This document shows positions 1 through 64,000 of a stretch of 64,000 nt of DNA, piece after piece. This DNA comes from Lytechinus pictus. Taxonomy: Eukaryota. The notes beneath the pieces were generated by a model that searched no databases, was not told the origin of the DNA, and was given only the letters and a program-made list of their open reading frames with translations. Every line of letters starts with the position of its first letter. The first letter of the stretch is position 1. The DNA lies in NCBI RefSeq assembly GCF_037042905.1, contig NC_087251.1, positions 26,972,001 through 27,036,000 on the forward strand. The letters are read 5' to 3'. The translations under genes and the position numbers were made by a program.

Positions 1-3000
1 TGAAATGTGTATGCAGATATTTGTACTTCACATAATTTAAAATCCTAGTCATGAATTAAAACTAGTTTGAACAAAGGAATTAAACCAACAAGTGAAAATT
101 ATCTCCAGCTGCTAAAAGATGATGGAACAAAATTGTACAATTCAAATTAGAACAAAGGTGTACACCATTCCACCTTAAACTTATGTGATATACTTCATTG
201 TAAAATAATACACACCAGCTACATGTAGTTAGATTTTACCCAATGTTCAATCATAGAGCTATTAACAGCTCCATGGTTCAATCGCACTCAGTTCAGTTCA
301 CTCCTTTTTTTTCTTCTCCAAATTTTCATGAGTAATTGAGCAGGATACTGGTTGATTAGTGGGCTAAAGAATTACCTGAACCAATTTATACCAAGGCTGC
401 ATGATCCACAGCTCTCCTGCAAAACCAGGAAGAGTCTCTCTGTATAGCCTGGTTTACACTCATACATGCAGTTACCTTACTATTTGTTTGAAAAAGTTAT
501 AGTGTAGGCTATGTTGAAGGGATGTAAGAGCTAGGAAACTAAATGATAAAGTACATGTATAAACTATTGATGAATTATAACTTTTATTCGTGAGGCTGCT
601 ACATACTGCATATCTAGGCATATTCTCAGACCATTTTTAGGATATGTGGCATCACATTTGAACATTGCTCTGTGACTCCATCTCTAAAGCTCTGTGGTAG
701 GGACCTATATGTGATAATGTCTCAGAATACATCTGGGGCCCTCTTGCATAAAATCTGTCTTCTAATATTACCAACAAGCTAAAAATCAAATGGTGTTCTG
801 TGTTTGACTGCCGAGATGTGTCCGCAAAGTAGGTTTTGATAGGGACCCTGCATGGTCTGGTGCCATTTTGAGAAGTTGCCTCATATCTGCGCAATTTTTC
901 ACTCGTCAGAGTTTTTTTTATATATTGGTCATTGATCAAATTATCTAGAAGAACTCTGAGTGTATGCATAGTTAGCTTTGTCTGTCATACAGGAAGTTAT
1001 CTGCCCTACCCTTGGGCTTTCGATTTCTTCATCCATTGAATTACAGTCTGTTGAATTCTTGAGTAAATACTGGTTGAATAACGGACTCAACCAGGCAAGA
1101 CATTGATTTTTGTCAAGAGAGAAATGGAACAAAAAAAAGTTTGAAGAATGAATACTAGCTAAAAAAATTCAGCATTGTAACTTCGACAGTATACAAGTCT
1201 GAATGATTGGCGATGGAGAATACATTTGATCTGCATGAATCTTTTTTATATATAGCAGCAAACATGAGATTTCTTTCATTTGGTTTTCTCATACACACAC
1301 ACACTGCGGTGTGAACCATGTTAAAATGCAGCCAATATATATTCCGATGACATAAGGCACTCAGGCATGAACAATTCAATTGTCATAAAACGACTATCCT
1401 TGATAGACATTAGCCCTTTTCTTTTACACCTTCAAATGATTTTTGTGGCTTTTCCTGTATGTGTGGTTGATGATCTTGATCCATTATATGGGCAGTTAGA
1501 TTTTTAAATTTCGTATTTAATGGGATTTTTCAAAGCCGTTTTCATAGCTGTAAATGGTGGATTGATTTACAAATGAAATTTTTTGCATTGTGCTAATGGC
1601 AATAAGCTGATAATTATTTACTTTTCAGACAACAAAAATTTTCCTTAAATTCAGGAAATAGTAGGTCGGGCTAAATTTAAAGGGGGATCTTTAATAATGT
1701 GACTGACATTGTGTTTTAGTCTTTTGGGGGTGTGGTTTATGGGCTGACATTTTAGTCCACCATTTCCTGTGGTCTTTTGGTCTTCTTTCGTCTTCTTTTC
1801 CTTTCTGAATAGAAACACCAAAGAATATTTGCACAAGCTGTTTTCACATGAGGGTAGGGCAGTCATTTTAGACATTGAGAAAAGGGCAGGTTGGTTTATA
1901 TAGGGTCCATGCGTAGATGATATATACACAGTGAGCAACTCGGTGTTTTGTGGCCATTTTTTACCCCTTTTTCCTCCTTTTTAAAGCTGTTTACGATGTT
2001 TTGTAGACCTATCCAAAAATGGCTAGAAAGAAAATTGCAAATTTGTTCTATTTAGTTTTCTTCATGGGCATTAGTATATGAAACGGCTACAATTAAAATA
2101 GTGAATTTCATCCATTTTGTTCAGCTTTGCTGCAGGAGAAAAGAGAGTATTATTATTGTACCTGAAAGTTAATGAGTTTGGACACCTGTCATTTTGTAAG
2201 AATGTGAGTGTAGGATTGCAAGGTTTGCAATTTGGGTAGATTGAACCACAAATCCAACATTATTTCAATTTTGGGCCCTTCATGATTAGAGATATTACTT
2301 TGCTTATCAACCTGTTAATCCATTAACTACTGAACTCTCCATTTGCCTTTAACATACAGCAATGGATCACACAGTTCCAATTACTAGGACACAGGTTAGT
2401 CCTACATGTAGAGTGATGAAATATGAAATGACATCACTCTTTTGAAACATCCTGACATTGACATAATACCATTACTATCACTTACTGTATCTCTCTTTTA
2501 TAACAAAAGAACTGTCATTTCATCCCTCAACAGGATGTGATTTTATTAGGATTTCATGAATTTAACATGTCATGATTGTCATCTAACAGGAAGATATGAG
2601 GTGAATGAGGTACGTGCTTCCCTTGGAGAGTTTATTATGACTTTACCAGTTCCGGTGTAATTCAGGGTGCGACATATCCATCGCTACTGTATGTCTGTCA
2701 AGGAAGAGAGTTGTTGGTGCACTTTATATCGGAGATAATTTATTTGAAGAGTCGTTACCGTGTTGCGAAAAGGGAGTGTAAGACAGAAACCACCCAAATC
2801 ATAACAGGGGAAAGGCATATTTTAGAGAAGAAAATTTTAGATAGAAGATAATTTAGTATAAAGTCATCACTTTGTTGCAAAATGGGTGTGTATAAAACAC
2901 AAGGGAAAGTGGGATTTGTCTTGAAGGTAAAGGTAAAAAAGCCAAGTAATTTTGTTGGGTCAAAGAATAAGTAGTTTGAATGAAGGAAAAATAGAAATAC

Positions 3001-3799
3001 CGGTATACAAATTAACAAATCTGATTATTTCACAAGGAAAAAAAGCCAAAACAAAGAAATTTAAAGTTTGATCAATCAGGTTAAAATCAAGTATATTGAA
3101 TAAAAAAACAAATAAGTTTCATCCCTGATCACAATCTATAGGAATTGAAAATAAAATGTAGTTGAACCATGGAACTGATATTTCAGTTTCAAACAAAGTA
3201 GGCCTACAGCCATTGCCTGCATCATATATAGGCAGCCTATTTCGTATGACATTCACTCAGGTACATGTACCTGTATTTGATATTGAAAAATAAATTTTGT
3301 GGTCTCATAGATGGCATGTTTTCTTGGTATTGCAGTCATAGTGTCATTCCGAGTTCATCAGTTTAGATTTGCCTGTCAGGGGCATTGTACTCTGCCAGAC
3401 GGAAAACAAGATGACAAATATTACAGGTAGCTGTATGCAAATTATATTGTCATACCACATTCTAGCAGGCGAGGTATGAGTCAGAAAGTCGAAAAGTTCA
3501 AGCTGATGATAACGTTGCATATATGAACAAATTTTTTTTTTTCCTATACCTAAGGCCGTATACACACTTCCAGGTTTAAAATTACTCATAATGAATCCAC
3601 TCCTAGACACTTAAAATGGTTTATTGGAGTGGAGGTGAATATCCTGGCACCCTTACATGTATCTTAACAGATCTTTTCCTCATGAAGTATCCTTTCAGCA
3701 TTGCTTTACAGTTTTGTAGCTTTAAAGGCAATATGCCACAACCGCTTTGGATGGCATCAACTTGAGTCCTGAACTGCTCAAAGAGTTCCTTGCTTCTTA

Positions 3800-4250
3800 C
3801 CTGGGGGGGGGGGGGGGGGGGAGGTCACTCGACCACAAAAGTGGTATGTATGCGCTATGGGCGAGACAAAAAACGGGGGCTTTGGAACGAGCTTATTGTA
3901 AAAAGGAGGGTCTTCGGAGCGGGCTTCTGGACTGCAAATATTTGTGAAAACGGGGGTCCTTGGAACGGTTTGCCTGCGTGTGAGTGTGTATGCATCCCTA
4001 TGGAACGGGCATACATGCATGCACCTAGCACGGGCGCCGGGTGCGCTCGCACAGAGGCAATGGTCCGACAGCGCTCTGCGGGCCGCTTTTTCAACATAAA
4101 TGCAGCTCATTGTAGGGGATCAATCCGATCAGAACGGCGTAACAAAAAATATGCGAAGCTTTGGAACGGAAATTTGAGTGTAAGAATGGGGATCCTCTCC
4201 GCTGCACATACTCACCACAGTGACCACGCGTTATATACTGAGTGCACCCT
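3800..4250 (+). mobile_element. Non-autonomous DNA element with poly-G/poly-C termini (copy 1; right end eroded)
   Basis: Clearly homologous along its length to 18275-18771. Confidence 0.8.
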
Positions 4251-5706
4251 TATCACAAATTGTGTTGCTTTACTGAGTAACGTATATCTGATTGCTACAA
4301 AAATAAAAATTTCCCAATAAATGGCCAATGTAATTTGTACCAAACTTCACAATAATTTGTAGTTTTAATAGTGTTATCAGAAAGTTGTATCAAAATTATT
4401 TTATAGGGAAGTGTTTGATGCTGGCGTGGAGGCCAGATTTTGCTGGCCAGCAAGAATACTGGATACTTTAAATATTGCCCAAAGTTCTTGATCATTCTGG
4501 CAGAACTCCCTTTTTAGATCTATTGAAAGACTTAAGAGGCCAAGTAGAAAATGCTCTTTGAAACTTGAGTGATCATGCCAACAGATAAACCACACTATAA
4601 AAGTTTAAGTCACAGACTGATGCTCATCACTTTGCATGACTTTAGAAACCCTCTGTCACCTACACTGTAGGGTCAATATTGATCTTTCATACACGTAAAA
4701 GTTCTTTTCAAATCATTTATTGCTTAAATCATTGTTTTGATGTTAAAAACTGATCCCACATTGAAGTTACCTGCGTGTGTAACATGAATATATATGTACA
4801 CATTGCATGTTTTTTGATTTCATTGATTTTCCTTGGGACCAGGGTGGTTTGATTGATATTGTTTTGAAAGATGTTACAGAATTTTGTGCAATCTAGAGCA
4901 AATATTCAATAATTTTAGACTCAGACAAAGAGGTGCTCTATGTACCAGTCAATTTCAAACCATTTTCATATCGTCATTTTGAATACTGGTGTGTAATTTC
5001 ATACCTAAATAGGAGTACCGTATTATTTACCTTAGATAGTATGCTTTTTGTTGTCGCATGAAACTATAAAAAAGAAGAGTTTGAAATGTATTTAAATCAG
5101 AAAAGATGCGTAGGAATTGATAAAATAGTAAGAATTTTAAATGTCAAATAAAATTCAGTGGAAATGGATCCCACTTCTAATTTTAAAACAATCTGGACCC
5201 AAAAACGAAGGAACAAGAAACCTTTATAGTCAAATCTACATGTACCATTCTTGACACATGATACATGTGTAGTTTCTGTTGAAAAGGCTCTCGATTTCAA
5301 TGGAGTCAACATTTGATATTTGAAGTTCATGATCCAGGAGTCTTGAGAAGGGATGACTTGTCAATCAACGTCTTGTTCTCAAAGCATGATTGTCAGAAAA
5401 CATGCAAAGTTATATGCTACGGGTATGTTTTGTACCATACAAATTGTGAAGCAATATTTGCAAGCATACTGGTAGTGGTAGCCTTAAAATATCAATGATT
5501 TAGTGATGAATGGCCACATGGAGTCACTTTAAGTTTTCCACCGAGCTTTATCTGGAACTGTATCCACACTTGAGAGTAAAATATTCAAACGTTATCACCT
5601 TCACCACCATCATCATCATACGCTAGAGCGTTGAAAGTCAGTCAGCTCAAGCTAAAGCCGGGGTAATGATAATATATTTCTAGATTGATGGTGCTGTATA
5701 AATGCC

Positions 5707-5729
5707 TATTATCATTATTATTATCATTA

Positions 5730-5760
<31 letters not shown>

Positions 5761-5880
5761 TATTATCATTATTATTGTTATTTATATTATTGTTATTATT
5801 GTTATTATTAGTATAATTATTATCATTATCCTCATGATCATCATCATTATCTTCATGATCATGATCATCATCTTCTTCTT
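5707..5880. repeat. (ATT/ATC)n microsatellite
   Basis: Direct reading. Confidence 0.95.
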
Positions 5881-7169
5881 ACATCCTAATTGTCATCAAC
5901 ATTGATATTCATCATTACATGTCTGTAGTGTGATATGACTATTATGAGTAAGCATCCTATTTCTGCCAGTCGTCTGTCTGTACATGGACCTACTATATGT
6001 CCCCTGTCCATACAGACTGTGAATACAAACCACTCCAGGTGAGCTAGAAAATTGAATTTGAATTCTTTCCGCTGGGCTGGAGGTTAGTAGGGAGTTTGAT
6101 ACCCTGGGAGGTCATGAGGTCAGACAAAAATATTCCACTGAGTCAGGTTAACAAAGCTATATTCCAAGCTTTTTATTTTTACAATATTGACTTTGTAAAT
6201 TATTATTACATAGGCCCAGGCCTACATACCCATGTAGTTTCAGGGGTTATTTCTTCTTCAAAATTTTCTGTATGAGATGATATTTGATATATGGAAGCAT
6301 AGTAATCCAAATAGTCACAACTTGGGAATTTGCTGATAAAGAAATTTTGTTAGCATGTTTTCCTATTTTGTTTTGCTGTGTATAGTAGCTTACTTATTTC
6401 AATTTGGTTGGAATTGTGTGTCTCCCCATGATAGATATAGCAACACATTACAAATTATTGCTCTTTACATGTATTTGAAGTTGAGTTTACATTTTTGTTG
6501 CATTTATGATCTATAAATTTACAGCTTTAAAGTCCAAGTAAACTAGTATTACCATGTAAACACTAATACATTGTTCCCTATCATCAGCAGTCATTGAAGT
6601 ACTACTACATATTTCCAACTGGAGAGGGACAGTACATAATATTCACAACTGATTAAATTACATTTTAGAGGTGTGTGCCCCAGTGCCATCAGGCCCATCA
6701 CACTCTGTAATGAAAGTCACGGTCAATGAAATATTCATCAAAACAAAATCCATAATTCACTGATGAAACGAGGTACGGGCATGCATTGATGAAATATCAC
6801 ATTTGTGGAGTCATATTGCTTTTAGCTACAGATCCTGAGTGTAATTTCTTGCTTTTCCCAATCTTTCATCTCATTTTCTACCCCTCCTCCCTGTGAGGCT
6901 CTCCCTCTCTCTCTCTCTTTCTGTTTGTCTCCCTGTCTCCCTATCCATCTTTGTCCTCATGTTCTTCTGTTCATCCTCCATTATACCTTTACTCTTCTTT
7001 CATCAAATCATCCGTGTATATGTGTAACTCTTTCCAACTTGATCATTAATTCATTTGCATATCCAAACAATTTGATTTGCATTTCCCATTTCCAAAGTAT
7101 TCATCCATTTATATCATTATGTTAGCTTCAAGTTCATCCTGCTTGTTGATTTTTTTTGCACATACATAA

Positions 7170-7612
7170 TTCTTTAATACACCCACACCCGTTTCATCAT
7201 ATAACGATAATTTTACGATTGTCTGAATGCAGGGAAGTCTCTTTACATCCACTAATGGACAGGAAGGTATTTGTTGAATTACAGCCATAAATTTGAAAGT
7301 GTGTTGGTCTAGTTCATAAAACTTGGACATAATAGTAATCGAGTATCACTAAACATCCTGTGCGAGTTTCAGGTCACATGATCAAGGTCAAAGATCATGT
7401 AAGGTCAAAGAACTTTGGCCACGTTGGGGGTATTTGTTGAATTGCCATCATATCTCTATGAGTGTATTGGTCTAGTTCATAAAACGTGGAAATAAGAGTA
7501 ACCAAGTATCACTGAACATCTTGTGCGAGTTATAGTAGTTTTCAAAATCAGCACTGCTGCTATATTGAATCGCGTGATGCAGGTGAGACGGCCAGAGGCA
7601 TTCCACTTGTTT
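7170..7612 (+). mobile_element. Fragment of interspersed repeat with AAGGTCAAAG(A/G)TCA modules and ...GCCAGAGGCATTCCACTTGTT end
   Basis: Related segments at about 38380-38570, 38990-39560, 32390-33000, 34860-34960 and 59770-59850. Confidence 0.55.
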
Positions 7613-10279
7613 ATTATGCTAGAGCGCATGTCCCATGGGCATGATCCGACCAATGCGATAATTCATTTTATACTGCCCCAAATGGGAATTTAATTGTGAC
7701 TTTTAGTTGTGCACTTAAATCTTCCTGAAACACCTTCGATATGTTGAGTAGACTTTAGTCCTACATTGTGTGTTTCAATCATATAGTGTCAACTGTGATT
7801 ACAGCTTATGATATCATATAATTAGTCCATGTAATTTTGATTGAACAGTTTGGATAACATAGAGACACACCTTTGATCAAATTAAGATACTTGTTAGATC
7901 AAAATCTAAAATTCCACTCATTTAATATATTGCGCAATCGGTTGGGAAGTTGTAGGTCTTTGAAAGCAGCATTTCAAATGCATTTATTTTCCTAAATATT
8001 ATTCCATCCCCCTCTTAAAGGGATAGGAATTGATTTTTCTCCCTCAAGGATGCTCCAACACCTGGAGGAGACATTTCAATTAGCAGGTGAATGTCATGCG
8101 CTGTTTTGATTCAAGGGTACTAGTACTAGTAAGCCCCCACACCACTGGGATTACTTATTAATCGCCCGCTGGCCTGACTTCTACTTCTGCACTTCCGAGA
8201 GGAGCATCATTACATCGTTGGATGCATATTCATAATTAGCTTTTCCTCCCTGCTTAATTTTATTCAGGCATCAAGCTAAATTCCTCCATGCGTTGCCAGC
8301 AGAGCTTCAATGCTAATATAATATAGGGCTTTTCATATTTTATGATGTTCGTGTGCACAATGATTTTCCCTTGAGAGTAAAAAAACACCCTTCTATCAGT
8401 TTTTGAAAACAAATTATAAACCCTTGCATTATGATACTTGTTAACAACAAGAATTTATAATCTACAAATATCAGATTTTAACTGTAGCTGACAGTAATTA
8501 AAATATTGAGAATGCTTGATGAAAAAGTCTTCTAATAGCTAAATAAAATTTAATTCTGCTAATGTATCCTCCCACTAAATATTCAATGAATATAGCCGTT
8601 GTTCAGGAATCCAATTTAAAGCCCCAAATACTTTGTCACCGTAAAAAACCACTTATACTCGCAATATAATAGAAAATGGTCACAAAGTAATTGATTTTTG
8701 GTCAGTCAATGCAGCTACCAGTAACACTGCTCTTTCTCATCATCCAGGCATTCTGCTTGTCATCAGCTATACACATATCAGGAATGAGCTTTATTTATTT
8801 GCAGGCAGCTCCACTGTATCAAGTGCAATGCTGTTTTTCCGCATGTAAGTAAACAGCAGTGCTCTGTGGTAAGCGTCAAATGGGGCGTGGCACTCTACTG
8901 CTCGCTGGCAGCAGCCCGAGTCCCTGCACTATCTCATACCATGTCTTTGCCCATGTCTAGTGCGTGGGTTTGTAGTGTGTTCAGATCGTGCCCTTGGGTA
9001 TTTTCATAACTCTTCAATTGACATCTTGGTGCATTTCTCCCTGTTTGGAATTGAACCCCATTGTAGCAATGGAAAGCGGACAATAGGTTTATTTGTTGGT
9101 GCATGGCCTTTGTAACCTTGATCTTTGGTGCCTAGGATATTCTTGTACATGCTATGAATGTCCATTCAATTGTATGACCCAGATACAGAAAGGTCAAGCT
9201 TGTGAATATGCTATATCTCTATGAGCTTGCTTAAAACATGGTTCTTTCTCTATATGTAGCTCCATGCTTGAATGTTATATATATATATATATATATATTT
9301 GCATGCTGTGTATGCCTTTACATGATTCCAACCAAAAAGAAGGGTCAGCATAGACTTGAACAAAAATGACAATTTTGATCTGCCTTTCATTCCACTTAAA
9401 AAAATGTATTATGATTTATGATAATTCGGAATAAAAGTTACACCACTTTAATACAATAGCACTAATGCTTCAAAATATAGAAAAAACATTGGGAGTAAAA
9501 TATTGGAAATATATACTGTAATCAATTTCATGCATACTGCATTGAATAGTATAGGCGTAGGCACATTGTGATTAATATTGAAATAGTTCTTATTTCTCCC
9601 AAACCAACAATTCAAACATTGTGGTGCATGATACCAATTTTGTAACCATAATTATGCACAATACCATTTAATGATAATTTGCATTACCTGGCAACATTTT
9701 ACACATTTTATGCAGAGGATTTTTAATGATGCGTCAACGGTAACCTCTCAAATCACTTTAGATTAGATAATTTTACTATCATTCCTCAAATGATATATTC
9801 GAGTACAGTTTATGCTTGGTCAATCTAGCAAGGCTCAATGTTAATCTACGAGCAGCCACAGTTCTGACATCAAATTTGCTCGTTATCATGGACCGTCATC
9901 TCGATCCATTAGCATATTACAGTTGAGGCCTCCAGAGAGGTTATATGGGAGATTCATTATAGGCCCATAGAGGTTATGACCTGTCAATTTGATATAGTGA
10001 TATGATGTGTAATACATACCATTCATATGTCTCATCTTCAGGATATAAGAATACTAGATACAAGTACATGGAGCATTTATTGATTTGAAGTAGTAGTCAC
10101 AGTGACTGTTTTTTTGCATATATCTACATGTTGTAAGTTTTTACATACTTAAACCAAACTCGTGAAATGATGAATGCTTACTTGCCAAAATAGTTCAGCA
10201 TATACACAGGTACCTGTGCTTGGAAAAGACCATTATACAATAGAAAATAGCATGCTCATTGTGTTGATTAGGGTGCAAT

Positions 10280-10625
10280 TAATAATAAAAATAGTTAAAT
10301 TTATATAGCGCTTCATACATTGGTTTCTAAGTGCTTTACATAATTATTATTACCCCGGTCAAAGGATCCATAACTGTTCCACACATAAAGTGCACCATCT
10401 CCACTCCCTGGGGAGTATCCTGGCCAGGCAACTGTTTATCGGTGCACACATGTCAATCTAATCACATTGACGTTCACATCCTATCGCGTACCCATTTAGC
10501 ACCTGGGTGGAGAGTGACAAACATGGATAAGTGCCTTGCCAAAGGACATCAGCGCCGGGTAGGATTAGAACCTCGACCCTTGGTTTAAGAGTCAAGTGAC
10601 TGAACCACTTCACCACGACACCTCC
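10280..10625 (-). mobile_element. tRNA-derived SINE
   Basis: Minus strand: degenerate A/B boxes, core GTCCTTTGGCAAGGCACT...CCACCCAGGTG..AAATGGGTAC, AAGCGCTATATAAAT plus (ATT)n tail. Confidence 0.8.
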
Positions 10626-11816
10626 ACTCATTTTCTATAAGAATCGTTTGGCACATAATTTCCATGTTACATACAAACAGAGTAGATGGTCGTTTCATTG
10701 GATTCTGCTCAAATTCAGATGGATGTGGTTGTTACCACAGGTGAAATGTCTGAGGTTTGTGTTTATAACTTGTGGAAGTTGTGGAAATAGAACAGATGTG
10801 TCGGTGAAACCATGGGAGCCACGATCAGAGACAAAATTAAATTAACATAGAAAATTTAATCAAGATCCATGGAAAACAAGTATTGAACGCTCAGAAAGGG
10901 ATAAATGTCAAGAGAGTTGTTTAAGTTGTTTATGTTGTGTGTACTTGGTCTGAAGTGGAGCATATAATATGTAATAGGGTTTGTCTGGAGGGTGTATTGT
11001 CCATGTGCATTGAATCAGCGAGATGTAGGGAATAGACTCCCACCTCATCACAATAGATTTTGAACACGACACCGATCATCAAAATAATCATTTGTGAGTA
11101 TACTCCTTAGAGAATAATCGCTCTATACACCCTTAACAGTCATCCTTACCATTTTAAGTTCACTAATTTATGTGTGTGTATTATTAAAGAAAAATTAAAG
11201 AACTTCATTATTTCTCTCCTGATAGAGACTGAAGTTAAAAGAATTTCCTATGGTAAAATGAAACTCTAAACGTCGGCGCCCCAACGGCGACCAACCGGGC
11301 GCCGAACGTATTTAGGGCAGCGAGTGAAAAGTGAGCAGGCGCTGCCAGAATTTAAACTCTGCGCTAAATCTTGAGCGGCGACTGAGCGATGCCCCCAAAA
11401 CCAGTGGTGCCTAGGCAAAATTGGCTAAAAATTCGCCGCCCGGTCGCTGAGCAGGCTAAATTTTGGAGTTGTGACCTTAGCCTTTAATAAAGTCAGCTGC
11501 CTACCAGGCTATATCATATATGTGTAGTCATGCATTCTGTGCACAGATGGATACATACATTGCACATTATTTGGCTCAAGCTTTATAATGTCACAATGGT
11601 TTTAGTGAGTATTTAGTTCAGATTTGGCTCTATAATATAAAACATTTAGATGTGATTTGAATAAGAGTTTAAGCATTTTGCTTTGCCTTGTAAAATGCTG
11701 AGTAAAATGCTTAGAAAATCAAGACATTCAACTGTATATTGGCCTTATATACTTGAAAGATGGTGTCTAGAGACAGGCTGTCTGTCTTTCTGTCCAGATA
11801 CCAATGGTCACTTTGA

Positions 11817-12406
11817 TTAAAGGGATGGTCCGGGCTGAAAATATTTATATTTTGATACACAGAGTAGAATTCACTGAGCAAAATGCTGAAAATTTCTTCA
11901 AAATCGGATAACAAATAATAAAGTTATTGAAGTTTAAAGTTTAGCAATATTTTGTGAAAACAGTCGTCATGAATATTCATTAGGTGGGCTGATGATGTCA
12001 CATCCCCACTTTCCGTTTTCTTATGTTATTACATAAAATCATAATTTTTTCATTATTTTATACTTGTGTGAATAATATGTCTCCCTTATAATGAAATAAG
12101 TTGCAGCAATAAATATCTAATGCACTAAATCAGTTGTCAATCCAATTTTTCTAGTTCTTGGAGGAAAAATTTTGAATAAACCTAATTTCATATAATAATA
12201 TACAAAAGAACAAGTGGGGATGTGACATCATCAGCTCACCTAATGAATATTCATGACGACTGTTTTCACAAAATATTGCTAAACTTTAAAATTTAATAAC
12301 TTTGTTATTTGTTATCCGATTTTGATGAAATTTTCGGCATTTTGCTCAGTGAATTCTACTCTATTTATTAAGCTATAAATACTTTCAGCCTGGACCATCC
12401 CTTTAA
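11817..12406. mobile_element. Kolobok-like palindromic MITE (TTAA TSD, AGGG...CCCT ends)
   Basis: ttaa|AGGGATGGTCCgGGCTGAAA ... TTTCAGCCtGGACCATCCCT|ttaa, long inverted arms. Confidence 0.88.
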
Positions 12407-14182
12407 CCGACCTCATACATCATCATTTATAATATAGGAAAATACTTGGATAACCAATAATACTATTGCATCTAGATCTTTTCTATCCACGTTCCCATGT
12501 CAACCAAAACTCCTCAAAAATGCTTTAAACAAACCCACAAATAATGGTTTTGTTTGAGTTGTCAGAATATAAACCAGGAAAGAAAATACAAAAGCAAACA
12601 ACGTGAGGTGATAATGAAGTGACTCATTCATGAAGGCTAAGAAAACTAGATTCAGTCAGGATAAATCGTTGAGCCATGCAAGATACCCCCCCCCTTTACC
12701 TTGGATCTAAATGAAGTTTGAATAAAATGGATTAAATCCCAGGGCTTGTATTTTGACAATGCTTTGAATTCATATGTCAGGTCAGGCGTGATTCCTGGAG
12801 AAGAAAATCAAATTGGAACCATTTATGGATTTTCCGGCAAAGGTTTGAGTTGTCATAATGATCAAAAAGTGAGAGAATGGAATATTTTTTAAAGAGATGT
12901 GGATTGTAATGGCCCAGTGAAGCTTCTATCTTATGTTTTGATAAAGTATGAATATTTATGAGTTTCTCCACAAATAAAAAAAAGTACCCAAGTGACAAAT
13001 AGAAAAAACATGTTAGTGTAAGTGAATTATGCTTGAAAGTGTTGGTAATTGGTATACAAGGGTGGTTTGTAAATTGTAATCATGTAGACCTACTGCTTTC
13101 ATTATTTTTCATAAAGCCTTTTTTTTCAAAATTTGTTTATCATGTGCAGTAATATACAGTTATTCATATATCCCTAATTCTAACAGAATAATTAACAATT
13201 CCTTGAATTTTAGGAGGGAACACACATGCTGCCATTCTGAAATGAACCTTCTCATAGCAGCTGTACATGTACAGTATGTGTCAGAATAAGCCAGATTTTT
13301 AATAAAATTGAGATGACTGTAGTATAATAATATATATTGGCATTATTATACGCCTCTAAATAGATCATAAACATATCAGTGAAGTGATATCAGAAAGTAT
13401 AAGTAAATTGAAATTTATTTCTGTGCTCAGTATGTACAGTGTTTAAATGGGTTTTTTCATGTGTAAATGAAGCTATGCTGGTAAATATTGGAGTTCTCTA
13501 TGCACGTTTAGTTATTGTAGTTCCCCAGGGCGAGACACGTATTACATCGAGTGCCCCCACAAATATGATTAGAATTATGGGGGAGGATGTAGATCCGATG
13601 GGAGGTGGAATTTCGAGTTTGATTTATGAAATGTATTGATATTGGAGAAGGACAGGTGAAAAACAGTTTTGATTTGATTTGCAATGGTTCAAATTCATCA
13701 TTTTAGTAGTGATTTACTGTAGGTTCATAAGTTGCTTTCTTGCTGCAAATGAAGAAATGATGAATGCTAATGAAAACACTTTGGTAAGACTATAAGCACT
13801 GTAGTGAAATGAAAGATTTATCATTGGGCATAGGGCCTATACTTTCACTGTAGATAAGCGTAGAAACTGCAGGGTCCTAATGTGATGTATTCTACATAAC
13901 TACTACACCTATATTGCGCAAATTACTTTTTGAGACAGTTTAAATTAAATTCTGTGAAGTCTGTTGGTTTCATTTGGATGAAAAGCAATCTTGTTGCTTT
14001 GTCTAAATAGTGTTTTTTATGGAAACCTCAATTTTGGTTTAGAAAACCAATGAAAATTTAAAAAGGTACTTGTATAGTTCTGATAATCTAACATATTAAC
14101 AAAATAAAATGACAGGCACAGAGTGAATACCATAAAAATTGCTTGTTTTTCAAAAGCAATTTCCCAGAGAGGTAGTTATGTG

Positions 14183-14538
14183 CAGGGGCGGATCCAGCTT
14201 TTTATAAAGGGGGGGTTGGGGTGGTATGCGATGGAGCGTAGCGACCGAGTCCAAGCGAGCGGAGCGTAGCGACCGAGTCCAAGCGAGCGAGGGGGGAGGG
14301 TGTGGGAGGGGGGTGTCCCCCCTCCCACAGTAGGGAAAATTTTTGAAAATCTGTGTGTGAAAATGGCGTTTTCTTGCATCTAAAACACCACTCTTTTTGG
14401 TATAGAGGTCGTTGCCAAATTAACCCCCATGAAAATTTGTAAAATTAAGTTGCATTTTCCTCAAAAAAGCTGATGGGGGGGGGGGGCAAGGGACTCTGTG
14501 ACATTTGTTCGCCCAACCCCCCCCCTCCCCCAAAAAGA

Positions 14539-14572
<34 letters not shown>

Positions 14573-14710
14573 GCAATAAATACATATAAATAGAATAAAA
14601 TAAAATTACAAGTTTAAAAAAAAAGATAAGATTTAAAAAAATGGTCCCCGGATTTTTTTTTTTTGGGGGGGGTTGCAACCCCCCCAACCCCCCCTCTAGA
14701 TCCGCTTCTG
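14183..14710. mobile_element. Non-autonomous TIR element (CAGGGGCGGATC...GATCCGCTTCTG) with internal 28-bp tandem duplication
   Basis: Imperfect TIRs; GGAGCGTAGCGACCGAGTCCAAGCGAGC x2 at 14233-14288; ATGTG on both flanks. Confidence 0.72.
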
Positions 14711-17700
14711 ATGTGGTTTTCATATTTACTTTTAAAGAGCTTCATTACCACCCACGCATGTTGCTCAAGATTGTTGAAGTTCATACGACCAAAAAGATTT
14801 GATATTTCAATTTTTCATTCTGACATGGTTCGCTGAGTTTCACATTGCTACCTAATTCACATTCCTTAGCCCACCCCCTCATATCTGTCAAGCAGGTTTT
14901 TTTTTAAACCAAAGGGAAACTTTACATTACCTTGAACTTTGAGAACGTCCTATGTGCTTGATGAGATGGAGGGATGAGGGAGGGGGGGAGGACATTCCCA
15001 TTGCATTAAGTAGACCTTATGTACAACCATCTCGGGATGATGATGAAAAGCCTAGTGAAGCGATCTTTTAAATTGTTTCCTGAAGACTGGTTTAAGGGGA
15101 CAAAAATTAAAAGAAAGTAGATGAGAGCGGGGCATATAGTAATATGTAATAAGCTGTGCAAACCCAAGTTGCTGCTGAAAGATCAACTGTGTATCTCTTT
15201 TAATACACCGGTCTGCGTCCAACACCATCACCAGTTCACCATTGGTTCTGACACCCTATTGCCCCCCCTCATCCCCCATCGTCCAACCATAAATTTTGTC
15301 ACTTGCCCCTGAGAAATCGTTTTTTCTCAAACTTTGAGTTGTGTCACTTGGAGCTAAGCCATGTCGATAAATCATAATGATAGGTATGAAGTTATTTTAA
15401 AAGTACAGTGAGCCATGTTCACATGGTAATATCAGGTCTTAAGTTTTGAGTTTTGACAGTCCCCGAATTATGATGCACTATTTTGAACAGTCATGCAGTT
15501 TCACATGAGATTCTGGGAGCTTTCAGTGTCAAATACAAGATCCCACCCCACAGTAATTCATATAATTACTTTTGAATGTCAAATTTTATTTGTCTAAACT
15601 GGAAAGTTGTACCACTAGAATCTTAAATTAAATTGCAAACTGGAAGTAATTTAATTTGACAATTTTCATGTGAACCTAGCTTCATTAAGTGTTCAGGTCA
15701 ATGTTCATTCATTTCTTAGACTATTCATTCATCCAGTTGGAAATATCAAGTGTTTACCCTTGCTAAAGTATGAATTTCTGTAAAGCAAATATACATACGG
15801 TTCAATTCATGCACAAAATACTACATCGCATGGTCGAGCAACACCCCCTTGTTTATTTACAAGTATTGGAGAAGTTTTTATACATGGAGCTGAAGACTTG
15901 CACATTGACTTACATGTAGAAGTCTTGGAGATTATCCTAAGATATATTTTCTTTATTATCTCAGAATCTGGGATATAATTTTGAAATAAATGATATGAAT
16001 ATATCAGCAGGAAAGATGGATTTATTTGATCCATTTCTTGAATTATTTCTTTGAATATAGAATAGGGCCTATATATTGGCTTGTTCAACTTCTTTGAGCA
16101 TTCTAGTATCATTGTATTTGACAAATCATAAAGATTAATTTAAATCACTTTTTAGAAACGATGGCTGGGTATGTTTTACGAGCACAATTGCCCCCCAGAT
16201 TACTCTATATTTTATTTTATCATCTAAAATTCCTCATCATTCTACATTGAAAATTATGTAGGCCTATGAAGGTGTATTTATTTACAAAGGTATAATTTAT
16301 AGAATACTGTTTAGATTTTTTTGTGATAAAAATTGATTGTAGTTTCCAGTTGCTTTTTCATGTATTTTAATGTATCCCAAGGTAAATTTGTCCTTCATTA
16401 GAATGTTCTTCATACATGTAATTACATACTGCTTCAAGGAAAGTCTGTTTCCATTGACAGAATTGTGATTTATGTATTGTGCACAACTCCTGCTGCTCTA
16501 AACTATACATGCATACAAAATAAATCCAGATATGCTTTAGATAGTGACTATATAGTCAAACTCTGAAATATCAAATTAAAAAAGTAAAGATTATCTGTAA
16601 ATCTGTTTGGGCCTACATGTATTTATAGGCTTATTCAAATCAATCAAATTTAATTTCAAATCAAACAAATTTAAAGTATGGACCACTACTATAGTGTACA
16701 TGTATGTACTTGATGCTATATATGCTACTAATGTGCAGTAATGTTTGCTTGTACTACTTCTGCTACTGCTGTTACTGCTTATGCTATTCTTCTAGTACCA
16801 CCACTGCTGCTCCTACCATTACCACCACTGCTCCTACCATTACCACCACTCATGAATAGTCCAGTGTAAGTGCTAAATTGTTCCCATGCAGTTACACCAT
16901 GGGCTTGCAGTTGAGACTTTCGTCTGATTGATTGCACAGAGTGGAATTCTTAAAGAACTCATCATCGGACCAGACACTATTGATATGTATGATGTGATTG
17001 TGAAGACCTGCTGTAGGCCTATATCTTCATGATACTTTGATCGCTATCCAGTCTCATATGTGGCTGCTGTCCACCTCTCCCCCCACTCCCTGATATTATA
17101 CTAAGAAGAATATAGCATGATGTGATGTACTTGTTGGGCCGACATGTATCCTTGAAATGTATTGTCAATTTATACTGTCTGATAAGCAGTAAAGATACAT
17201 TGTCTGGGAGGGTCTTTTATTTCTGTGATTCTGTGTGTGACCATGAGCTATGACAAAGGCAAATACGTTAATATGCATTGAGATTTCGACACAGCACTAC
17301 CAGCAGATAATGCAGTGGCCCAGCCATTTAATAGAGTGTCATCTTTCATCAGTGCGTGATTGCATTTCTGATTTAAAGGTGTCAATAGACATAATCAAAA
17401 ATCAAAATGATTCTTTACTTCTTTATTCCATTAAAGGGACGTCTAATTTGCAACATTCTTTTGGGCATAAAATATTGAGGTTAATTTATTGTATATTGTG
17501 AAGACTGAAATACGAGAATGAAAGCAACTGGATGTTTGAAAATATTAGGTTTAGTAGGTAATCTTGACTGTAAATCAAAGGTCTCGGAGTTTATTGCCAT
17601 CTTGACACTGATTTCATGTAGGTCCTTTTATACCATTGCTTTGTTGCACTTTCCTATTCTGACTTACAATAATCCATACTTGGAGAGCAGCCAGATAGCC

Positions 17701-18274
17701 TTTCAGAAATCAATAAAAGCAATTCATTCAGCGTTGTGTGTAGGTCTACGTGTACATTCCAGGAGAAAAAGCCAAGAGTGTGCAAATATTGCTTAGCCTA
17801 TGGACAAGCTTAAAGATGATATACCTTGGTACTATTAGCATTAATATGCAGGCCGGGGCTTCAACCCACACGTTTTTTGGTAGCCATGTACAAAAATTGC
17901 GGAATAACCACCAAATTGTGATTTTATAAACGTTGTGCCCCCTTAAATTTGTTCTACAGTCCCTGGCACATGTCTGTGTGAACTGTAATATTGTAAATAT
18001 ATTAAAAGGTTTATTTACTGTGAAACAATATGAGAAAGGTTTTAATTGTTCTATGGGTAGGCCTATATTGTAAAAGCCCTGTCAATTTGTCATTATATTT
18101 AGAAACAATTTCTGTGTTTGTAACATGGCTTGTTGATAACATTATGTTGTCGCGTCAGGCCAGTTTACCTCTTCATTCAAGAATTTTGCTATAATTTTCA
18201 CAAAACATCAGGGAAACTAGACCCTACCTTACAGGAATTTAGGGTGCCCTTATCTCTCGAATTGTTGGGTTTAC

Positions 18275-18771
18275 CCCGGGGGGGGGGCACTCGACCAAAA
18301 AAGTGGTAGGGGTGTGCCGCGGGCGAGACAAAAAACAGGGCCTTGGAGCGGGCTTATTGTAAAAAGGAGGGTCCTTGGAACGGATCGCCAGCGTGTGAGT
18401 GCGTATGCATCCCTATGGAACGGGCATGTGTGCATGATGTAGCTAGCGCGGCCTTCGCCGGGTGCGCTCGCGCAGAGGCGACGGTCGGACAGCGTTCTGC
18501 TGCCGCTTTTCACCAAAATTGCAGCTCCTTGTAGCAGATCAATGCGACCGGAACGGCGTAACGAAAACGTAACGAAGCTCTGGAGCGAATTTCTTTGTTC
18601 TTTTTTTTCGATAAGAAGAAAATGCTATGCTTTGGAGCGGCTTTCTTTGTTCTTTATCTCAATAGGACAAAAATGCTATGCCTTGGAACGGAAATTTGAG
18701 TGTAAAAATGGGGGTCCCCTCTGCGGCACATAAACACTATGCATTATATACTGAGTGCCCCCCCCCCCGGG
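18275..18771 (+). mobile_element. Non-autonomous DNA element, TIR CCCG(G)nCACTC...GAGTG(C)nGGG (copy 2)
   Basis: TIRs; flanking direct repeat (G)GGTTTAC on both sides. Confidence 0.85.
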
Positions 18772-19830
18772 GGTTTACGCTGCGTAAACCTACTCAATTG
18801 CCCAACACGACAACGGAGTGTGAGGACACAAGTCTGCAACATTGCTGTATAAAACATAGGCCTATGTGATAGATATCACATTTGAATGTAACCTCAGCAG
18901 TCAGCATACAAATTCACAAGCTGTGATCGGGCATGAAAGACACAACCTTGAAAGCAATATGAGCTTATTATCTCCCCACAGCATGTAACCATGGTCGACA
19001 ATCAGCCATGCAAGATAGCACAAGCATATGTTACGTGACTGTCTAGTGCAGTTTGAGCCATTAATGTTTCTGGTTCCCCATAGGCTTTTAAGACTGAGTA
19101 CAGGGAACGATTTTACTTTACAAATTTGAATAGAATTTTTGGTCACAAGAGAAAAGCTCTCACTAATTAATGTACATTCCGTTGTAAAGACATGCTATAC
19201 AAAAGACCTAATGCATAAGCAGTCTTTTAAAAATGTGGAGCAAATTGCGATGTGATACCAGGAAAATTATTCCCTGGAGTAATTCTATCTCTTAAAACGG
19301 AATATGTGTGCACTTGCATTAACCCTCTCTGGAAGCATTTGATGAAAGATTAGAAAAATAGAAAAAAAGTAAAAAGAACTGTTATGTATCACAAGAATTT
19401 TTAAAAAACTCTCCTAGGAAAAAGATTGATAAGAGAAAGTTGTAATGATTTTTTTTTTCTCAAACATACAATACTTATAACCATTTTCAGTTTGATGAAT
19501 TAGTCCTGGCAATCAATATATATGGCACTTTGATTGTACTTTAAGTGCTGCGGTCTCAAAATTGATGTCAAACTGTCTGTTTTTGCAATCGCCAATTTTG
19601 ATGAATACTGCGAGGTATGTCATGAAAGTACCGACCATCAATTTGTTGTTAGCTACCAGCAGTGATGCATTTTACGGAATACAAGAAGCTATACAGTCAT
19701 CATCATTATTACACAGATTGATGCCAATGTACCATTACTAAAAGGGAAAAACATTTCATGTATACCATCTGAACAGCTTTCAAATCCTTGTCATGTCAGT
19801 TAGTACCAATATAAAAGTCAACTGCAAAGG

Positions 19831-20104
19831 ATAATAATAGGCATTTGTATAGCGCCATCTATCTAAAATCTATTCGGAGGCGCATTGTTATTATTATTAT
19901 CCCGACTTTAGCTCGAGCCGCCTTTGAGCGCTTGTGCATTCAAGGAATCAATCCTATTGGGTACCCATTCACCTCACCTGGGTCGAGTGCAGCACAGTGC
20001 AGATATATTTCTTGCTGAAGAAAAACATGCCATGGCTAAGATACGAACCCACAACCCTCTGTTTTGATAGGCGAGAGTCAGAACCACTAGACCACGATGT
20101 GCCC
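19831..20104 (-). mobile_element. tRNA-derived SINE
   Basis: Minus strand GTGGTCTAGTGGTT A box, GGTTCGTATC B box, ACCCAGGTG..AATGGGTACC core, (ATT) tail. Confidence 0.78.
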
Positions 20105-20599
20105 ATTCGATTGCTTCTCAAATGCTGTCAAATTCATGTAGTTTAATAATAAAGAATGTAGTTCAGAAGTTGATTAGTAGCTCAATGTGAGGAGTATCGT
20201 TAGGCCTGTATCATAATGCATAGTGATTAATCAAAAGGCTGATTTTTTTAACGATTGATCATAGGCAATAATCAATGCAATCAATCATAGAAATCAGCCC
20301 AACAATCAATTCCTGATTCTTTATATTACGGGCCAAGGTCAGTAGGCTAGTGCCCTACCGTCATTAGGAGGTTCCTCAGAGAGGATTAAAAGCCATCAGT
20401 CCCTTGGTGGAATTTTACAAACATCCCTTAAACATCTCCAGTAGATGTGAACCTGTTGTTTTAAAGATGAAGACTTGTGTCTAATTAACATCCCCTCCCT
20501 CAAATATTTTTTTAAATATAGACTGTATGACCTCTGCTTTATACATGCAGGATTATAACTCATTGCATATAATTAAAGACATTTACAAAAAGTAATGCA

Positions 20600-21070
20600 T
20601 TAAAGGACAAGTGAACCCCAACAAAAAGTTGGTTTAAATAGAAAGATAACACTCAAGCAAGCGTAACACTGAAAATTTACTTAAAATCAGATGTATAAGA
20701 AGAAAGTTATGACATTTTAAAGTTAAATTTTTAATTCTAAATCTCACAAAATATATATTTACATTCTGGTCAGTATGCAAATGAGGGGACTGATGACATC
20801 ATCCAATCACTAATTTCTTTTGTATTTCATTACCTGGAATATGAAAAATTCTAATTATCTCCTCATTGTCATATGAATCAAAGTTTTATTCCTCCCTGAA
20901 CATGTGTAATTATCTTTGTTTTAGCATTTTGTGGTTCAAACTTGAAGGTCCTTATTGTCAAATCTGTAAAAAAACAAAACAAAAACAAATACTGAGTGAA
21001 GGACATCATCACCTCAACATCACCAACAAAGGCTGGATGCAAATGAGGGAGCCGCTGATATCACACACTT
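20600..21070. mobile_element. Kolobok-like MITE, truncated
   Basis: ttaa|AGGACAAGTGAACCCCAAC start; homologous to 39810-40414 and 56195-56785. Confidence 0.75.
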
Positions 21071-21311
21071 TAAGTATCAAATTAAAAATAGTAAGAATTG
21101 ATTCAATGATGATAAAACCTGCTTCAACATTTTGAACTTGATCAATTGTAATTATTGTAGTATATTTGGGGAGCTTTTTATCAAATCTTTGAAAATAGAA
21201 AGGAATGAGCATGATGATATTTTAGTTATTTACAATTTTGTAACTACTTGTGTATATTTTTGTTTCCATTTGTGCAAATCAACTTATTGCAGTGTTGGAC
21301 TTGGCCTTTAA

Positions 21312-21655
21312 CGGGGCTGTTAATAAAGCTGTTCATAATTTAAGAGTGACTTTAAGAATGACTGGTGATCCTTTCTTGTGGTCAATGATATCTACAATTA
21401 TTGGTGATTATTTAGCCTGTAAGAAGGGTTCACCAGCCATTCTTAAAGTCGCTCTTTACTTATGAACAACTTTCATGAACACCTACCTGGGGGCCGTTTC
21501 ATAAAGCTATTTGTAAGTTAAGAGCGACTACCTTTCTTACGCGCTAAATTACCAACAATGAACATTTATTGGTGAATATCATTTACCTCAAGAAAGGATC
21601 ACCAGTCGCTCTTAAAGTCGTTCTTAACCTATGAACAGCTTTATAAAATACCCAT
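21312..21655. mobile_element. Two adjacent copies of a ~175-bp palindromic MITE
   Basis: TTTCATAAAGCTGTTCGTAAG...CTTATGAACAGCTTTATGAAA-type arms; same family at 38177-38356. Confidence 0.82.
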
Positions 21656-24600
21656 TTGGAACCTTGGGAGATAAATATCGGGAAGGTTCACCGCATGGAT
21701 TATGTAATTAGAGGAGCCAGAGGAGATTTAGCCCATAGTTGAATCTATTATTAAAAAGCCTGTTCATACAAGAGAGAAAGGGCTGCCCATAATAAATTTC
21801 CTGAAAATTAACAACAGTATGTGGGCGCAGAAATCTTCAATCAATAGTCTTAATGAACAGGCTGTAAGAAAAATGTGTAGACATCTACTCAGAGTTTCTA
21901 GAGTTTCATAACATCTGTGTTAAATGATAGCTATGACATCAACATCATATAGTGGAATATTTGGTCTACTGAGCAAATTATTGACCTGAAAGTTAATCTC
22001 TTTTTAAAATGGATTTTCTTTGATAGAGATAATCTCCATCGAAATTGAATGATTAACCTGTGATCTCTTGATGAAATGGAAGGGCTGAAGTTTCCTTATG
22101 AGAGATATAATACACCTCCTTTGAGGGGAAATTGTTTTTCTTCTATGGCTCAATAATTTCAGTGTATGAAAGTTATTGATGCTTGAATTCTATTTACCTT
22201 ATCTCTTAATACCTAGACAAGCTTCTCAATGAGTTTGAAGTGTCAGAGTCCAGGAATTGCTTGCCCCACCCCTTTGATATGGAATACAATATGTACATGT
22301 TGAAGGGTGTTTCAACAAGCAGTAAAACTAGTAAAAAAAAGAAACCATTATATCCAATTTTGCAGGCATTTCATGTTGCTATAACAGCAAGCTCATTGGT
22401 AAACTTCACATTATCGGTATACTTGTTTGGCTTTTAGAAATATGTATTGAGTTTGATCATAGCAGATTCAACCATTTGTTGTCAATCCTAAATACATGTG
22501 ACTGGGCCTTATTTCAAACCATCTCGTGAACTTGATGGAATTCTGGATCAGTACGAGGCAACTGCACCTTGCCTCATGTCAAGTAAAATGAAGTTATGAA
22601 ACATTAGTTACGGATGATTACCGAGTTGACCTTTGAAGTGACATGTTTTGGCTGTCTTCCTATGTTCTGAACTTTAACTCAACTCACACTCATCGTCCAT
22701 CGGTAGATGAAGACTCATTGTAAGAGGTGCTACTCTGGCATCTCATCATTTTCTTCTTCCTGTCCTTCTTCACCTTCTCAACTATCACTCATCATGAGTA
22801 GATGTAGACTCATCATCAGGGGTGCTCCTCAATGCTCTTCTCCTTTTTCCATTTCCTCTTTGTTTTCATCATTATGTTCTCTTCTTTCATTCCCTCTTCT
22901 TTGTTATCATCTTCTCGTCTACCTTTTCTTTCTTCTTACCATCTTTTTTCCATCGCCCTCCTCCCCTTTCCTTTCTCTTCACTCTTCCCTTTTTTATTCT
23001 TTTATTTCTTCTTCTTTTTCTCTTTTCTTGTGTGTCAGAAATCATGTTGCCATGGTAACAATGTATATGGCAAAATTGGGTAAAAAATTCTTGTGGTTTG
23101 AACTATTTCATCATTTTTGGGGATGAAGATGGGCAAGACATAAGATTTCCATGTGTTGGAAACTGCCTTATCATTGGAACGACATAGGGCATACATATTC
23201 ATCACCTTCAGTGACATTAAAACACATAAAAAATTGTTCTTCTCTTCATGTATCTGTCCCTTCTGTTTCTCCTCCAATCCCTCGTTTCATTTACCTCCCG
23301 TAATGACCCTTTACACCAATGTTATTTAGGTCAATGTACATTAAGAAATTAAATCCTTGAAGTTCTTTTTAAAGTCTTATTATAGTATATGCAGTTAAAA
23401 GTGACTCCATGTGCATTCTACATGGAGTAGATCCCAGTAATTTTGTGAGAAGATGTCTTTAGACAAGAAACTGTCAATAAGAATATTTCATTGCCCTTGG
23501 TATGACAAAAATGACTTTCAAGTAACACAATGATTTTTTTTTTCTACCATCCCTGGTTCAGTTGAGTGTATAGACTAGGGTCTGGTTTCATGAAACTTCT
23601 TATAAATGCACTATAAAAGCTGTAACAAAATAACTATCAGCCAAGCGGGTTGAGGATTTCAGTAGCTTTTAACTGATATTGTAAATTTGTTATTATAACA
23701 AGTTTTATGAAAAAGTCTCCTGGTGCCAGTGCAGACACCTTAACCTTACCTACCAAGGTTGTTAATATATGTATGACATATGAACTTTGAAATATAACAA
23801 TCACTCTCAGGGTCAGAAAAATTCCATAGCAGCCTGCTGTAATGTTTTTTTTAAATATTGGCCAAATGTCACTTGTTTTGTTAATTTTTATGATTTTATA
23901 TCAAATCACTGTTCTATGGATAGAGTATTTAATTTCAGTTATCTGTGAATTTAGGAAAGGAGTGCAGGAGAAGAGCATGTAATTAGTGAGGGCACTCTGC
24001 CAAAAATGTTTTTTTAATAAAAAAAGAAAAGAAAAAAAAAGCATTGGAAAGTTGCAAAGGGCCCCCTGAAATCTAAGTGGGAAGTGCATATGTAGTTCCT
24101 GAATAGAAATATGTTTCTGTGATAAAGGGGGGGGGGGGTGTAGTGGCTTGCATGTAATTGAGGCATCAGAGTGATAGGAAAGAAAGTTCTTGAAGACACT
24201 TGGATTGGCATATTGTTTCATGGGAAATGTAATTTAATAGAAGACTGTGCATGGGATATATAAAGGGAAAATGTAAGGAAATGGAACAGTAAAAGGTAGA
24301 GAGAGGTATTGTTAAATATGAAATACTTTGCAATATCCATATTTTTATTGAGAGAAGGAAGCCAGTGAAATGGAAGTCTGAAAGTAATGTACAAGCTAGA
24401 TCGATACAATCTTGCATTCGTCCATTGGAGGACCAGGCAAATTGCCCTGTATACTTCAATGTCTAGAATGATCTTGTCGCAACCAATCAGGCTGGCTAAA
24501 TATCTTCCTGTAGGCTGACATCTGCTTCCGTAGATCAAGGAGGATAATCATACCTGAGCTGATCAGGTATGGTGGGGAGAGGATGAAAGAGAAAGAGAGA

Positions 24601-26157
24601 GAAGGGAGAAAGGATGAATGCAAAGAAAAAATGTCGAGATGAAGAGGGAAGAAGGAAAGAAAAAAAGATAGGTAGAGTGAGAAGATGTCAAGGTTGTGTG
24701 TGTATGTGTGTTGGGGGGGTTAGAGAAGGGTAAGGAGTGAGTGATGGAGAAACAGACAGAAAGTGGGAGAAATAAATAGTTTGTAGACAATTTTGCATCT
24801 CTGAAGCCGGGATGTACTGCTGATAATGAAGGAAGGAAAACAACAGTAAAGAAGTAGGAAATACAACAACAAAAATGTTATTATTTGGAATAGAAAAGTT
24901 GGGAAAACAGAAAGTATTTCAGCGAAGATAAGAATAAGAGCTCACATTGTTGATGCTTCTCACAATGTTGCTGGGTATGTGTGTATAAAGATGGCTTATT
25001 AGCGCACTGTCATCATGAGTTAATCAGTACGAGTGTTGCAAGTTTGATCAGCTTTCAACCGCAGTTGGATTTTATTGATGGAGTTATGTTAAGGATAAAG
25101 TCATCAGACAGAGGCACTGCCACATTCCAAAGTCACATGGATGTCTTTGTTATTAATAGATCATTAATTAATCAATTAACTAATTCGTTCAGTTGATGTA
25201 AGCAGATCATTAAGTCTTGTTTTACTTTTTCAGTCATTTAAAAGTTAAATTAATTAATTCATTCATTTGAAGCGTTTTGGGCCTTATGGGGTAAAGCGCT
25301 GTATAAGTATTATTATTTTTATTATAAAAGCAGATAGAAAAGAAAATCAATGAAGATTTGGACAAAAACAATTTGTGAAATGATGTAGAATATGAATTTC
25401 TAACACGGATCATAAAATAACAATCATTATTTAAAGTAAATTGTTAAATGTTCAATACTATGTGTATATGAAATAAACAAAAATGCTCAATCCTTGAGCC
25501 ATTTAATGAACGGTATACATTGCATGCATTGTCATTCAATGTGCTGTATCATGGCTAGGACCCTAGCTGTTACATAATGTACTGATCACTCGTAGGGCTG
25601 CTTTTGACGATTGATCATATATGATAGTAAATGCTATCAATCGTAGAAATCAACATCACTATCACCATGCTTAATGATACAGGGGGCCCTGGTCATCCAT
25701 TCTACAACCAGCCTCCACAAAGTGAGGTTCTCCCCCTTCGACCGAAGCCCAGGCCCCGCCCCCTTATTCCATTCTCAACATTCCACCTTTCCAAACATGG
25801 CATTTAAAGGATGTGAGCTAGAGTTGAAAGGTCATAGCCTGGCATTCCTATCCCCTTAAAAATGACTGTCTGTCACTCATCAGTCCCATGCGCTTGACTG
25901 TACACACTGATCCAGACTTCAAAGCTATCAATAAGAATATCCATGTAATGCAGTGAAAAGCTTTGCGGCATTCTCTTTGTATCCATAGCATGCACGCAGG
26001 CTTGCTATGTCATTCTCCGAAGTTTGTTTGAAAAACAAATTTGAAGCAAGTTTCAAGGAAACGTCAATGAATTTCAGGAAATGGGATTCGGGTAAAAGGG
26101 ATTTTTTTTTTAGCTGTCGAAATACTGTGTGAACATCTTCATCCTAATGTTGCACAT

Positions 26158-26465
26158 AATGATAATTAACTTTTATTTGGTGCTTTATACATTGAAAAGA
26201 CGTCTCTTAGCACTTTACAGATATGTTATTACTGTAGTCATCGGATCCTGGTATGCCCGTATACAGTATAGGCCCTATGACTTTCTCCACTCCCTGGGGA
26301 ACAATCCAAATAGGCATACTACGTAGTCTTTTGCATCTTACTGGGTAACCATTTAACACCTGGATGGAGAGTGGCAGAGTGTGGATTGATGCCTTGCCAA
26401 AGGATGATATGCCGCGGTTGGATTCCAACACACAACCCTCTGATTACAAAGAGTCAGAACCGCTA
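26158..26465 (-). mobile_element. tRNA-derived SINE (degenerate)
   Basis: Homologous in opposite orientation to 37258-37550. Confidence 0.72.
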
Positions 26466-27658
26466 CAAAACAATGTTTCCATAATGCATATATAAACCTT
26501 CTTAATGTGTTCAATCTGCGTGGTTGTGTTAATATGCTACAGAGCGTAAGAAAGGAACAAGCCAAAAAAAAAATATTTTGCCTGAGGGCTCTTTTTGTTA
26601 GATTGTTCTTTGGGCCTGATGTTGCCATCATAAAATGATGAAAAGTGGCCCATTTCTGCCATGTAATAAACCAGAATTAAAAGTACAAGGTTTTACATCA
26701 AGCTAATTAAATGTGTATTAACACTATTTTTTGCCCCAAGAAAAACAAAGAAAGCCCCCATAAAGTAGAAAATAAGGCTGGCATCATGTGGGGAGGGTGT
26801 TTATCACCTTCAGAGTTATTTCTAGTTTATTTAACAAAAGGGTCAATAGTGTTTTTTTTCTGTTATGGATCATAGGGGTAGTTATGAAATAGGTAATTGG
26901 TCTACATGTGCTTTATCGACTAAAGTCTCATCCCACTTGGTCTAATGTACTTTTCATATTTCCTCTATTTACCAGTTTGTCTACAAACCACTTGGTTCCG
27001 AATTCTCCATTTGCGATCTCAAAATTCTATGGTGATTGACTAGCACGCGCCCGGCAGAAAAAGTGTCATATAAAGTGTGATCTTCATTTGTGCATGATAG
27101 TTTTGCATAGCTTTAGACAAGTATTCAAGCCGACAAAAGTATGATAATTGTATCAGATGGAGGTAAAAATTCCATAAAATAGGTTGGCATCACATTTTTA
27201 CTTTCTTGTTTGACGACCTTTGCACTGATTTCTCAATGATTTCTTAATGCTTGTTGAGAAGTTCGGATTTTCTCGGAATGGATGCACAAAGTAACAAACT
27301 TTTGCAGATGCTTTGCCAATAATTTCATAAATAAAGACCTTATTTTCAAGAAAATTACTCATTCAGGTAATTCTAGGTTGCTTTTTCTGTTTTTGACGTA
27401 TGCGACTGCGCAAAATATGGTAATGTGCAAATTATGGTCACACCACTATAAATCATAAGATATGTCTCAATGAATGCACCAAATGTCCATATTGCTATTT
27501 TTACCCACTAGCTTTATTTTCATCAGAAATGTAATTGGGCACTTAACATCAAATCAATTATGGCTAGTGGAGGTGCAAAGAAATAAAGCACTAACATGTG
27601 ACTTGTGGACCCATTCCGTATATATTGGCTAAACCCATGCATTTTCTTTGTCTTTCAG

Positions 27659-27728
27659 GACATTTGTGCGAATCCTCAGCTTTTCGTAGGTGGCACCAGC
27701 CGATTTGACGTTGAACAGGGACAGCTAG
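27659..27728 (+). CDS. Calpain exon (70 nt, phase 0-1): [23 protein letters not shown](G)
   Basis: tctttcag|GAC ... CTAG|gtgaga; matches the pre-active-site segment of CysPc. Confidence 0.95.
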
Positions 27729-30700
27729 GTGAGAAACTGGTCAGGGTTTCATGTCTTAAATTGGCAACAATTGCTATTACCCTTTTACCCTCTTATATAC
27801 TGTAGTTTGAAAATGATATAAACAACCAAATATTAAGATTTTGAGTATTCAATATAAGACTACCAGGGGTGTTCTACTTGTTTGTATTTTTTAATCGAAC
27901 TGCTGAATTTAGAATGTAGTAATTAAATGGCTTTTCGTCAGAAACTGATATTTAACCCTAACTAGGCCGGGCTTTTTTGGCTGTTCTGTGGCTGGGGGGG
28001 GGGGGTTGATTCAACCCCCCCCTGAGATCTCGGCCGCCACTAAATAAAGCTCCTTGAATGCTAATTTTTGGTAAAAATATTCTTTGTAGCATTCTTAACT
28101 ATCGCAATAAAAAAAACTTCGGTTTGGAAATCAATTTATGTATTTTATTGTTTTATGAATTTCTTTGTTTTTCAACCTTTTGTTTTTCTTTGTTTTTTTC
28201 ACCAGATTTATTGCACAACCTTTTTTAATCATAATTATGCTAAAATCAATCGATTTCAGCTGTTTAAAGTAAAAATAATCATATCTTTATAAATAAGATG
28301 AGAAAACTCAATTTGCATTGACTTTGTACACAAAATCATGTTTTGGAACAATTTATGGTCTGACATGCACTTACAAAATGTTGCGTAATTTCGGAACCGC
28401 GTACCCGGGCGTCGTAAATTTGGTCTCAAAAGATGCGCGAGACTTAAAAGTATAAACCCTGCGAGTGGCGCGGTCAAAAAATTTCGCGCGGCGGAATGAT
28501 CACAGAAAATGTTGAGGGGGAGGTTGATTCAACCCCCCCCCCGGCCTGTTTAGGGTTAACATACTGTATTGGAAAGAGAATACAAATGTTCAGTGGATTT
28601 TGTTAATTTCCTAATATCATTCAAGGATGTAGTTAAAGGGGGGGGGGGGGGTTGTTTGCCCATACTCTTGTACTTGTGACTTGGCCAAGGCAAACGCTAG
28701 CAACATGGGTCCTTGAGGCCAGCCTTAAAATCATGTATCATATTTAAAGGGTTAGTTCACCCTGACAAAAACTTTTATGCAAAACTAGCAGAAACTAGAT
28801 TTTAATTCGTCATGCGGACGAATTAGGTGGTCTGTCCTTATTCTCGCCATCATGATCACTATTACCATGTTCAAGCAGATCAATATGATCTTCATGATGA
28901 CAACGGAATGTTCATTATGGATGGAATACTTGTGAAAGACGGGAGATGATAAAGCACTGTGAAAAGGGTCTCTTTGATATATGAAAATACATGTGATATG
29001 AAAAAAGTAATTATAATCTGTTTAATCTTGCTAAATGTTAACTTTCATACCTTTTAATTATCATAAAGGATCATGTACGAGGTGGTAAAAAGAAAAAAAA
29101 AGAAAAAAAAATCATCTTGTTCACCCCAGGACTCGAACCTGCGCCCCCGAGAACTCAAGTCAAGTGCGTTATCCATTGAGCCACGATATTCCCCATAGAG
29201 ATTACACGTTCCCATAGAGATTACACGTAAGCAATTTTGAGAATTGCAAATCCAATTTTGCAAGCGAAAAACGGGCATGATCCCGGCATCTGATAAAAAA
29301 ATGGAGGGTACGCTTCCGAAAGCTTAGAATCTCAGCTACAAAATACTAAAATCTCAGAGATAAATGACGAGAAAAAATGGAGATATAGCTCACGAAATAG
29401 AGGAATGTAGAATCTAGTTTTGAGAAAAAGTCATGTCCCATAGAGATTACACGCAAAATGAGGAAAAATGACATGCCTTTTTTCATCGCTGTTTTACACC
29501 ATGATGCGTTTCTCAAAATGAAAATTCATGTTAACTGAGGAGAAAGAGTACATTCTAAACTACAATATATCAAAATCTAGGCGTAAAACAATATATATTT
29601 ACGGAGTTATGATCAAATTTGCATAAATTTGATGACGTCATTTTTGAAAAAATGAAATTTTCAGTTTAGGCGCAATTTTGATGACGTCATGATCAAATTG
29701 AGGGACAATGGTGACAAGAAATCAAATCTACAACTCATACTCTATCGATATATGAAAAAAAAAGCTGGGGTCAACGGACTATTTAAAGAGCTACAGTGAA
29801 TTTTCAATAGACATGTTTTTGCCCATATATGGCCTGTAGTGAGAGCTCGCGCGCACACGTGCTGCAAAGTTTAACGGGTGATAATTTCGTTATTAATGGT
29901 CGTAGAAGGTTGATCAAGGTATCAAATTGCTCAGAATTATATTATCAATGCAATGATATTAAAAAAAATGGTGTTTCAACGTTGCGTTATGGCGTTACGC
30001 GCGAAAACGCGCGCGCATGTGCGTGCGTTTTTTTGCAAAATGCTTAAAATGGCCTGAAACGTATGGAAAATTAATTTGGAACGAATTGAGCATTTTAAAA
30101 TTTTAATGCGCGCGTACGTGCGCGTCGAGGTGCGCGCGCGGAATTTGATGAAATTTTTAGTTGACCGTTGACCTGAAGTTGATGTATACCAAATATAGTT
30201 GATTTTTGATGACTCGTTATCGAGATATGATAATGACCTGATTTTTACAAAATGGCGCCTGGATGACGTCACGATGACCTAATGACCTTGAAAAAGTTGA
30301 TTTAACTTGAAATCATAGGGCTTGATGACTGACAGAAATTTGAAGGAAATTGACCATGTCGATTTCGAGTGAACGTGTGTACAAAAAAGTGTACGGAAGA
30401 AATAAAAATAAATAAAGAAATAAAGAAAGAAAATTCTGGCGAAATCAAGAGGTGATCTGTCATCGACAGACCACCTAAAAATAACAAATGTAGGTGAAGG
30501 TTTGAGGAAAATCCATTAAAGATTAGGAAAGTTACTAGAATTTCAAGTTTTTTATTTGTGACGTCATAAACGAGCAACTGCCTTATATGTTATATAATAT
30601 AAAATGCACAATTTTCATATCTTTAATGGTCCATGATGACTTATTTTTCATTTCCTATTTTAGGAGTGAGTGTGAAATGATTTGTGTATTGATATACTGA

Positions 30701-33700
30701 AGGTACAATAAAACCATTTTTAGTTTTCTGAGAAAAAGGCATTTCATTGATTTCTTACCATACGATGTGTAGGAAAGCTGCTCGCTTATGATGTCACAAA
30801 TCAAATAATTGAAATTCTAAACTTTTTTTCTTTGATAGATTTGCTTCAAACCTTCACCAATATTTTTTATTTTTCTGCTATTTCAGCAATGAACTTTTTG
30901 TCAGGGTGAACTTCCCCTTTATTCTTATATACAGGATAACAAGATACTGTATAAAAAGTGTCTTCAACATACCAGTACCCTGATGAGATAATGGCCACAG
31001 TGTCTTATAGGAGCTCCAACAAGGGACACATTTCTATTGATCTGATTTGAATTGTCATTTTTTTAATTCAATTTTGATAGAATTTTGCTTGATTTGATTT
31101 TGAACAGGTGACTGTTGGTTTCTGGCTGCTACAGCTGGTCTCTCTCTGGATGATCATCTCCTCCAGAAGGTCATTCCCCCTGACCAGAACTTTAACCTGG
31201 GAATCGTCAAGTTCAACTTCTGGCACTATGGCAAATGGATTACCATCATCGTTGATGACAGGCTACCCACATACAATGACAAACTCGTCTTTGTGCACTC
31301 CAAGGATCAAAATGAGTTCTGGAGTGCCCTCCTGGAGAAGGCTTATGCCAAGTGAGTTTGTACTGTATGGGCTTGTCCTAGGGTGTTGTGATGAATGGAC
31401 ATGCATTATCTCAAGATGCATTTACTCCTCCAAAATATGGAAAACTAAATGATGCTGTATTTTACATTTTATTACGAGAATGCCTGATATTTTCAGATAA
31501 GTATTCTAAAGCAATGATGAAATACCTGTGTGAAATTGAGTAAATATATTCTCTCTTTCCTGTTAATTAGTAGACTTTTTTTTCAAAATTAACAATATCT
31601 TTCACAAGTATCTGTAGTGTAAACAGTAATTGTATTTTTCTGCCTTTGCCCACCTTGGATGACTGCCCCGGGGGGCCACTTACATTGACAAGTGGATACC
31701 ATGCACAACCAAAAAAACATGTAAATAGGATGTCTTTTTCAAGATAGGGCATGTTACGTATGTAACATAATAAGGGTGTCAAAAACCACTAAAATAATGA
31801 AAAAAGGGTATCTATTTCGCTAGGAAAGCTACGTGTTTATGGTCAAATTTACGAGGGTATAAAAAAGACTAAAATGTTTTATGAAAAAGGATGTACTTTA
31901 TGCCCCAACAGTCAATACTACTTCTTAAGAGTCCGATTTGCGCGAGGTGGGGCCGTACTAAACCCAATATGATGTAGGTAAAGGTAACACAGACGACCAT
32001 GACATAACAATTAAAATATCGCTGTACTTGTTTAGGGGTTCAATTTAGGGTATCGTTTTGTTTCCAATACTTGTTTAAGGGGTGCATTTTTAGAATATGG
32101 AAAATACTTGTTTAGGGTGCTTTTCGAGACCCTATGGTCGCATATGGTATCCACTTGTCAATGGAAGTGGCACCTGGGGGTGACTGACAAAGGCAATATG
32201 TTTTTGGATGCATTGCCTCAAAGAGTTTATAATTGAAAATTTGCCATCAAATCGTAATTTGCCTGAAAACCTTTATTTCTGACTAAGTAGCTGTTGAGCA
32301 CTGTAGTCAGGGTAGTTAGTGACCATTGGATATCTGGTTTTATTATACAAAATTACCATAATGATAATGTTTTATGCAATGGTGTCCCAGTTGTCTGTCA
32401 TTCCTCTGTCTGTCCATCTCTCCTGTTTTCATTCTCATGATAACTACATAACTGTTTGACAGACTGATTTCAATCTTGGCCAAAGCATGGATATAATGTA
32501 TGGTGATCTGAATAGTTTTTTTTAATATCAAGGTCAAAGGTCATGGAAGTCATGAAATGCCTGTAAGTACTATGTTCTCGTGATAATTAGAAAGAAAAAA
32601 AAAATTGGTGGTTCAACTCAATCTTGTACACATGTGGAAATGACAATTATCACAATAGATTTTGGCACATTTAGATCGAAGTTCAAAGGTCGCAGAGGTT
32701 TTTTATACAGCAGAAAGTATTCTTTTGTCTAAGATAGTCAATGAACCATTGTAGGGTTTAGTTTTTTACGCTCATGTATATGGGAGTGAAAATTATTTAA
32801 TTATATTTGGGGATAATAAGGTCAAAGTTCAAAATACTTGGGTTTCTTGATAGGGAAAGAATGTTTCGTGGGATCATCTTTAATCTGGTAATCTGTGATC
32901 ACGTATGCATATTGGAGGGACAATGAGCTGATTAGGTTTAGGGGCCATGAGGTCAAAGGTCTCACTGGCTGTGATGTAACTAAAAATCTTGGGAGCATTA
33001 TGATTTAGGGGCTCTGACCCGTGCCCTGTAATCAGAGGGACGAGGATTCGAATCCTACATCAGACATTAATTTCATACAGCATTGAACCATTGTTTGAGA
33101 CCACTGAGAATATGGGTCATTGTGTTTTCACTCTACCGCAGGCTCCATGGCTCCTACGAATGCTTGAAGGGTGGCAACGTTATCGAGGCCATGGAAGACT
33201 TCACAGGTGGAGTCTCTGAATCCGTTGATCTGAAACAGAACCCACCCAAGAATTTCTTTCGTCTTCTCAAAGTAGCGTATGACAGGGATTCACAGTTGGG
33301 CTGCTCCATCAATGCTAAACCAGGAGAAACAGAGGCCAAGGCAGGGCTTGGATTGATTGCTGGACATGCCTACACCATCACGGATGTTCAAAAGGTAAAT
33401 TTTAGGGCCCCGTTTCTTTAAAGGATTTTTCATGGACTGTTACTTGTAGGCTATCATCGTCATAATGCATGTCTGTAACAGGGTTCCCAGTCCATCAAGG
33501 AATCAGGGAAAATTATTTTTATTTTTTCCAGTCAGGGAAAAATTAGGGAATTTGATTAAAAATACCTCAAATCAGGGGAAAATTCCTCAAATGAGGGAAA
33601 AATCAGGAAATTTTGATCAGCCCAAAAGTCAAAAGCACGGTAGTCAGTCAGACTGTTATATTTTGTTGCATATCAAAACAACATCCATTGAATGACTGGT

Positions 33701-36700
33701 TATGATGGTACTAATTAGTTTTACATTATTATTTTTATACTGAAAATACATGTAATTCACTGCAACAACTTAGAAAACATGTGAAACTGGGAATGGGTTT
33801 AAATAATTATCAGGGAATTTTTAAACTTCATCAGGGAAAATCAGGGAATTTTGATTTCTTAGAGATGTGATTGAGATGTATTATTATAAAATCAAAATAT
33901 TATCATTGCTGTTATCAATATTATTAGTTTTAGTATAATTATTACCATTATGATTATTTCTAATATTTTGGTTATTATTTTACTATCATTATTATTAGGT
34001 GATCTGTAGCCATCGAGAGATCAATTTTGTGTTTTTACACATTTTCTTTTTGATTTATTATTATTAACATTTACCTTTTACTCCTGTTTTCCTGTGAGTA
34101 CTAAAACAACAAAGGCCCTTTATCAATTTTCATCAAATTTTGATCAGTTATGGATGATATTATGTGTATAAAAAAGTTTAAGGTAATTAGATCATCATGA
34201 AGTCATCTAGGCGCCAATTTATTTAATCATCTTTTCATTCATATCTTTGTAATTGGCCATTAAAAATCATTCATATTTACATATGAATGAGCCATAGTTC
34301 TTATTCTGGATAGGGCCCCTCTCACAAGGCTGATTCTCTTAGGGTCCTTAAAAACCATTCATATTATTTTTTAAACCTCTGTTAATGTATCTTACAGTGA
34401 TCCATGTATATGATGTATAATTCATTCATATCACCTGTATCTTAAAATATGCATACATTTTCTCGAATAAATCACATGGAACTCTTCTCAAGAGTTCCTT
34501 TCTAGAGCATCTATTCAGGTGCTTACTTGAGCTTAGGAAATACAAAAGCTCAAGAGATTGATTCAAGCCTACAAAAAGAATTTAAAAAAAAAAAAGTTTT
34601 TTTTAAATTCAAAAGATAAATGTTTAATCTTGTATTCAAGCGATTTGGTGTTATCCATTTCCATTTGTTTCTTTTAAGGCAAAATTTTCCTCAGGTAGGG
34701 AGGTGAAGTTGATCAGGATTCGCAACCCATGGGGTCAGGGCGAATGGGAAGGACCCTGGAGTGATGGGTAAGTTATGGGTAATAAATAGTGCTGAGTAAA
34801 ACCGGCCAGTCTACTGGTGACCGACCGATACCATTGCTATTTCTTCAAATAGGTTATGAATGTCATTTCAGGTCACTAGGCCAAGGTCAAAAGTCATTTG
34901 GGGATCAATGAACTGGTTTCAAGTTATATATCAAAACACATATTCAAAGTTTGAGATATGAATTTTCATGGTGATTATGAAATTATTAGTCTATAATTTA
35001 GTTCAATGATTAGATGCATCTATTGCAGGATAATTTGACTTATCCTGCAATCAGAGACATGTACCCTGCATATATGGTCTGCACTGCCCATTTGGCCTCT
35101 GCTCCTCTGCCGAAGTAGTCAGGGATGTTCTGAAATTGTATTCCCGCTCTCTCTAGAAGTGTTTACACCTCCTGATTTCCCACAATTTTTTATTTTCTTT
35201 GGAATCAGACTCTTTACAATTTGGATTTTACCTTGCAGTGACACATTTTGTCTCTATTGTTAATGATTCTTATCAATTCAGAATCTGGAAATATGATATG
35301 TCAGACCATAGAACTGTCAAATATAACTATCTTTATATTTCAAGTGGTAGGATATCGTCTACTGCAGAACCTATCCGGTGCATCTGTCTTTAGAAGATTA
35401 ATAGAAATTGTCCACTTTTGACTTGTTGGCTATTTTTCGGGCTACTGTCAAATACCAACGAATATTAACACTTTTTTACACTTCAGTGGGCGCGATGAAT
35501 TTAAAACAATATATCTTTCTCATGGTCAATATCTCTATTTTTGGAGTTTCAAGATTGTTTCCAAAAATCTGAAAATTGAGAGTGGTTTTGAGTTTGTATT
35601 AAAGTGGAGAGATGGAGGGAAGTAGAAGTTAAAGGGCAATATGTGTAATGCAAGAGCAAGATATCAGAGAGTTAGAGTGTGCAAGTGAGCATGTGAGAAT
35701 GACATTTGAAAATGGTTCATAATCTCTATAATATATATGAAAAATAAAATTAAAATGCAAATTGTTCTTTATTTCAACACAATGTCTAGATCTAATGAGT
35801 GGAGAAATGTATCTCAACAGGAGCGTACTAGGCTTGGACTGGTCTCTAATGATGATGGGGAATTCTGGTGAGTACAATTTCAACCATTAATTTCCAACCA
35901 TGACTTGAGTAATGGTAGAAACAATTTAATCATGGTCAATCATGGTTAAATCTTGAATGCATTAACAAATATCTGTTAAGTCTGACAAAGTTTATGTAAA
36001 CAGAATGCTGTATAGAGATTTAACGTAGACCGGATGAAGCCAAATTAAACTAGAAATTGCAAATACAAAAAAGACATGCATGGTATATACATGTGTATTA
36101 TTGCATGGGAAAAGACCTGACAACCTGACATAATGCTAAGCTTTTTTTTTTGCACTTTTTTCAGCAAATTTTTCTCTTTTTACAAAAAAAATTCTGCCTG
36201 CGAACATTTGGGCATGTAAATTGTTCTAACTACTTTTAGCATGGTTACTACTGTGAAATGTTATCTTACATACATACATAACAGGTACTTATTATAGCGC
36301 TTTACCAAACATATGATCAAAGCGCTTTACAATGAACAACTGATAATAAAAATAATGAAATTACATTGAACAGCACTTTAAAAATGTATCTACGGGGACA
36401 GGTATCTTTGATCCATGGGCTCACATTTTTGCTATAGTGAAATAATCAGGCCGCTTAATAACCTGGAACATGGTTAATTACCATATGAAAATCTACCAAT
36501 CTGGTAACTTTCAAACAAATCAAAGAGCATGTACTGCAAAGCTACTTTTATTTTAGAAAATATATTGGGCCTGGGTTGGAAGATGTTCAGGTATGTGCTA
36601 TTGAGGAGCCCTGGAGCCCCTTGTCCTTCCAAAAAGCTTGGAGTCCAGGGTTGCAAATACTAATACATATAACCTGAAAGCAAAGTGTAACAGAGAGATT

Positions 36701-39700
36701 TTTAATTGTAACATAAGGTATTTCTATTTGGCTTTCTCACAATTTCGACATTCAAATTTAAAACTTGTATCAATGAAATTGAAATATTGAAGTGGGAATG
36801 CCATGTTGAATTGTTCATTTTCTTGTCCGAATTTGTCAGTTTCTTCAACATTTTTTGTCATGAAATTCAAATGCCAGCCATCTTCGCTACAGCCAGACTG
36901 AAAAGACAGAGTCCAACATTAATGCTATAAAGTTATTAGTTGCACTTTGCATTTTGTTAGGGAAAAATATGGGCTTGGTTCTGGTCTGAGAAATGATAAA
37001 AAAAAACATTAAGTTACTACAGTATTATGTTAATATTTTGTTACAATAATAATATGTTTGTCTTTATTTTCGTTCAGGATGGAATTCAGTGATTTTATGA
37101 GGTATTATGATAGGGTTGACATATGTCACCTGGGTGCCGACACCATGACTGGCAAGAGAAAGAAGAAGTGGCAGTCTACCTCACATGAGGGCAAATGGCA
37201 AAGAGGATGCACTGCTGGAGGATGCCGCAACTTTCCCGGTGAGTCCCTACTCTGAGATAGAGCCGTGGTGTAGAGATTCTGACTCTCGCCTTGTAAACAA
37301 GAGGGTCCTGTGTTTGAATCGCACCGCGGTCTAGCATCCTTTGTCAAGGTGTTAATCCTTACTTTGCCACTCTCGACCCAGGTGCTGAATGTGTACTTGG
37401 TAGGATGCGAAAGTTATTGTAAGTTTGAATTTGCCAGTGCTATTATGAGGCTGCGATGTATGCACGGAATGCTCCCCAGGGAGTGGCAATTGTGTACTTT
37501 TCGTGCAGGATTGATATGAATCCAATGGCCGGGGTAATGATATGCTGTAAATTCAGATATTTTTCATGCATTGAGTTTTGGTTGGGTTGGCTCCTCATTT
37601 TGACAAGCTTTAGTGATGAAATTCCATAAAATAGCTATGATTTCTACTTTTGACCACTTTGATCATCTGTCCATTTACATGCATTTTAAACAATTTTTAG
37701 GGGTTGTGTATGTATAAAGTTGTTGGTTACATCAGAACAGCTTAATGAAACTTCACCCAGTCCTGTATCAAGTCTACAGGAATCTTTTACAATTCAGAAT
37801 GGCCATACTTATGTCAAGTAGATTAAAAATAGATACGAGTTTGAAAATGCTTTTTCCCTTTGTCAGACACGTTCTGGATCAATCCCCAGATTGAACTCGT
37901 TTTGGAGGAGGAAGATGACGAGGATGATTTGGGAGATGGAGAGGAAGATCCCGCACAAAAAGGGAAAGGTTCTACCTTCCTCGTCGCCCTCATGCAGAAG
38001 AACAGACGAGAGATGCGTAAGATGGGTGTTGACAACCTCACCTGTGGTTTCTCAATTTACCAGGTGATTATGCACTGGCCTGCCACTATGTAGTCTTTTA
38101 TACTGTGGATAAGCTAATGACAGCGTTGTCAACATTGAAATCTTAGCCACTGTCAACTTTTGAAATGTCATCCTAACCTGGTGGGTGTTTCATAAAGCTG
38201 TTCGTAAGATAAGAGCGACTTTAAGAACGACTGGTGATCCTTTCTTTTGGTAAATGGTATACTCCATTGGCGATGGTTTAGCACGTAAGAAAGGTTCACC
38301 AGTCGTTCTTAAAGTTGATCTTAACTTACGAACAGCTTTATGAAACGGCCCCCTGGAATCTTTATAGACCTACTTAATGAAATTTGGACTTGAGGCTAAT
38401 CATGTGTCGCTGCTCATCTTGCATGAGTTTCAGGTCACAGTCATATGATCAAGGTCAAAGATCATTTAGGGTAATTGAACTTCTACCATTTTGTGGTTTA
38501 AACATTGAAATCTTGCCCAAGGTTTACTTTTCTAAATGTCATAACTTTGAAAGTGTATGGACTTATTGCACTAAAGTTAAGGCCACCGCAAAACTTATGA
38601 CTGGCCTACGATGTGATTTTGGAACAAATTGCATATTTCTCATTTTCTGTTAATACGAATGAAAAAAATATTTGTTTGAGTTTCAATTTAACTGTATAAG
38701 TACTAAAATTTTGACAGTTGCAAGCCTTTTTAAACCATAGTTGATTGTATGATTGTTATGACCGTATGATGTCATTAGTTATTTAGTACGCTTTTAATCT
38801 TAATCATCATAGGGTAGCATATTCATGGATTTGAACAAAAGTATTTGTACAATGATTTCAGACTGGACAGTGAGATGTTCCATGTCTCAGTATGCATGTG
38901 CATCAAATGTTATGACGCTTCATTCCCAAAACGGGTTGCAGACCAATCTTGTGTTGGCCTTCAGACATAATGGAAAGCATGTGTCACTGATCATCATGCT
39001 TGAGTTGCAGGTCTTGTGATCAAGGTCGAATGTCATTTAGAGTCAACAATCTTTCATCATGCTGTACGTAGTACCAATATCACCAACGTACAAACCAAGG
39101 TTTAGGTTTTGAATTTTTCAGGATAATTTCAAAATTAAAAGTCCCCTTTCCATAAACCTTTCATATAATTGTTATCAACCAAAGGCAAATGGATGAATGA
39201 AATTGCAGGTCACAAAGTGAAAGGTATTTTGGTGTCAATAAACTGCAGACATGAATTTTCCAGCCCCCTCCCTGTCGTTTTAGAGTACCTAAAAACAGTT
39301 CGGATTTTGAATATTCTTACATCAATTAACTACCATAAGAAATTATATTTTTTTTATTATTTAAACAAATATTTAATCAAATTAAATGAAATTTATATGA
39401 GGTGGTTATTGGATATCACAAATGATGTGAAATGAAAAACAAGTTTCTTAGTAAAGTTCAAAGGTCATTTGAGGTCAATGAATCAAGTACCTTAAGCTAG
39501 CACTGCTGCCACATTGAATTGCTTAATGCTGGCAAGGCTGCCAGAGGTGCACCTCTTGTTCTCATTTTTGGAGGGCAAAATTTAAAAAAATATATAGGTA
39601 TATATTATAAAATACTAAAGAATAAGTAGGGATATGACATCTTCAGCTTGCTCTTTGCATATTTATGACGACATGCATAGAACTGTTTCATGAAAAAATG

Positions 39701-42700
39701 CAATATTTGAAATGTCATAACTTTGTTATTCCTTGTCTTATTTTTAGGAAACTTCAGTGTGTTTGATTTATATGTTCAAACCATATTATTTTCAGTCTGG
39801 AGTACTCGTTTAAAGGCCAAGTCCACCCCAGAAAAACATTGATTTGTATAAGTAGAGAAAAATCAAACAAGAATTATGCTGACAGTTTTATTAACATCGG
39901 GTGTAAAATGAGAAAGTTAGCACATTTAAAGTTTCGCTTATTTTTCACAAAACAGTGATATGCACAACTCAGTGACATAAAAATGAGACAGTCGATGATG
40001 TCCCTCACTCACTATTTCTTTTTTTATTGTTTGTATTATACAATATTTCGTTTTCTACAAATTTGACAATAAGGACCGACTTGACTGAACCATATAGTAT
40101 TAAACCATGCAAATACCTCATGCTCAGGAAGGAATTGATCTTTTTTTCTCTTGTTAATGAGGAGAAAATTAGAAAATTTCATACTTAATAAAATACAAAA
40201 GAAATTCATGTAGTGAGTGGATGACGTCATCAGTTTCCTCATTTGCATACCGACCAGGATATGCATATATGTTTTGTGAAAGTAAGCAAAACTTTAAAAT
40301 GTCATAACTTTCTTATTTTACATCTGATTTTGATGAAGTTTTCAGTGTTATGCTTGTTGGATTTTTCTCCTTTTATTCAAATCAACTTTTTGTTGGGGTG
40401 GAATTTACCTTTAATTGCTTTAATGGGCATAGCAAGAAACTTCAGTTTAATTGCAAAATGAGTGTAATAAGTGTCAAACTCAATCACAATGGGCCATTTC
40501 AAGAAAGTTGCATTGCAACTGAATGAAAATCAACTCCAAACTTGTCTTCAGTCAAGGGTCTCAATCTTGATTTTGGACCTATACTTTATTTGGAACTGAA
40601 CGCAAGTTTCTAGTCAACATGATTTAATCTAGGCAATATTTTGTTGTCTTGATCAAGGACTGTCCATAATTTTTTAACCATCACAAACCATTTTTAGGGT
40701 AGATCAAAACTGGAATTGACTTATGGCAAATCAAATGACCTTTTTCGTTGTAGGTTGACGGCTCCTTTAATGCCTCAGTTGGACTCCCGAAGGACCATTT
40801 CCTGTACAATGCATCTACAGCTCGATCACCAACATTCACCAACACTCGTGAGATAAGCGGAAGATTCAAACTCCCACCAGGACGCTATGTGATCCTTCCT
40901 TCGACCTTTGAACCCAACCAAGAAGGTGACTTCCTCTTGCGTATCTTTTCCATGAAGGTGGCTAAGGGAGTGTAAGTTACATAACTATCCATTCTTTTCT
41001 ACTTTGTTCTTTCATATTTTTTTAATTTCATGTTTGTTAACGATAATACATTATATCTTATGAGCATTGAAAAATCATTTCAATATTTTTTTTTCATCAA
41101 ACACGGATTCTCGAAATTTAAGACAAATAAACCATTCTTGAAGCTTTGAACATTCGCTTGTAACTTGCCAGACATTCCAAGTCATACGGTGTATGATTTG
41201 CCATTTTATCTGAACCCAGTTGGTGTAATTAGACAAAGTGATTAGACCACTTGGGAATTATACCAAGTGGATTTTTAAAAAGATGACAAATAGACACAAT
41301 TGTTATTAGACCATCTGATGAGAGAGGTCCCTGCAAGGCATCTCTTACATGCCCACCACTCCTTTCCTCATACATACATCACAGCCAGACGAGGAATACA
41401 ATATCATTATGCATGTGTACAAACAAATTGCCCTTTACGGAACAGATGTAACAATCGGTACTGTACGAAGAACTCTCATTACTCTCATAACGTTAATGGT
41501 ATAGGAACTCAAAATCAAGGTATAGCGTAGAAGTCTACATATTCCCATACTACATGGACGTGAGCATCGTGTGTGTGCGCACAAGGAGAATATTTCACAG
41601 TGAAATCATGCGGCAGTGTGCTTTAATGACATACATAATGCCTGGCAGAGCTGGTGCCCAAGAAGAGAGAGGATTGTAATGATATTGAAGATATGAAATT
41701 AATTATGATGATGGTGTCCTATCAAATCCATATCATTATATTTAGGAAGTATGTGATCTTCAAAAACTTCATTGTAAACGCCCTTTTTCATTGAATTGTC
41801 CGTGTTTTCTTCATTCAATTAGCTGACAATGTTGAGCAGAACTTTCTTGTTAATTCCTATATATGATTTTCTGTGTGTGGTGCAGTGACCGTCGGCACAA
41901 GTTTGTCAGTTTATCATCACTTCAGTGATTTCATTGCCTTAGAGTTAACAACTGTTGTCTGAGTCTACAACCTTTAACGGTCAAATTTTTTAAAGACATT
42001 TTCTACAACTATTCATAATCATGCCAAGAATCATACTTTATCTTTAAACTTTGTCTTATTTGTTTTTTTTTCTCTTTTGTTTTAATAGGACCGTTAACCA
42101 ACAGTCTAGCATGGATATTAAACCACAGCAGGTAATACTCTTACTCACTTTTTAGTTATTTTCGTTTCGCAAATATATTTTAAAATTTGATGATATTGAT
42201 ATTGGATGTTCATGAAATGCTTATATGTCAGCTCATTTTACCTCTCAATTTTCATGTCTTCTGTCAATATAGTTTTTGCAAGTAATAAGATCGTGTCATG
42301 AAATTATGAAAATGAAAAGCAAGAATACACCTTTATTTTTAATGTTGCAAATATTTTTTTGTTTGTTTATTTGTTATTTATCAAAAATGTATTCATAGTT
42401 GTTTTTTTACGTGTAGCTGTGTATTTTTGATAAACATTTAAAAGGTTGTTTATCATCTCAGCTTCATATTTGTAGCAAATATAGTCATCTTACTCATCCC
42501 CCCCCCCAAAAAAAAGCTTTAAATGTTGCAAAGTTTGTTATTTTATGTGTATGTTTGCTGATATTTTTTTTTTTTTTTAAATTTATTTTCCTACAAATTC
42601 CATAAAACACAATAATTATTGATCATTGCTTTACATTGTCAACCTCGCTGTTTGCTTATCATTTGTCATCAGTTTTATGTGCTTCAAATATTTTGGTTTG

Positions 42701-45700
42701 TCATGAAATATATATAGTCAGCTACTTTTCCTTCAGGGCAAAAGTAACAAAAAATTGCAATTTCCATAATAATGACTGAACCATATATTCGTCATAATGA
42801 TTTTGGGAATTTTCTTTGCGTTTTTAGCAATATGTATTAATAAAGCTCAGTGTCATATTTGGAAAATGATGTTTGGTTTCAAAAGAATAAGCGTAAAGTT
42901 GAGTCTTGAGGTCTATCTATGGTGACCTCGAAGGATGAAGGGTTATGATGTAATACCTCGGTCACATTTGCTCTATGGCGGCCGTACGACGAGTCGAAAA
43001 CGTCCGTTTTATTCATTTTTATTCTATAAACCACCTATATGCAGCTGGTACAAGATATGTTAAAACGGCTGTTTTCGACTTGCCGCATGGCCGCCGTAGA
43101 GCAAATGTGACCGAGGTAATAGTGTTGTCATGACAGAGGGGTTATACCAAATGAAAGAACGCAACATATCTTTTTTGAGCAATGATAGCCAATTTCCTTT
43201 ATATTGTAATTGATATTTTCATAACCTTCTAGCAAAAGTGTAAAGGCAGTCCAGTATGTATGTTAGTCTAAAGTCTAAGCCACCAAAGTGTTTTACTACA
43301 TTATAAAATGAATAGCCCCCCCCCCCCACTCCCTTTCCCTTTAAAGATAAGGATACTTTGATATATTAGTTGATATTTTGATAACCTCCTTTGCAAGAAT
43401 GTAAAGGCAGCCTCGGATCCATATGTTGCTCCCAGTGCCCCTGTCAAGGTGAGATTCTGAAACCCCATCAAATGAAATCGTGTTCTTATCTCCTTCCAGG
43501 CTCTTAAAATACCTAATCTTTGTGCATGGTTTTCTATGTGATATGTGTGCACTGATTAAATGATCACTCGATCTAAGAATTCATGGTAATTATGTAGTGA
43601 ATGCTCCATGAATATACAGAACTTCATCTTTTAAACTCAAACAATAATTGTCTTTGTTGTAATATTAAAAATAAAATCATAATTCTACTGTTGAGTCAGG
43701 TTTTATACTACATATTTTTCAGCTTTTGCTTCCAACATATTCATTTAATTTTTTTTAAATGAAGAATTTAATAGCATATTTCAAAGTATCTTCCACACTT
43801 CCATATTTGTCATTAAAAGGGCATATCATATTTCCACTTTTCTTCCATATATTTGAATTAATTACTCATATTTATTACTGGATCTCTTAAATGGTTTATC
43901 TTTCATATCATGTTTTACATATCAACCTAAATCTATAAATGTTATAAAGTAAAAAAAAAAAAAAAGTTCTTTAATACAGGATCCAGTCTTGAGATATATA
44001 TACCTAATGATTTATACAGATTCCTGAATGTGCTCTTGACACTTGAAAATATTTCTATCCACTTTTTTCATTCTCATTAGCTCACTCGCCATGAAAAATA
44101 TCATGCATATCTATGTTCTGTGTATATACATTATGCACTTTTCCATTTAAATATACTCGCAACACTTGACAATTTTCCATTCACTTTTTTTCATTCCAAA
44201 TTGCTAATTTGTCATTTTTTTCGTCAACCATCTCATGTATGTTCTGTGTAAATGTTTCCACCTGTAAATATATCTATTCCAATGACCTTTGCATCTGCCC
44301 CTTCCTATACATTACTGCTGTAAAAAAGGTATATGATAGCTACGCTGCCCCTCCCGTCTCCGCACAATCATCTCAAGCTACCTTTGCTGCTGCTCCAACC
44401 TCCGTCAAGCAGGTGAGAGCAAGTTGTATGGTATCTGGAGATGACAGTTTTCGGATGACCAGCAGCATGCCTTCAACAAGATTTCCTTGTCATATTCAGT
44501 CAGTTTGCGAAGTCTCCTATTATTGCCTGTGCATGGTACTCATTGGTCATAGTGATTGTGTTCTAGAATAGAGAATAAAAAATCATAGTGTATTGACATT
44601 GATGATAATATTTTAATACCCAAGAATATGCAGTATATCATAGAGGTCCATTAGTTTTTGTTTGAAGATGAAGGTAGTAATGGCCCTCTGCATATTCTTC
44701 ATGGCAAATAGGTTACAGCTTTCATCCATTCAGTTCTTGTTCTCTTTGTGGTTGTATGAATGAGTATGGAGAGGAATTTTATTTGTTTATTCAGCCAAGC
44801 TACTTCCAGTCCTATGCACAGCCATGTTTTTCTCCAAGTCTCTCGCCGTCGGGTTACTCATCAAGTTACTCCACTACCAGTTACTCAACGACTGGTTATG
44901 CCCATTCCCCAACTGGTTACGTCCATTCGCCGGCATGGGATCAGACGTCGTATGACTTCACGAGGGTAGGCTACCCCAGAGGTTTCGACCAATCAGTTGG
45001 CCTCATCGCATGAGTTTGATAGTGATCGACGTGACCCTCATGAACACTTGTGTTTCCCCCTTCCTCTTCATAACAAGACATTTTTGAGAGCACTGAAGAA
45101 ATATGTGACACCATCACATCATCCTTTCTTTCACTTAGTGGACATGAGTTTTGACAGGAGTTTCATAGAGTATTCTTCTTCCCCTGTCGAGTTTTGATGT
45201 GAATTCATGTGCATACTGATTTGTCATGCTTCGATCATTGGTCATTTCTCTTACTTTTGTCAAGTTAAGCAATTTCTTGGCTGTTATTGATTCGTTGGAT
45301 TTGATACTTTGATTTTTTTCTCTCTTTCGGTTTGCAACATTCATTTGGTATGTGAGATGCTATTGGAGCAGACTGATGTTTACATTTTTCTTCTTAATTT
45401 GAAAAGTTTTGGGAATTTTTGAAAAAGAAACTTCACTTTTATTTTGCTATCTTCAGATCTTTATTTTTGTAAATAGATTCCCATATTAAAGTATGAGTCT
45501 CATTGTGAGTCCACCATTTCCCCCCGAAAACGTATAAGATAGCAAAGGCAATGAGTAAATGATAAATTTGAGAAAAATGCAACTGAACAATGAATCACAA
45601 GTGCAGGGACGAAACAAGCATTAATCAGATAGAACTAGCAGTGAGAACCCAGGAAAACTGTATTTTTTCATTGAAGTTTGTAATTAATTGGAAAGAGACA

Positions 45701-48700
45701 CACTGTTATGTATCCATGATTTTGAAGACAGAATGTTCAACCAACCTCTTCTGAATTTTTTATATGCGTGACATCACAATCACAATGTAAGGGCACAAGT
45801 TGCACAAGTTTCATACCATGTAATTACATGCAAGATTGTTTAAAAATCATTCTGTTAGATGTAAAAAGAAAATAATAGTGGTCCACCAACCAAACCTTGA
45901 GGTACTCCATAGTTCAAGTACATTGTAGTACTTCTATAGACATGTGACGAAGAACCTTATTGAATATAATGTGAAATATTTGAAGGAAGAAAACCAGTGT
46001 TCACTTTTGTATCTAGAATAATTGTCATATTGTATGATTCTTATGTTGAAATCAAAACATCACCAGAAACATTTTTTAGAAAGTGTTGTCAAGGGAGATG
46101 ATGCCCTCCAAATAACTTATTTTTTTAAAGTTGGTTATAACCAACAACAGAAAAGAAACCTGATGGTATGGAAAAAGACAAAAAGACATGAAAATGAACC
46201 AAAAAAACACAAACAAAATGAGCAGTCACCTGATACCATGCTCCTCAGTTTCCCACCTTTTAAAACAAAGATTACACTACATGTAGGTGACCATGCCTTT
46301 GTTAGTGCTTCACTATAAACCACTCTGCAATTGTCCATATGCATACCACTATGCAACCTTCAAACATTGATTGAACAAATATGATTCAAACAGATTAGCA
46401 AATTTCCCCAGGTTGTTGTTAATTATGTGTGCAGAAGAGGTACCATGCTTGGGGTGGTCTAATAAAGCTAGTTTTATAGGTCTGCATGGTATTAGAATCA
46501 CACTGGGATATGTTTTCATACTTAATGAACCCAAATCATTCCTGGGGGGTGTTTCACAAAGATTTGAATATGACTTAGAGTCGCGCTTAAATGCCTAGTT
46601 GCATGCGTTATAGAAGGCATAACCGCATTGGTCAGATCATGCAAAGAAGGCGCGCACTCCTGCATATTTATCAATTGCATTGCGCGTTGTATTTCAGATA
46701 CGCTTCGGCATTTAGGTGCGATTTAAATCATACTTAAATCTTTGTGAAACACCCCCTTGCTATTTTAAGAAAGTGGAAATGTAGTTTTTACCCTGTTCAA
46801 TTTTGACTAGTGATAATTCAATCTACTAAGGTCTTCATTGAGAATCTGATTTATCATCCAATAATTCGGGAATTGCTCCAGTTGTTTTTGAAGTTGCAAA
46901 ACAGCTTCATGAAACAGGTTCTTGTGATTTAATTTTGCATACTGCCCACTGCTTTGTTTTTTTTCCAATTGTTCAGTATATGTATGGTTATATAGTATAG
47001 AATCACAAGACAGTATACACCTATAGATATATGAGAAGTGGTTGGTAGTCTCTAATTTTTTGTTATAGTACTAAAAGTATAAGGTTTCATATCAAATAGA
47101 GAGTAATCAGATATATACATGCATCATTCTTGGGTTAATGATTTACATACTTTAAAAACAAATATTTAACGTTGGATTGCGGACTTTGTAGTTGAGGTTT
47201 TTTCGTTTGTGGAGGAAAATACATATGATTACTTTTAGTCTGATAAAGCAATTTTTTAATATTAAGGCTGTCTTCCATAAAATGTGAGTTTGAAGATGGT
47301 AAATGGATTTTATTTTTTATATATATACTGAATAAAACTAATAATACATTTGTTAATTCATTAATTCAGATAAACTATTCATTTTTAATCAGTAATTTAG
47401 AAATTGCATGCCATACATTCTGTATTGATAAGTAACATTTGTGCATACAGAGTTAACACAAAAGAAGGTCCAAGGTATTTTGTCCACATAATTGCTGCTA
47501 TATTTGCTCTTCACCAAACCAAATGTTGGAAGCATGGTTGCTTGATATATCTGTCCTGTTCACATCTCAACACGTCAATAATTTTTTTGGCAGAAGTTTT
47601 TAACTTTGGGATATATGCAGTATTTCCATATATTTCAAATATATAGACATTTATTTATTTAATTTGTTTTGTGGGGGGGGGGAGTTGGTGGCCAAAACTA
47701 AACTCATTGAAAGTAAACAGAATTCTCAGATCAGAGTTTCATCATAGGAATATGTGTGCTTTGTAACACCCATATAATGCGCCCTATTAGTATATATATA
47801 TATTGAGAAATACATCAGATACAAAATCTTAAGAAAGAGACAAAGATATAAAAATACATTGGATATACATGTAGGTACGGAACGTTCTGCGCAGACAAAT
47901 ATTTTGAGGAATGATCTATTGTGTTTTAGCAATGATTTGTCTATTCAGAATATTCCAGTGCCCCTGGGTTCACATGTTCAGAATCATGAAGTTCAGGTCT
48001 TGTAATAATTGTTTGAGATACAAACGAAGTGATGTAACTTCTATTTTGCGCTGCATAGCATGGAGATAAACTATTTAATGTCTTGAGGTAAGCATATCCA
48101 AGAGCAAATATCATAGGGTCAAAGCTCATTTCATTGGGAACGTGAAGTCACTGTACATGAGACATGCATTCTCAAATTTTGTCAATTCTCAATTCTCAAA
48201 CTAATTGAGGAAAATCAACTGATTATGCAGAATCGGAGTGAGATGCGTAAACCGGATCATGTAAGTCATTTGTATTAAAAAGTTATTCTCCAATATATAA
48301 GGTTTTGGAAAATTATGCAGAATGCAATCAGTGTATTTGAGAATGTTACTTGCCTGGTGACTAAGAATTGGTGAGGTATACTATTAGCAGTATTATGAAG
48401 TCAAATATTAGGAGCTTGTATCTAACTGTAATGTTTAAAAAGGTCCCACTCGGTTTAAAAAATAATCTTTTTATAAATCTAGGCCTATACTTTAAAACAT
48501 ATGGAATATGTTGGAAAGAATAAATTTGTATTTATAGTGATGTCTTGGTTACTGAGGAAGGTAATATATTTTTCTGGGGAGCCCTTTTCTATTATTATCT
48601 CGTGAAAATTTGGGTAGAAGTGTTTGGATTGTGAAGATGATCACCCTCAGTCTGGGTTTGGGACAATGGTTTGGTATAGCATGGATTCCCTTTAAGAAGG

Positions 48701-51700
48701 TTGGTTTATGTAAGAGCTAGAAGCAGCCAAGAAAAGGCAGAACATCATTATCATTTAACCTTCCTGATGTTTATTTTCCCTGGTTTCACGTAGATGATGA
48801 ATACCTTGGACTTCCCTGATGAATACAATCACATTTGATGAGAAGAATTGTGTAATGGTAGTGTTGATACATGGCCTGTTGAGAGTGGTTTTGATAAAAG
48901 TAGCTTAACAATCAATTATTTTGTTCATCACTACATTACTGTTACTGAAATATTTGTTGACAAATACTGTTCATGTGTGGACTCAGTAAGACATGTTCTC
49001 TTATTTCTGAAGTGTTATTATTAGTTTATGACTTTGTCATGCATTTAATCGATTTTCATACCATTCAAAATGGAGATTCCTTTGTGCAGATTGTTCTATG
49101 AACTGAAAAGTTCATATGAGTAAAGTGACTGTTCAAGTCCCCTATACTCATTTGGAGTTCATGTTATTGTGATAAATTAAAAAAAAGTTTTGTTGTAGGA
49201 TTGAACATTTATATTAACATGTATTAGTACAAGATGTGATTTGAGGTGAATGTTTGCTGTGATTGATTGTAGCATGTCATTTAATTTCTAAACATTTTTG
49301 CATACTGATGTGTTAACTGTGGAAAATATATAAAAAAAGAATCAGTTATGGTTTTTTTTCCAAAGATTAAACTGCAATTCATATGTAACTGTAAAGTATT
49401 ATTTATCACTAAAGTACTTTTGAAGGCCCTTTAGTTGAGCATATTTAAGTCATTAAGTTTTGATCCCTTGCAAGTTCAATAATGAGAATAATTATAGAGC
49501 CTGTCTGCAGCAAATTAGGTTATTTAACATAGGCTTTATGATATATGGGGACTATTTCACATACAGTAAAGTTTGACACATGTCCTCTAAACAGGATCTG
49601 ACCAGTGTGATGATGAGTTATAAGCCTCAAACAACTGGGATTTTAAAGTCACTCTTAACTCTTTGTGAAACAGCTCCATGGATCAAGAATTCATGAAACA
49701 TATGTATAATATTAGAGAAGCAAATGTATTTTATATTCTCTGTGGTGAACCTGGAGAAACTACATCCCCCCATCATGCACATCTTATGGAGGATGCAGAA
49801 TATATTGCCTATAGTTTAGGGAAGCTAAAAGTTATTCAAATCTGCAATGTTTATAATTACTGTATGCTTTTACACAAGACCCATGGAACATTCTTATACA
49901 TATGATAAATGACCAGAATGAAGTGTTATCAATATTTGAAAAAAAAGGTCTTTGGAATTCATTTGTATGAGTTTATCTGTATTTTTCTTTCACATTCAAG
50001 TTTTGTAACATTCTCACTATGGTTCACAGTCATCGTCCCCTACATAAATATATTCAATTCAAAAGTTGACCATTGCTTACCACTACAGACAAAGTCGGTC
50101 TCTGTACAAAGTAGTGTAAGGTTTAACAATCACCATAAATACGGAGCTCTACTTGTTCTTATGTTCTATATCTCATGTCATTGGTAATATTTTACACTGT
50201 CTATTAATCATTATTTGATTTCATAATTTTATCCTTGTAGCCACTTCCAGCTCAGGATGAGGCACAGACTGCCAAATTCCGAGAGTTCTTCAAGAAGCTC
50301 ACAGGGGATGTAAGTTCTTGTACAGTTTTCTCTTGTGTTAGGTACTATTTAACCCTATCTAGATTTTTCATGATAAATCCGTAACGCAAAAAGGTTGATG
50401 CGACGTTGCATAACTATTTTCATTCAAGTCTGATGCAACATGTTATATCACTAATATCAAACTTGAAATTGAAACCATGGACTCTACGCATAAAAGGTAT
50501 AATAATAACTTTTCCATCCATTGTTAACTACCATGGTACATTGCTCAACAGCCAATCAGAATCAAGGATTCCATGCAAATCATTAGTGAATGGCAAGGGG
50601 ATTATAATATAAAGCAAATAATCTTTATTTGTAAATTTGAAGGACAAACAATTACTTTCGAGTTAAGCTGGATGTAGCTATCTTTTGGAAGCAAAGCTGA
50701 GGAAAGATTGAGTGTATATGACATTCCACAGGCAAAATGGAAGGTTATAACTTTTGTTTATAGACCGCCCCCCCCCCCCCCCCCCCCGAGTCATATTCTC
50801 AGATAAAATACACACTTTAATTTTCAGTAAATGTATTATCTTTGGAATGGAAGCTCTTCATGTGTCCAGATGGAATATGATTTGATGACGTTTATTCTGT
50901 TCTTTTGACAGGATATGGAAGTGGACGCCTGGGAACTGCAGGAGATCTTAAACGCAGCCCTCAAACGAGGTGAGTGACCATACTATACTAAACCTCTAAT
51001 AGATTTAGGGTTTCAACACAGTGCAATCATTACATTACATTCCAAGCACAGACTGCCACCAACCCAATAGATCATTGCTCCAAGTTCAAGACTTCACATG
51101 GATCTCCTATCCCCCCTTTTTATTTAGACATTTGACACTAAAGGTTGCTGGAAGCAATAGCATAAAAACATCAGTCATAAAGTTTGCTGGGAATGAACTA
51201 AATATTTCTAATTCTTGACACTTTTTTCAAAAATGGCACTGATAAAAAATTCACTGTGTCAAATGACAGTATAGTTGTAATATTGTGTAGAAATAATATG
51301 AGAAACTTTTTCTTTTTCATATATCCTGTGTAATGATTTAGCTTTTGCAATGATCTGTGGGACCCCTGAATAATCAATCTCATTAAAAGCATTCAACCAT
51401 AAAGACAGTCACACGCTGGCCTTGTTATCTCACATTAACCCTTTTCATTATGCCATTGTACCCATACTTCATTCAAATCATGAGAAAGTGAATATTCAAT
51501 TTGACCCCGGTCACATCTATTCTGGTTCATTATTGATTAGCAAAATGGAAACAGCGCAAAATGTGACAAATCAAACGTCCCTAAACATTTCCCAGACCTT
51601 GCGTTTAGTCAGTCAATGTTCCCTGGAACATGTACTAAATCCAGTGTAGCGCCCTCGATGTCAATCTGGATCAGGGTCCCGTAACACAAAAGTTCTAGCA

Positions 51701-54700
51701 ATTAATCATATGATTGATTGTACATTGTGGTCAATGCAATCAATCGCAAAGATGATGATTGCTAGGCTTTGTGATATGGGCCCTTGCATTCCCACATAGA
51801 TGACTCCTTGGCCCGTATTCTGAAGTCAGGTTTAATTCAGACCATGGTCTAACTCTGTGCTAAAATTATGGGAAGCCAAAAGTGTCAAAATTTGTATTAA
51901 GTTGTATGTTTACTGTGCTCTTTCCTGATTCATCGATGGTGAAGACAATCATCTATTTATACTTCCCACACAAATATGAATGATTTGAGAGCCAAATGAG
52001 CTGAAATATTATATCTCTACTGCTAGTGATTTATGTAACAATTGGCTATCCATACTTAAACCACAACTTTAAACCTGAGTTTAAGTTAAACCCGACTTCA
52101 GAATACGGGCCCTTGTCTCTCCGGTTTGGGCATCCTAATGGAAATGCGTGGGCTTGTTTGGTTGGTGTGGCCTCCTTCACCACAGTCACACCAACTATAT
52201 ACCCACTCAAGACCGACCAAAACTATTACATTATTCCCTATGGCATACCATTACTCAATTTGGTGTCTGTTCCGTGGGTGCGACTGCAGCATAATATGCA
52301 CATAAACCGCTACTTTTGTAATGGGTGCCATTTCTTCGTGTATCATTAACCAATGCAAGGGGGAGCGTTTGCTGTGAACGGTTGATTGGAGTGGACTAAC
52401 CACCAATACCTCTTTCTGCTCAATTGTAGGAATAAGTTGGTAGAATAGTGAATGTGGTATACTTGTAGGAACAGGAGTAAAGAGAGTGTAGTGGTTTCAT
52501 GGTACAAGAGAAGACGACAAGAACACACTTGTCTAAGTTCACACTTGTCTCCTGAAAATGACAAGAACACAATTGTTGAAACGTTGAATTTTGATGGTCC
52601 TTTTCAGGACCAACGCGTGCCCTGAAAGAATACATAGTGAAACCACTGCACTCGTCTTCTTCGTCATGGGAACCTTCAGAAGGAACAGAGTAGTTTACAT
52701 AGGATTATTTATAATTCATTTGATTTTGTTTTCAAATAATAATTGAGGTAGCAGGATATGCTAATATTCATGATTAGGATGCAAAAGCTCAATATGATTA
52801 CAATCATTGCAATCACATTATACGCACACACATAGTACCTACACATCAGTGTACAGAGATACCTGGGTGATTGATTGACATGCTCGGTTGCTATGGGTGT
52901 CATAGCTATGTTAAAAACATAGCTAATGTCCAAGTTCACACTTGTCTCCTGAAAAAATTGAAAAATTAAATGCAAATTTTAAATCCACACTTCTGATTGT
53001 TAAAGATCGGTTGTATTTGATTTTTGTACTTCTATTTGATTGCAACTGTTTGTACTATAGGTCCATGCGCGCTGTGTCATTGTAGTTATGGCAACTGAGA
53101 AGTTTCTGCTTTAGAGTACAGAAATGATGTCATCTTATTGGTTGAAGGCAGGCATGCCATTAAAATTCAGCTTTTTTAATAGGGCTTCAATATCAGCATA
53201 AGAATCATTCATACATCAATTTATACATTTTAATCAAGAAGTGAACATATATATGTTGCTTTTGTTTTGTCCATTGTATGTTAATCTACCGGTATATATA
53301 TGGGAATTTTGAACAAACTTAACAAGGAAAAGATTAGTATAATAATGATTATTGACAAATGGGCTACTAATCTGTGATTAAAGAAACACAATTTATATAG
53401 TTCTATATATTGCTTATTTATTTCTGATTAAAATGACGGAAAGAAACATATTATGGAAAAAAATTATTTCCTAACCATTTGAAATTATCTTCTATTCAGT
53501 GTGCTTGCCCTATTGATAATCATGCATTCAAGTACCTGACTTTGATGATTATATATTAATGATTTAATATGCAAGACATAATACTATTGCATTCTGAGAG
53601 CTATTAACCAACATATTCATTCTTTAATTTCTCTTTTTTACCAATTGCATGAATAATATTGCTATGTAAATTGACAGAAGGTTAGTGAGTCAACTTAATA
53701 GCGATTCTGAAACAAAGGCTTCTGTCTGATACCTGATCAATAGGCTGCAATTTCTATACCTTTCAACTTTTATTTCATTTTTAATTGACTTTCAAACCAA
53801 ATCTCACCATCCTGCTAATAAAAAGCAATTTGTCTCCAATTTTAGAGTCCAAGAGAAAGTTTTTTTGTGCCACAAGTACATGTCATGTATCTTGATGTCA
53901 AAGCAGAAAAAAATGTTTGAATATGATTCCCTCATGCGTAGAATTGTCTGATGTTGCTTCTCTCAGCTCCAAACATTCACAGGACTTTTGATTCAGCTGT
54001 GTTTGTTTAGTCTTTATAGTTTCCTTGTGTTTGAAATTGTTTTAAAAGAAAAAATGATACATAGTTAATTGCATATATACAAAATTTAGAATAGATACAA
54101 ACAATTCTAGGCATCACATTCGAGACTGTCTACTTTAATGTCAAATAATTCTTTTGCATATTATTAAATTCTTTTGATTATTTGTAATTTTGTCTGTGAT
54201 AAAATTTTGATTGAAAATAAATTTGAAATAAAATAATAATTTTCATTGAATTGATTGGATGAATATTGCAACTTCTTCATGTTGATAGTGACCATGCTTG
54301 TATTTGATATTTATTTTGGAAACATGATCTTAATATGAGATGATATTCTTTTAATATCACTTTCTGTATGCTTTATTTCTTCAGTCAAATACCTTTCATT
54401 GTTTTTCCTAATGTTATTATTAAACCAATCAGTTGAAGATGTTTTTCATATTTACATTTTAAATTCTTGGTAGGATTTTAATTTGATTTACTAAATAATT
54501 ACATTGAAATAGTTTAATATAAAGCTAAAACCTATGCAGATACATTCCGATTTTTTATGCTGCTTATAGAAGACACATTAAAATAAGGATAACAAAATAA
54601 AATGATAAATAAAGGGGAAAGATTGTAGGTAGTATTTTAGGCATTCACATTCATATTCCACTCAATCCCAATACAGTGTTGCTGTCACTTTGGCAATTTC

Positions 54701-57700
54701 TTTTAATAGTGATTTTGTTAATTTTATGTCTGTTTATGTAGTTACTTCTGTTCAATTTTTTTCGTTTACATTTTCAGTGAGCAAGTATTGCATCACTTTG
54801 CCGATTGCATTTTCGTTCTGACTTGGAATTTTCACATTTCAAAAAGTGATTCTTTCTTAATGAGAGCTCATTTCATTTTCATATTTCTTAACAAAAGGGA
54901 AAAGTGTCTATTACGTTCATATTGAAATGCATATTATTTTGTGCTGTAACAATAGAAAATACCAAAGCCTTTAGTAGATTAAGAAGACGATTGCACAATT
55001 TTAATTTGGCTATACTTTAGTCTTTATTTTACCCTAGTAGTGTTAAGTAACAGCTTCATATTAATACTGTTTGCTGATTTTTCAATTTATCTTCAATTAT
55101 TCTGGCATGGGAAATGAAAATTATGAAATTGATGCAATGCTTACTTTTTATTCAATAATTGATGACAAACTCTTCTTAATGCTTTTCTTTCATTTTCTAA
55201 CCTTCACTCACCATAAGCACATTTTCACTGTACACATTTAATCAGCTAATGTATTTTCGCATGAGCTATTTGCATTTCCTCATTAGATGTACATGCATTT
55301 TTGTTCCAATTTCTCACCCTGTTTTGCATGATCTTCGCTTGCTTGTATCTTCCACGCTTTTCTCACATTCCCTGCCTACACTATTTGCTGTAACATGTGA
55401 TGTGTTTATTGTGCTTTCAACGTCTGTTATTGCTGTCTGCATGGATCAGTGCTCAATGGTAAGCAGAATGTGTAACGGTGATAACATGATTAATTTACTT
55501 CTCTCATGAAATGCTCACAACCTCGTGACAAGCAGATCTCCGAGGGAAAGATGACGGTAATTTCTGAAAAAAATATGATTATGAGATAGAAGCAAAGAAT
55601 GAAATGAAATCAAATTGTTTTCCTTGAATATCTTATTATCTTATGTAGGTTATGTAGATTTGAATCAGTGATAGGTCAATACACCATCACATGATCATAG
55701 CTGCAAGGATCGCATTTGTTATTTTGACGTCACCACAGTGAATGTAACTGCATTCAGTGCATTGTATTGTAAACTGCGGCGTTATATTCACTAAGGTGAC
55801 ATCACTCGCTGCTTATAAGTTGTGTAATCACATAATTTATTTGATGTACTTGTCGATCGCATTAAGCGCATGCTTATTTTATTTTTCCAAATTTTTTCTA
55901 CTATGACATAGATGGATCAGACTCTGATGTTGAATCTACATAGACTATATGATATAATAACAGATATTGCCTGGTCTAACTTTTTAACAAATAACATTTC
56001 AACATTTCAGCTATGTAATCCCTTGGAAAATTCTGTAGAGGAAATGAATTGTTATATTCAAATGCTAGGTAGGCAGTACCTGTATGTTCTTGTTTCCAAA
56101 GAATATTTTTCAAAGTGAAAATATAAGTAGGATGTTGAATGTAAAATTACTAATTCTCTTTCATTTTGTGCATGCTTACTGATTTTATAACCTGTTAAGA
56201 GGTCAACTCCACCCCAGATGAATGTAGATTTTAATCAATAGAAAAAAAATCAAACGAGCAAAACCCTGAAAATTTCTTCAAAGTCGGATGTAAATAAAGA
56301 TAGTTTTGAGGCTATTTCACAAAGCAGTTATATATGTATGCACAATTCAGTGACATACAAATGAGAGTAAATGACGTCCTTCACGCAATATTTATTTTTT
56401 ATTGATAGTTTGTATTATACCAAATTTCAATGAGTTCAGATTTTACAATATGGACCAACTGGACTGAACCATAAAAGGTTAAAACAATGGTAGTTCCACA
56501 TGTTCATGGTGGAATAAAGAAAAATTTACAGGACAATTAGCTACAAATTAGAATATTTCATGTAATAAACTATAAAATAAATAGTGAGTGGGTGACATCA
56601 TCAGTCCCCACATTTGCATACCGATCAGGATGTGCATATAATTGTTTTGTGAAAATAAGCAAAGCTTAATAATGTCAAACTTTCTTATATTACATCTGAT
56701 TTTGATGAAATTTTCAGTGTTGTGATATTTAATTTTATTTTTTTTAAATTCAAATCAACTTTTTTTTGTTGGGGTGGAGTTGTCCATGACCATGCAATAA
56801 CAAAAATAGTCAACATTTTGGCAATTTTTCTTTCATGAGGAATTGATTACTTCAATTATACTCTGATTAGTAAATGTTTAAAGATAACATAACATTATTT
56901 CCCTTTCTTATACAGGATGCAAGTATTCTTACTCAGTGTTGCATGATAGATAAGCATGCTCTGTTAATTATTTCATTTTTATTGGAATATATTTATCCCT
57001 TTAGTAGTGCAAGTTTATTAGAAAAAGATTTAGGTACTTGTTATATGTGTATCAATTTATTTATGTAGGCAGCTATTGATTGTTTTATTTATTTCATTTC
57101 TATATCTATTTCTAGAGCTTCAGGGCGGTGGATTCAGCCTGGAATCTTGCAAGAGTATGGTTGCTCTTACCGATGTATCCTTTTTGGACTGTTTTTATTG
57201 AAGGAAAAATTCTCCCATTTAGTAATTTAATCTAGATTTATTGGTGATGGTGGTGATTGGTGGGGATTTTTTACCTGATTGCTAAGAAAGCATGAATGCT
57301 TGTAAGCAAGCAACCAGAGGACCGACGGCTTAAGGTCCTCTCCGAAGGACCTGGTAATGAGGATTAATGCCTTACCAAAGGGCACTAGCGCACCAAGTGG
57401 GAATCAAACCCGGGTCACCGGAATATGAATCCCCCGCTCTACCGACTGAGCTATCGCGCCTTATTGCTTAACATTCCATAAGTGTAATGTAAAAAGAAAA
57501 AAAAATAGGGTTGTATGAAAATAGTTTGAATACTATGATACAACATGTACACCATTAAAGTATTAGGGAACTTCCCCAATATCTTTACATAGATGTTTCA
57601 TTTTCTAGAAAAATAATATAATAGAATAGAAAGAATAGAAAAGAATAGAAAAGAATAGAATAGAATAGAAAAGAATATAATAGAATAGAATAGAAAAGAA

Positions 57701-60700
57701 TAAAATATGCCAATATTTTTGCATAGAGCATTATGTAGAAATCCATCCCATTATATTCTCTGCATATTATACATTACAGTCCCGTCCCGTATGATGATCG
57801 TTTTTTTTTTTGGAAAAAAATATTTTCCTTAGCGATTCTTTCACAGGATGATCGATCTGGCAAACTTGGATTTGAAGAGTTCAGGGAACTTTGGCAGAGC
57901 ATCAGTGCTTGGAAGGTATGTATACCGATTTAACGGGGAAGATCACCCTGACAAAAAGTTCATTCTAAAAATAGCAGAAAAAATAAATGAAAATATTGCT
58001 GAAGGTTTTAGGAAAATCTTTCAAAGATTTAAAAAGTTATTAGAATGGTAAGTTTTTGTATTTGTGACATTATATGTGAGCCACTTTCCCATTTATTGTG
58101 AAGTAAAAAAAAAAATCAGTGAAGTATCATTCTATCAAAAAGTTAAAAATAGTTTTTTTTATACCTTTATTATTACAATGTTTACACGCTGCATCGGCTC
58201 GCGGTTCAGAACCGCGAACCGATGCAGAATCGGCTTTTTGGTTGCGTGTAAACGCGATTAACTTGCATCGGCTCTCGGTGCAGAATTTAGCACCACCAAA
58301 GTAGTAGGTTCAGAACCGCGAGCCGATGCAGAATCTGCTTTTTTCTGTGTGTAAACAGAAAGCCGATTCTGCATCGGCAATTGACGCACAATTATTTACT
58401 TTACCATTATGACGTACTTGAATTAAAGCGCACGGAGCCAGCGTTATCTTTATTATGACGTATTTTGTTGGAACGCGGATCATTTTAGGTTTTTGCAACG
58501 CGATCCGATTCTGCACCGCGAGCTGTGACAGCATGTAAACGTGGTGCAAGATAAACCAAAAGCCGATTCTGCATCGGCTTTTGGTTCTGAACCAAAAGCC
58601 GATGCACGTGTATACACGGTATTTATCAAGAGACAAATCATTCCACAGTTGTACCACCACCTCCACCATTACCTAGATGACCACGGATGAACTACCACCA
58701 CTACCACTCCAGTTTTGCTTGTCAAAATTGTGATCTTTTCAGTGTCCCTTCAATGTCTCAGTCCAGAAGACATCATACAATTCCTTTATAAAGTTCAAGA
58801 CAAATACCATTACCGATATTAGCATCTGAGAGGAATTACTGAAGGCACACAATCAATGTCTCAAGACATTTTAAAAATATTTTTTGTGCTATACTTTGTA
58901 TTATACACTACAAGTCAGTCATCTTGGATTCACTATTACATGTTAGAATCAGAGAACAATAGATTCAGTGGACTGAATCTATTCTCTGTATTGCAGTAAT
59001 ATATTCTTTCTATATTTTAATCAAATGTTTGTGCTATTTTCTATATATTCAGGGTGTTTTTAAGAAGTATGATACTGACAACTCTGGAACATTCAATGGA
59101 TATGAATTGAGGAGTGCACTCACATCGCTTGGTAAGATAATTGTGATGATAAATGTGATAACAAGTACATTTTATTAAATAAATTTTGCTGGATGTGTGT
59201 ACAAGTTTTTTTCAAAAATGTTTATGATCCCACCATATTTCCATTGTAATTTTTTTTCGCATTTTCTTGATTGTGTTGTTTGTTATGCTTTGTATATTTA
59301 CATGTTTATAATGAGAATGTGGTCAATAAATTCAATTCAGTTTTACATGAAAATGTATTTGAATCAGGTGCCAAATCAAAATGAAATATCTTGGTATTAT
59401 ATTCATTCTTAAACCACTTCCCCAACATAAAACAGGCTGAAAATACATAGCTTTCTGATATCCAATCAGAAAATAATTTGTAAGATAAATGCTCAAAAAG
59501 GCTATTTTGATAGGAAAATATACATTACCAGTAGGGCTAGGTAGATACCCAAAATAAAAAAATAAAAAACTTTCATGAAAGATTTGGATTTGAGTGAAAG
59601 AAAATAGGGGACAAAATAATGAAAAAAACACCATGCAGTAGGGAAAATCAAACAATCAACAGTGACTGGCATCATCAACATTGAAATGTGATAACCAAAG
59701 TTAAGTTTCGAAATATCATAATTACTATGTTGATCTATTTCATAATACTTGGACATATTGGTATTCAAATATCACTGATCATCATATGTGAGGACACATA
59801 ATTAAGGTCAAAGCTCATTTCAGGTCTATGACCTTGTTATGTTATGTTATCAACATTAAAAAACATACAAACATCCAAAATTGATTTTTATTTCAAAGAT
59901 CTTTATTTCTAACCCTAAAAGGAGTGGGGTTATTCAGATGTATCAATGATGGGGTTGAGGGGCATGATGCCCCCCCCCCTTTCATATCTTTGGATGCCGT
60001 TTGTGCTATCGTGCGGAAATTTGGTACACATATTCTTTGCAACATAAGCTACAAGCCAATAGTAAAAGAAAACTCCTAAAATAACTATTTTCTATATATT
60101 ATGAACAAAATATGCAAATTTATTCATCAAGAAAACACTATTTAACACCCAATTACACTTAAGATTTTATTTTTTCCAGGTATCATCTTTGTAATCTTAT
60201 TTAAAGGTTTTCACAAAGAAAAATATATATTTTTTTTTTCAGTAGAAATTATTACAGACCATTTTACAACCAAATTTAACCTTAAATTATATTAAGCAGA
60301 CCAATAGAATAAAAAAAACATTTACCCTTTTCTGAATTTATCTTCCATTGACAAAGAGTTTTTTCAGTATGGCATTGTCTCGTAAAAAGTTATAACAGTT
60401 ATGTGGTTCTGTGTCGCTATCTCATGTTGCGAATTTGGTCTCAAAAGTTCTGCGAGACTTTAATTGAAACAGTCGTAAAATTTTGCTGCTCAATCTTTGT
60501 TCTGGATCAGGAAGGGTCATAATGCCCCCAGTCCTTTTAGGGTTTAGATTTTTATGTTTCATTTTAAGTATTGCTTTAAAATGTTATGTTTTTAACAAGT
60601 TTATTCTAGATGTAATAAGGCCATATGGGGCATTGGCAAGTACTTGGGATTCATATTCGTTCACTAGGACAAGTTCAAATGTCATTTAGATCTATTAACT

Positions 60701-63323
60701 TTGATAAAAATGTATTCAATTTTTTGTTTGATAAAATTATTGGATGATATGGAATGAATGTGTTTTCAGGTCAAGGTCAAAGTTTATATAAGTTTTTATC
60801 ATAAAAATGATGACTTTTATGATGTAATGACAATGTAACATGTTAGAGATAAAGGTGAAGATACTGAGAATGATGTCTTGTTATATCTTTATTAATTACA
60901 CTTTTTTTCCTTGCAGGATTCAAACTGAGCAACGAAACTTTCAGTGCTCTGATTTTGCGTTATGCTGATAAGAGGGGTATGATTACATTTGACTCCTTCA
61001 TCGGTGCTGCCATCAAGCTCAAGTATATGTTCAGTGAGTAAAAACGGCTCTTCCCCCTCAAAAGTTTGAACACGAGATCTGATCTTGAGATTTAATCTTG
61101 GAAGGATTGTGAGATGTTTGTTGTAAGAAATAGATTGAACTGTATGATTTTTGAATAACCAAAATAATTAGAAATTTGTTCTATTTTGGTAAGTCACATG
61201 CACGCACACACACACCCTCACATATGTGTGTATATTCTACCCAATATGAAAACTCAAAGTAGCGGGTTTTGAAAATAAGCATTATTGTGCTTCATACCGG
61301 CCTGAATTTATGTGACATTGTACTTTGTCAGGAGGGTTGTGATTACATAGGTTTGTCAGAGCCTTTTTTAGTTGGATGTGCAAATACAAATAATGAATAG
61401 CTTTAGAACAATGTCAAAATCTCGCAATTAAAGATAATATAAATCTTGGCCAATCAAAGAATGAAAGCTGATCTAAGAGGTGCCATTTAATCCATTATTC
61501 TGAATATGCTTTTCTTGGCCTGTACTGCACTAAAGTGGTATCACACAATGATGTTGTTCTGATTATTAAGGGGGTATCCAGGCTTGAAAAATGTAGATTG
61601 AGATTGAGGAAAAAATTATAACATTGAAAGTATGATGATTATCTTTCAATTAAGATAAATGCATTTTGGGGAATTAGTCAATGGCCTGATCATAGTTGAC
61701 ATATCAATTTGAGTGTCATCAAAGTGCAATGTCAATATGACATTAATGTGATTGCCTAGTTTTGCTCATACACGTAATCAATGCTCATGCCAGACTGTAC
61801 AAAAAGTAGGCAACATCTACCTAAAATACGTTATGCTGATATTGTCCGACAAAGATAAGCCTGAATAATGGCATAGGACCAACTGCAGCTGAACCAGGAG
61901 AAAGAAAGGTTGTCAAGAGAACTCTTTTGGAATTTGAGGAAGATGTTTTCCTGCTACATAAGGAAAGTAGTTTCAGCATTCGTTAATGACTTTTTCGTTA
62001 TTTTATCTCCTTCATTCTTCTTCATATTAGCATCCTATTCAAGCTCTCGTGGCAATTTTGGATTAGATGATGTAAGTATTCAAGTTAAATTGTGATACTC
62101 ACACCTAAAATGATGATTTAGTCGGCAATTTGATTATTTTTTATTATTTCAGCTGTGTTGAAAAGGCAGAATCTTTATCTTTAAAATAATATATGCATCC
62201 CAGTGGATGTTTCATATAGCTGTTTGGAAGGTTCGGGTGTCTTTGTGTGTGACTGGTTACCCTTTCTTGTGATGTACTATGTGGTAAATCCCTATGGCCC
62301 GAATTCGCAAATGTGGTTTGAAGACCCACGGTTGAGTCCATGGCTTATGCAGATTTCCTGTATAAATTACGCTTAATTTAGCTCGTATCAGGCGCGTGTA
62401 TAAAAAAATGTCCAATGCTGATGCACGCTTTTGTCACAGTGTGCCAAATTGATGCCTGTTACCATGGTTAGATATGCTATTTTATTCATTAGTCCACTGT
62501 TTGAAGAGTGGACTCATTAATTCATATCAGTGGACTCAGTGAATCAGTGAATAAAATAGCGTATCTAACCATGGTAACAGGTGTCAATTTGGCACACTGT
62601 GACAAAAGCGCGCATCAGCATTGGAATTTTTTAATATACGCGGTAAAATAAGCGTATTTTATACAGGAAATCTTTCAAAACCATCTTTGTGAATTCGAGC
62701 CTATGTTACTGACTTAGCATCTTTAAGATCATATACCAAGCGTGCATAAAGTTGTGCATAACTTTACATACAGCTTTACGAAACACCCTCCTGGACCCTG
62801 TTTCATAAAAGTTACCATTATGGTAACTTTACCATCCAATGGTAACTACCCTAAAATCCTTGATTCTGAATGGCTGATTAGCATTAATTGCTACCATGTA
62901 AGTTACCATTGGATGGCAAAGTTATTAAAAGAGTAACTTTTCTGCTATGGGCCCTGTGTTCACAGCATGGTTCCATCATTGACTTTATGAAGATGCAGTT
63001 TTCAAAATGTTTGAATTCAATAACTTGACGATAATTTCACCCTGGTCACTAATTGTACGTAATTTACAAACATCTTTATAAAACATCTGTATAATTTTTT
63101 TGTTTTGCATAATGGAGGGAGGTGACGTTGAATTATGCAGGGTTGACTGTAAAAACGAATAATGAAAATGATGAGTCATTTTTTAAAATAAATATATTAC
63201 AAAATAAATGCTTCTCTTTGTGCTATAATACACAATAACATTATACATGCATTGTCATCTAATCTAATTAAGATTCTTTAAATTATTTCATTTCAGTTCC
63301 TGATGTTGAGTCTCTATTCTTAG
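27659..63323 (+). CDS. Classical calpain large subunit (calpain-B / CAPN1/2/9-like), multi-exon, 5'-incomplete; join(27659-27728,31108-31351,33142-33394,34679-34767,35790-35867,37078-37238,37867-38063,40754-40971,42089-42131,50241-50309,50912-50969,57116-57174,57847-57915,59053-59131,60917-61033,62031-62071,63297-63323)
   Basis: Manual splicing at AG/GT sites gives a continuous 623-aa frame with [12 protein letters not shown] (catalytic Cys), GHAYTI (His), IRNPWG (Asn), C2L motifs [14 protein letters not shown] and EF-hand loops. Exact orthologue cannot be assigned without a phylogeny. Confidence 0.95.
27952..28559. mobile_element. piggyBac-like non-autonomous element (TTAA TSD, CCC...GGG ends)
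   Basis: ttaa|CCCTAACTAGGCCGGG ... CCCGGCCTGTTTAGGG|ttaa; degenerate relative at about 59910-60546. Confidence 0.87.
28795..30477 (-). mobile_element. Helentron-associated non-autonomous element (HINE/DINE-1-like)
   Basis: Minus strand: TAGGTGGTCTGTC plus nearby inverted copy, simple repeat, 3' GACAGACCACCTA, hairpin ATTCGTC-cgcat-GACGAAT, CTAG end; inserted in a T-run without TSD. Confidence 0.75.
29115..29185 (-). other. tRNA-derived Pol III promoter cassette (tRNA-like, not a functional tRNA)
   Basis: A box TGGCTCAATGG, B box GGTTCGAGTCC, T-run immediately downstream; acceptor and anticodon stems do not pair well. Confidence 0.65.
31108..31351 (+). CDS. Calpain exon (244 nt) with catalytic Cys: GDCWFLAA...DDRLPT...[13 protein letters not shown]
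   Basis: gaacag|GTGACTGT ... GCCAA|gtgagt; Cys codon TGT at 31113-31115. Confidence 0.97.
31666..32180. mobile_element. MITE with about 30-bp TIR (GCCACTTaCATTGACAAGTGGATACCAT) and C/G-run ends
   Basis: Inverted termini; TGACTG repeated on both flanks. Confidence 0.8.
33142..33394 (+). CDS. Calpain exon (253 nt) with catalytic His: [11 protein letters not shown]...EDFTGG...[11 protein letters not shown]
   Basis: ccgcag|GCTC ... AAG|gtaaat; His codon CAT at 33365-33367. Confidence 0.97.
33478..33860 (+). mobile_element. Non-autonomous element fragment with CAGGGTTCCC start and many (A)ATCAGGGAA subterminal repeats
   Basis: Direct reading; right terminus not clear. Confidence 0.55.
34679..34767 (+). 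CDS. Calpain exon (89 nt) with catalytic Asn: [29 protein letters not shown](G)
   Basis: ttttaag|GCA ... GATGG|gtaagt; Asn codon AAC at 34724-34726. Confidence 0.96.
35790..35867 (+). CDS. Calpain exon (78 nt): [25 protein letters not shown](W)
   Basis: tctag|ATCT ... TTCTG|gtgagt; DGEFW motif. Confidence 0.94.
37078..37238 (+). CDS. Calpain exon (161 nt), CysPc end / C2L start: [18 protein letters not shown]...TAGGCRNFP
   Basis: gttcag|GATG ... CCCG|gtgagt. Confidence 0.96.
37258..37550 (+). mobile_element. tRNA-derived SINE
   Basis: GCCGTGGTGTAG A-box-like, GTTTGAATC B-box-like, CACTCTCGACCCAGGTG core. Confidence 0.75.
37867..38063 (+). CDS. Calpain C2-like domain exon (197 nt) with acidic loop: TFWINPQ...EEEDDEDD...LVALMQK...GFSIYQ
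   Basis: tgtcag|ACACG ... CAG|gtgatt. Confidence 0.96.
38177..38356. mobile_element. ~175-bp palindromic MITE
   Basis: GTTTCATAAAGCTGTTCGTAAG ... CTTACGAACAGCTTTATGAAAC. Confidence 0.87.
39810..40414. mobile_element. Kolobok-like MITE (TTAA TSD)
   Basis: ttaa|AGGccAAgTCCACCCCA ... TGGGGTGGAATTtaCCT|ttaa. Confidence 0.85.
40754..40971 (+). CDS. Calpain C2-like domain exon (218 nt): ...[39 protein letters not shown]...
   Basis: ttgtag|GTT ... GGAGT|gtaagt. Confidence 0.96.
42089..42131 (+). CDS. Calpain linker exon (43 nt, phase 2-0): [14 protein letters not shown]
   Basis: Strong polypyrimidine tract, taatag|GACC ... CAG|gtaata; needed to reconcile phase 2 of the upstream exon with phase 0 of the downstream exon. 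Confidence 0.85.
42955..43117. mobile_element. Palindromic MITE, 3-bp TSD AAT
   Basis: ACCTCGGTCACATTTGCTCTA ... TAGAGCAAATGTGACCGAGGT. Confidence 0.88.
44329..44412 (+). CDS. Putative alternative cassette exon (84 nt, phase 0-0): [28 protein letters not shown]
   Basis: aaaaag|GTA ... AAGCAG|gtgaga; frame-preserving, stop-free, GC-richer than flanks; acceptor is A-rich (weak). Confidence 0.65.
44795..45013 (+). CDS. Putative alternative Ser/Tyr/Thr-rich exon: internal cassette 44795-44965 (171 nt, donor AGG|gtaggc) or terminal exon reading to TGA at 45011-45013
   Basis: tttattcag|CCA in phase 0; [57 protein letters not shown]([15 protein letters not shown]); coding-like composition. Confidence 0.62.
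   Translation, partial: PSYFQSYAQPCFSPSLSPSGYSSSYSTTSYSTTGYAHSPTGYVHSPAWDQTSYDFTRVGYPRGFDQSVGLIA
46545..46756. mobile_element. Palindromic MITE
   Basis: GGGGGTGTTTCACAAAGATTT ... AAATCTTTGTGAAACACCCCC. Confidence 0.87.
50241..50309 (+). CDS. Calpain exon (69 nt), start of PEF domain: [23 protein letters not shown]
   Basis: cttgtag|CCA ... GAT|gtaagt. Confidence 0.92.
50912..50969 (+). CDS. Calpain EF1 exon (58 nt): [19 protein letters not shown]
   Basis: tgacag|GAT ... CGAG|gtgagt. Confidence 0.94.
51810..52111. mobile_element. PIF/Harbinger-like MITE, 3-bp TSD CTT
   Basis: ctt|GGCCCGTATTCTGAAGTC ... GACTTCAGAATACGGGCC|ctt. Confidence 0.87.
53678..53680 (+). CDS. Candidate 3-nt microexon (AAG; adds Glu)
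   Basis: ttgacag|AAG|gttagt; upstream pyrimidine tract, TGCATG (53646) and TGC (53660). Confidence 0.3.
55450..55458 (+). CDS. Candidate 9-nt microexon (TGCTCAATG; adds V-L-N)
   Basis: gatcag|TGCTCAATG|gtaagc; phase 1-1; long upstream pyrimidine-rich tract with TGC/TGCATG motifs. Confidence 0.65.
55536..55556 (+). CDS. Candidate 21-nt microexon (adds DLRGKDD)
   Basis: agcag|ATCTCCGAGGGAAAGATGACG|gtaatt; phase 1-1, stop-free, purine-rich. Confidence 0.55.
56195..56785. mobile_element. Kolobok-like MITE
   Basis: CAACTCCACCCCA ... TGGGGTGGAGTTG; homologous to 39810-40414. Confidence 0.8.
57116..57174 (+). CDS. Calpain exon (59 nt): [20 protein letters not shown]
   Basis: ttctag|AGCTT ... GAT|gtatcctt (U12 donor). 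Confidence 0.93.
57265..57460 (-). mobile_element. tRNA-derived SINE inside the U12 intron
   Basis: Minus strand GGCGCGATAGCTCAGTCGGTAGAGC...GGTTTGATTCCC head, GTCCTTCGGAGAGGAC core, A-tail. Confidence 0.82.
57620..57702. repeat. (AATAG/AAAAG)n microsatellite
   Basis: Direct reading. Confidence 0.9.
57847..57915 (+). CDS. Calpain EF2 exon (69 nt): [23 protein letters not shown]
   Basis: tcacag|GAT ... AAG|gtatgt; canonical EF loop. Confidence 0.96.
58175..58620. mobile_element. Palindromic MITE with repeated AGCCGATTCTGCATCGGCT units, adjoining a Kolobok-like MITE fragment (57930-58170)
   Basis: TGTTTACACG.TGCATCGGCT ... AGCCGATGCACGTGTATACA; ATT on both flanks. Confidence 0.8.
59053..59131 (+). 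CDS. Calpain EF3 exon (79 nt): [26 protein letters not shown](G)
   Basis: attcag|GGT ... CTTG|gtaaga; canonical EF loop. Confidence 0.96.
60917..61033 (+). CDS. Calpain EF4 exon (117 nt): [38 protein letters not shown]
   Basis: ttgcag|GATTC ... TTCA|gtgagt. Confidence 0.95.
62031..62071 (+). CDS. Calpain EF5 exon (41 nt): [14 protein letters not shown]
   Basis: Pyrimidine tract, attag|CATCC ... GAT|gtaagt; phase 1-0 fits both neighbours. Confidence 0.82.
62296..62701. mobile_element. Palindromic MITE (TSD TAT) nested in a ~175-bp MITE (62199-62794)
   Basis: tat|GGCCCGAATTCgCAAA ... TTTGtGAATTCGaGCC|tat; host arms GTTTCAT.TAGCTGT / ACAGCTTTAcGAAAC. Confidence 0.85.
63297..63323 (+). CDS. 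Calpain last coding exon: FLMLSLYS*; 3' UTR follows
   Basis: tttcag|TTC...TAG; C-terminus resembles calpain ...LTMYS ends. Confidence 0.88.
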   Translation, partial: FLMLSLYS

Positions 63324-64000
63324 ACCAGATGTGGATTAGGAGGAGTGAGCTTGGATGGAGACAAATTGTTATCAGGGTCAAAGGTTATCATGGTCATTAC
63401 AGACCAAGTCATGTCTCTCACACATTGGGGATCATACATTGTATTTTATAAAATTCAAAAGGAAACACTTTATATCGATAGCAAAGCCAATGTTTTTCAT
63501 TTGTAATATGATTATATTGATTATAATGCAATTAATTATTATGTCACAGAAAGGAGTGTAGCTCATCTAATAGAAAATGAATAGACATAGAATTTGTCTA
63601 GTTATCACAAAAATTTCTAAAAATGTATTTATGTGTCTTATCACCTACATGTGTAGGTGATCTAACTGGTGTTATACCATTGAACTTCAGTAATTTGATA
63701 TTGAACTTATTAGGGGCCAGATAATTACCATGGCAAATCCAATCTCGATATTTTTTGTCCAAGTGACTAATAACATTTTGTGTATGTAATACTTGCAGTT
63801 TTAGTTGTTTTTTTCTACTCTATGATATAGTTTGAAATAGAAGTCAAAGAAGCTTTTCTATCCTTAGTTTGTGTGATAAATATGTATGTTTTGTTGCTTG
63901 AAATCATGTTCAAAAGAATGATCAAGTTAATGTTTGATTAATTTTGCTTAGGTAGAATTGTGAATATCACATTATCTTTACTGCACTCTTATAGCCAGCC

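Follow-up and report, generated by a model that had tools for sequence, protein, structure and literature searches.

Among the closest described counterparts of the exon considered here are the linker isoforms of echinoderm calpain-9/A/B-like proteins (P0002, P0017-P0022, P0027, P0006, P0035, P0036, P0008, and P0010), which come from the same gene and carry their inserts at the same junction of C2L with PEF, after ...KPQQ or ...PKQ. Protein models with an insert at this junction exist for L. variegatus, S. purpuratus, Amphiura (three kinds), and Patiria and Asterias (one each); the echinoderm inserts are 8-28 amino acids (aa) long and of phase 0, and the candidate exon described below is about twice as long as the longest. 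In the mollusc Aplysia, AplCCal1 has splice inserts a, b, and c between C2L and PEF; like the candidate's host it is a classical calpain of an invertebrate and has more than one optional insert here, but its inserts, as given in the accessible part of PMC5650170, are 4-14 aa long and were seen in cDNA/transcriptome data, whereas the candidate is 57 aa long, Ser/Tyr-rich, and sequence-based, and the likeness is one of position only. In vertebrates, IS2 of CAPN3 lies in the C2L-PEF linker, is alternatively spliced, and affects autolysis, according to the accessible part of PMC3444232, which bears out the position that the original prediction had given for IS2. Library-wide searches (at E 10 and at E 0.001) gave no sequence homology of the candidate to IS2, and this analogy, too, is one of position.

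Calpains without the PEF domain offer a second comparison. The truncated CysPc-C2L architecture is that of the Drosophila CalpA short form and of crustacean CalpM. A CalpA splice form is not described in the accessible parts of PMC11387712 and PMC3771957, and a literature search for CalpM returned a match on Trypanosoma only. Truncated CysPc-C2L calpains of Aplysia (AplTrunc1-3) are the products of separate genes (accessible part of PMC5650170); the same architecture would result from reading through the donor of the candidate exon, a product that is hypothetical here. Closer still is isoform X7 of L. variegatus (P0001, XP_041468638.1), an automated model of the orthologous gene that is 587 aa long, lacks an EF-hand, and ends within the same intron as the candidate's read-through form; unlike that form, it uses a neighbouring exon (44329-44412), and its tail is frameshifted in the species of the window.

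The window is the whole stretch of Lytechinus pictus DNA analysed, 64,000 nucleotides (nt) long; its host gene and the linker features below lie on the plus strand. Nineteen coding exons (27659-63323) were mapped by exon-by-exon peptide match to the NCBI L. pictus model P0018, letter for letter with one junction residue unmapped, and the joined coding frame is open and ends in a stop. Pfam matches to the exons in order were Peptidase_C2 (E 2.7e-34 and 1.4e-23), Calpain_III, and EF-hand; the mapped exons contain the GDCW, GHAY, and RNPW motifs of the CysPc core, followed by C2L and a C-terminal PEF region, which the P0018 mapping also places there. Judged by these matches, the host is a classical calpain (CysPc-C2L-PEF), a protease activated by calcium. 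When P0018 is aligned with model P0017 of L. variegatus, 624 of 647 positions are identical. P0018 begins at 27659 with a 4-aa start that did not map, and the mapping covers 27659 onward, 5' exons lying further upstream; the 5' exons seen in L. variegatus models may fall in 25600-27659, where the MAFKGCELELKG frame near 25800 may be an alternative start of the kind found in S. purpuratus P0024.

The linker intron is bounded by a constitutive linker exon with a phase-0 donor (42089-42131) and a constitutive exon with a phase-0 acceptor (50241-50309) that holds the linker end and the start of the PEF region, the latter placed by an assembled contig of run X1 and by the mapping of P0018. Two optional exons are known within it. 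One, an annotated alternative exon of 17 aa (43398-43448; P0018, P0002, P0017, P0021, and P0022), had been overlooked in the original prediction. The other is a conserved alternative exon of 28 aa (44329-44412), recognized by matches to P0027 (76% over 21 aa) and P0001 (89% over 28 aa); it is a cassette in the S. purpuratus record P0027 and a read-through last exon in L. variegatus isoform X7. The phase-0 donors at 42131, 43448, and 44412 and the phase-0 acceptor at 50241 all fit the phase of the candidate. That the three linker exons arose by duplication of each other is not supported (shuffle p 0.21-0.62). A possible 21-nt phase-0 micro-exon (QKCKGSP; site scores 5.5 and 5.7) lies at 43233-43253; its acceptor region recurs 160 nt downstream, at exon 43398, with 82-89% agreement, and RNA runs of a close relative of the window's species (organism B) gave no cover over it.

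The candidate alternative exon itself (44795-44965) has the anatomy that had been claimed for it: the acceptor tttattcag/CCA at 44795 opens a 72-codon frame that ends at TGA 45011-45013, and an in-phase donor, AGG/gtaggc, follows 44965, giving an exon of 171 nt or 57 aa with phase 0 at both ends. Its richness in Ser, Tyr, Thr, and Pro is likewise as described (63% of the 57 aa; 20% in the 15-aa tail), and of the internal repeat pairs (44864-44932) the reported one lies at 44891-44932 and an additional one (SYSTT twice) at 44864-44893. Placement at the C2L-PEF junction, preservation of the frame, and GT-AG ends are those of a cassette exon. Splice sites were scored with matrices trained on the sites of this gene, the acceptor reference being a leave-one-out set of 17 constitutive acceptors. 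The candidate acceptor (44775-44794) scores 7.0 against a constitutive median of 6.4, a score reached by 50 of 1624 intronic AG dinucleotides. The donor is weak (3.6), below 15 of 16 constitutive donors and matched by 304 of 1832 intronic GT dinucleotides; reading past it (44966-45013) adds 15 codons before the TGA.

In composition the stretch resembles the coding exons of the gene (mean G+C 48%) and differs from the introns (34%): within the gene's 32,735 intronic bases, only 2 further places reach its G+C content of 51.5% over 171 nt, and G+C steps from 34% (44701-44794) to 50% at the acceptor, with the best change point at 44792. Only one other open phase-0 pseudo-exon has both splice sites equally good, and its G+C content is 31%; in these two respects the candidate exceeds chance. 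Between the members of the two repeat pairs there are seven differences, six of them at synonymous third positions in the predicted frame (p 0.007; nominal 0.02 once three frames are allowed for). With a third, weaker pair included, the count becomes eight synonymous and three not. The candidate is single copy in the genome, both as protein and as DNA. An open 57-codon frame is expected in 12% of base shuffles, and all three plus-strand frames across the candidate are open for 52 or more codons, which occurs in 0.085% of base shuffles and in 9% of frame-0 codon shuffles, a point in favour of coding; codon-usage scores over the three frames (4.1, -4.1, and 10.7) do not single out frame 0. The open frame alone, the donor strength, and the read-through stop are not beyond chance. 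For the most part the stretch nevertheless appears to be coding, and this look (single copy, G+C step, acceptor, in-phase ends, and repeat synonymy) suggests a likely exon; that it is used as one at all we regard as somewhat probable.

Our preferred reading, held tentatively and as a good possibility short of probable, is that 44795-44965 is a third, rarely included alternative linker exon of the ordinary kind, with candidate status. In some tissue or stage, the donor at 42131 (or at 43448 or 44412) would join 44795, and the weak donor at 44965 would join 50241. The product would be a calpain of about 736 aa with its PEF domain on a longer, probably disordered, phosphorylatable S/Y/T/P tether, which, in the manner of the CAPN3 linker inserts, could tune autolysis, the binding of partners, or the response to calcium. 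Missing the weak donor would leave the intron in the RNA; the predicted protein, about 579 aa long and without PEF, would possibly be a by-product.

The alternative that survives best denies the stretch any use as an exon: it would be intronic, present in unspliced pre-mRNA or in the 3' untranslated region of a transcript that reads through exon 44329, and its coding look would be owed to a decayed exon or a regulatory island. We take it seriously as a possibility while holding it rather doubtful. RNA bears on it directly. Of 19 candidate runs, 8 were aligned: X1 from the window's species, the raw RNA runs X16-X18, and X2, X3, X4, and X6 from organism B, in which, on our reading of the contigs, indels after 44412 give the isoform X7 tail. 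Among the other 11, X5 and X7-X13 have word shares of 0.06-0.12, close to the share expected from a spliced 171-nt exon. Selection was for runs that contain 44300-45300, a choice that favours unspliced contigs, and rare forms are lost from contigs; X1 consists of contigs of the window's species whose RNA status is a guess, and no sequence-containing run is recorded as RNA, so containment was not used as evidence. Joints at 44795 or 44965 were seen in none of the eight runs, and the predicted transcripts (42131 or 44412 to 44795, and 44965 to 50241) thus failed to appear in any of them, as expected for an unused stretch. The control, the conserved cassette 44329-44412, is jointless in the same eight runs, however, and the junction test therefore has little power. 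Exon 43398 has one upstream joint, from 42131 (run X2), after which the RNA reads past the exon's own donor into the intron.

The main transcript, an X1 contig of depth 1489.7, joins 40971 to 42089, 42131 to 50241, and 50309 to 50912, skipping the candidate. Cover of the candidate in X1 is a single unspliced 311-nt contig (44847-45156, depth 2.81), and X1 has intronic contigs of like depth elsewhere (49878-50039, 2.6; 50983-51100, 7.09), which again suits an unused stretch. Depth in the bin 44461-44811 is zero in X1 and X16-X18, and therefore no joint at 44795 is hidden in these runs. In the raw RNA of X16-X18, about 6/100 of each of which was sampled, exon bins stay below 0.4 with at most two reads at any joint; the gene is so barely covered that a lack of reads over the candidate in these runs carries no weight. 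In organism B, run X6 leaves the candidate uncovered, and unspliced contigs extend over 44322-45319 (X4), 44603-45483 (X2), and 44935-45319 (X3). Such unspliced contigs run over the acceptor (X2 and X4) and over the donor (X1, X2, X3, and X4) at depths of 2.8-9.3 that are level with plain intron at 45500-46200. These contigs fully explain the organism B bin depths over 44835-44943, and organism B cover is flat from about 44130 to about 46200, a further point in favour of an unused stretch. Short interspersed repeats with inverted ends at 42930-43130, 46540-46760, and 50520-50580 draw numerous RNA reads that stem from other genomic places. The candidate exon is not common in these runs; blank RNA does not mean that it is unused.

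A direct join of 42131 to 50241, skipping the candidate, also occurs in all three of the intronless processed copies of the calpain mRNA found in genome G000 (contig C8, about 8.303-8.311 Mb; locus L012 6164-7953, and locus L013 498-1842 and 3387-4731). The copies are 93-100% identical per exon and, together with gag/pol-like sequence of a retrotransposon, putatively of the Ty3/Gypsy type, make up a tandem array of about 2.9 kb. Two begin as an in-frame gag-like/calpain fusion, and all three have in-frame stops. The three copies stem from one event, and the array looks as if a retrotransposon had captured a host mRNA and tandem copying had then followed. A 9-nt piece of these copies matches 8 of 9 bases of a candidate unannotated micro-exon in the PEF region (55450-55458; VLN, phase 1-1). 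With a candidate 3-nt micro-exon at 53678-53680, which would give the extra Glu of L. variegatus isoform X3 (P0002), and an annotated exon of 7-8 aa with a tandem acceptor (55533/55536-55556), it forms a second micro-exon cluster.

Conservation was judged indirectly, from organism B bin depths and gap counts and without base-level letters for the candidate or its splice sites. By these counts no base is missing in 44835-45052 and, if alleles agree between runs, no insertion falls in 44603-44934; 13 inserted letters lie somewhere in 44935-45319. This scarcity of indels, together with the sharp G+C step at a strong acceptor, the synonymous bias in the repeats, and the in-phase ends, speaks against an unused stretch. 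In its favour, one base is missing in 44739-44834 (X2 and X4; bin depths give 44726-44834, and the X3 piece reaching 44738 is gap-free). The deletion could fall in the T run at 44777 or the T5 run at 44827, and a position after 44794 would mean that the candidate frame is not conserved. Over 44935-45319, the 3' part of the candidate and its flank, 8 of 385 bases differ, while the distal intron has differences at 35 of 573 (p 0.004), and the flanks of the two known alternative exons are similarly low (7/281 and 4/191 differences); taken across contigs 44322-45319 and 44603-45483 in full, substitutions are not significantly rarer than in the distal intron (p 0.25 and 0.06).

Protein records favour the unused stretch as well. 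Homologue searches came back empty: the 72-aa peptide had no homologue among 31 candidates of the longer protein search, none in the near search, and none at E 0.001 among representatives, and a metagenome scan of 591 stretches gave no match. The candidate peptide is absent from all 53 calpain proteins compared, including all 8 Lytechinus cluster members; Pfam returned no match to the 72 aa, the ESM Atlas gave no usable match, and a scan with the C2L exon yielded nine loci with no credible candidate match (best E 0.21). No alignment of the candidate to the known echinoderm linker inserts was found, and a literature search found nothing on splicing of this gene in urchins. Isoform X7 of L. variegatus, moreover, stops before the stretch.

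The original prediction had gone further, proposing that 44795 is also the start of an alternative last exon (by itself or in addition to cassette use), ended by intronic polyadenylation and yielding a regulated PEF-less calpain with a Ser/Tyr-rich tail. We consider this unlikely. It can draw on the weak donor, on a G+C content of 54% from donor to stop in an island whose 3' edge (about 45065-45070) lies past both, on the good conservation of 44935-45319, and on the donor being read through by contigs in four runs. The conserved downstream flanks mark the two cassette exons too, no RNA enters at 44795, and donor-crossing contigs, where they extend that far, run over the acceptor as well (X2 and X4). 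An in-frame stop does follow the skipped donor, but in each of the 18 exons tested a stop lies 1-25 codons past the donor, at 15 or more in 3 of them, so a read-through of 15 codons is ordinary and TGA 45011-45013 is no argument for a second fate. Contigs cannot show transcript ends, and no 3' end was seen after the stop, cover continuing to about 46200; the first AATAAA lies at 46461, about 1.45 kb downstream, and an ATTAAA at 45485 seems not to be kept in organism B, where a contig of X2 ends loosely at 45483.

Of the dual-fate proposal, the exon-like anatomy and the linker position are supported, and L. variegatus does have a PEF-less model of this gene; the model enters exon 44329-44412 rather than 44795, reads through its donor, and stops before 44795. 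In the window this read-through (44329-44571) gives a 52-aa tail, which is frameshifted in isoform X7, and an AATAAA lies at 44574, 3 nt after its stop (AATGAA in organism B). Because they are frameshifted between two species, tails of the X7 type are probably not under protein constraint, which also counts against a last exon. As argued, the dual-fate idea is weak.

A more elaborate version is improbable to a still greater degree. Each of the three linker exons contains one YxxP motif (YVAP, YAAP, and YAQP; shuffle p 0.018, the motif having been picked post hoc), and the intron might thus hold a bank of linker exons each with a Tyr-x-x-Pro, in which the 44795 exon would act as a switch: spliced, it would give a calcium-regulated calpain with a long phosphotyrosine-rich tether, and read through, a PEF-less calpain ending in that tail. 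Abl/Src have YxxP sites among their targets, and these sites bind the SH2 domains of Crk (accessible part of PMC6029619); a Crk/Abl link to the linker motifs would be a post hoc lead drawn by analogy. A transposon or repeat origin of the candidate is rejected because it is single copy, and a separate gene or minus-strand frame is rejected as well, with stops in all three minus frames, mirror frame included.

Optional inserts at this spot in calpains are already known, and the general idea is present in the databases by way of the neighbouring exon; the candidate exon 44795-44965 itself is unannotated and at present an annotation lead. How truncated calpains are regulated is described as an open question in the accessible part of PMC5650170, and if the read-through form is real, the locus would provide a classical and a truncated calpain as a same-gene pair. 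If used, our preferred third linker exon would add an unannotated isoform to the urchin calpain and would extend the pattern of the C2L-PEF linker as a hot spot for optional exons in echinoderm, mollusc, and vertebrate calpains.

What the first reader, a model, noticed from the sequence alone, without database searches (positions are those of the whole stretch)
55250..55560. Tandem 9-nt and 21-nt frame-preserving microexons in the calpain EF1-EF2 loop with a neural-microexon-type signature
Seen: inside the 6.1-kb phase-1 intron between the EF1 exon and the next exon lie cag|TGCTCAATG|gtaagc (55450-55458) and, 77 nt later, cag|ATCTCCGAGGGAAAGATGACG|gtaatt (55536-55556). Both are multiples of 3 and stop-free, giving ...ALKR-VLN-DLRGKDD-ELQGGGF.... 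The 9-nt exon follows about 250 nt of pyrimidine-rich sequence with TGC at 55412, 55431 and 55438 and TGCATG at about 55326 and 55438. Established: UGC motifs close to the 3' splice site mark microexons regulated by SRRM3/4 (eMIC domain), and UGCAUG is the Rbfox site. Inference: a tissue-specific (neural or muscle) combinatorial switch that tunes the loop between two EF hands. Automated annotation usually misses exons this small.
Basis: partly seen in the sequence, partly recalled or inferred. Interest (0 to 1): 0.78.

Follow-up and report, generated by a model that had tools for sequence, protein, structure and literature searches.

The report
Sea urchin calpain alternative microexons
Both tiny exons in this sea urchin calcium-activated protease gene are real and optional, a third three-base exon probably sits in the same intron, and many animals vary this same protein loop, but a nerve-specific role is not shown.

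Summary
The coordinates are right. The gene is a classical calpain; 17 joined exons match RefSeq XP_063957531.1 (Lytechinus pictus) without a mismatch. The 21-nt exon is already in that model. The 9-nt exon is in neither of 2 L. pictus proteins retrieved, but an intronless retrocopy in this genome carries it (8/9 identical), alone, between the EF1 and EF2 exons, so it was spliced. Its probable 6-nt counterpart appears in L. variegatus isoform X2 and in 51 reads against 318 skipping reads in run X24. A missed 3-nt candidate (53678-53680) matches isoform X3. Inserts at this junction occur in 14 of 17 echinoderm groups and in molluscs, spiders and bees. 'Combinatorial' is unsupported: 0 of 8 Lytechinus proteins carry two inserts, and the 77-nt intron may force a one-of-two choice. 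The eMIC-type splice layout and an eMIC-coding Srrm234 are present, but no tissue data were reachable, and a heritable retrocopy implies inclusion in germline or early embryo. The junction lines the calpastatin-A groove of calpain-2; an effect on partner binding is inferred.

The parts
50912..50969 (+). Constitutive 58-nt exon: EF1 loop and exit helix; ends with the first base (G) of a split codon
   Evidence: 100% to P0112; RNA joints 50309>50912 and 50969>57116
53599..53677 (+). 79-nt AG-free acceptor region of the 3-nt candidate, with TGCATG at 53646 and TGC at 53660
53678..53680 (+).
   Evidence: The only one of 21 three-base candidates in this intron that gives the extra Glu of L. variegatus isoform X3; top donor score in this intron; no read seen
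55285..55449 (+). 165-nt AG-free, pyrimidine-rich acceptor region of the 9-nt exon; TGC at -38, -19, -12; TGCATG at -125 and -12
   Evidence: longest zone among the 17 constitutive exons is 96 nt
55450..55458 (+). 9-nt alternative microexon (adds VLN); in neither of the 2 L. pictus proteins retrieved
   Evidence: Retrocopy on G000:C8 holds 9 nt, 8/9 identical, between the two flanking exons; probable 6-nt ortholog in L. variegatus X2 and in 51 reads of run X24
55459..55535 (+). 77-nt intron between the two microexons; candidate branch A at 55493 (intron nt 35, followed by a pyrimidine run, then TGC at 55512) or 55517 (nt 59)
   Evidence: motif match only
55536..55556 (+). 21-nt alternative microexon (adds DLRGKDD), already annotated
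   Evidence: Present in XP_063957531.1, absent in XP_054758529.1; DLRGEDD in L. variegatus X1 and X5
57116..57174 (+). Constitutive 59-nt exon: rest of the loop and entering helix of EF2
   Evidence: 100% to P0112; RNA joint

Best explanation
The intron between the EF1 and EF2 exons of this classical calpain holds a small set of optional microexons (9 and 21 nt shown, 3 nt likely). The default mRNA skips them all. When one is used, it is most likely used alone: the 9- and 21-nt exons are only 77 nt apart and the best branch point of the second lies 35 nt from the donor of the first, too close for the two to be joined. Weak acceptors with long AG-free zones and a nearby UGC keep them skipped unless an activator helps; Srrm234-eMIC is the best candidate, but inclusion of the 9-nt exon is not confined to neurons. 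Each exon lengthens the loop at the end of EF1's exit helix by 1, 3 or 7 residues and leaves the calcium-binding loops intact. This spot lines the calcium-induced groove between EF1 and EF2 that binds a partner helix in calpain-2, so the isoforms probably differ in partner binding or localisation rather than in catalysis. Shown: the exons, their optional use, the position in the fold, the presence of the regulator gene. Inferred: mutual exclusion, the regulator, tissue pattern, effect on the protein.
For: 21-nt exon in RefSeq with a skipping partner. 9-nt exon alone in a processed retrocopy that joins all other exons precisely. The retrocopy 9-mer minus its middle 3 bases equals the 6-nt exon read in X24 (51 reads against 318 skipping) and L. 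variegatus X2. 0 of 8 Lytechinus proteins with two inserts. Branch-point candidates at intron nt 35 and 59. Acceptor scores -1.6 to 2.7 against a leave-one-out median of 5.6 for 17 constitutive exons; AG-free zones 71-165 nt against a median of 50, matching the layout in the Sci Adv 2022 paper (preprint passage). Srrm234 eMIC exon scores 31.2 bits on PF15230, cut-off 27. AlphaFold2 puts the junction in the loop between two helices; the 21-nt form has local pLDDT 62-69 against 85-87 for the skip form. Calpain-2 Arg564, listed as a calpastatin-A contact in 3BOW (PMC4057710 table passage), aligns with the residue just before the junction.
Against: No read from the window's own species label showed any inclusion: X21 and X23 had 0-2 junction reads, X1 contigs showed only skipping, and 209 joints and 75 'letters between' rows were not displayed. 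The retrocopy is one event, about 5% diverged and near the L. pictus / L. variegatus split in age, so it shows past use. The branch point at nt 59 would permit double inclusion, and an A. rubens isoform may hold two small exons. TGC at -25..-5 also occurs at 5 of 17 constitutive acceptors, and a UGC is neither universal nor strictly needed in SRRM4 targets. Insert sequences are not conserved beyond the genus. Calpastatin is not known in sea urchins (recalled), so the groove's partner is unidentified.
Confidence: 0.55

Rival explanations
1. Strictly neural eMIC microexon switch with combinatorial use: Srrm234-eMIC includes the 9- and 21-nt exons, singly or together, only in neurons.
For: eMIC-type layout at all three exons; eMIC exon in the genome; eMIC activity is described as restricted to neurons in non-vertebrate bilaterians (PMC8797185 abstract); possible double inclusion in A. 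rubens.
Against: The retrocopy with the 9-nt exon must derive from germline or early-embryo mRNA; about 14% inclusion of the 6-nt form in a bulk library of unknown tissue; 0 of 8 Lytechinus proteins with two inserts; no calpain exon in the eMIC-dependent group among the 4 calpain rows found in Table S2 of PMC8797185.
Confidence: 0.2
2. Near-neutral splicing hot spot: the loop tolerates insertions and the split codon lets any in-frame short exon through, so microexons arise and decay here without a selected function.
For: Insert length (1-10 aa; 38-45 aa in bees) and sequence differ between lineages; none in Apostichopus, Antedon, 2 hemichordates, Haliotis or Watersipora proteins seen; the 9-nt exon changed length between congeners; the longer loop is modelled with low confidence.
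Against: Optional inserts recur at this junction in all five echinoderm classes and in molluscs and spiders; the 21-nt exon keeps 6 of 7 residues between the two Lytechinus species; three exons with unusual acceptor layouts in one intron against 0.09-1.26 expected.
Confidence: 0.17
3. A non-eMIC programme (for example Rbfox repression outside one tissue, or a germline or muscle factor) controls the exons; the UGC is part of UGCAUG.
For: TGCATG 12 and 125 nt upstream of the 9-nt exon and 32 nt upstream of the 3-nt candidate; upstream sites repress in the Rbfox position rule (recalled); germline inclusion implied by the retrocopy; muscle and gonad exons in fly are largely eMIC-independent (PMC8797185 passage).
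Against: TGCATG is not enriched on the sense strand (16 against 22); no GCATG within about 330 nt downstream of the microexons; it does not explain the long AG-free zones.
Confidence: 0.08

Closest known systems
RefSeq calpain-9-like isoforms of Lytechinus (XP_063957531.1; XP_041468631.1 to XP_041468637.1)
   Same: Same gene; the 21-nt exon is annotated in both species, and 6-nt and 3-nt inserts in L. variegatus.
   Different: The 9-nt exon and the 3-nt candidate are in neither of the 2 L. pictus proteins retrieved; the models say nothing of tissue or regulation.
eMIC (SRRM3/4, Srrm234)-dependent neural microexons (PMC8797185 and its preprint: abstract, passages and Table S2 rows seen; bioRxiv 2024.09.17.613571: outline and section 10 read)
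   Same: 3-27 nt size (range recalled), frame-preserving, weak acceptor, long AG-free zone, UGC near the acceptor; regulator gene present.
   Different: Neural enrichment and eMIC dependence untested; the 9-nt exon was present in a heritable mRNA; no calpain row was eMIC-dependent among the 4 found in that paper's Table S2.
ALG-2 (PDCD6) versus ALG-2 deltaGF122 (PMC5037681, passages seen)
   Same: A penta-EF-hand protein in which a splice change of a few residues alters partner binding and calcium affinity: a precedent for the proposed effect.
   Different: It arises from an alternative donor, not a cassette exon, and lies in helix 5, not in the EF1-EF2 loop.
Insect CalpA EF1-EF2 insert and rodent lens calpain-3 Lp85 (IS3)
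   Same: Bee calpain A isoforms have an optional 38-45 aa insert at the same junction. Lp85 = Lp82 + IS3 (PMC8480384 passage).
   Different: Much longer inserts. That the Drosophila CalpA insert is 76 aa and that IS3 is a 28-aa retention of intron 18, the intron equivalent to this one, is recalled; the primary papers were not held.
alpha-Tropomyosin exons 2/3, mutually exclusive by steric interference (recalled, not read)
   Same: Short distance between the upstream donor and the downstream branch point (35 nt here if the first candidate is used).
   Different: Here both exons are usually skipped, and the branch point is not mapped.

Membership tests
Classical calpain (CysPc-C2L-PEF) | Peptidase_C2, Calpain_III and EF-hand domains in order, calpain-2-like fold | tested here: met
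   Pfam; Foldseek best TM-score 0.82 to 1KFU, E 1.5e-65 to 3BOW
Alternative microexon | 3-27 nt, canonical AG/GT, frame-preserving | tested here: met
Alternative microexon | Found in spliced mRNA, with a skipping isoform (21 nt and 9 nt) | tested here: met
   21 nt: RefSeq pair. 9 nt: retrocopy. Skipping: X1 and X24
Alternative microexon | Found in spliced mRNA (3-nt candidate) | tested here: inconclusive
   Only the L. variegatus X3 protein; no read displayed
eMIC/SRRM3-4-dependent neural microexon | Weak acceptor, long AG-free zone, UGC near the acceptor | tested here: met
   thresholds chosen after the fact; clearest for the 9-nt exon
eMIC/SRRM3-4-dependent neural microexon | Strong CUAAY-type branch point and UCUC-rich tract | tested here: inconclusive
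   No YTRAY within 200 nt of the 9-nt exon (CTCAC at -85 and -134); UCUC runs present at all three
eMIC/SRRM3-4-dependent neural microexon | eMIC-coding Srrm234 in the genome | tested here: met
   G000:C2:22732241 (cwf21) and two eMIC exons at 22749509-22749727 and 22758517 onward
eMIC/SRRM3-4-dependent neural microexon | Inclusion enriched in neural tissue, near zero elsewhere | tested here: inconclusive
   Runs carry no tissue labels; the retrocopy argues against strict restriction
eMIC/SRRM3-4-dependent neural microexon | Inclusion changes on eMIC loss or gain | not testable with these tools
   needs an experiment
Rbfox-regulated exon | Conserved (U)GCAUG near the exon and response to Rbfox | tested here: inconclusive
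   Motifs present upstream, not strand-enriched; no orthologous intron reachable
Mutually exclusive exon pair (steric type) | No double inclusion; donor-to-branch distance under about 50 nt | tested here: inconclusive
   0 of 8 proteins and the retrocopy with two inserts; branch candidates at 35 and 59 nt

The most novel reading that the evidence does not exclude
The EF1-EF2 intron of classical calpains is an old bilaterian tuning slot at the rim of the partner-binding groove, filled again and again with one-at-a-time exons of 3-30 nt (longer in insects). In sea urchins an eMIC-type microexon there is switched on in the germline or early embryo, as recorded by a retrocopy, so the Srrm234-eMIC programme would act outside neurons and give eggs or germ cells their own calpain form.
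Probability: 0.15. Interest if true: 0.7.

Novelty: new member of a known kind. Interest (0 to 1): 0.42.

Why it matters
It adds an unannotated 9-nt exon with fossil-mRNA proof, and a likely 3-nt exon, to a sea urchin calpain. It also shows that one junction of the calpain penta-EF-hand domain is varied by splicing across echinoderms, molluscs and arthropods. Invertebrate calpains lack a known small subunit and calpastatin (recalled), so how their EF-hand domain is regulated is open; natural 0-, 1-, 3- and 7-residue loop variants at the groove rim make that testable. If the 9-nt exon is eMIC-dependent yet included in germ cells, the neuron-only rule for eMIC in invertebrates has an exception.

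Tried and rejected
Run search: no RNA holder listed among the indexed rows; I laid 4 of 24 runs. X21 and X23 barely express the gene. The X1 contigs drop rare forms. Repeats in the intron crowded the tables, so absence of 3-, 9- and 21-nt rows is no evidence. PF15230 found nothing at E<=0.001 because the domain is split by an intron; it was found beside the cwf21 exon. A metagenome scan for an orthologous intron gave 0 matches, so conservation of splice sites at DNA level was not tested. RNA folding of 55380-55620 is unremarkable (z 0.52): no structure-based exclusion. No exact 6-nt VY exon exists among 150 candidates in this intron, so the idea of a separate 6-nt exon was dropped in favour of orthology with the 9-nt exon. 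An alternative acceptor or donor of the flanking exons cannot give the extra Glu in this sequence, but might in L. variegatus. A further 9-nt candidate at 56073 passes only with an AG-free zone of 30 and matches no isoform seen. Five look-ups of recalled papers were not held. No complex prediction was run: no partner is known. No tree was built, so orthology of the protostome calpains to this gene is assumed.

Full report
Observation. The motif positions are right except that the first TGCATG starts at 55325. All combinations are stop-free. Splice sites alone are weak evidence: of 425 in-frame candidates of 3-30 nt in the gene's 33.8 kb of introns, 29 had a donor score of 5 or more, and 19 did on the reverse strand (one exon end was off by 1 nt there and was corrected). 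Adding a nearby TGC and a long AG-free zone leaves exactly 53678, 55450 and 55536 in four of nine threshold settings, and 4 to 7 candidates gene-wide in the other five; P against 1000 simulated introns ran from under 0.001 to 0.063. The thresholds were chosen after seeing the candidates.

The gene. It is a classical calpain with CysPc, C2L and penta-EF-hand domains. Seventeen joined exons align to XP_063957531.1 (Lytechinus pictus, P0112) with 0 mismatches and two gaps totalling 24 residues, which are the 51-nt linker exon and the 21-nt exon. So the 21-nt exon is already annotated; an older model, XP_054758529.1, skips it. Six L. variegatus isoforms that span the junction show DLRGEDD (2), VY (1), one extra Glu (1) and skipping (2). 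None of these 8 Lytechinus proteins has two inserts.

The 9-nt exon is real. A search of the window's own genome found an intronless copy of the gene on contig C8, with two partial tandem duplicates at a 2889-nt period, so one retrotransposition event. It joins the 5' UTR exon and all constitutive exons precisely, lacks the 51-, 84-, 21- and 3-nt exons, and has exactly 9 nt between the EF1 and EF2 exons: TGTTCAATG, 8 of 9 identical to the window. It differs from the window at 54 of 1092 bases, has stops and a frameshift, and over 364 residues sides with L. variegatus at 11 sites and with the window at 6, so it dates from near the split of the two species. In run X24 (organism B, raw RNA reads) 51 reads carry five extra letters plus the acceptor's G at this joint, that is a 6-nt exon giving VY, against 318 skipping reads, about 14% of these two classes. 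That 6-mer is the retrocopy's 9-mer without its middle three bases, and no separate 6-nt VY candidate exists in the window's intron; I infer that the two are orthologs. Against this: no inclusion was seen in organism A. X21 and X23 had 0-2 junction reads, X1 contigs showed only skipping, and 209 joints and 75 insert rows were not displayed. I laid 4 of the 24 runs listed.

A third exon. At 53678-53680, cag/AAG/gttagt would add one Glu. It is the only one of 21 three-base candidates in the intron that reproduces L. variegatus isoform X3, it has the best donor score in the intron, TGC at -18, TGCATG at -32 and a 79-nt AG-free zone. No read confirms it, its AG ending helps its donor score, and X3 could stem from an alternative acceptor in that species; I put it at about 0.65.

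Conservation of the site. Among proteins from three cluster look-ups and two searches, inserts at this junction occur in 14 of 17 echinoderm groups, covering all five classes (12-21 nt in urchins, 15 in Amphiura, 12-30 in starfish, 12 in Anneissia, 15 in one Holothuria model), and in 0 of 2 hemichordates. They also occur in Mytilus (7 of 17 proteins matched), Ruditapes (3 of 4), a cephalopod cluster (2 of 6), an unnamed cluster (3 of 6), Parasteatoda (6 of 14), a Stegodyphus cluster (5 of 9), one Capitella model, and as 38-45 residues in bees. None was seen in Apostichopus (4), Antedon (2), Haliotis (10), Watersipora (4), Dreissena (2) or three unnamed clusters (2, 6 and 14 proteins). Proteins that my pattern did not match, including all 9 Macrostomum rows, were left out. 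All 23 distinct inserts that I listed begin with V, A, D, E or G, as a phase-1 cassette after a G requires, against 24 of 74 other insert residues; they are related, so this is not 23 independent tests. Insert sequences are not conserved between genera, no intron DNA of other species was reachable, and I built no tree.

Regulation. eMIC targets are described as having very weak acceptors, long AG-free zones, UGC near the acceptor, UC-rich tracts and strong branch points (preprint of PMC8797185, passages). The three exons have acceptor scores of 2.7, -0.9 and -1.6 against a median of 5.6 for constitutive exons, and AG-free zones of 79, 165 and 71 nt against a median of 50. A consensus branch point is missing near the 9-nt exon, and TGC lies near 5 of 17 constitutive acceptors too. 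The genome has Srrm234 with an eMIC split over two exons. That makes eMIC control plausible but not shown. eMIC activity is described as neuron-restricted in non-vertebrate bilaterians (abstract), whereas a heritable retrocopy must come from germline or early-embryo mRNA (established knowledge). One copy could have caught a rare leak, but that is unlikely if inclusion outside neurons is near zero. Table S2 of PMC8797185 has 4 calpain rows (fly CalpA; mouse Capn3, Capn7, Capn15), none eMIC-dependent. TGCATG occurs 16 times on the sense strand of the introns and 22 times on the other, so the Rbfox motifs are suggestive at most.

One at a time. In the 77-nt intron the candidate branch point that is followed by a pyrimidine run and then TGC has its A at nt 35; a second candidate lies at nt 59. 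About 50 nt are needed between donor and branch point (alpha-tropomyosin; recalled). With no double inclusion in 8 proteins and the retrocopy, mutual exclusion is more likely than the combinatorial switch. An A. rubens pair (ECES and ECESGEKNLT) may be double inclusion or a longer donor form. No unusual RNA structure was found.

Protein effect. AlphaFold2 models place the junction a few residues after EF1's exit helix. The skip form has an 11-residue loop with pLDDT 85-87; the 21-nt form has a longer, less confident segment (62-69) with both flanking helices intact. By alignment the residue before the junction corresponds to Arg564 of rat calpain-2, listed with Ile556 and Val560 among contacts of calpastatin subdomain A, which binds the calcium-induced pocket between EF1 and EF2 (PMC4057710, passages). 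In ALG-2 a two-residue splice difference changes partner choice and calcium affinity (PMC5037681, passages). I infer that the microexons tune what docks in this groove; the urchin partner is unknown.

Verdict. The exons are real and optional: one already annotated, one newly supported, one likely. They belong to a known class. What is new is the retrocopy proof, the 3-nt candidate and the recognition of a splice-variable site shared across bilaterian calpains, for which ten searches of the held library listed no paper; subscription papers, VastDB and bioRxiv supplements could hold it. The scan's earlier notes had nothing on this site.

Noticed in passing
G000:C8:8302995-8318543 (L021:3995 to L022:9543): Processed retro-pseudogene of this calpain, full length from the 5' UTR exon, with two partial tandem duplicates; its EF4 exon is interrupted by an element flanked by direct repeats of about 990 nt (observed only).
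   Followed up: yes
window 43398-43448: Optional 51-nt exon in the C2L-PEF linker ([17 protein letters not shown]), present in 4 of 6 L. variegatus PEF-bearing isoforms and in the L. pictus model, absent from the retrocopy.
   Followed up: partly
window 44329-44412, read-through to a stop at about 44571: 84-nt linker exon with an AG-free zone of 250 nt and TGC at -13, -33 and -39. A cassette in S. purpuratus P0121; read through as a terminal exon in L. variegatus X7 (587 aa), giving a calpain without the penta-EF-hand domain; AATAAA-type signal at 44574.
   Followed up: partly
window 44795-45013: Candidate alternative last exon in phase 0 with a Ser/Tyr/Gly/Pro-rich 72-residue tail; it would also remove the EF-hand domain. 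In no protein seen.
   Followed up: no
L023:6733-6793 and 7606-7834; window 27659: The 5' UTR exon and ATG exon lie just upstream of the window, so the next intron is about 30 kb. RefSeq P0112 lacks this N-terminus, which the retrocopy and L. variegatus have.
   Followed up: partly
G000:C2:22732241-22758700: Srrm234 with cwf21 exon and an eMIC domain split over two exons about 8.8 kb apart; a whole-genome PF15230 search at E<=0.001 misses it.
   Followed up: partly
window 51810-52110, 56200-56790, 57300-57450: High-copy repeats in these introns: an inverted-repeat element, a repeat that drew many reads, and a stretch that looks like a tRNA-derived SINE (label recalled).
   Followed up: no
window 41220 and 46698: Two 18-nt candidates in other introns pass the looser microexon filter; no isoform supports them.
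   Followed up: no
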